Of a stretch of 28,950 nucleotides of DNA, positions 1-28,950 are shown piece by piece. Numbering within the stretch: position 1 is the stretch's first letter; the number at the start of each line of letters is the position of its first letter. The stretch is from Candidatus Hodarchaeota archaeon (GTDB taxonomy: Archaea; Asgardarchaeota; Heimdallarchaeia; Hodarchaeales; Hodarchaeaceae): positions 1 through 28,950 of the forward strand of contig JAEOTQ010000058.1 in the NCBI GenBank assembly GCA_016839785.1, written 5' to 3'. The notes beneath the pieces were generated by a model. It saw only the letters and a program-made list of their open reading frames with translations. It was not told where the DNA came from and did not search any database. The position numbers and the translations under genes were made by a program.

Positions 1-2
1 AA

Positions 3-1010
3 AAGACAGAAAGAAGGGCTATTAAACAAATTGAAGGAGAAAAGGCTGTAGAGCTTCGAAAATTTGATTATCAAAATAGTCCTCCCAAAATGATGGCAAT
101 TGATGGTTCTAATAGGTGGATCTGGAATAATCCTGCCATTAATGCACGTATTGCAATAATTCGAACAGCTTATGTTACCTACGAGTTTAAAAAGGATTTA
201 ACGCCACCTATCCAAATTCTTAACCAAGATTCGCATGATGAAGCTGTTCTGATTGCCCCTGATAACCCCAAAATTCATACATATGACCAAGATATCCAAA
301 AATTGCATAGCGAAATTCAGAGAATAATAGGTCGAAAAAATCCCGTTAATGAGACTCTAGCCTTACTTCGCACCCTCGCAGAATTCAATATGGTAGCAGA
401 ATTAGCTAGCGAAAATCATAAATCTTTGATTGTAATGGATGGAGCTTTAACATATGTACAAATAAAGGAATTTGAAGATACTGTCAGAAACATTCTTAGA
501 GATTGTAAAAAAAATGCAAATATCTTAGTAGGAGTCTCAAAGAGAAATATTACCCGATGGTTGGGATCAGAGCTTACTGATGAGGCAGTTATGCGAGAAA
601 TGTCGAGAAATGATCAAAAAATGGTGTACATGGAAATTCCCATAATTCCTAAATCCCAACAGAAATTTCCATCGATTGGTATGACTTACTTAGCTAAATT
701 ACATGCACAACCAGTCAAAACATTTAGAGTAGATATCTATAACCCATCAAATGAGAATATCGATAAGATTATGTCCCACCTAGCGTACTATTCTCAGGTA
801 AATACATTCCCTGGTTATCCATTTCCCCTAGTTGATGCTCATACCATTGCAGCCTTATTAAGACGTGTTCCAGATATGTATAACCATGAATTAGTAGAAG
901 CTGGTATTCAACTTGGTTTTACAGAAGATGATTTACTTCAATATATGATCACACATGAAAATTTAGAGAAGGATCCATTTCATCGATATTTAGACGACAC
1001 AACGAGATAA
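3..1010 (+). CDS. nurA: NurA 5'-3' nuclease (DNA double-strand break repair), 5'-truncated by window edge
   Basis: Motifs AIDGS, MDGAL, GVSK and GYPFPLVDAH. The frame is open from position 3 (KTERRAIK...) to the tracked ATG at 90, so the true start lies upstream. Adjacent to herA. Confidence 0.9.
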   Translation, partial: KTERRAIKQIEGEKAVELRKFDYQNSPPKMMAIDGSNRWIWNNPAINARIAIIRTAYVTYEFKKDLTPPIQILNQDSHDEAVLIAPDNPKIHTYDQDIQKLHSEIQRIIGRKNPVNETLALLRTLAEFNMVAELASENHKSLIVMDGALTYVQIKEFEDTVRNILRDCKKNANILVGVSKRNITRWLGSELTDEAVMREMSRNDQKMVYMEIPIIPKSQQKFPSIGMTYLAKLHAQPVKTFRVDIYNPSNENIDKIMSHLAYYSQVNTFPGYPFPLVDAHTIAALLRRVPDMYNHELVEAGIQLGFTEDDLLQYMITHENLEKDPFHRYLDDTTR

Positions 1011-1036
1011 ATATTATTAAAATTGAGGATTAGACT

Positions 1037-2623
1037 ATGACACAAAACATTGAGGAAAAAGCAGCATTAGGGGAAGTCATTTCTGGTGCTGTAAGTGGTG
1101 CTATCGAATTAAAACTTCGTACTGATAGTGAGGAAGTGAAAATAGGATTTCCTGCGGTTATAGAGGGAAAAAAATATGATTTCTTTTCTATCATTTCTGA
1201 TATACAATTTCCAACAAGTAATGCAGTCACTATGTTAGCAAATGCCGAAAAGCTTCGAAATACAATTCCTCTAAACACTATCGATACCTCAAGAGGTCGC
1301 ACGTTCTATAGCATTGCTGAACTGCAATGCGTCCAAATGATTGACCAGATATCTGGTAAAACATTTGAATTTGAAACCCTCCCTCCGTATTTTTCTACTG
1401 GTCGTCTCGCAAACAAATCTGATGTTCAACGTGTTTATCAGACAGATCTTCCAGAAAATACCCAATCAATTGGTACACTTAGAGGAGTAGAAGGATTTGA
1501 GATACCTATTGACTTTCAGAAACTTGTAGAAGTACCATTCGGGATCTTTGGTCGAACTCACTCAGGAAAAACTTTTCTAAATAAAATAATTCTTGGAAAT
1601 ATCATTAAAACAGAGGTATCACAAATCCTAGTATTTGATATGCAATCCGAATATGGGTGGCGCTCACGTGCAGATTCATCGCCTGGTCTGAAGTTTTTCT
1701 TTGAAAATCAAGTGACTCTTTTGAGTCTTGATCCAAGTACAAGTAAACAACATGATGAAGATTTATTAATAGGAGAAGACGAGATTGAACCTGAAGATTT
1801 GATCGTAGCTTTCCAAGATCTTTCTCCTACAATGATTGATGCAATCTACGAGATTGACCGTACTAAAGGTTCCTCGCAGACTTTAATTGAAGGAATTAAT
1901 GCGGCAGTAGTAGCTGACCCTCCTCCTGCTCGAATTAATCGTGGTACATTAAATGCTTTAAGTCGAAGGATTATGAGGTTAGAGCGTTTATCATTTGTTG
2001 TAAAATCCGATGATGGAAATTTGAATAATCTCCTTAAATATATTCAATCAGGCCAAAATATCGTCATTGACTTTGGAAAATATGGTGCTGATTTTTTTGC
2101 TTATGTATTTGTAGCTAATGTTATCTCTCGTCGATTATATAAGAGCTACAGTGAAATGGTAGAAATGAGCGAATATCCACGGCTAGTTGTCCTTCTAGAG
2201 GAAGCTCATAAATTCTTAGATCCAAAAATATCGAAAAATACCATTTTTGATCGCCTCGCACGAGAAATGCGAAAATTTAATCTGGTATTAGCTATGGTTG
2301 ATCAGCGGCCATCCAAAATCGATCCAGAGATATTATCACAACTAGCAAATCGATTTATTCTTTCATTAACCGACCCTAAGGATATTATTAATGCTTTAAC
2401 TGGTCCCGTTGACCCTTCAGCATGGCGAGCAATTGTACGTGCAATGCCTCCTCGTACAGTACTTATGTTTGGAGATGCAATTCGCGCTCCGACAGCTATG
2501 GATGTTCTAGAGTATAATGAAAGTACTATGGCTCAGAAATGGCAAATTGGAGCAACGACAAAAGAATTGCGTGAAACTCTCGACTCTTTATCAGAAGAAG
2601 ACAAAAGAGACATGTTCAAGTAA
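1037..2623 (+). CDS. herA: HerA/FtsK-family bipolar helicase-translocase (HAS barrel + DUF87 ATPase)
   Basis: Walker A GRTHSGKT, FDMQSEYG, Walker B LEEAH, REMRKF arginine finger, DQRP; beta-rich N-terminal domain; GAGG ribosome-binding site at about 1026-1029. Confidence 0.92.
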   Translation: MTQNIEEKAALGEVISGAVSGAIELKLRTDSEEVKIGFPAVIEGKKYDFFSIISDIQFPTSNAVTMLANAEKLRNTIPLNTIDTSRGRTFYSIAELQCVQMIDQISGKTFEFETLPPYFSTGRLANKSDVQRVYQTDLPENTQSIGTLRGVEGFEIPIDFQKLVEVPFGIFGRTHSGKTFLNKIILGNIIKTEVSQILVFDMQSEYGWRSRADSSPGLKFFFENQVTLLSLDPSTSKQHDEDLLIGEDEIEPEDLIVAFQDLSPTMIDAIYEIDRTKGSSQTLIEGINAAVVADPPPARINRGTLNALSRRIMRLERLSFVVKSDDGNLNNLLKYIQSGQNIVIDFGKYGADFFAYVFVANVISRRLYKSYSEMVEMSEYPRLVVLLEEAHKFLDPKISKNTIFDRLAREMRKFNLVLAMVDQRPSKIDPEILSQLANRFILSLTDPKDIINALTGPVDPSAWRAIVRAMPPRTVLMFGDAIRAPTAMDVLEYNESTMAQKWQIGATTKELRETLDSLSEEDKRDMFK

Positions 2624-2657
2624 GCAATACCAATTTTTGAAGAAAGAATTGATTGAT

Positions 2658-3881
2658 ATGGCAAAAATCATTATCGTGGGAGATGTTCACCTTGGAAAAC
2701 GGTATACATATCGTGTAAATTTAAAAACTGGCATGAGTGACCGTACTTTAGATTTCATTGACGCTCTTTCCAGAGTAGTCACTTATGCGATTGAAAATAA
2801 GGCGGATATCCTCATCATTGCAGGAGATCTGTTTGATCGTGTAAGTGTCGGTCCAACACTTCTCCGACTTGTCAGAGAAAATATTTGGTACCCTCTCATT
2901 GAAGCTAAAATACCAATTGTTTGTATTGGAGGGAACCATGATTCACCTCAGATACATGAGAAAGGATCCCCCTTGGGAGAGATTTCTCTCATTCCAAATA
3001 GTACTGTCTCCCGAACTCCGGCAACAATAAAAGTCCAAGCTTTAAATTCAAAGGAAGAAGTAGGATTCCTTCTTCTACCCTATCAAACGGCATCACAAGT
3101 AGTGAAATTTGTTGAAAAACGTCTTGGCAAACCTGTCGAGAAAGAAAGGCAAATGGTACTCAGCCAAGAGTACCTCAAATATTATATTGAGAATGAGATG
3201 AAACAGCTTACGACCAAATCAAAAATCATAGTTGGTCATTATTTCTTCCAAGGATCAAAAATCAACATCATACCATATCCAGATCTTCTCCCCCATGAAT
3301 TCAAATTTAAAAAAGATATGCTTCCCTTAGCACATATCGATCTTGCTGTATTCGGTCATGTTCACACCACTCAAACTTTACATGACGGTAAAGTATTAGT
3401 CCCTGGATCACTTGAACGAGTAGATTTTGGTGAGATAAATGAAGATAAGGGATTTTATGTCTTTGAGACAACGACACAAAAGTTAGAATTCATTTCAAAT
3501 AATCCACGTCCTCTTGTTAAACAGGTTGTTGAAGTACCCAAGGTGGAAGATCCAACTACTTACATCATAGAAAAATTCCCGCCCACAGCTAAGGATGCAA
3601 TTGTCCGTATAATAATTAAGATTTCTCCTGAATTGAAAAATAAGGTACGAATTCCCCGTATTCATCAAGCGTTAGAGTCTGCGTTCTATTTTGAGCTATT
3701 CTGGGATACATCTGTTACTCAACGAGATGTGGTACTCAAAGATTTTGTATTAGATCCATTAGTCTTATTTAATGATTTTATAACAAAGAAATTTAATCAA
3801 GATCCAAATTTGGTTCAATTACGAAAGACTGGGTTAGAAATTCTAGATCGTGCTCTGGCGCATGTGGAGGAGAAGTTATGA
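2658..3881 (+). CDS. mre11: Mre11/SbcD metallophosphoesterase nuclease
   Basis: Phosphoesterase motifs GDVHLG, AGDLFD, GGNHDS, VGH, FGHVH and PGSLERVDFGE. Start moved to ATG 2658 (MAKIIIVGD) because the longer ORF overlaps herA. Confidence 0.93.
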   Translation: MAKIIIVGDVHLGKRYTYRVNLKTGMSDRTLDFIDALSRVVTYAIENKADILIIAGDLFDRVSVGPTLLRLVRENIWYPLIEAKIPIVCIGGNHDSPQIHEKGSPLGEISLIPNSTVSRTPATIKVQALNSKEEVGFLLLPYQTASQVVKFVEKRLGKPVEKERQMVLSQEYLKYYIENEMKQLTTKSKIIVGHYFFQGSKINIIPYPDLLPHEFKFKKDMLPLAHIDLAVFGHVHTTQTLHDGKVLVPGSLERVDFGEINEDKGFYVFETTTQKLEFISNNPRPLVKQVVEVPKVEDPTTYIIEKFPPTAKDAIVRIIIKISPELKNKVRIPRIHQALESAFYFELFWDTSVTQRDVVLKDFVLDPLVLFNDFITKKFNQDPNLVQLRKTGLEILDRALAHVEEKL

Positions 3882-6256
3882 GTAGAACTTCTAGTACTTC
3901 TGGAGGAGGTAACTTCGATCTAAGAAGCCTTGAATTATATCGTTTTATGAATTATCAAGGAAAACCAGCGAAATTTTCCTTTAAAGCTCCCAATATTGTC
4001 ATCTCTGGACCAACGGGTTCAGGAAAAACGACGATTTTAGACGCTTTAACATTTGCTTTATTTGGTAGAAGTTCTCGACTTGATCTAACCATTGTAAAAA
4101 CGGAGGATGTTTGTGGAAATAATGGTAGAGTGACCTGTGAGTTTAAAACAGGTGTAAATTATTATAAAATCATTCGCGGAAGGGACAGCAAAGGTAAAAG
4201 CTTTTTAGAGCTATTCATTAATGATGAACGTATTAATGGTAAAATTCCAGATTTAAATGAGAAAATAAGGTCAACAATCCTAGGAATGAATTATGGTGCT
4301 TTTGTGAATTCAACTATCATTCGTCAAGATGAAATGAAATCCCTAGGATCAAAATCATCAATAGAACGATTGAAAACTTTACAAAACTTATTTAGATTGG
4401 ATATCTTTAATAAAGCAATTCAGGATGCACAGGAACAGCTAGTATTAATTACTGGTGTGAAAAATAAACTAGAGGGAGAATTACAAGAAAAAAAGAGGAT
4501 TTCTTCAACGAAGTTACAATTAGAAGAAACGCTTTCAAGAATAAAACCTAAGTTGAAGTCACTCAAAGCAGAGGAAGAAAAATTACAAGTTAATATTTCT
4601 AAAAATGAACAAGATATGGTTAAAAAGCAAGAGTTATATGATAAATTCCAAATTGCTTTAGAAAACTTGAAAAACTCTGAAAAACAGCTTTTAAAGGTAA
4701 CAGAAACGAAAAAAAACGCGGAAAACGAATTAAAGACATACAAAAAATTAAAAAACGATTACATTAATCTTGAAAAGCAAACTGAAACTATTAGGGATCA
4801 TGATGAAGAGATAAAATCTTTAGAGAGCAGAAAAAAGGAGTTTACTCTCATTCAAACAGGAATTGAAAGATTAATCAAACGACAAAAAAGAGATGAATCC
4901 CTACTCGTAAGAGACACTGAGAATAAAAGAAAACAAAAAGAAGAAACAGCTAAACGAATTTCCAATCTTACAACAGATATCGATCATCGGAAGGCTTTCC
5001 AAATCTTACAACAGGAGGGAAGATTAGGAGAACGAATTCAACGAATTTCTCTTGAAAAATCATGGAAATTACCAACCGAACTCATTAAAGGTATCGAGCA
5101 AGAGCAACAAACTGCAAGAGCTGATCTCCAAGAATTATTAATTGAAAAATCCAAGATAAATATCGATTCTTTTCGATTATCGGAAATTCAAGACAAAGAA
5201 AACCAATTGCTAGAGGAAATAGAAAGGTTAAATAAACGATTGATCGATCTAAAGAAATCTTGCGATGATGAAATCCTTGAACAGAAATCTAAATTAGAGT
5301 TAATTGAATTTACTTCTGAAGCTCAAAACCAGTTAGATACGTTAAAAAATTCTCAAAACACCAACGAACAGATTAAAAAAGAATATTCAAGAGCAAAGCA
5401 AAATCTAGAATCAATAATCGATCCTACAAGTAAAATAAATACGCTAGAGAGTCAAATTCAGACATTAAAAGAAGAAATAATCAGCCATAAGAAAGGACTT
5501 AAAGAATATCCTCCGTTTTTAAAAGAGTTTGAACGCTTAAAATCTGAAATAAACGAAAAAAAGGATAGAGCTGAAAAATTACAGATTCATTGTGTTCGTA
5601 TGGATCAAGATATGCAGAATCTGAAATCTAATATTTTAACTCTACAAAAATTAGAACCAGAAATAAAAGCTCTCGAAAAAAAGGTGAGCGAACATATTCA
5701 AGAAGAAAACATCCTGAATAAACTTAGAAATGAGGTGTTTCACATTAGAGGTGCTCCTTTCTATGCAATTAATAGAATTCTTCCTTACTTGGGACGGAGA
5801 GCTTCAATAATTTTATCAGATTTAACAAACCGACGGTTATCTAGTGTTCAATTAGAAAGAATTGATAAGGGAAAACAAGGGTTGGGATTTAAAATTAATA
5901 TTCAGACTCCTCAAGGTCCCCGTGATATTTCTACATTTTCTGGGGGTGAACGAACTCAAATTAATGCTGCTCTGAGACTTGCGATAAGTGAAGAGCTGTC
6001 CTCATTTGGTAGTGATACTAATCTCGATTCAGAAACAAAGAAAACTTTGTTCATCGATGAAGGAGATTTGGGATCTCTTGATACAATAGAAGCTCAACAA
6101 GCATTTGTTAAGAAGCTCTTTGAATTAACTAATAAATTCAAGATCATTTTAATAACCCACATCAATGAGATTGCAGACCAATTTCCACACTCGATCCAAA
6201 TAACACGTGATATTTCTGGACGTTCTATGAAAAGTACTGTGAGTGATACTCTGTGA
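3878..6256 (+). CDS. rad50: Rad50/SbcC SMC-like ABC ATPase (no zinc hook)
   Basis: Walker A GPTGSGKTT, Q-loop IRQDE, long coiled coil, signature FSGGE, Walker B/D-loop FIDEGDLGSLD, H-loop ITH. ATGA overlap with mre11. Confidence 0.92.
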   Translation: MSRTSSTSGGGNFDLRSLELYRFMNYQGKPAKFSFKAPNIVISGPTGSGKTTILDALTFALFGRSSRLDLTIVKTEDVCGNNGRVTCEFKTGVNYYKIIRGRDSKGKSFLELFINDERINGKIPDLNEKIRSTILGMNYGAFVNSTIIRQDEMKSLGSKSSIERLKTLQNLFRLDIFNKAIQDAQEQLVLITGVKNKLEGELQEKKRISSTKLQLEETLSRIKPKLKSLKAEEEKLQVNISKNEQDMVKKQELYDKFQIALENLKNSEKQLLKVTETKKNAENELKTYKKLKNDYINLEKQTETIRDHDEEIKSLESRKKEFTLIQTGIERLIKRQKRDESLLVRDTENKRKQKEETAKRISNLTTDIDHRKAFQILQQEGRLGERIQRISLEKSWKLPTELIKGIEQEQQTARADLQELLIEKSKINIDSFRLSEIQDKENQLLEEIERLNKRLIDLKKSCDDEILEQKSKLELIEFTSEAQNQLDTLKNSQNTNEQIKKEYSRAKQNLESIIDPTSKINTLESQIQTLKEEIISHKKGLKEYPPFLKEFERLKSEINEKKDRAEKLQIHCVRMDQDMQNLKSNILTLQKLEPEIKALEKKVSEHIQEENILNKLRNEVFHIRGAPFYAINRILPYLGRRASIILSDLTNRRLSSVQLERIDKGKQGLGFKINIQTPQGPRDISTFSGGERTQINAALRLAISEELSSFGSDTNLDSETKKTLFIDEGDLGSLDTIEAQQAFVKKLFELTNKFKIILITHINEIADQFPHSIQITRDISGRSMKSTVSDTL

Positions 6257-8520
6257 TTTCTAATTTCATTGAAAAGATCAAATCTAAATCATCAGATAAA
6301 GACCAGATAATATTTCAAAAAACAATACCTGCAAAAGAACCCAAGTTTGGATCTCTAACATTCCAATTGGCTCCAGAACTTGAGCAATGGTTAAAAGAGA
6401 ACGAATGGAACCTTTATTCACATCAAGCAGAGGCTCTAAATCTAATTAGTGAAGGGAAAAATGTGGTTGTCACTACAGCAACTGCATCAGGAAAAACATT
6501 GATTTTTTCTTTAGCGGTTGCTCAGGCAGTCACTCACAGAGTAAATACTACTGCACTTTTTTTATATCCTATGAAAGCTCTAGCTAATGATCAACTCTCC
6601 AAAATGGAAGAATTAAATACCGTGCTAGGGGGAAGATTAAGACCGTTTATTTATGATGGAGATACACCCTCTGAACGACGCCCAGCAATTCGTAACACTG
6701 CTAGAATCATTATTTCTAATCCATATGCTTTTCATCGTTATTTGGATTGGCATTCGAAATGGGAGCGATTTTTTCGGAACCTCCGTTTTATTATCATTGA
6801 TGAGGCCCATACCTATAGAGGAGTTTTTGGTTCAAATGTAGCACAGCTTATTCGTCGATTAAGACGGATCTGTGATTTCTATCGTTCAAATCCGCAATTT
6901 ATTCTCTCTTCGGCCACAATAAACAATCCAAAAGACTTCACAGAGAAACTAATAGGTACTCCAATTAATGTTGTCACGAATGATGGTTCAGAACAAGGTT
7001 CAAAAGAACTATTAATCTGGAATCCTCCCTATGTTGATCAATTTGAATTGGAACGTAGATCACCTCATCAAGAAACTCGAGATTTACTTTTCAGCCATTT
7101 AAAAGAGCACTATCAGACTCTTTGTTTTACACTTTCACGGAAAATGTCGGAAATCATTGCAGTCTGGGCACGTCAAGATCTCGAAGGACATGAACTAGAC
7201 CCTGAACAAATAATGGCTTATCGAGCAGGTTATCGGCCCTTGGAACGAAGGAGAATCGAGAATCAATTGAGAAATCGGGAGTTAGCTGCAGTTGTTAGTA
7301 CAAACGCTCTTGAAGTTGGAATTGATATTGGAAATCTTGACGCTGTGATTTTAAGTGGGTTCCCAGGAACCGTAATTTCTACTTGGCAGCAAATTGGCCG
7401 AGTTGGAAGAACCACTCGTCCTTCTCTTGCTACTCTTATTCTCTTTGAAGATGCTTATCAACAGTTCTTAGGTCGTCATCCCGAATATTTTCTAGATAAG
7501 ACACCAGAGAACGCTATAATTAATCTAGCAAATCCATACATAATAAAAGGTCATATCTTATGTGCAGCGGCAGAATTACCAATTAAAAAAGCCGAAATAA
7601 GTAAAATATGGGGAGATATTGGGTTGAAATCGGTCAAGGATCTGCTAAAACAAGATCTAGTTAAATTAATTCCCGCAGGTATAGTTCTAAAGTCAATAAA
7701 ACACCCTTCACAACAAGTCAGTTTAAATTCAGCTTTTTCAGATTCTATTGAAATTATAGTAAAAGGCAAGCTGTTAGAAACAATGACAACAGCTCAAGCA
7801 TATCGTGAAGCTCATGAAGGAGCCATTTTAATTCACCAAGGGGAGAAATATCTTGTAGAATCTATTGACTGGGAGAATAGGAAGGCATTTGCCTCTCTTC
7901 ATGATGTTGATTACTATACTGATGCAATTTCCACAAGTGAAGTTGAAATTCTCTCACAGGAGAGAGAAAAGGACCAAGGTTATCCTTTGGTATATGGGGA
8001 GGTTAAGGTAACAGAATACTATTTCTCATATAGAAAAAAGACCTATGATGAAGTTCTTGATATTTTACCACTTGATCTACCCCCATTGGAGTTTAAAACA
8101 AAAGCGGTGTGGATTCAAATACCATCTACCATAGTGGATTCAATAAAGGCTGAGAAAAAAGATCTTTCAGGAGGGATCCACGCATTAGAACACGCAACAA
8201 TTGCATTATCCCCTTTATTTGCTTTATGCGATCGTTGGGACATTGGAGGTACATCTTATCCGAATTATCCAGATGATGGAACCTCAAAGATTTTCATTTA
8301 TGATGGGTTTCCAGGGGGAATTGGAATTGCCGAGAAATTATTTGAAAAGTGGGATATCCTTTTATCAAATGTGTTACAATTAATACAGGAATGCCCATGT
8401 AAGGAGGGGTGTCCATCATGTATTCAATCACCTAAATGTGGTAATGATAATATTCCTTTAAGCAAAGAAGTGTCTTTACAACTTTTAAAGACATTAAAAT
8501 CGCTTTTAATGGAAACCTGA
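6253..8520 (+). CDS. SF2 DEAH helicase with C-terminal DUF1998 zinc-binding domain (Hrq1/MrfA/SftH family)
   Basis: Q motif LYSHQ, TATASGKT, YPMKALANDQ, DEAH, SAT, ALEVGIDIG, QQIGRVGR, C-terminal C...CPCKEGCPSC. GTG start overlaps the rad50 stop (GTGA). Confidence 0.93.
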   Translation: MISNFIEKIKSKSSDKDQIIFQKTIPAKEPKFGSLTFQLAPELEQWLKENEWNLYSHQAEALNLISEGKNVVVTTATASGKTLIFSLAVAQAVTHRVNTTALFLYPMKALANDQLSKMEELNTVLGGRLRPFIYDGDTPSERRPAIRNTARIIISNPYAFHRYLDWHSKWERFFRNLRFIIIDEAHTYRGVFGSNVAQLIRRLRRICDFYRSNPQFILSSATINNPKDFTEKLIGTPINVVTNDGSEQGSKELLIWNPPYVDQFELERRSPHQETRDLLFSHLKEHYQTLCFTLSRKMSEIIAVWARQDLEGHELDPEQIMAYRAGYRPLERRRIENQLRNRELAAVVSTNALEVGIDIGNLDAVILSGFPGTVISTWQQIGRVGRTTRPSLATLILFEDAYQQFLGRHPEYFLDKTPENAIINLANPYIIKGHILCAAAELPIKKAEISKIWGDIGLKSVKDLLKQDLVKLIPAGIVLKSIKHPSQQVSLNSAFSDSIEIIVKGKLLETMTTAQAYREAHEGAILIHQGEKYLVESIDWENRKAFASLHDVDYYTDAISTSEVEILSQEREKDQGYPLVYGEVKVTEYYFSYRKKTYDEVLDILPLDLPPLEFKTKAVWIQIPSTIVDSIKAEKKDLSGGIHALEHATIALSPLFALCDRWDIGGTSYPNYPDDGTSKIFIYDGFPGGIGIAEKLFEKWDILLSNVLQLIQECPCKEGCPSCIQSPKCGNDNIPLSKEVSLQLLKTLKSLLMET

Positions 8521-8546
8521 CTAGTCTAAGGAAAACTTAAACTGGT

Positions 8547-11500
8547 CTATTGTGGTTCAAAATCGATAGTTCTACCACAATTACTACAGAACTTCGCTTC
8601 CATGGGCATTGGGGATCCACACTGAATACAATATTTATATAATGGAACCTGCGGTTTTGCTGTGAATTCCTGTGATGGTTTAATACGATAAGAGAAGGGG
8701 TCATATCGTTTCCGTTCATTTCGACGAATAAGATAAATAATCCCAACGGTTACTCCTAGGGAAAAGACAACGATGAGAATTACAAGAGGCATATCGATTA
8801 AACTGGGATTTGAGATCTGAAAAAACACTGGTTCAAGTATCGAATTCCCTTGTGTGTCTCGAATAAAGAAAAGAAGAATAAAATATTCCCCCTTGATCTT
8901 TACTTCGAGATCTTCCTCATCTGGTAGTGGAATAGGGAGATCGGGAACGGTAAAAATACCTGAATGTATACTACTATCTGAAATAGAGGGGTAAAGAGTA
9001 AAGGTGTCAAAAACAACGCGATCAGCAGCAAAAAGATAGTAATGGAGAAGTTGGTAGTAGACTTCAAAGTCTTCTGAGTTTGAGTCTTCTAGTTTCAGGG
9101 AAATCTCGATTTCCTCAGAAGCTTTCCATTTGGGTAAATCTTGGAATGTTAATAACTCTTGATGATCTTCAACTGATAGATCGTCTATATAGCTTTGAGA
9201 TGCTAGGATTTCTGGTTCGTCATCAGGAATATAGAAAAATTCACGTACTGCGTTTAATAAAATAGCTTGATTTTGTTCATTCTTCCACCACACTTGAACT
9301 TCATACGAGTAATATCCTGTGTGTAGGTTATTTGGTATCAGCCAACTTGCTGATTTAGACTCCAATGTATCATTAGCAAGGGAAATTTCACTTGTGTAAC
9401 TAGTAGTATATATTTTGGAATCCAAGGGTGGAATTAAAACGTCAAGGGAATCCTCATACTGACTAGATATGATTAGATTGGCTGAAACATTTAATGAGCT
9501 GGTATGTGTCACTGTTACTTCTAATCCTTCATCTATAAGGAGACCTGACTCCTCCCACCAAGAGGGTACCGATATGTTTGAAGATGACAAAGTCACAACT
9601 TCAATTTCCTCAATAAGGGGAACTTGAGTAGTAGGGAGGAGAAGACTTAGATTAATATTCAATTCTCCAGGAATGGTTCCAGCCAGACCTAGTCTCATAT
9701 TAGTTCCTTCAACACCTTCTATAGAGAAATTAAGATAAGAAAAACCAAGTGTGTTATTATACGGAATAGCAATATCATGGATTATGGACCCATTAGCAAA
9801 TTCAATTGTGAGAAAAAAATTCTGAAAAGACGAGGGATAAAGTGCAATCTCCAGTGCATTAGAATTCGTATCTAGATGAGCATTGAATGTAACCTGAGGA
9901 GGAGACAACCAATCCAAAATATTGGAAACGAAAATCTGCCCAGACGTGCTTCGTAGGTAGGAGGGAGAAATCCATTCTTCACTACCGAGAATTAGTATTT
10001 TTCCTTTACCATCTGGTTCCAAACCAGCTAAAACAAGTTGTGTGTCTAATTGAGCGTAATGTGAAAGTGAAGCATCAGAAATATTCCCGTAAAAAGCCGT
10101 TCCTCCTAGTCTTGGAAGATCATCGACTCCAGTAAAGAATGGATTTTCATTATTTTTTATTAAATCGGTCATTGTCCGATATTTTGAGACTGGGAATCGT
10201 TCTCGGCCATCATCAACGTAATTAACTAGTTCAGTCCTATCAGAGAGATTAATAGGTAAATTTAACCCATCTACTAATTTTTCGTATGGATCAAGATTGA
10301 AGTACGGAAGAAATGATGTCACCAGAAGAATAGATCCATTTTTTTCATGAAAATCTATAATAAATTCAATCTCTCGATATGTTAAGGGATCTTCAAGGTC
10401 TGTCAGGACTAATATTCCATTTTGTGAAAGATTTGCATCAAAAATTGGAGAATTATAATCTACTATATCATATTGATAACTCGAACTTTGTAGTATCTGA
10501 TTCAAAGAATGGTAATTTAAGAAGTATGAATCATCAATCCCTGTATGGTAAGTGTCCCAGTAAATTTTCTCCTTTGGTAATTGTACCTCGAAAGTAATCG
10601 GCAATTGATAGCTTTGAATTCCAAAGGTATAACTGAGATACCCCTCATAGGAGGCCAGGGGAACATTATAAGGAATATCGAGTTTAAGTATTCTTTCAAA
10701 ATATGCTGCGGAAGAGAAAGTGGCTGGAGTAGTATTGAAATCAATGAAGGGAATTAAATCCTCACTTATCTCCCAAGAGATTGTTCCACCTGTGCCAGTT
10801 ACAAATGGAATACTAATTTCCACATGATCACCTGGAAAGGAAATAGGTTGAAAAAACTCGATTCCATCCTCATACGCCCTTGGAATCGAAGAAATTATTT
10901 CATATCCAGAGCTGATTTGCGAATTCCTTAGTTTTTCTGCTGCTGAACCTACATTTATAAGGCCACTTCCTTGGGTGTATATCGTTTCACCATCACCTAA
11001 ATCTGAAGCGGATTCTTGTAAGGCTGCACGAATAGCGTAAGGTGATGCATCAGGAAATTGATCCAATAGTAATGCTACGGCTCCACTTACAACTGGAGTT
11101 GCCATCGATGTACCTGACAATATAATATAATCCGAAATAGAAACGTCAACGAGTGCGTTGTATGCTAAGTCCATCACACCCCCTGATGCAAGTGGACCAA
11201 CAATTTGGTATCCAGGAGCAATAATGTCAGGATCAGGTCGGAAATCATAAGTCGGTCCTTGGCTTGAAAAATATACTACATTGTTGCTCCCATTTGACGC
11301 GCCTACTGTTAATGATTTTTTTGCGGAAGCAGGTGTATTAATCGTCATGAAAGGAATGGAACCATCAGCTTCATTCCCTGCGGCTGTTACAACTGTAATT
11401 CCATGATCAACAACAGTATTTACTGCTTGTGCAAGAATATCCTCGGACTCCCATGGAGAAGTAAGACCAAATCCCAGTGAAATTGAAACCACATTAACAT

Positions 11501-12263
11501 TTTGTTCCACAGCTTCATCTAAGGCCGCAATAACGGCCGAACTGGAAGAACTCCCAAACATATCAGCTACCTTGAGATTTACTACTTCGGAGCCCGGAGC
11601 AATTCCGGGGAAAGAACCTCCACCTGCGGCAATACCAGCAACATGAGTCCCATGACCGTGAAGATCATATATCCCCTCTTCAGAAGAATATCCATATTCT
11701 GGTAATATAAATGACTCTTGATAACCGATGTTAGCAAAAGCAGAGTGGCTATCATCTAATCCTGAATCAAGCACAGCAATTTTCACACCACTACCATCAT
11801 ATCCTGCACTTGTTAATGGTAAACTATTAATGATATCCCTTGGTAATACATAATTTTGCTGCCCAACTTGAATCTTCTTCAGTGTTAACTCTTCTACAGA
11901 GGGTAAGACATTTTTAAGTTTAGAGGCTTGTAAATAGGGAGTAATTTTCCCGAAATCTTTTTTCAATACAGTAAGCTCGGTTTCTGTTAGGGAAATCATA
12001 CCGACCAGTACATTTTCAAAAAATCTTGGAACTCCATACCCATTCTGGTCAAAAAGCTTCTCGAAATAATCTTTCTCTCCTTTCTGATACGAAAATAAGT
12101 ATGGTGTACGACTTTTAACACTTGAAGGAATGCCTATCGAGTGATTCTCTAAATTTTCAGGTTTTTCATCGTCTAATGTAACTAGTAGATTCGGAAATGA
12201 TATTAAGAAAATTAGAAGTACGTTACTTGTAAAAAAAATGATTTTCTGACTTAATATATTCAA
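8547..12263 (-). CDS. Membrane-anchored S8 subtilase, site-1-protease-like architecture, with C-terminal TM helix and zinc ribbon
   Basis: N-terminal hydrophobic signal; catalytic VLDSG, HGHGTHVAG, AAGNE and SGTSMATP; TM LVILIVVFSLGVTVGIIYLI followed by RR; CIQC...CSNC zinc ribbon. TTG start preceded by GAGG. Confidence 0.92.
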   Translation of the reverse strand: MNILSQKIIFFTSNVLLIFLISFPNLLVTLDDEKPENLENHSIGIPSSVKSRTPYLFSYQKGEKDYFEKLFDQNGYGVPRFFENVLVGMISLTETELTVLKKDFGKITPYLQASKLKNVLPSVEELTLKKIQVGQQNYVLPRDIINSLPLTSAGYDGSGVKIAVLDSGLDDSHSAFANIGYQESFILPEYGYSSEEGIYDLHGHGTHVAGIAAGGGSFPGIAPGSEVVNLKVADMFGSSSSSAVIAALDEAVEQNVNVVSISLGFGLTSPWESEDILAQAVNTVVDHGITVVTAAGNEADGSIPFMTINTPASAKKSLTVGASNGSNNVVYFSSQGPTYDFRPDPDIIAPGYQIVGPLASGGVMDLAYNALVDVSISDYIILSGTSMATPVVSGAVALLLDQFPDASPYAIRAALQESASDLGDGETIYTQGSGLINVGSAAEKLRNSQISSGYEIISSIPRAYEDGIEFFQPISFPGDHVEISIPFVTGTGGTISWEISEDLIPFIDFNTTPATFSSAAYFERILKLDIPYNVPLASYEGYLSYTFGIQSYQLPITFEVQLPKEKIYWDTYHTGIDDSYFLNYHSLNQILQSSSYQYDIVDYNSPIFDANLSQNGILVLTDLEDPLTYREIEFIIDFHEKNGSILLVTSFLPYFNLDPYEKLVDGLNLPINLSDRTELVNYVDDGRERFPVSKYRTMTDLIKNNENPFFTGVDDLPRLGGTAFYGNISDASLSHYAQLDTQLVLAGLEPDGKGKILILGSEEWISPSYLRSTSGQIFVSNILDWLSPPQVTFNAHLDTNSNALEIALYPSSFQNFFLTIEFANGSIIHDIAIPYNNTLGFSYLNFSIEGVEGTNMRLGLAGTIPGELNINLSLLLPTTQVPLIEEIEVVTLSSSNISVPSWWEESGLLIDEGLEVTVTHTSSLNVSANLIISSQYEDSLDVLIPPLDSKIYTTSYTSEISLANDTLESKSASWLIPNNLHTGYYSYEVQVWWKNEQNQAILLNAVREFFYIPDDEPEILASQSYIDDLSVEDHQELLTFQDLPKWKASEEIEISLKLEDSNSEDFEVYYQLLHYYLFAADRVVFDTFTLYPSISDSSIHSGIFTVPDLPIPLPDEEDLEVKIKGEYFILLFFIRDTQGNSILEPVFFQISNPSLIDMPLVILIVVFSLGVTVGIIYLIRRNERKRYDPFSYRIKPSQEFTAKPQVPLYKYCIQCGSPMPMEAKFCSNCGRTIDFEPQ

Positions 12264-12493
12264 TAAAATGCCTCAATGTCTTTTTTGATATTCTAGGAAT
12301 AGTTAGACTTTGATATTTCTTAATAACCGTACAGAGAACTGCTATGTAAAAACGCTTGCTAGGGAAATTCTGAATTTTATATTAAAAAATAGTCAAAGCT
12401 GCAAGAGAGTCTTCATGATTTTTGAATGAATATGGAGACGAAGAGTAGAAGATCGAGAAAATACGCTATATTTCATAAAAAGTAAAAAGGATC

Positions 12494-12501
12494 AAAAAAA
12501 A
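12494..12501 (-). terminator. Oligo-T (T8) archaeal-type terminator after the 73-aa ORF
   Basis: A8 run on the + strand, 6 nt beyond the stop codon of 12508..12729. Confidence 0.45.
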
Positions 12502-12507
12502 GCTTTC

Positions 12508-12729
12508 TTAGTAAATTTGATCTTTTAATTCCTTCATACCCTCTTGTAACTGCTTCGCAGCATTTTCTTTTCTACGTTGGTACTCCTCTTCAATTTGTAC
12601 CTGTCTTTCTCTCTCATTTCTGACAATTTTCAGTTGATCCTCGAGGGTAATATCTGCTTTCTTATATTTTTGATCCTCTACCGAACGTTTCAACCTTTTA
12701 ACTATTTCCTGAAAGTTTGTATTACTCAT
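12508..12729 (-). CDS. Small charged coiled-coil hypothetical protein (73 aa)
   Basis: Non-overlapping intergenic ORF with E/K/Q/R-rich helical pattern, TATA-like CTTATAAG near 12820 and a downstream T8 tract. Confidence 0.7.
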   Translation of the reverse strand: MSNTNFQEIVKRLKRSVEDQKYKKADITLEDQLKIVRNERERQVQIEEEYQRRKENAAKQLQEGMKELKDQIY

Positions 12730-12880
12730 TTGAGAGGAATCCTAATATACTAATCCTCGGAACAATTTCCGTAGTTTTTGGGAATGATACTCGTCTACTC
12801 GCTTATGTGAATTTCTCTTCTTATAAGGATTATTACTAAGGATAAAAATAGACTTAAATCGATATGGCATTTAGAGTAAT

Positions 12881-13840
12881 CTATCGTTTGGGCGATTGAC
12901 GAACTCTACGTGTTCTTTTCTCAACTATATTATCTCTATATATCCCTTTTCCAAAAAATGAATCGGATGGAATTAATTCACTGGGATAAATTTCCCTTGT
13001 TTTCTCAGAAAGGTATTCCTTAAGATTAGAGGGTAATTCCGAGACAATTTCATCTTTAACTTCTTCTGGATCGATTCCTATCTTATAGATCCGTTTAAAA
13101 AATTGATTGATGTTGTTTATATCGATTTCAAGCATTTTTACAGCTCTATCTATGCGAATTCGTACTGGCGTGTTAACAAATGACTTAGTATTGTATTCTA
13201 CCGATTGGGAAACATCCATTGTGAAAAGTTTTCCAGAATGGGTTTGAATCATAAGATTGTGCTCAGAATAATCGCCGTGGATCATCCGACTCTTTAAAAA
13301 TATTTGAGCAATGATATCGATAGCTGAATGAAGGATTTCTTCTGGATCGAAAGATGATAGATCTACGTTCCGGATGAGAGGCGCGGGGATCATAGGTGAA
13401 GAGGGACTTTCGGGAATAAAGTCCATTACAACAATATTTTGTAAAAGACTACGTGGTTTTGGCACAGAGGTGAAATTTTTCATCGCATGTAAGTTCCAAT
13501 ACTCTTGTTTTGCTGCAATCATCGCCATATCACTAGGTAAAAGGTGGATTGTTCCCCGTAATCGTTTCTTGATTGTACTAGTGTAATACCGAAATACTTT
13601 AGCGCATACCAGATCTCCTGTTATATCTTCTGCCAATAAAACTGTAGCCTCTTTTCCCCCTCCGATAATAGAAAATATTTGCTTCACTTTTCGTGTTTCA
13701 AGGAGTTGCTTTTTTGCCTCAGAAATGCGAACTTCAGCAGGAAGAACTTTGGCTTCACGCTTTTTACGATGATCTTCTCTTCCAGGAGCAATTTTTCCAT
13801 ATCTTTCGAATCCAATTCTTTGATTATGATTTGTACTCAT
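12881..13840 (-). CDS. RIO1-family atypical Ser/Thr kinase/ATPase
   Basis: GGGKEATV P-loop, AKVFR lysine, catalytic loop IHGDYSEHN, metal-binding MDVSQSV; strong AGGAGG ribosome-binding site. Confidence 0.9.
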   Translation of the reverse strand: MSTNHNQRIGFERYGKIAPGREDHRKKREAKVLPAEVRISEAKKQLLETRKVKQIFSIIGGGKEATVLLAEDITGDLVCAKVFRYYTSTIKKRLRGTIHLLPSDMAMIAAKQEYWNLHAMKNFTSVPKPRSLLQNIVVMDFIPESPSSPMIPAPLIRNVDLSSFDPEEILHSAIDIIAQIFLKSRMIHGDYSEHNLMIQTHSGKLFTMDVSQSVEYNTKSFVNTPVRIRIDRAVKMLEIDINNINQFFKRIYKIGIDPEEVKDEIVSELPSNLKEYLSEKTREIYPSELIPSDSFFGKGIYRDNIVEKRTRRVRQSPKR

Positions 13841-13960
13841 ATTAACTACCTCCTGGTGATAATTTAATCCGTAACATTTAGGACAGCTGACAGGATTATT
13901 TGAAAATGCTTGTTTAAAGGCAATTTTTCCTTCAATTTAATTTTTCACCATGAATATCTG

Positions 13961-13978
13961 CTTTTATATAGCAATTTC
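13961..13978 (-). promoter_or_regulatory. Putative BRE/TATA promoter for the RIO1 kinase gene
   Basis: Minus strand reads GAAATTGC-TATATAAAAG about 120 nt upstream of the start codon. Confidence 0.4.
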
Positions 13979-14205
13979 CATGTATTGAAACAGAATTTAA
14001 AAATCTTCCTATTAAATTAGTTCTATAATTGATAGATGGAGTATCCACTTAATAAAGGAGATCTTACTGTCACATATGGTATATTAAGCATATCCAACTC
14101 TTCTAATGTATAATTTCAATGATACCTGTATGGGTTCAAACTGAACCCTCTTTCCAAAGGAAAATGAAAGGCCAATTTGAAAGGAAATTCTCTATATAGA
14201 GAGGC

Positions 14206-14261
14206 AAACAAAAAGAGATTTCTTGAGATATGTGAGTTTATTCACTCAACCCAAGATACCC
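14206..14261 (-). terminator. Long imperfect hairpin plus U-tract overlapping the stop codon of the 25-aa ORF
   Basis: Minus strand: TCTTGGG pairs with CTCAAGA and TGAGT with ACTCA around loop GAATAA, followed by TTTTTGTTT. Confidence 0.5.
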
Positions 14262-14323
14262 GTGACTTGCGTGCAAGTAGACCCAATCAAACAGACATTC
14301 ATCTTCATAGTTTTGTTTAACAT
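14246..14323 (-). CDS. Small peptide / possible leader peptide MLNKTMKMNVCLIGSTCTQVTGILG (25 aa)
   Basis: Read manually: ATG at 14323 with GAGGTGA Shine-Dalgarno (14339-14333) 9 nt upstream, TGA at 14248-14246. Confidence 0.55.
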   Translation of the reverse strand: MLNKTMKMNVCLIGSTCTQVTGILG

Positions 14324-14427
14324 TGCACCAATTCACCTCGGGTAATTAATTGTCACAAATAAGACGCTATAATTATCTTTTAAACTAAAAAGTATATTAC
14401 ATGCGAAATAATCTTACAAAATCTCTG

Positions 14428-15048
14428 TTATAAAGTCTTTTGCTTCGGCCATTCGATTGTATTGAGAAAATCTTCTAGTGTGGTCAATACATTCCATGCA
14501 ATTTCCTGTCTCATCAACAAACGCGATGGATTGCTTTCAAGTTTCAACTCAATAGCGGTATTTTTGACTGAAGTATCGATTGCCAAGAAGATTTCTCCCG
14601 CTCTTTTTCGAGTCCGCCGGCCTTGGAATTCCGTAGGTAACATACCAGTTTCTGCAATTCCAATATCTGAATTTGAATACTGACGAACCTTTTGTGCAAG
14701 GGAGTGAGCAGATTGAGGTGATACTGTACCAGGGCCATTATGAGTCAATAGATCAAGGGAAACTCCTAGCTTAATTTTCATTTCTGATGTATATGGGGTA
14801 ATTCCAAGAACAAAAAAATCAGATGCACCTTTTTTACCCGTTAGAAGATCACTTATTAATCCACATGTAGTTAGTTCAACAGTTGATATAGTTCTACCCG
14901 ATTCAACAAGTAAAGGTATTACAGTTTGTTGAGCATATTGGTGTAGTAAGTAGTATCCTTCCCCAATGAGTAATTCATCATCTTTTTGGGAATCTTTTAC
15001 GGAAAGCCTTAGGCTGTCTAAGTATGTTCCATCAGTAATTCGTAACAC
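14428..15048 (-). CDS. CinA C-terminal / PncC (NMN deamidase) fold protein, divergent active site
   Basis: ISTVELTTCGLISDLLT, GASDFF, YTSEMK, GTVS, SDIGIAETG and late R (LMRQ) match the PncC pattern. GTG start overlaps the upstream gene by 31 nt, so the start is uncertain. Confidence 0.85.
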   Translation of the reverse strand: MLRITDGTYLDSLRLSVKDSQKDDELLIGEGYYLLHQYAQQTVIPLLVESGRTISTVELTTCGLISDLLTGKKGASDFFVLGITPYTSEMKIKLGVSLDLLTHNGPGTVSPQSAHSLAQKVRQYSNSDIGIAETGMLPTEFQGRRTRKRAGEIFLAIDTSVKNTAIELKLESNPSRLLMRQEIAWNVLTTLEDFLNTIEWPKQKTL

Positions 15049-16034
15049 CTCTTTTCTAAGAATAAATGTTTCTTCTCCCGATATTCATTGAGAATTCGAG
15101 TAGCGATATTCTTGTTAGTAATATTATTTTTAATGAATTTTTGGGTGATTTGTATGCATTTGTTTAGATCTACTCCACGTTCAAGCATTATTCCTACGAA
15201 TATCTGTATAATCATTTGCGTTACTAAGATGGATTGATTTTTCGAATAAAGCTTAGCATTCTGAATGAAATCAAGTATTTGAGGGGGTAAGGAAGGGATT
15301 TTTACCGACTGATCGAGTGATAACTGATTTCGTACTTTTGTAGCGCTCTCAAACTGATATTTTTTTTCTAGGGGGACAAAAGAAACCTTCTTTGTCTCTC
15401 TTATCACTTTTTGTGATTCATGGGAAAGTGATTGAAGATAGGAACGAAAATCCTCGTTACTAACAACATCTTCTCTACCCGCAACGATGTAATTGGTTTG
15501 GAAAATCGCAGGAAGGATTTCACTTAATGTTTTAGAATAATATATCCCTTGGAATAATTTATCGAATACATCTATACCCATAATATAGGTAATATTATTC
15601 ATATTTCTGAAATACTTGTTAATGGCTTCAGTAAGATCAATATATCGTCCACTATTTGAGATACCAATCATCCATGGTAAATTAAGAGACTTTAAGGATA
15701 ATAAACTTTCTAACATCTCAACACGTAGACCTAATAACGAGTGGATAAATAAATCCGTCCCTTTTTCTACATGAGACAATGATAAAAGAATCAAAAGCGC
15801 TGTTTTAGCATGTGGATATTGCTTTTGATGAAGAGATAGAGACTCACAAATCAATTCAAAATGTGAAAGGAGCGGAGGATCAAAAGAACCTTGGATGACA
15901 AGGAGGTTATCAAAAATTTTGGTACCATAAAAATCTCTAATTATGTTGATAAGAGGCCCTTGTTTCTGGAAATCGAGTATAAGTTTTTGAGCTACCCACT
16001 CTATTCTTATAGCCGATTTTAGATACTCTTCCAT
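15018..16034 (-). CDS. HIGH-superfamily nucleotidyltransferase, NMN/NaMN adenylyltransferase-like (NadD/Pof1-like)
   Basis: GSFDPPLLSH, LLSLSHVEK, RVEM, MGID, ESATKVR and the terminal FIQNAKLY motif. Start moved to ATG 16034, which has a GGAG upstream. Confidence 0.8.
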   Translation of the reverse strand: MEEYLKSAIRIEWVAQKLILDFQKQGPLINIIRDFYGTKIFDNLLVIQGSFDPPLLSHFELICESLSLHQKQYPHAKTALLILLSLSHVEKGTDLFIHSLLGLRVEMLESLLSLKSLNLPWMIGISNSGRYIDLTEAINKYFRNMNNITYIMGIDVFDKLFQGIYYSKTLSEILPAIFQTNYIVAGREDVVSNEDFRSYLQSLSHESQKVIRETKKVSFVPLEKKYQFESATKVRNQLSLDQSVKIPSLPPQILDFIQNAKLYSKNQSILVTQMIIQIFVGIMLERGVDLNKCIQITQKFIKNNITNKNIATRILNEYREKKHLFLEKRCYELLMEHT

Positions 16035-16197
16035 GAATATTCTCCACGTGAAGATAAAAAAACCTAATAATAAATCATATGATCTTTCACGATTTCCCTG
16101 TAAAAATCTTCGTGTATTTCGCTCTGATATACACCCAAACATTTTTTCTCTTATCTTAAATCTCGTTAATTGCTATCTAAACGGGAAGTGTCCATAA

Positions 16198-17277
16198 ATG
16201 ATTGAAGAAACAGAATTCCTAGATTTGTTTATTCCAGGACCAGTCAATGTATCCAAAAAAAGTCGTGAAATGATGACTTATCCGATGATTGCTCATCGAA
16301 GTAATACTATGGGTGATTTACACAATGATATCGCAAATTACCTACAAAAAATGCTCTTTACTAATAATCAGATAATTCTCTCCACTTCTTCCTCAACAGG
16401 ATTAATGGAAGCGGCGGTTCGCAATTGTGTAAATAAGAATCCAGTTCTAAATGTAGTCAATGGTGCATTTGCAGAGAGGTGGAATAAGATTGCTTCTGCA
16501 AATGGCAAGAAAACTGATATAATTCAAATTGACTGGGGAAAGGCTGTAACTGCCAAACAATTACAGGAAAAGCTTGAGACCAATACCTACGACGCAGTGT
16601 GTATAACACAAAATGAAACATCAACTGGTGTTGCTACACCTCTCAAAGATTTATATAAAACCGTGAAAAATAATAATTGCCTACTTTTAGTAGATGCTGT
16701 GTCTGGAGCTGGTGGATTAGAAGCCCGAATTGATGATTGGGAAATTGATGTCTACTTATTTGGACTTCAAAAATGTATGGCTCTATCCCCTGGCTTAGCT
16801 GTTGCTTCTGTTTCCGATACAGCATTAGAGATGGCTAGAAAAACTCCAAATCGAGGATTATACTTTGATTTCTTAGATCTCAAAAAATATCATGATCGAG
16901 GAATGCAGCCAGCAACTCCCGTCATTCCGATTTACTATCAACTTCAATACAAGCTCCACCAAATCATTGATGAAGAAGGAATTGAAAATCGGTGGAGACG
17001 ACATCAACAAATGGCAGATTATACCCGAAATTGGGCAAAAACTAAAAAATTATCATTATTCGCAGACGAAGCAGTAGCTTCAAATACGGTTACCTGTATA
17101 AACAGCAAAGGTATTGATGTAGCGAAGCTCAAAGCAGATCTCATGGAAAAAGGCTATTTCTTTGCAACAGGATACGGAAAATTCAAGGAAACTAATTTTC
17201 GTATTGCTCATATGGGAGATCGTACATTAGAGGAAATGAAGACCTATTTAACCACAATTGATGACTTAACGAGTTAA
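16198..17277 (+). CDS. PLP-dependent class V aminotransferase (serine-pyruvate / alanine-glyoxylate family)
   Basis: FIPGP, NGAFAERW, QNETSTG, VDAVS, GLQKC (PLP lysine), FRIAHMG. Confidence 0.93.
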   Translation: MIEETEFLDLFIPGPVNVSKKSREMMTYPMIAHRSNTMGDLHNDIANYLQKMLFTNNQIILSTSSSTGLMEAAVRNCVNKNPVLNVVNGAFAERWNKIASANGKKTDIIQIDWGKAVTAKQLQEKLETNTYDAVCITQNETSTGVATPLKDLYKTVKNNNCLLLVDAVSGAGGLEARIDDWEIDVYLFGLQKCMALSPGLAVASVSDTALEMARKTPNRGLYFDFLDLKKYHDRGMQPATPVIPIYYQLQYKLHQIIDEEGIENRWRRHQQMADYTRNWAKTKKLSLFADEAVASNTVTCINSKGIDVAKLKADLMEKGYFFATGYGKFKETNFRIAHMGDRTLEEMKTYLTTIDDLTS

Positions 17278-17456
17278 ATATGAGAAAATTTATAAAAAAT
17301 TTGAGTATTGAATCTACTAATGGATCTTTAAGTACTTTAGAGGCCCCAAGAATACTTCATATCTGACCGTCAGAATCCGCAGATATTATAAAGGCTTAAA
17401 TTTTGATGACATATACTACATATCAGAAATGAGATTAATGTCGGACAGTAGCAGCA

Positions 17457-19772
17457 GTGGCTGAAATATTTGATGCTATTATACTTGGGAAAGTAAATCC
17501 ATTCAGGTCGACAAGTATTGGAGATCCATGGCAATCGGATGTAATTGATGTACCTGAGTACAATGGTAAAGCGACTCGTATTGTACTAGAAACTTTAGAT
17601 GAAGTACGCTCCACAGGCCGATCTGGTATGTGCATGATTCTAGGGGATGCTGGAGTAGGTAAAACGCATGTTCTTGCACGCTTACGCCGTATTGCTGAGG
17701 AAAATAAATACTTATTTGTAAGTGTACGACCTCTGGGGGATTTAACTAGAATATACGGTCATATTCTTCAAGAACTGATGATATCTCTAAGAAAAAAGGA
17801 TCCAGAGGATGAATTTAGTCCTTTGGAACGCTTTATTGGCGATGTTATTTCTCGTGCATTAAGTGATGGTCTACCAGACAATCCTTCTGCACAACATTTA
17901 GCTGCCAGTTTCGACCAAGATCCAATGAAAATCTTTACCTATAAACCCGAACGATTCTATTCCTCAAACTTGAGGAAAATGGCAATTAATTATCTGGCTT
18001 CTTCCGCTCCAGATATCGATATCCAATTTTTGGAAGTTCTATTTCATGTTCTGAACCCTACCATGCGATCAACGGCCTTTAAATGGTTATCTGGGATCGA
18101 AGTCTCTCAAAAAGATTTGAATAGGTTGGAAGTCCCTCATTCTATTAGCTCCGAGAATCGGGCACTATCTATTATCCAAACAATAGCATCACTTGCCCAA
18201 AAACCCATTTTACTGTCATTTGACCAATTGGAGTCGATATATATACGTTTTAAGCGTGATAGTGGCATTCAGCTCCTATTCGATTCATTAACAAACCTGT
18301 ACAATCAATGTCGACATCTTCTTGTTCTTGCTATGTGCCAATCCCTTGTTTGGAATGAATCCATTACCAAAGAAGTTCCAGAATATGCACGTCAGCGGAT
18401 CGATTACATTACACGGTTAGAACGGTTATCACACAAAAATGCTGTTGCTTTAGTTAAAGCACGGTTTGATACCATGTTCTTAGATTCGGGAATAATTCCT
18501 CCGTATGCTACCTACCCGTTTAAAGATGATTATATTGCTAAGATTGCGGATAAAACTGATGGCAATCCACGATTATTCCTTCGGCACTTAAGGGATCGAT
18601 TAAACGAGTTTAAAGATCAGGGACAAATTCGAGAATTATCTACGATAGATGTTATGGACTCTGAAACTCAGAAAGAAGCTGTCGCTGGAGTACCCCCTAT
18701 GACTCCAGATGAAGTTGTATCGACGGTTTCTTCATCCTTATCGAAAGATAGTGCTGATGCTTTGCTATTTCTGTCAGAAGAAGAAAAAGAAGCTCTGGCA
18801 GAGCTGATTCCTGATCCAAAAAGGATATTAGTTGAACCTGCTCCTATAGCTGCAAGAGCTGAAAACGCATTAAGTGCTTTAGATGATATAGCCTCATCAA
18901 AACCTTCTTCATCCCCACCATCGGAAATAATATCCTTTCTGGAATCAAAATGGGCAAAATATGCACAAGAATTTGAAATGGAAATTTTTGCTTTTCCTCA
19001 CCCAGTCAGGAGAGATTTCTGTAAGGGAGTCCTATATGAAATCTTAAACTCAGCTATTGAAAAAAGACGCCCCATCTATGGTGTCAACGTACTTAATGTT
19101 CGTATTGACCGAAATCTGGTTGAGAAAGATACAAAAGGATTAGATCTTGTATTTACGTATCAAACTCCTCGTGGTCCTACATCTGTGGGAATTGAAATCA
19201 ACAATAGCGAACATGGGTCAACTGTATTTCAGAGTCTTCGTCGATTGAAGAAGTTAGTGAAAGGAAATATTCGTTATGCATTTATTCTTAGAGATGAAGA
19301 ATTATCGCTTCAAAGAACAGCTACCAAATCTCTAGATTTAGCTGAATCTCTTACCGACTATGGTGGATTGTACTACATTGATTTTCTTTCAAATCAAGCA
19401 TTGCTTGCCACAAAGAAGCTGCTAGATCTGGCTTCTGCAGGTGATCTGGTCCTGGGGTCACAGACGGTAAGTAGAAATCAAGCCTTATCCTTTATCTTCG
19501 AGGAAATTCTGGGTAGGATTACCATTTTCCAAACAGTATTTGCTCATTTGCAATCTTCTCAAGAACCTAGTAGCCGTAGAACAGGTTATACCTCCGAATC
19601 ATCCGAAGCCGTTGAAGCTATTGTCACTATTCTGAAATTCAACCCCGCTATGACAACTGATCGCTTATGTATGTTACTAAATCGTAACGAAAGAGATTTA
19701 GTACCCATCCTGAAAATGTTAGCAATTCGAGGGTTGATTTCATTTGACGGCAAGAATATAACCTTGCTATAG
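17457..19772 (+). CDS. AAA+/STAND-like P-loop ATPase with PD-(D/E)XK-like domain and C-terminal winged helix
   Basis: Walker A GDAGVGKT, Walker B LLSFDQLE, sensor GNPRLFL, low-complexity linker, D...EIN strand pair, C-terminal wHTH pattern. The GTG start is uncertain. Confidence 0.8.
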   Translation: MAEIFDAIILGKVNPFRSTSIGDPWQSDVIDVPEYNGKATRIVLETLDEVRSTGRSGMCMILGDAGVGKTHVLARLRRIAEENKYLFVSVRPLGDLTRIYGHILQELMISLRKKDPEDEFSPLERFIGDVISRALSDGLPDNPSAQHLAASFDQDPMKIFTYKPERFYSSNLRKMAINYLASSAPDIDIQFLEVLFHVLNPTMRSTAFKWLSGIEVSQKDLNRLEVPHSISSENRALSIIQTIASLAQKPILLSFDQLESIYIRFKRDSGIQLLFDSLTNLYNQCRHLLVLAMCQSLVWNESITKEVPEYARQRIDYITRLERLSHKNAVALVKARFDTMFLDSGIIPPYATYPFKDDYIAKIADKTDGNPRLFLRHLRDRLNEFKDQGQIRELSTIDVMDSETQKEAVAGVPPMTPDEVVSTVSSSLSKDSADALLFLSEEEKEALAELIPDPKRILVEPAPIAARAENALSALDDIASSKPSSSPPSEIISFLESKWAKYAQEFEMEIFAFPHPVRRDFCKGVLYEILNSAIEKRRPIYGVNVLNVRIDRNLVEKDTKGLDLVFTYQTPRGPTSVGIEINNSEHGSTVFQSLRRLKKLVKGNIRYAFILRDEELSLQRTATKSLDLAESLTDYGGLYYIDFLSNQALLATKKLLDLASAGDLVLGSQTVSRNQALSFIFEEILGRITIFQTVFAHLQSSQEPSSRRTGYTSESSEAVEAIVTILKFNPAMTTDRLCMLLNRNERDLVPILKMLAIRGLISFDGKNITLL

Positions 19773-19791
19773 ATATTAAAAAAGTGAAGTA

Positions 19792-20250
19792 TCAGTGATC
19801 CCAAGGTTTAAATGCAAATTTCTGTGGAAACTTTTTTCGCTCCATGAATACTTGTCCTTTTTCTGTAATCTGTGACAAAAAGGTAAGTTCAGCTTGGATT
19901 TCTTGTGTATCTCTTCCATTGATTGACGTTATTTCGTCGATTGATTTAAAATCGCCAGTTAAACTTTTAACCAACTTTTCAAGTCCATGGAGATAATTAT
20001 TTTGAAATCCCGACGAATCTTGATTGGAATCGGTAGATAGCTGCAAGATTTTCCATTTACCACTGGACTCAACCACTTTTCCATAGGAGGTCAGATAAGC
20101 CAACATTTTCAGTACTTCAAAGGCATCAGGACTGCAAGATCCAATCGTTCGAGCGATTTGAAAAGAAGATAGACCCTTATCAATTCCATCAAAGGCTTCT
20201 ATGACACGTGGCATCCACTTATATGGAAACTTGCTCTCATCAATCTTCAT
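19792..20250 (-). CDS. Tandem winged-helix protein
   Basis: Two internal repeats (LSSFQIARTIG...LKMLAYLTSYGKV and KSIDEITSING...LTFLSQITEKGQV); GGAG ribosome-binding site; T6 after the stop. Confidence 0.7.
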   Translation of the reverse strand: MKIDESKFPYKWMPRVIEAFDGIDKGLSSFQIARTIGSCSPDAFEVLKMLAYLTSYGKVVESSGKWKILQLSTDSNQDSSGFQNNYLHGLEKLVKSLTGDFKSIDEITSINGRDTQEIQAELTFLSQITEKGQVFMERKKFPQKFAFKPWDH

Positions 20251-20440
20251 AAATTACTCTCCACACTGTACTATGGTATTCAAAGGATAACTGGACATTT
20301 TAAGGTCTGGTTATTAGATCTTTTTTAGATTTTTCAGATTCCTCCTGAATATAAAAGGAACGCCAATCTTTATTGTCTAGTGTGTTAGGTCTACAATGAA
20401 TAGATATTTAAACTAGTAAACTCTTCATCCATTGATTAAT

Positions 20441-20587
20441 ATGCGTGACCGTCGTATTGATACACTAACTCTGACATCACACTCCCCCTCAGAGAGAACA
20501 TGGTCTATTCAAAGTACATTATTGGTCCTTACTATCTTAGTGGTAGCTCTAGCTCTATTTTTAATAGTGGTAGACTTTCTTGGTTGA
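20441..20587 (+). CDS. Small tail-anchored membrane protein (48 aa)
   Basis: Read manually: MRDRRIDTLTLTSHSPSERTWSIQSTLLVLTILVVALALFLIVVDFLG. TATA-like ATTTAAA at 20406-20412; ends 6 nt before the convergent larE stop. Confidence 0.65.
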   Translation: MRDRRIDTLTLTSHSPSERTWSIQSTLLVLTILVVALALFLIVVDFLG

Positions 20588-20593
20588 AGATAG

Positions 20594-21391
20594 TCAATCA
20601 GGTGTAATTGGTCGATATCCCTCTAAGTCGAGGGTGACATATCGATAACCTATTTTTTTCAGTTCTTTCACGATTAACGGAATATCTTTTGATAAAACAT
20701 CTTTAATCGACTCAGGTGCTAACTCAATACGCGCAAGATTCCCATGATCACGGATTCGAAGTTGAGAGGACAAATTTAAGGTTCTAAGGAAAGTTTCTGC
20801 TTTTTCAACCCTTGATAAATTGGTAACCGAGATTTCTTCCCCATAGGGAATTCGAGATGCTAGACAGGCCATCGCAGGCTTCTTCGCCACGGACAATTTA
20901 TAAAAATCTGCAATTTCGCGAACCTCTATTTTGGTAAGCCCTCCCTGACGTAATGGACTGTATACGGATAAATCTTCGAGAGCTTTCAATCCTGGTCTAT
21001 GTCCATCGGTATCGGAGGCATTAGTTCCATCAATAACAATTTCATATCCTTCTCGCATCGCTAAATCATGTAATTGTGAAAAAATTAATTTCTTACAATG
21101 GTAACATCTATCGGAAGGATTTTCCCAAAAAACATGTTCTTTATCCACTTCTACATTCATCGTTTCATGCGGAATATCTAATTGAATTGCGATCTCCTTT
21201 GCTTCATCTATCTCTTGTCGTGAAATCCATTCAGAAGTAACCGTGACGAGTTTTATGTTGTTGCAGACATTTTTCAATATTCTAGCAACTACAGTACTAT
21301 CTACTCCTCCAGAGAAAGCAACAAGTACTGGTTTGCCAACAACAGGAGAAATAGCTTGTGTAATCTTGTATTTTAAAGCATTAGTTAGCAT
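20594..21391 (-). CDS. larE: LarE-family ATP-dependent sulfur transferase (PP-loop)
   Basis: AFSGGVDS PP-loop, RCYHCK, DGTNASD..GHRPG, ACLASRIPYG, RIRDHG, VTLDLEGYR. Confidence 0.92.
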   Translation of the reverse strand: MLTNALKYKITQAISPVVGKPVLVAFSGGVDSTVVARILKNVCNNIKLVTVTSEWISRQEIDEAKEIAIQLDIPHETMNVEVDKEHVFWENPSDRCYHCKKLIFSQLHDLAMREGYEIVIDGTNASDTDGHRPGLKALEDLSVYSPLRQGGLTKIEVREIADFYKLSVAKKPAMACLASRIPYGEEISVTNLSRVEKAETFLRTLNLSSQLRIRDHGNLARIELAPESIKDVLSKDIPLIVKELKKIGYRYVTLDLEGYRPITPD

Positions 21392-21412
21392 AATTCTAGT
21401 ATCCTTTGAACT

Positions 21413-22462
21413 TCAATTTATTCTAGCACCTGAGACGACTTGAGCAGAATATACAACTCCTCCAGCTTGTTCAATCGCATGTTTTACCTCCGTCTCTTTT
21501 CCTGGGCAGAATGCGATCATACATCCTCCATTCCCACTCCCTGTTATTTTGCATCCCAACGCGCCAGCATCTTTAGCCGCCTGAATCATTTTCTCAATCT
21601 TAGGGGTGCTAATGTTAAGATAATCCCTGAGTGACCAATGATGAGCATCTATCAGATTGCCTATCAGCTGCTGATTGAAATTCTTTTTATTTTTCTCAAA
21701 TTCTGAATAAGCGGTTTTTGTAATCTTAAAGTTCTCTACTGCAGCCGATAAGCAGGATCTTGCATACAGATTAGTTATTTCATCTGGAGCAAACTTTGAA
21801 CTATTAATATCCAGGATACTACCTAGTTGAAGTTCCTGAAGCCCATCATTCACCCCTCGCTTGATCATTGCTAACGTACTTAAAGTATTCTTTTTCTCCT
21901 GCGAATCACCAATCAATAAGCCGGGAATAGAATCTAGAAGGCGTGTGCACCTAATGGGATTAAATTCTTCATAATTTACGAAGCCGTGAGCAATTGCCAT
22001 GTGATCCTGCATACCTCCTGGCTCATTAAATTCTACTACCTCTGCCTGATGAGCTAACTTGGTCAGTTCCATTGGAGTCAATGAATGTTCGAATAGCTCA
22101 GATAAGAATTTAAGCCATACTACAACCAAAGCACTGGAAGATGACAATCCTGCCTGTATTGGAATCTCACTTTGTATTTGAGCATTAATACCAACTTTGT
22201 GTGGGACTATTTCTTCTCGTTGTAGAACTCGGACGCCTGATTGAAGATAGGCACGATCTGGGAGAGAGGTTTCCATTGTTGGAGTAAATGATTCCACATA
22301 TCCTAAATCATCTAGTAGAATTGAAATATTTGAACCGTGAGCTTTTTGACCACTTACTTCGATATGCAAATCAATAGCTGCTGGTATTACTGGTAAACCT
22401 AAATAATCCTGATGTTCTCCAAAAAAGACAATTCTACCTGGTGCAGACGCTTTTAAAACCAT
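21413..22462 (-). CDS. GHMP-family sugar kinase (galactokinase-like)
   Basis: APGRIVFFGEHQDY, PIQAGLSSSSA, GGMQD, KITGSGNGG. Confidence 0.9.
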   Translation of the reverse strand: MVLKASAPGRIVFFGEHQDYLGLPVIPAAIDLHIEVSGQKAHGSNISILLDDLGYVESFTPTMETSLPDRAYLQSGVRVLQREEIVPHKVGINAQIQSEIPIQAGLSSSSALVVVWLKFLSELFEHSLTPMELTKLAHQAEVVEFNEPGGMQDHMAIAHGFVNYEEFNPIRCTRLLDSIPGLLIGDSQEKKNTLSTLAMIKRGVNDGLQELQLGSILDINSSKFAPDEITNLYARSCLSAAVENFKITKTAYSEFEKNKKNFNQQLIGNLIDAHHWSLRDYLNISTPKIEKMIQAAKDAGALGCKITGSGNGGCMIAFCPGKETEVKHAIEQAGGVVYSAQVVSGARIN

Positions 22463-22828
22463 TTTTCTTCAACTTAATGGCACTTAGAGGATCAATATCA
22501 TGTATTTACCTTGTATTCCAGTGATATCTCCCTGATTAAGAAAGATATACTCAGGTTATAAGAAAGATTTTTCGAATTTTCACATTCTGATGAGAAGTTC
22601 TAGATTACCTGTACAACTACGATTCATCGATAATTGGTATTAGGGAGGATAATGTCGGAAAATTATTCTTAATTATCTTTTATGTCGAATCTTTTCAAGT
22701 AGAACGCAATTTATTCTCTTCTGTGAATTGTACGTGTGTCGTCAGTAGATTACTGATATATTATACGATATTATAAATAAGAAATCAGTAAATTATCTGA
22801 AGTTAATCCTGTTTGTGAGAAATAGATC

Positions 22829-23209
22829 ATGACGATGAACATATTAGCAGATAATCTCCAAGAGCTAACTGTTACAGTTTTTGAATCAGTTGGTTTTTCC
22901 ACACATCATCCCGCATTAATCTTTAAACACCCTCTTGCCGATTCATGGTTGAGTCTAGTGGTGAAAATACCAAATACAACCGATTTTGTCGGGGTTGCCA
23001 TTAAGGATTTTAAGCGGGTTGTCGGGATCAGGCAAATTCGTTGTGGGGAAGAACTCTTACTGAAATGCCCAGAAATCTCACGCTTAATTGTTGTTTCATC
23101 AATGGGATTTTCTACAGCCGCAAAAAAACTTGCTGAGCAATTAGATATCAGCCTCATCACAAAAAATGAACTGATTTCAATGTTAATTAATCGTATCGAG
23201 TTTTCATAA
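22829..23209 (+). CDS. Mrr-like restriction-endonuclease-fold protein, probably inactive
   Basis: VFESVGF, VGVAIKDFKRVVGIRQIR and IVVSSMGFSTAAKKLAEQLDISLI follow the Mrr_cat pattern. Confidence 0.75.
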   Translation: MTMNILADNLQELTVTVFESVGFSTHHPALIFKHPLADSWLSLVVKIPNTTDFVGVAIKDFKRVVGIRQIRCGEELLLKCPEISRLIVVSSMGFSTAAKKLAEQLDISLITKNELISMLINRIEFS

Positions 23210-23229
23210 TTTTGAATTGTAAATAGAAG

Positions 23230-24564
23230 CTAATGCTCCTTTGAGATTTGAGGAGTAATTGTCATAATTGCCTGTTGTAAATACTGAATCTGCTTTTCAG
23301 TATGAGCAAAGGATAAAGCACCAATACCATGCATGCCCGTAATGTGTCTATTTAACAAAGCTAATTGGGTCAAAGTTTCTTTTTTCTTGTCACTAAAATG
23401 AACTATATCAACAGGATCAGGTTTATCCAACAGTTTTGAAAGTGAATGGAGTGTAACAAGTGATTTGTGACCTGTAGCTAGATAAGAAAGCTGTTTTTCT
23501 TTAAAAAATTTGTTTAAATCAGTTATAAGAGAAGTGCCAAGCTTATTTACACGCTGGTACTGTTCTGCAGAAGTTTTTAGGATATTCAACATCTCTAATC
23601 CAGCGATCATGGAGAGAGGAAAGCTAGAAAATGTCCCTCCACCGATCCATACACGATCTGAAATAGTGGGATTTGCTTGTTCAACGATTTCATGTCTTCC
23701 CCCAATAGCACCAATAGGAAATCCACCTCCAATTATCTTTCCCATTGTCGTCAGGTCTGGTAGGACTCCTATTTCATTTTGGTACAATGAGTTGCAAAAT
23801 CGATAACCAGTGATAATTTCATCAAAAATTAAAATGATATTTTGTTGTTCAGTTTCCTCTCGTAGCAATTTTAAAAAATCTCTCTCTACAGGAAATCCAC
23901 CTCCGCCTCCGAGTACAGGTTCAACTATAACAGCTGCTAATTCTTCCTTGTGTTGGTTGATTGTTTCTACCGCGGTTTGGCTATTAATATCTATGGATAT
24001 AACTCCAGCCTCCGTATCATCTAATATTCCACGGGTTTCTTTTCCTGTAAGAGGTGCTCGTACATCGTAAAATAATGTGTCTGCAGCCCCATGCCAACCA
24101 AATTTTGCTTTTGCTACTTTTTTCTTTCCCGTAAACGCTCGAGCTAGTCGAGTAGCATACATAGCTGCTTCCGTACCACTTGTACAAAATCTTACGTGCT
24201 CTAAACTTTTATTATCATTAATGAGTCTTTCAGCCATTAGAACTTGGTGTTCCAGTACAGTCCCTAGATGCCAAGAATTCATGAGCTGGGCTTCGACTTT
24301 TTTCTGAATAGTGGGATTAGAATATCCAGTAATCATTGCGTAGTGGGCTCCCCAGTAATCATCATAGGTATTATTATCAATATCCGTTACAGTTGCCCCA
24401 TATCCTTTTTGTATGAATGGAGGATATGCTCCGATGAGAGGAAGATTCAAATTCCGTATATTATGAGAAACTCCTCCTGCAAGAACTTTATTCGACCGAT
24501 CCCACATAGCTTTTGAGTTGGGGTGCGAAGTAATATATTTAGTCAATTCTTCCTGTAAAAACAT
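23230..24564 (-). CDS. Class III PLP aminotransferase, glutamate-1-semialdehyde aminomutase-like
   Basis: FCTSGTEA, WHG, IVEP, FDEIITGYR, TMGKIIGGGFPIGA, GGTFS; AGGTG ribosome-binding site. Confidence 0.9.
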   Translation of the reverse strand: MFLQEELTKYITSHPNSKAMWDRSNKVLAGGVSHNIRNLNLPLIGAYPPFIQKGYGATVTDIDNNTYDDYWGAHYAMITGYSNPTIQKKVEAQLMNSWHLGTVLEHQVLMAERLINDNKSLEHVRFCTSGTEAAMYATRLARAFTGKKKVAKAKFGWHGAADTLFYDVRAPLTGKETRGILDDTEAGVISIDINSQTAVETINQHKEELAAVIVEPVLGGGGGFPVERDFLKLLREETEQQNIILIFDEIITGYRFCNSLYQNEIGVLPDLTTMGKIIGGGFPIGAIGGRHEIVEQANPTISDRVWIGGGTFSSFPLSMIAGLEMLNILKTSAEQYQRVNKLGTSLITDLNKFFKEKQLSYLATGHKSLVTLHSLSKLLDKPDPVDIVHFSDKKKETLTQLALLNRHITGMHGIGALSFAHTEKQIQYLQQAIMTITPQISKEH

Positions 24565-24681
24565 ATGATAGACACCTACTTCAAGTGAATCTATAAGACT
24601 ATGATGTTATAATCGAATATTATTTCATTGATTAAAAAGAAATCCAGCAAGTATGATTTCATATCAATTTATACAAGAAGG

Positions 24682-25251
24682 TTAGTGGTTAAGAGCATTC
24701 CATGCTATTTCACAGGCTTCAGCTATATAATTTTCATCCATGTTAATCACCCCTTCAAAATGGAAGTTTAGTAAAGTGATGATTGGGACAAAAGCAAAAG
24801 ATATAAGAAGTGGAATTGGGAGATCTTTGAAAATATGTTTTTTTATACCCCGTTGAAAGAGATTCTCGACATAAATATACAATTCAAAATCTTCCTGTTT
24901 GATGTTTTCCATCATTGGGGTCTTTTCAAATTTTTCACGGTAAATGAGGTAATCGGGGTGGTTAAGATTATATGAGAAGGAATTAATCCAGATAGATTTG
25001 AAGATCTGTTCCATATCCATCTTTTCGTGGATTCCTTGTAATGCACCATTACTCATGTTTGTTCTTATTTTTGTGTATAACTTAGTGAAAAGATCCTCTT
25101 TGTTTTTGAAATGGATGTAAATTGTAGCTGGAGAGATATTGGCTTGTTTAGCAATCTTTGAGATCGAAATACCCGTAAAACCTAGCTCTTTTACCAATTC
25201 AAGCGAGGAGTTGATGATAGCATTATATTTAGTTTGATCTTTAGGCCTCAT
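24682..25251 (-). CDS. TetR/AcrR family transcriptional regulator
   Basis: N-terminal HTH GFTGISISKIAKQANISPATIYIHFKNKEDL. Confidence 0.95.
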   Translation of the reverse strand: MRPKDQTKYNAIINSSLELVKELGFTGISISKIAKQANISPATIYIHFKNKEDLFTKLYTKIRTNMSNGALQGIHEKMDMEQIFKSIWINSFSYNLNHPDYLIYREKFEKTPMMENIKQEDFELYIYVENLFQRGIKKHIFKDLPIPLLISFAFVPIITLLNFHFEGVINMDENYIAEACEIAWNALNH

Positions 25252-25311
25252 TCTATACGAAAATCTCCTTTAAGTTAAATTCATGAGGATTAGTCCGAAA
25301 TAGAAACATAT

Positions 25312-25370
25312 ATAAGTGAACGTTCATTCACTTAAAAATGAATCTATTTGGTGAATGAATGCTCATTCAC
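25312..25370. promoter_or_regulatory. Two TetR-type operator palindromes in the divergent promoter
   Basis: ATAAGTGAACGTTCATTCAC (25312-25331) and GTGAATGAatgcTCATTCAC (25351-25370); TATA-like ATATATAA at 25308-25315. Confidence 0.75.
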
Positions 25371-25387
25371 TCAAAAGGGTGAAACAA

Positions 25388-25996
25388 ATGAAATGGAAAA
25401 ATTCTGAAAAAGACAATAATGAAAGTTTAAAAGACTCAGGAAAACTCCTGACTAAACGACTGATATACATTAGCCTACCAGCAATGTTGATCACAGCTAC
25501 TTTCTTGATATTACTATTAGAACTATCTAGTTATCCTGGTACATTGGATGACACTCAATTAGGATTTAGTGCTGAAATAATTAAAGCACATTTTGCTATG
25601 ATGAAATCTGAAGATATTTTCCTCTTCATTCTAGGAAATCTCCTGGATTATATGTTTCTGATCGCTTATGGTTGTTTTTTCTATAGTAGTGCAAGATATC
25701 TTTCTTGGAACTATCAACAAGGAAGTTTCCCTCTGAAAGTAGGGAAGATGATTGCATGGATTGGAGTTTTTAGTGCCATCTGTGATGCAGTAGAAAATGT
25801 ATTCCTCCTTTCGATGACTGCTAATCCTGTGGGTTTTCCAAACTGGCTTGCTATAGCACATTCGACATTCGCACTTCTCAAATTCATTCTTATGTATCTG
25901 ACTATAGGTTGGTTAATCTTCTCCTTCGTTTTAAACAAGATTCCCTCAACATCAAAGAGAATAAACTGTAAAGTTCCAACAGATCTTGTGAAATGA
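25388..25996 (+). CDS. Four-TM integral membrane hypothetical protein
   Basis: Four hydrophobic segments with embedded polar motifs LDYMF, CDAVEN and LLKF. Start moved to ATG 25388 after a GGGTGA Shine-Dalgarno. Confidence 0.8.
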   Translation: MKWKNSEKDNNESLKDSGKLLTKRLIYISLPAMLITATFLILLLELSSYPGTLDDTQLGFSAEIIKAHFAMMKSEDIFLFILGNLLDYMFLIAYGCFFYSSARYLSWNYQQGSFPLKVGKMIAWIGVFSAICDAVENVFLLSMTANPVGFPNWLAIAHSTFALLKFILMYLTIGWLIFSFVLNKIPSTSKRINCKVPTDLVK

Positions 25997-26052
25997 GGAA
26001 TTCGTACTATTCTATAGAAAAAATGAAATTCAATGAAAATTGGTGAATAATA

Positions 26053-26745
26053 ATGAATACAATTACTTCTCGCCTAATTAAAACTATTACATTTAGAGGT
26101 GTAAATTGCTACCTTATGAAAACCAAAGATGGTTATATCTTGGTTGATACTGGCTTTTCTAATCAACGTATCAATATTAAAAAAGCCCTTGATGGGGCGG
26201 GTGTCCAACCTGGGAAATTAACATTAATATTATTGACTCACGGAGATTTTGACCATTCAGGTAATTGTTCGTATCTCCGTGAGAAATATCAGAGCAAAAT
26301 AGCTATGCATAAAGATGATTTAGGAATGGTTGAACATGGAGATCTCTTCTATTCCAGAAAAAGTCGTAATATACTCATTAGAATACTTGTTAAAATGATG
26401 TTACCATTATTCAGGATGAACTTGAAGAAAAGTAATCATTTTACCCCAGACATATATCTCGAGGAAGGGGATGATCTTTCTGAGTATGGATTTAGCGCTA
26501 AAGTTGTCCATCTTCCTGGACACTCCAAGGGATCTATTGGATTCCATACAACGGAGGGTAATCTGTTTAGTGGGGACTTACTCGAAAATAATGAAAAACA
26601 AGGGCCAGTTAGGGGCTCTCTGATGGACAATTCAGTGGATTTTGATGCTAGTATAGATAAACTGGAAAGTTTATCATTAAAGACAGTGTATCCTGGTCAT
26701 GGTAACCCATTCCAAATGGAAGATTTCATAAAAAACTACCGATAA
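26053..26745 (+). CDS. Metallo-beta-lactamase fold hydrolase
   Basis: LVDTG, THGDFDH, PGHSKG, SGD, PGHG; GGTGA ribosome-binding site. Confidence 0.92.
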   Translation: MNTITSRLIKTITFRGVNCYLMKTKDGYILVDTGFSNQRINIKKALDGAGVQPGKLTLILLTHGDFDHSGNCSYLREKYQSKIAMHKDDLGMVEHGDLFYSRKSRNILIRILVKMMLPLFRMNLKKSNHFTPDIYLEEGDDLSEYGFSAKVVHLPGHSKGSIGFHTTEGNLFSGDLLENNEKQGPVRGSLMDNSVDFDASIDKLESLSLKTVYPGHGNPFQMEDFIKNYR

Positions 26746-26958
26746 TTCAATATCATAAAATTTCGTACTCTTAGAATAACCTTTGTAACCTAGAGAGGTT
26801 TCTCACCGACCAGACTTATCTATCCCAAAAAAAGAAGGATCCTTACATTACACGTTGGTTATACGACCGAAAACCAAAAAAACATCGTAAAATCGACGTT
26901 TGAAGACGTTGTAACCTTCAAATCTGACTTATCAACTATCAAACGAAGAAATTTTTAC

Positions 26959-28386
26959 TTAGATTAATCCCTTTCGATGGAAGTCTACTAATTGGGAGTC
27001 GGCTTGAATCCAATCTTCCTCAGCATCTACAAATATCCTCGTTGCTCTTTGATTAACATCATCTATAATGGATTTAGTATCGATTTTTTCAAATTTATAG
27101 TTATGAATAATCATTTCTCCATTTATGATCACATTATCTACTTCATTTCCGTTCATTGAATACACAAGATTAGGTATGAAATTATAAAACGGTTTATAGA
27201 TTTCTGGAGTCAAATTGACTTTCTTAAGATCAATTGTTATAATATCGGCTTGTTTTCCAACTTCTAAAGTCCCTACTTTCTTCTCTAATCCTAAATTATG
27301 ACTCCCTAGAACTGATACAAGCTGTAGGGCCTCCCACGCTGGGATCGCTGTTGGATCTTGAATTAAAACTTTCGTTAGGAGACTGATTGTCCGTAACTCA
27401 CGGATCATATTATGATTTCCCGGACCTGGTGCTTGATCTGTTCCAAGACTGGCAATTCCTCCCAGAGAACGATAATGTGATACTGGAGGGACAATCCCAT
27501 CAATCATTGATATCGAGGAAGGACAACCAACCATACCTACATCATTGTTTACTAGTAATTCGCGCTCTTGAGATGTCGTATCGTGAATATGAACAGCGAT
27601 TAAATGTGAATCAAGCAAGTCATGTGACTTGAGTACTTTTACTGTTGTCTTATCCTTCCCAAACCGACCTTGGATTTGTAATCGTTCACGTCCTCCTTGA
27701 GCAACATGCATATGGAATTTTGACAATCTTTCATGACATTCAGCTTGAATTTCCTTAAGTAATTCAAGAGAAATCATGTCTAATGCTTGAGGTCCGAACA
27801 TCACAGACACAAGAGGATTCCCTTTGAAAGTTTGAAATAACTGTTTATTCCGTTTAAAAGCTGCAATACCCTTATCCTGATCAAATTCATATAAGTCCGT
27901 GGGTTTTAATCTTGAACGATCTCTATTTACTTCATTTATCGTTTCAATTGCTACTACTCGAATTCCCCAGGGAAAATATACTTCTTCAACTAAGTCTTTT
28001 ACATTAGTTGTATATTCTGCAAAAGTGGTGGTACCACTACTCACTCCCTCCAATACACCAAGTTTTGATCCAGCAATTAGATCCTCCTTAGTCAGATGTT
28101 TAACGAAGGGACCAATAGCCTTATTCATCCATTCAATTTCAGGAACATCTTGAGCAGCACCACGTAATAGAGTTATTCCAGAATGAATATGGGAATTTAT
28201 AAATCCCGGCATGGTAATATGATGGCTTCCATCGATGATCTGGTCTGCTTTCTTGTAATCAATTGTTTTTGCTCTTCCTAAATATTTGACTAATCCTTCT
28301 TCGATTCCTATTGTCGCATTTGGAATTACTCCCAGTCCCTTACCTTGCATTGTGAGTAGAGTAGTATTATATATGGTTATATCCAT
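26959..28386 (-). CDS. Amidohydrolase superfamily protein (MtaD/AtzA/TrzA deaminase-like)
   Basis: PGFINSHIH, HMHVAQ, AVH, GTD, GTLEVGKQAD. Confidence 0.9.
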   Translation of the reverse strand: MDITIYNTTLLTMQGKGLGVIPNATIGIEEGLVKYLGRAKTIDYKKADQIIDGSHHITMPGFINSHIHSGITLLRGAAQDVPEIEWMNKAIGPFVKHLTKEDLIAGSKLGVLEGVSSGTTTFAEYTTNVKDLVEEVYFPWGIRVVAIETINEVNRDRSRLKPTDLYEFDQDKGIAAFKRNKQLFQTFKGNPLVSVMFGPQALDMISLELLKEIQAECHERLSKFHMHVAQGGRERLQIQGRFGKDKTTVKVLKSHDLLDSHLIAVHIHDTTSQERELLVNNDVGMVGCPSSISMIDGIVPPVSHYRSLGGIASLGTDQAPGPGNHNMIRELRTISLLTKVLIQDPTAIPAWEALQLVSVLGSHNLGLEKKVGTLEVGKQADIITIDLKKVNLTPEIYKPFYNFIPNLVYSMNGNEVDNVIINGEMIIHNYKFEKIDTKSIIDDVNQRATRIFVDAEEDWIQADSQLVDFHRKGLI

Positions 28387-28539
28387 AATGCAGGAATAAA
28401 TGTGTGTTTCTTCTTATGTTTAGCTTGTTTGTAAAATTAAAATTTACTCAGTACCGTTAACTATCATCTCTAAGTTGTTTTGCTGTCTGTATATATGTTA
28501 ACTTAAAGATACCCCGACTGTTGAATTCACGGCGGTTTG

Positions 28540-28950
28540 CTAATTCAAAGGTAAAAAAATTGATTTGTTATGAGAAAAAACATAACGATTAGCCCTTTCT
28601 CTTAAATCTTTGTTCAATTTTTTGATTTCTGGTTCTGCCATTACCATTGTTACGTTAGATTTCGTTAATATAGGATTTCTCTTTACATCTGATTTTTTTA
28701 AAAATACTATAGCTAATGTTGGTGCAATGGTGAATACCAGTGAATGATTACATTCATCCATTATTGCTGGATAGAAACCTCCTCTGTAATCACATTTTTT
28801 ATTAAAAAAATGTTCTGAATAAGCTATTTCTCGAATTTCATCAAATTCAATTAAACCAGTGTACATATCTAAATAATAAATTCGCTTTTCTCTTTTAGGT
28901 ATATCTTCATTTTTTTTCTTTGCATTGCTTTATAAATTCATAAATTCCAT
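28540..28950 (-). pseudogene. DUF4238-like protein C-terminal part, apparently frameshifted and cut by the window edge
   Basis: C-terminal FTIAPTLAIVF...IKKLN...RANRYVFS pattern. The frame is closed by a TAA about 21 codons above the tracked ATG, while another open frame runs into an A8 tract at 28917-28910. Confidence 0.5.

Follow-up and report, generated by a model that had tools for sequence, protein, structure and literature searches.

How could a Rad50 that has kept its Mre11 partner join its arms at their far end if it has no zinc hook? The contribution of this distal junction to Mre11-Rad50 function is still debated, and the question is raised here by a stretch of 28,950 nucleotides (the window) from a Hodarchaeales (Asgard) genome. 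Within it, an earlier note had picked out a Rad50-like protein lacking the CxxC motif and had proposed, for positions 4950-5180 (residues 358-435), a zinc-independent element for dimerisation at the apex. The explanation that we consider fairly probable as a whole is that this protein is a Mre11-partnered Rad50 from a single hookless clade, in which a module at the apex works as a zinc-free clasp.

The genes of the operon all lie on the forward strand (Table 1). Directly upstream of the gene for the Rad50-like protein (P0001) is one for a Mre11-type protein (P0002), which scores above the cut-off of the NCBIfam model TIGR00619 (86.4 bits against 77.65). Its reading frame is open from an ATG at 2517; the phosphoesterase match begins at residue 50, so M48 is the likely start. 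The Mre11 stop and the Rad50 start overlap as ATGA, and the GTG start of the helicase gene overlaps the Rad50 stop (GTGA). Retention of a Mre11 partner, as claimed in the earlier note, is thus upheld by an adjoining gene with a Metallophos domain, a family score above cut-off and overlapping codons. The HerA gene product matches the NCBIfam HerA families at E values from 1.5e-18 to 4.5e-14, every one under its cut-off, and the MrfA/Hrq1-type helicase reaches 722.7 bits with TIGR03817, below the cut-off of 874.1. We propose that these genes form an end-resection operon, NurA-HerA-Mre11-Rad50(-MrfA helicase), in which P0001 is the Rad50-type ATPase partnered by Mre11.

Table 1. Features of the hookless Rad50 locus, with positions in the window
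Feature	Position	Strand	Evidence
NurA nuclease gene	90..1010	+	Pfam NurA PF09376, E 1.6e-11; frame open from nt 3, first ATG at 90
HerA helicase/translocase gene, 528 aa	1037..2623	+	Pfam DUF87 'Helicase HerA, central domain', E 5e-19
Mre11/SbcD-type nuclease gene	2658..3881	+	Pfam Metallophos, E 3.6e-14; NCBIfam TIGR00619 sbcd
Rad50-like ATPase without zinc hook, 792 aa (P0001)	3878..6256	+	ORF list, Pfam/NCBIfam matches, structure matches
Walker A, G44-PTGSGK-T51	4007..4030	+	G44, T46, G47, G49, K50 invariant in 66 sequences
Ascending coiled-coil arm, residues 176-362, break at 288-304	4403..4963	+	AlphaFold2 H176-287, H291-298, H305-362; conservation 1.55 bits
Apex module, residues 363-437, in zinc-hook position of relatives	4964..5188	+	Conservation 2.43 bits; seven invariant residues
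Apex helix 1, residues 370-394 (AFxxLxxEGxLxERIxRIxxE), predicted self-association face	4985..5059	+	H370-394; two-copy model
Apex turn, residues 395-399 (SWKLP)	5060..5074	+	Invariant W396; P399 not conserved
Apex helix 2, residues 400-424, return strand of hairpin	5075..5149	+	H400-424; E409 nearly invariant
Second conserved kink/block, residues 426-437 (K-I-N-x-D-S-F-x-L-S-E-I), into descending arm	5153..5188	+	Loop 425-429, then H430-476
Descending coiled-coil arm, residues 438-620, break at conserved DPTS (511-518)	5189..5737	+	AlphaFold2; D515 nearly invariant
ABC signature motif S688-G-G-E691	5939..5950	+	Invariant in 66 sequences
Walker B and D-loop, T723-LFIDEGDLGSL-D735	6044..6082	+	T723, L724 invariant; F725 to D735 nearly invariant
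MrfA/Hrq1-type DEAH helicase gene	6253..8520	+	Pfam DEAD, Helicase_C, WHD_HRQ1, MZB (MrfA Zn-binding domain, E 2e-23)

P0001 has a complete bipartite ABC ATPase head (GPTGSGKT at 44-51, Q150, S688-GGE, D727-E728, D735 and H761), and the residues of its Walker A, Q-loop, signature, Walker B, D-loop and H-loop motifs are invariant or at least 90% conserved across 66 sequences. Between the two halves of the head a long antiparallel coiled coil is predicted (AlphaFold2 helices 176-362 and 430-620, in agreement with the model of a relative, P0134), with arms of 187 and 191 residues that set the apex at the exact midpoint. Pfam SMC_N (44.1 bits against a cut-off of 40), AAA_23 and AAA_29 all score above their cut-offs. 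When the model of all 792 residues is compared with the PDB using Foldseek, the top matches are two chains of C. thermophilum Rad50 (7zr1_D and 7zr1_C, E 2.2e-19); SbcC (7yzp) and M. jannaschii Rad50 (3auy/5dny) also rank high, interspersed with Smc5/6 and condensin chains. Curated NCBIfam models for Rad50/SbcC all leave P0001 under their cut-offs, with 115.4 bits against 478.5 for TIGR00618, 91.1 against 700 for NF003034, and 60-85 against 847-1087 for the remaining Rad50 equivalogs. There is a point here for annotation, namely that hookless proteins score below every curated Rad50 cut-off and carry generic labels, the relatives being public merely as 'AAA family ATPase' or 'exonuclease SbcC'.

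The absence of a CxxC motif would be meaningless in an ordinary protein; it is significant here because of the family. Direct inspection agrees with what had first been claimed for P0001: its only cysteines are isolated ones at 79, 87, 462 and 572, CxxC is absent from the entire protein, SLEKSWKLPTELIK begins at residue 391, and W396 (nt 5063), the sole tryptophan, falls at the exact midpoint of 792. P0001 has no match at E <= 0.01 to the Pfam zinc-hook family PF04423, whose best match across the whole genome (E 0.157) is in an unrelated 189-aa Cys-rich ORF. Among search matches of at least 600 aa, none of the 89 closest relatives has CxxC anywhere (0/53 of P0005-P0060 and 0/36 of P0125-P0183), so the hooked close homologues that, in the earlier note, would have gone with an assembly deletion were not found; at mid-length, defined as 40-60% of protein length, the motif is present in 111 of 125 more distant matches (54/55 of P0061-P0124 and 57/70 of P0184-P0266).

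Phylogeny separates the two types. In a tree built from head-domain columns only (apex excluded) under LG+G4 with a quick search, which makes branch supports less trustworthy than those of a careful run, P0001 falls in one clade of 42 rows (SH-aLRT 100) with 26 apex-type proteins, four Mre11 fusions and 11 of 13 hookless proteins of the '720-aa' type, and the hooked Heimdallarchaeia Rad50s form a separate clade (SH-aLRT 97). Hookless proteins occur in Asgard, Thermoplasmata, Methanocellales and further archaeal MAGs, and the apex signature AFxxLxx[EQD]Gxxx[EA]xxxR[IL] is present in 86 of the 266 proteins collected. At 80 loci from named genome records, 62 of 67 ORFs of at least 700 aa carry this signature and none has a mid-length CxxC; a gene for Mre11, HerA, NurA or MrfA adjoins the hookless Rad50 in all but two. 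The gene order in Thermoplasmata and Methanocellales records is Mre11-Rad50-NurA-HerA, without the MrfA helicase.

Searches of the genome itself (84.5% complete) with P0001 and AAA_23 found no second Rad50, the matches beyond P0001 being a 1208-aa SMC-like ORF (contig C130) and small ABC ATPases; since the genome is incomplete, it could also hold a second, hooked Rad50. The hookless type is present in 19 of the 22 genomes of the genus and is the sole Rad50 found in 17 of these 19; two of the 22 have the hooked type (one genome, G190, has both). Hooked Rad50s of related Heimdallarchaeia are about 930-970 residues long, against 792 for P0001. Because the hookless protein is usually the only Rad50, while sister lineages and two of the 22 genus members are hooked, the distribution points to replacement of the ancestral gene in Hodarchaeales. 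This group is currently placed nearest to eukaryotes.

What stands in the position of the hook is better conserved than the arms that lead to it: conservation is 2.43 bits in the apex, whereas the two arms have 1.55 and 1.59 and the heads reach 2.9-3.0. Invariant in the 66 sequences are L377, G381, R389, I390, E393, W396 and F432, and 11 further columns reach at least 90%, among them I427, D430 and E436, which with F432 belong to the second kink; the family alignment contains no conserved Cys or His column within the apex. AlphaFold2 predicts a helix-turn-helix between two kinks (H370-394 and H400-424, apex pLDDT 78-89), and the architecture is matched in P0134, which is 31% identical to P0001 (H381-407 and H412-437, pLDDT 86-92). 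Two details of the earlier note need revision on this evidence. The W-x-L-P turn is not a family motif, W396 alone being conserved and the P399 column having R as its commonest residue (weighted frequency 0.27), and the supposedly non-heptad flank DIDHRKAFQILQQEGRLGERI is modelled not as a disordered break but as a seven-residue loop (363-369) leading into a regular helix (370-394). Loki-type Mre11::Rad50 fusions retain AFxxLxxxGxLxER without the tryptophan; whatever the function of the core may be, W396 is therefore dispensable for it. The 75 residues include 12 K+R and 13 D+E, so that net charge is about neutral, and they are hydrophilic, the maximum 19-residue Kyte-Doolittle mean in 355-445 being 0.0. 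A sequence search with 81 residues of the apex against PDB chains gave nothing meaningful (best E 0.72), and ESM Atlas matches to residues 335-465, with scores of 0.90-0.91, few shared features and unnamed clusters, gave no lead. That a conserved, Cys-free element replaces the hook in the family of P0001 is, on these data, very likely.

Whether this element joins two Rad50 chains is a further matter, on which we used a two-copy model of residues 335-465. The model scores 0.63, the best of three controls 0.00, and it passes the mark of the tool, as do 20 of 30 solved homodimers and one of 23 solved single chains; these counts apply only roughly, as the alignment was self-made and the score is the model's own confidence. 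Three runs gave 0.63, 0.64 and 0.62, with contacts agreeing to at least 55% and partner pLDDT of at least 69, for a modelled fragment of 131 residues without heads or Mre11. The predicted interface (residues 374, 377-386, 389, 393, 396, 398 and 402) lies on invariant positions, with same-residue contacts across the predicted axis at 377, 381, 385, 389 and 393. Models of this kind readily place coiled-coil fragments side by side. The dimer prediction that the earlier note had recommended as a check comes down in favour of self-association, and helix 374-393, which the note took for an irregular flank, is the main predicted interface. Of its zinc-independent dimerisation element, the Cys- and His-free apex stands as observed, and dimerisation and independence of metal stand as predictions, the former from the two-copy model. 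We lean, by a little, towards parallel self-association via the apex.

If this is correct, residues 363-437 would take over the role of the hook without zinc. In sequence order the module would comprise a first kink, then helices 370-394 and 400-424 joined by the turn at W396, and finally the other kink, at I-N-x-D-S-F; helix 370-394 would pack, parallel and in register, against the identical helix of a second Rad50. The contact stripe would run through F374, L377, G381, E385/R386, R389, E393 and W396, the helices coming closest at the glycine, with a hydrophobic cap at each end and salt bridges in between. Such a metal-free clasp may hold two arms side by side in a manner resembling the rod form of hooked Rad50. 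We infer self-association, its geometry and its metal independence alike. The predicted E385:E385 and E393:E393 contacts would repel unless bridged by arginines or a cation, and the invariant surface charges of the apex could equally serve another partner or DNA.

An alternative that we judge unlikely is that the apex is a rigid fold-back cap, the chains being joined only at the heads and via the Mre11 dimer, with arm tips free. Monomer models of P0001 and P0134 do already show a well-packed hairpin with good confidence, hydrophobic residues (F374, L377, L383, I390, W396, I427, F432) are numerous among the conserved ones and could form an intramolecular core, and dimer predictions for helical fragments are prone to false positives. 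However, the invariant or nearly invariant E380, E385, R386, R389 and E393 lie with G381 on one helical face, at the modelled interface, and a mere cap would rarely need conservation approaching that of the head domain and so far above that of the ascending arm (2.43 against 1.55 bits). Moreover, in the account given in the review PMC7752040, loss of the apex junction of hooked Rad50 has been reported to cause phenotypes like those of null mutants.

The same conserved charges could instead mark a docking site for HerA-NurA, for the co-transcribed MrfA-type helicase (in Hodarchaeales) or for DNA, and the tight coupling of the operon genes, together with the discussion of possible DNA contacts of hook regions in that review (PMC7752040), would fit. 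We find this quite unlikely, in that the apex is conserved across lineages with other gene orders and also where the MrfA helicase is absent, so MrfA is not a general partner, and an approximately neutral net charge is atypical of a DNA-binding patch.

A third alternative concerns the operon role and is compatible with apex dimerisation: the cassette may be an accessory, mobile or defence-type module, its odd apex reflecting a different job. The hookless clade does branch apart from the hooked Rad50 of other Heimdallarchaeia, its distribution over distant archaeal phyla is patchy, and the Mre11 partner scores above the cut-off of an SbcD model of bacterial type. We nonetheless regard this as improbable. 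The remaining neighbours in the window are ordinary genes (S8 peptidase, RIO kinase, CinA, aminotransferases, GHMP kinase), and no Rad50 besides the hookless one was found in this genome or in most genus members that carry it. PADLOC returned no convincing defence-family match for Rad50, Mre11 or NurA, with nothing at all for NurA and weak head-domain matches alone for Rad50 (best LmuB, 42.7 bits, residues 12-208); HerA matches family-level HerA models (best 87.7 bits) and the helicase matches generic defence-helicase models. Finally, deletion of the hook through assembly or gene calling is negligible as an explanation, for length and apex recur in dozens of independent assemblies and in full-length relatives spanning 96% to 26% identity, the signature-bearing ORFs of the named records and the apex at the exact midpoint contradict it, and we found no support for it.

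A metal-free clasp can be set against known systems. Canonical Rad50/SbcC (P. furiosus, M. jannaschii, C. thermophilum, human; E. coli SbcC) shares with P0001 the ABC head, the antiparallel coiled coil and a neighbouring Mre11/SbcD gene, with NurA-HerA in the operon as in thermophilic archaea; it differs in having a CxxC hook in the place that a Cys-free helical module of 75 residues takes in P0001. Among published working analogues the closest is RecN, a bacterial SMC-like repair ATPase. Its coiled coil is short and it lacks a nuclease partner, unlike P0001 with its long arms and adjacent Mre11 gene, and the 17 NCBIfam matches of P0001 at E <= 0.01 include no RecN family. Tatebe et al. 2020 (PMC6969161) showed that the hook serves for constitutive dimerisation, stable joining at the distal end being its basic role, and that a MukB hinge can take its place; an alternative dimeriser at the apex is functionally plausible on that account. 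The SMC/MukB hinge chimera is engineered, with a globular hinge of about 150 residues, whereas the apex of P0001 is natural and predicted to be a small, all-helical hairpin, and no SMC hinge family is among its Pfam matches. By analogy, the P0001 module would be a natural case of an unrelated dimeriser supplying the distal junction.

Other hookless or hook-bearing relatives offer less of a parallel. SbcE (YhaN) of Bacillus subtilis is a natural SbcC-like protein without the CxxC motif, and its central domain is described in PMC2811018 as unique, rich in hydrophobic residues and insoluble on expression. An SbcE/YhaN-type or membrane-hairpin apex is ruled out for P0001 by its hydropathy and by 25 charged residues in 75. 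The earlier note had named ClsN and Sph as a possible hookless family, wrongly on the evidence of PMC9389158, according to which most archaeal ClsN and Sph1/2 proteins carry a zinc hook and are not Mre11 partners; these are archaeal coiled-coil proteins of the SMC superfamily, and P0001, which has no hook, matches NF045487 weakly (32.5 bits against a cut-off of 300). No characterised hookless family with the apex of P0001 was found, nor any description of a natural hookless archaeal Rad50 in the literature covered, most subscription journals lying outside that coverage.

It is conceivable, though we would not count on it, that the clasp represents a third, metal-free junction at the tips of SMC-type arms besides hook and hinge, made of a parallel, in-register helix pair with a glycine contact, an invariant Glu/Arg ladder on its flanks (E380, G381, E385, R386, R389, E393) and a tryptophan cap, and that most Hodarchaeum-type Asgard genomes, like many Thermoplasmata and Methanocellales, have no Rad50 junction other than this one. 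Salt bridges, or possibly a cation bridged by carboxylates, would then do the work of tetrahedral zinc, so that such a clasp could, unlike the hook, be opened and closed under regulation. In this large natural clade the hook has been exchanged for an equally conserved element while Mre11, NurA and HerA stay in place. That amounts to a natural experiment, which could show whether it is dimerisation itself, the geometry of the rod, reversibility or dependence on metal that counts in the junction. The apex would also provide a small, soluble and testable module.

Five closely packed genes lie on the forward strand of the window, as judged from the ORF list with assignments backed by Pfam and NCBIfam, and one of these codes for P0001, a Rad50-like ATPase (see table). 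The start of the Rad50 gene is overlapped by the Mre11 stop (ATGA), which at gene level bears out the view of an earlier note on this DNA that an Mre11 partner has been retained. The helicase start is in turn overlapped by the Rad50 stop (GTGA), the two genes being translationally coupled. The stretch singled out by that note (4950..5180) corresponds to P0001 residues 358-435. Its description of four isolated cysteines, no CXXC and a central W396 (nt 5063) stands: the only cysteines are at positions 79, 87, 462 and 572, there is no CxxC, and W396, within SLEKSWKLPTELIK, is the sole tryptophan and sits at the exact midpoint.

Coordinates of genes in the window and of the two discontinuities in the P0001 arms
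Feature	Position	Strand	Support
NurA	90..1010	+	Pfam/NCBIfam
HerA	1037..2623	+	Pfam/NCBIfam
Mre11/SbcD-type phosphoesterase	ORF from 2517, likely start 2658	+	Pfam/NCBIfam
Rad50-like ATPase, 792 aa (P0001)	3878..6256	+	Pfam/NCBIfam
MrfA/Hrq1-type helicase, MZB zinc domain	6253..8520	+	Pfam/NCBIfam
Subtilase, 1238 aa, C-terminal zinc-ribbon domain	8547-12263	-	Peptidase_S8, E 4.1e-53
771-aa protein, STAND-type ATPase in appearance	17457-19772	+	AAA_16/AAA_22 matches at N-terminus only
Arm break, P0001 residues 288-304	4739-4789		AlphaFold2 pLDDT ~50-59
Arm break, P0001 residues 511-518	5408-5431		AlphaFold2 pLDDT ~50-59

Could the hook simply have been deleted in this contig, with close homologues still carrying CXXC? 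A word-indexed search scored 8000 candidates and placed 151 proteins at E <= 0.001 (120 of the 151 listed), and HMMER run exhaustively over 1.84 billion cluster representatives gave 70 proteins at E <= 1e-30. Among the matches listed, and for proteins of at least 600 aa, hooked and hookless relatives are sharply divided: CxxC occurs nowhere in 53 proteins of one group (P0005-P0060) or 36 of another (P0125-P0183), and at 40-60% of length in 54/55 (P0061-P0124) and 57/70 (P0184-P0266). We reject the assembly artefact because close relatives in many independent assemblies equally lack CxxC, so P0001 is not a deletion product of this contig. The missing hook is, at the level of sequence, a property of the whole protein family.

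Close relatives come, among the matches listed, from Hodarchaeales, Heimdallarchaeota, Hermodarchaeota, Thorarchaeota and Promethearchaeota MAGs. In 400 genomes from the phylum, an 81-residue apex fragment has matches in 21 (19 of the 22 in the window's genus, plus two others). At E <= 1e-20 the full-length profile matches 77 of 201 genomes, mostly in the head only, and it adds more distant full-length members. The window's own genome (84.5% complete) gave no PF04423 match over the cut-off and no second match to P0001; besides P0001 it holds only an SMC-like 1208-aa ORF and small ABC ATPases. Other Heimdallarchaeia families have a different Rad50: 25 of the best 30 NF003034 loci have a Walker A-bearing ORF of 400 aa or more, and CxxC is present in 22 of these 25 (21 at 35-65% of the ORF, typically as CPxC), the remaining three being truncated ORFs. 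Across the 22 genomes of the window's genus the hooked type turned up in just two, complete and adjoining its own Mre11 in G190 and interrupted by the contig end in G217; none was found in genome G000. G190 holds the hookless operon plus the canonical pair (L065, G190:C13:12000-24000, at 4288-8378), a 413-aa Mre11 and a 953-aa Rad50 with CPLC at 491, and is possibly a snapshot of coexistence before replacement.

A scan of named genome records confirmed 130 loci, of which the best 80, all from MAGs or SAGs, comprise, going by record title, Thermoplasmata (28, Methanomassiliicoccales and kin), Asgard (24), 'Methanobacteriota' (14), Methanocellales or Methanocellaceae (six), Euryarchaeota (two), 'uncultured archaeon' (two), and one locus each from Bathyarchaeota, Hydrothermarchaeota, Halobacteriota and a MAG bearing the label Candidatus Aminicenantes bacterium. 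This last locus (L089, WVZL01000043.1), with Mre11-Rad50-NurA-HerA on a 6-kb contig, reflects either mis-binning or transfer to bacteria. Among these best 80, no ORF of at least 700 aa (0/67) has a mid-length CxxC, one having CxxC at position 51 of its stop-to-stop frame, and 62 of the 67 carry the apex signature AFxxLxx[EQD]Gxxx[EA]xxxR[IL] at mid-length; the other five comprise a Methanocellales sequence, in which V takes the place of A, and four Loki-type fusions. Mre11, HerA, NurA or MrfA adjoins the Rad50 gene in 78 of the 80. Three gene orders occur: loci of the Hodarchaeales/Heimdall type read NurA-HerA-Mre11-Rad50-MrfA, those of the Thermoplasmata/Methanocellales type Mre11-Rad50-NurA-HerA, and those of the Loki type NurA-HerA-Mre11::Rad50. 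The helicase is the fifth gene, after Rad50, in 18/18 Hodarchaeales/Heimdall-type loci (L066-L083) and does not follow Rad50 in Thermoplasmata, Methanocellales or Loki-type loci.

A maximum-likelihood tree (LG+G4 with a quick search; presumed SMC as outgroup) was built from 349 head-domain columns, leaving out apex and arms; its rows are a sample from the hit lists, unsampled hits making up those left out. One clade of 42 rows (SH-aLRT 100) unites P0001, 26 apex-type proteins, four Mre11::Rad50 fusions and 11 of 13 shorter hookless proteins; the ten hooked Rad50 of Heimdallarchaeia fall in a clade of their own (97). The hookless P0060 and P0176 are placed outside the 42-row clade. The length of the outgroup branch and the use of a quick search leave deeper branching order weakly constrained. 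The shorter proteins inside the clade (about 703-731 aa; P0059, P0148, P0152, P0153, P0163, P0165-P0170) differ in their apex (GGISIDEYTEIA...). Many genomes of another Heimdallarchaeia family contain ORFs of this size, and in one closed genome two copies lie ~5 kb apart (G026:C1:401821-408061). The fusions are single chains of about 1190-1210 aa, coded after NurA-HerA in Promethearchaeota-labelled MAGs (L098, L099, L101, L108, L130, L141; P0058, P0143, P0146, P0147); in most of these fusions AFxxLxxxGxLxER is kept and the Trp is missing.

Across 66 aligned full-length family members (96% to 26% identity to the query), L377, G381, R389, I390, E393, W396 and F432 are invariant in the apex (residues 363-437, where relatives carry the hook), and L364, A373, F374, E380, L383, E385, R386, E409, I427, D430 and E436 are conserved in at least 90%. 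Sequence-weighted, the apex has 2.43 bits per column, the arms 1.55 and 1.59 and the ATPase head halves 2.9-3.0; the apex has no conserved Cys or His column. A conserved W-x-L-P turn had been proposed, but P399 is not conserved, so the motif shrinks to its Trp. The AlphaFold2 model of P0001 on this alignment (mean pLDDT 79.1, pTM 0.50; apex blocks 78-89) runs from an ascending helix (305-362) through loop 363-369, helix 370-394, turn 395-399, helix 400-424 and loop 425-429 to a descending helix (430-476). P0134, a 31% identical member modelled on its own alignment, has the same order (316-373, 381-407, 412-437, 441-486; apex pLDDT 86-92). The apex is hydrophilic (top 19-residue hydropathy mean 0.0; 12 K+R and 13 D+E per 75 residues), which rules out a hydrophobic or membrane type as in SbcE-like proteins. 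Both arms show a further conserved discontinuity at their middle, where the modelled helices break, and the P0134 helices are interrupted at corresponding positions; the descending break has a conserved D-P-T-S (D515 in at least 90% of the 66), and the discontinuity may be an elbow or joint.

Distal dimerisation of the arms is the established role of the hook, which Tatebe et al. (high-speed AFM and MukB-hinge swap, PMC6969161) present as a constitutive dimerisation module exchangeable with the SMC hinge. The suggestion that the apex is instead a zinc-independent dimerisation element gains, as regards self-association, from the prediction made for two copies of residues 335-465 on the 66-sequence alignment: three runs scored 0.63, 0.64 and 0.62 against 0.00 for the best of three controls, with contact agreement of at least 55% and partner pLDDT of at least 69. 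The tool's mark is reached by 20/30 solved homodimers and 1/23 solved single chains, counts that are only rough with one's own alignment. The confident interface (374, 377-386, 389, 393, 396, 398, 402) maps to the invariant side of helix 370-394, and the lowest-error pairs are same-residue (377:377, 381:381, 385:385, 389:389, 393:393), so the modelled helices are paired parallel and in register, which would set the arms alongside each other as in the rod form described for hooked Rad50 in the review PMC7752040. We infer a clasp in which helix 370-394 of each chain would pack parallel and in register on its counterpart, with close contact at G381, putative hydrophobic caps at the ends (F374/L377 and W396/L398/L402) and Glu/Arg salt bridges probably lying between them. 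A bridging cation is possible, since Glu residues of like charge would stand opposite one another on either side of the axis. Both dimerisation via the apex and its metal-free mode are predictions. The earlier interpretation is for the most part sound in substance, with errors in some of its details.

Alternatively, the apex might be a monomeric structural cap, but conservation of its charged face makes this unlikely. A role as docking site for another partner or DNA is decidedly doubtful. The MrfA helicase is ruled out as a general partner, since loci that lack its gene have the conserved apex too. That the cassette is accessory or defence-type is very improbable, as the window neighbours are ordinary genes and PADLOC gave only weak head-domain matches on Rad50, none on NurA, family-level matches on HerA and generic helicase matches on the helicase.

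How should P0001, with its predicted apex clasp, be classified? Its head motifs are intact and conserved (66 sequences), and Foldseek with the whole model places C. thermophilum Rad50 first (7zr1, E 2.2e-19), E. coli SbcC and M. jannaschii Rad50 being among the top matches. P0001 lacks the zinc hook by which Rad50 membership is judged, however, and falls well short of all curated NCBIfam cut-offs for Rad50/SbcC; we therefore class it as an Mre11-partnered ATPase of Rad50 type that belongs to a distinct hookless clade, and not as a canonical Rad50. In print, the nearest working analogue of the apex is RecN, whose dimer interface is located in three apical helices (PMC4255302); RecN is unrelated in architecture and in partners. 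B. subtilis SbcE, a natural SbcC-like protein without CxxC, is reported to have a hydrophobic central domain (PMC2811018), in contrast to the hydrophilic P0001 apex. ClsN/Sph-type archaeal SMC-related proteins, cited in the earlier note as hookless, mostly have zinc hooks according to PMC9389158. The Rad50 hook is termed 'absolutely conserved' in a 2020 review (PMC7752040), and a full-text search, whose coverage leaves out most subscription journals, found no published description of the hookless family. The P0001 family is widespread, conserved and unannotated, and readily testable at the bench.
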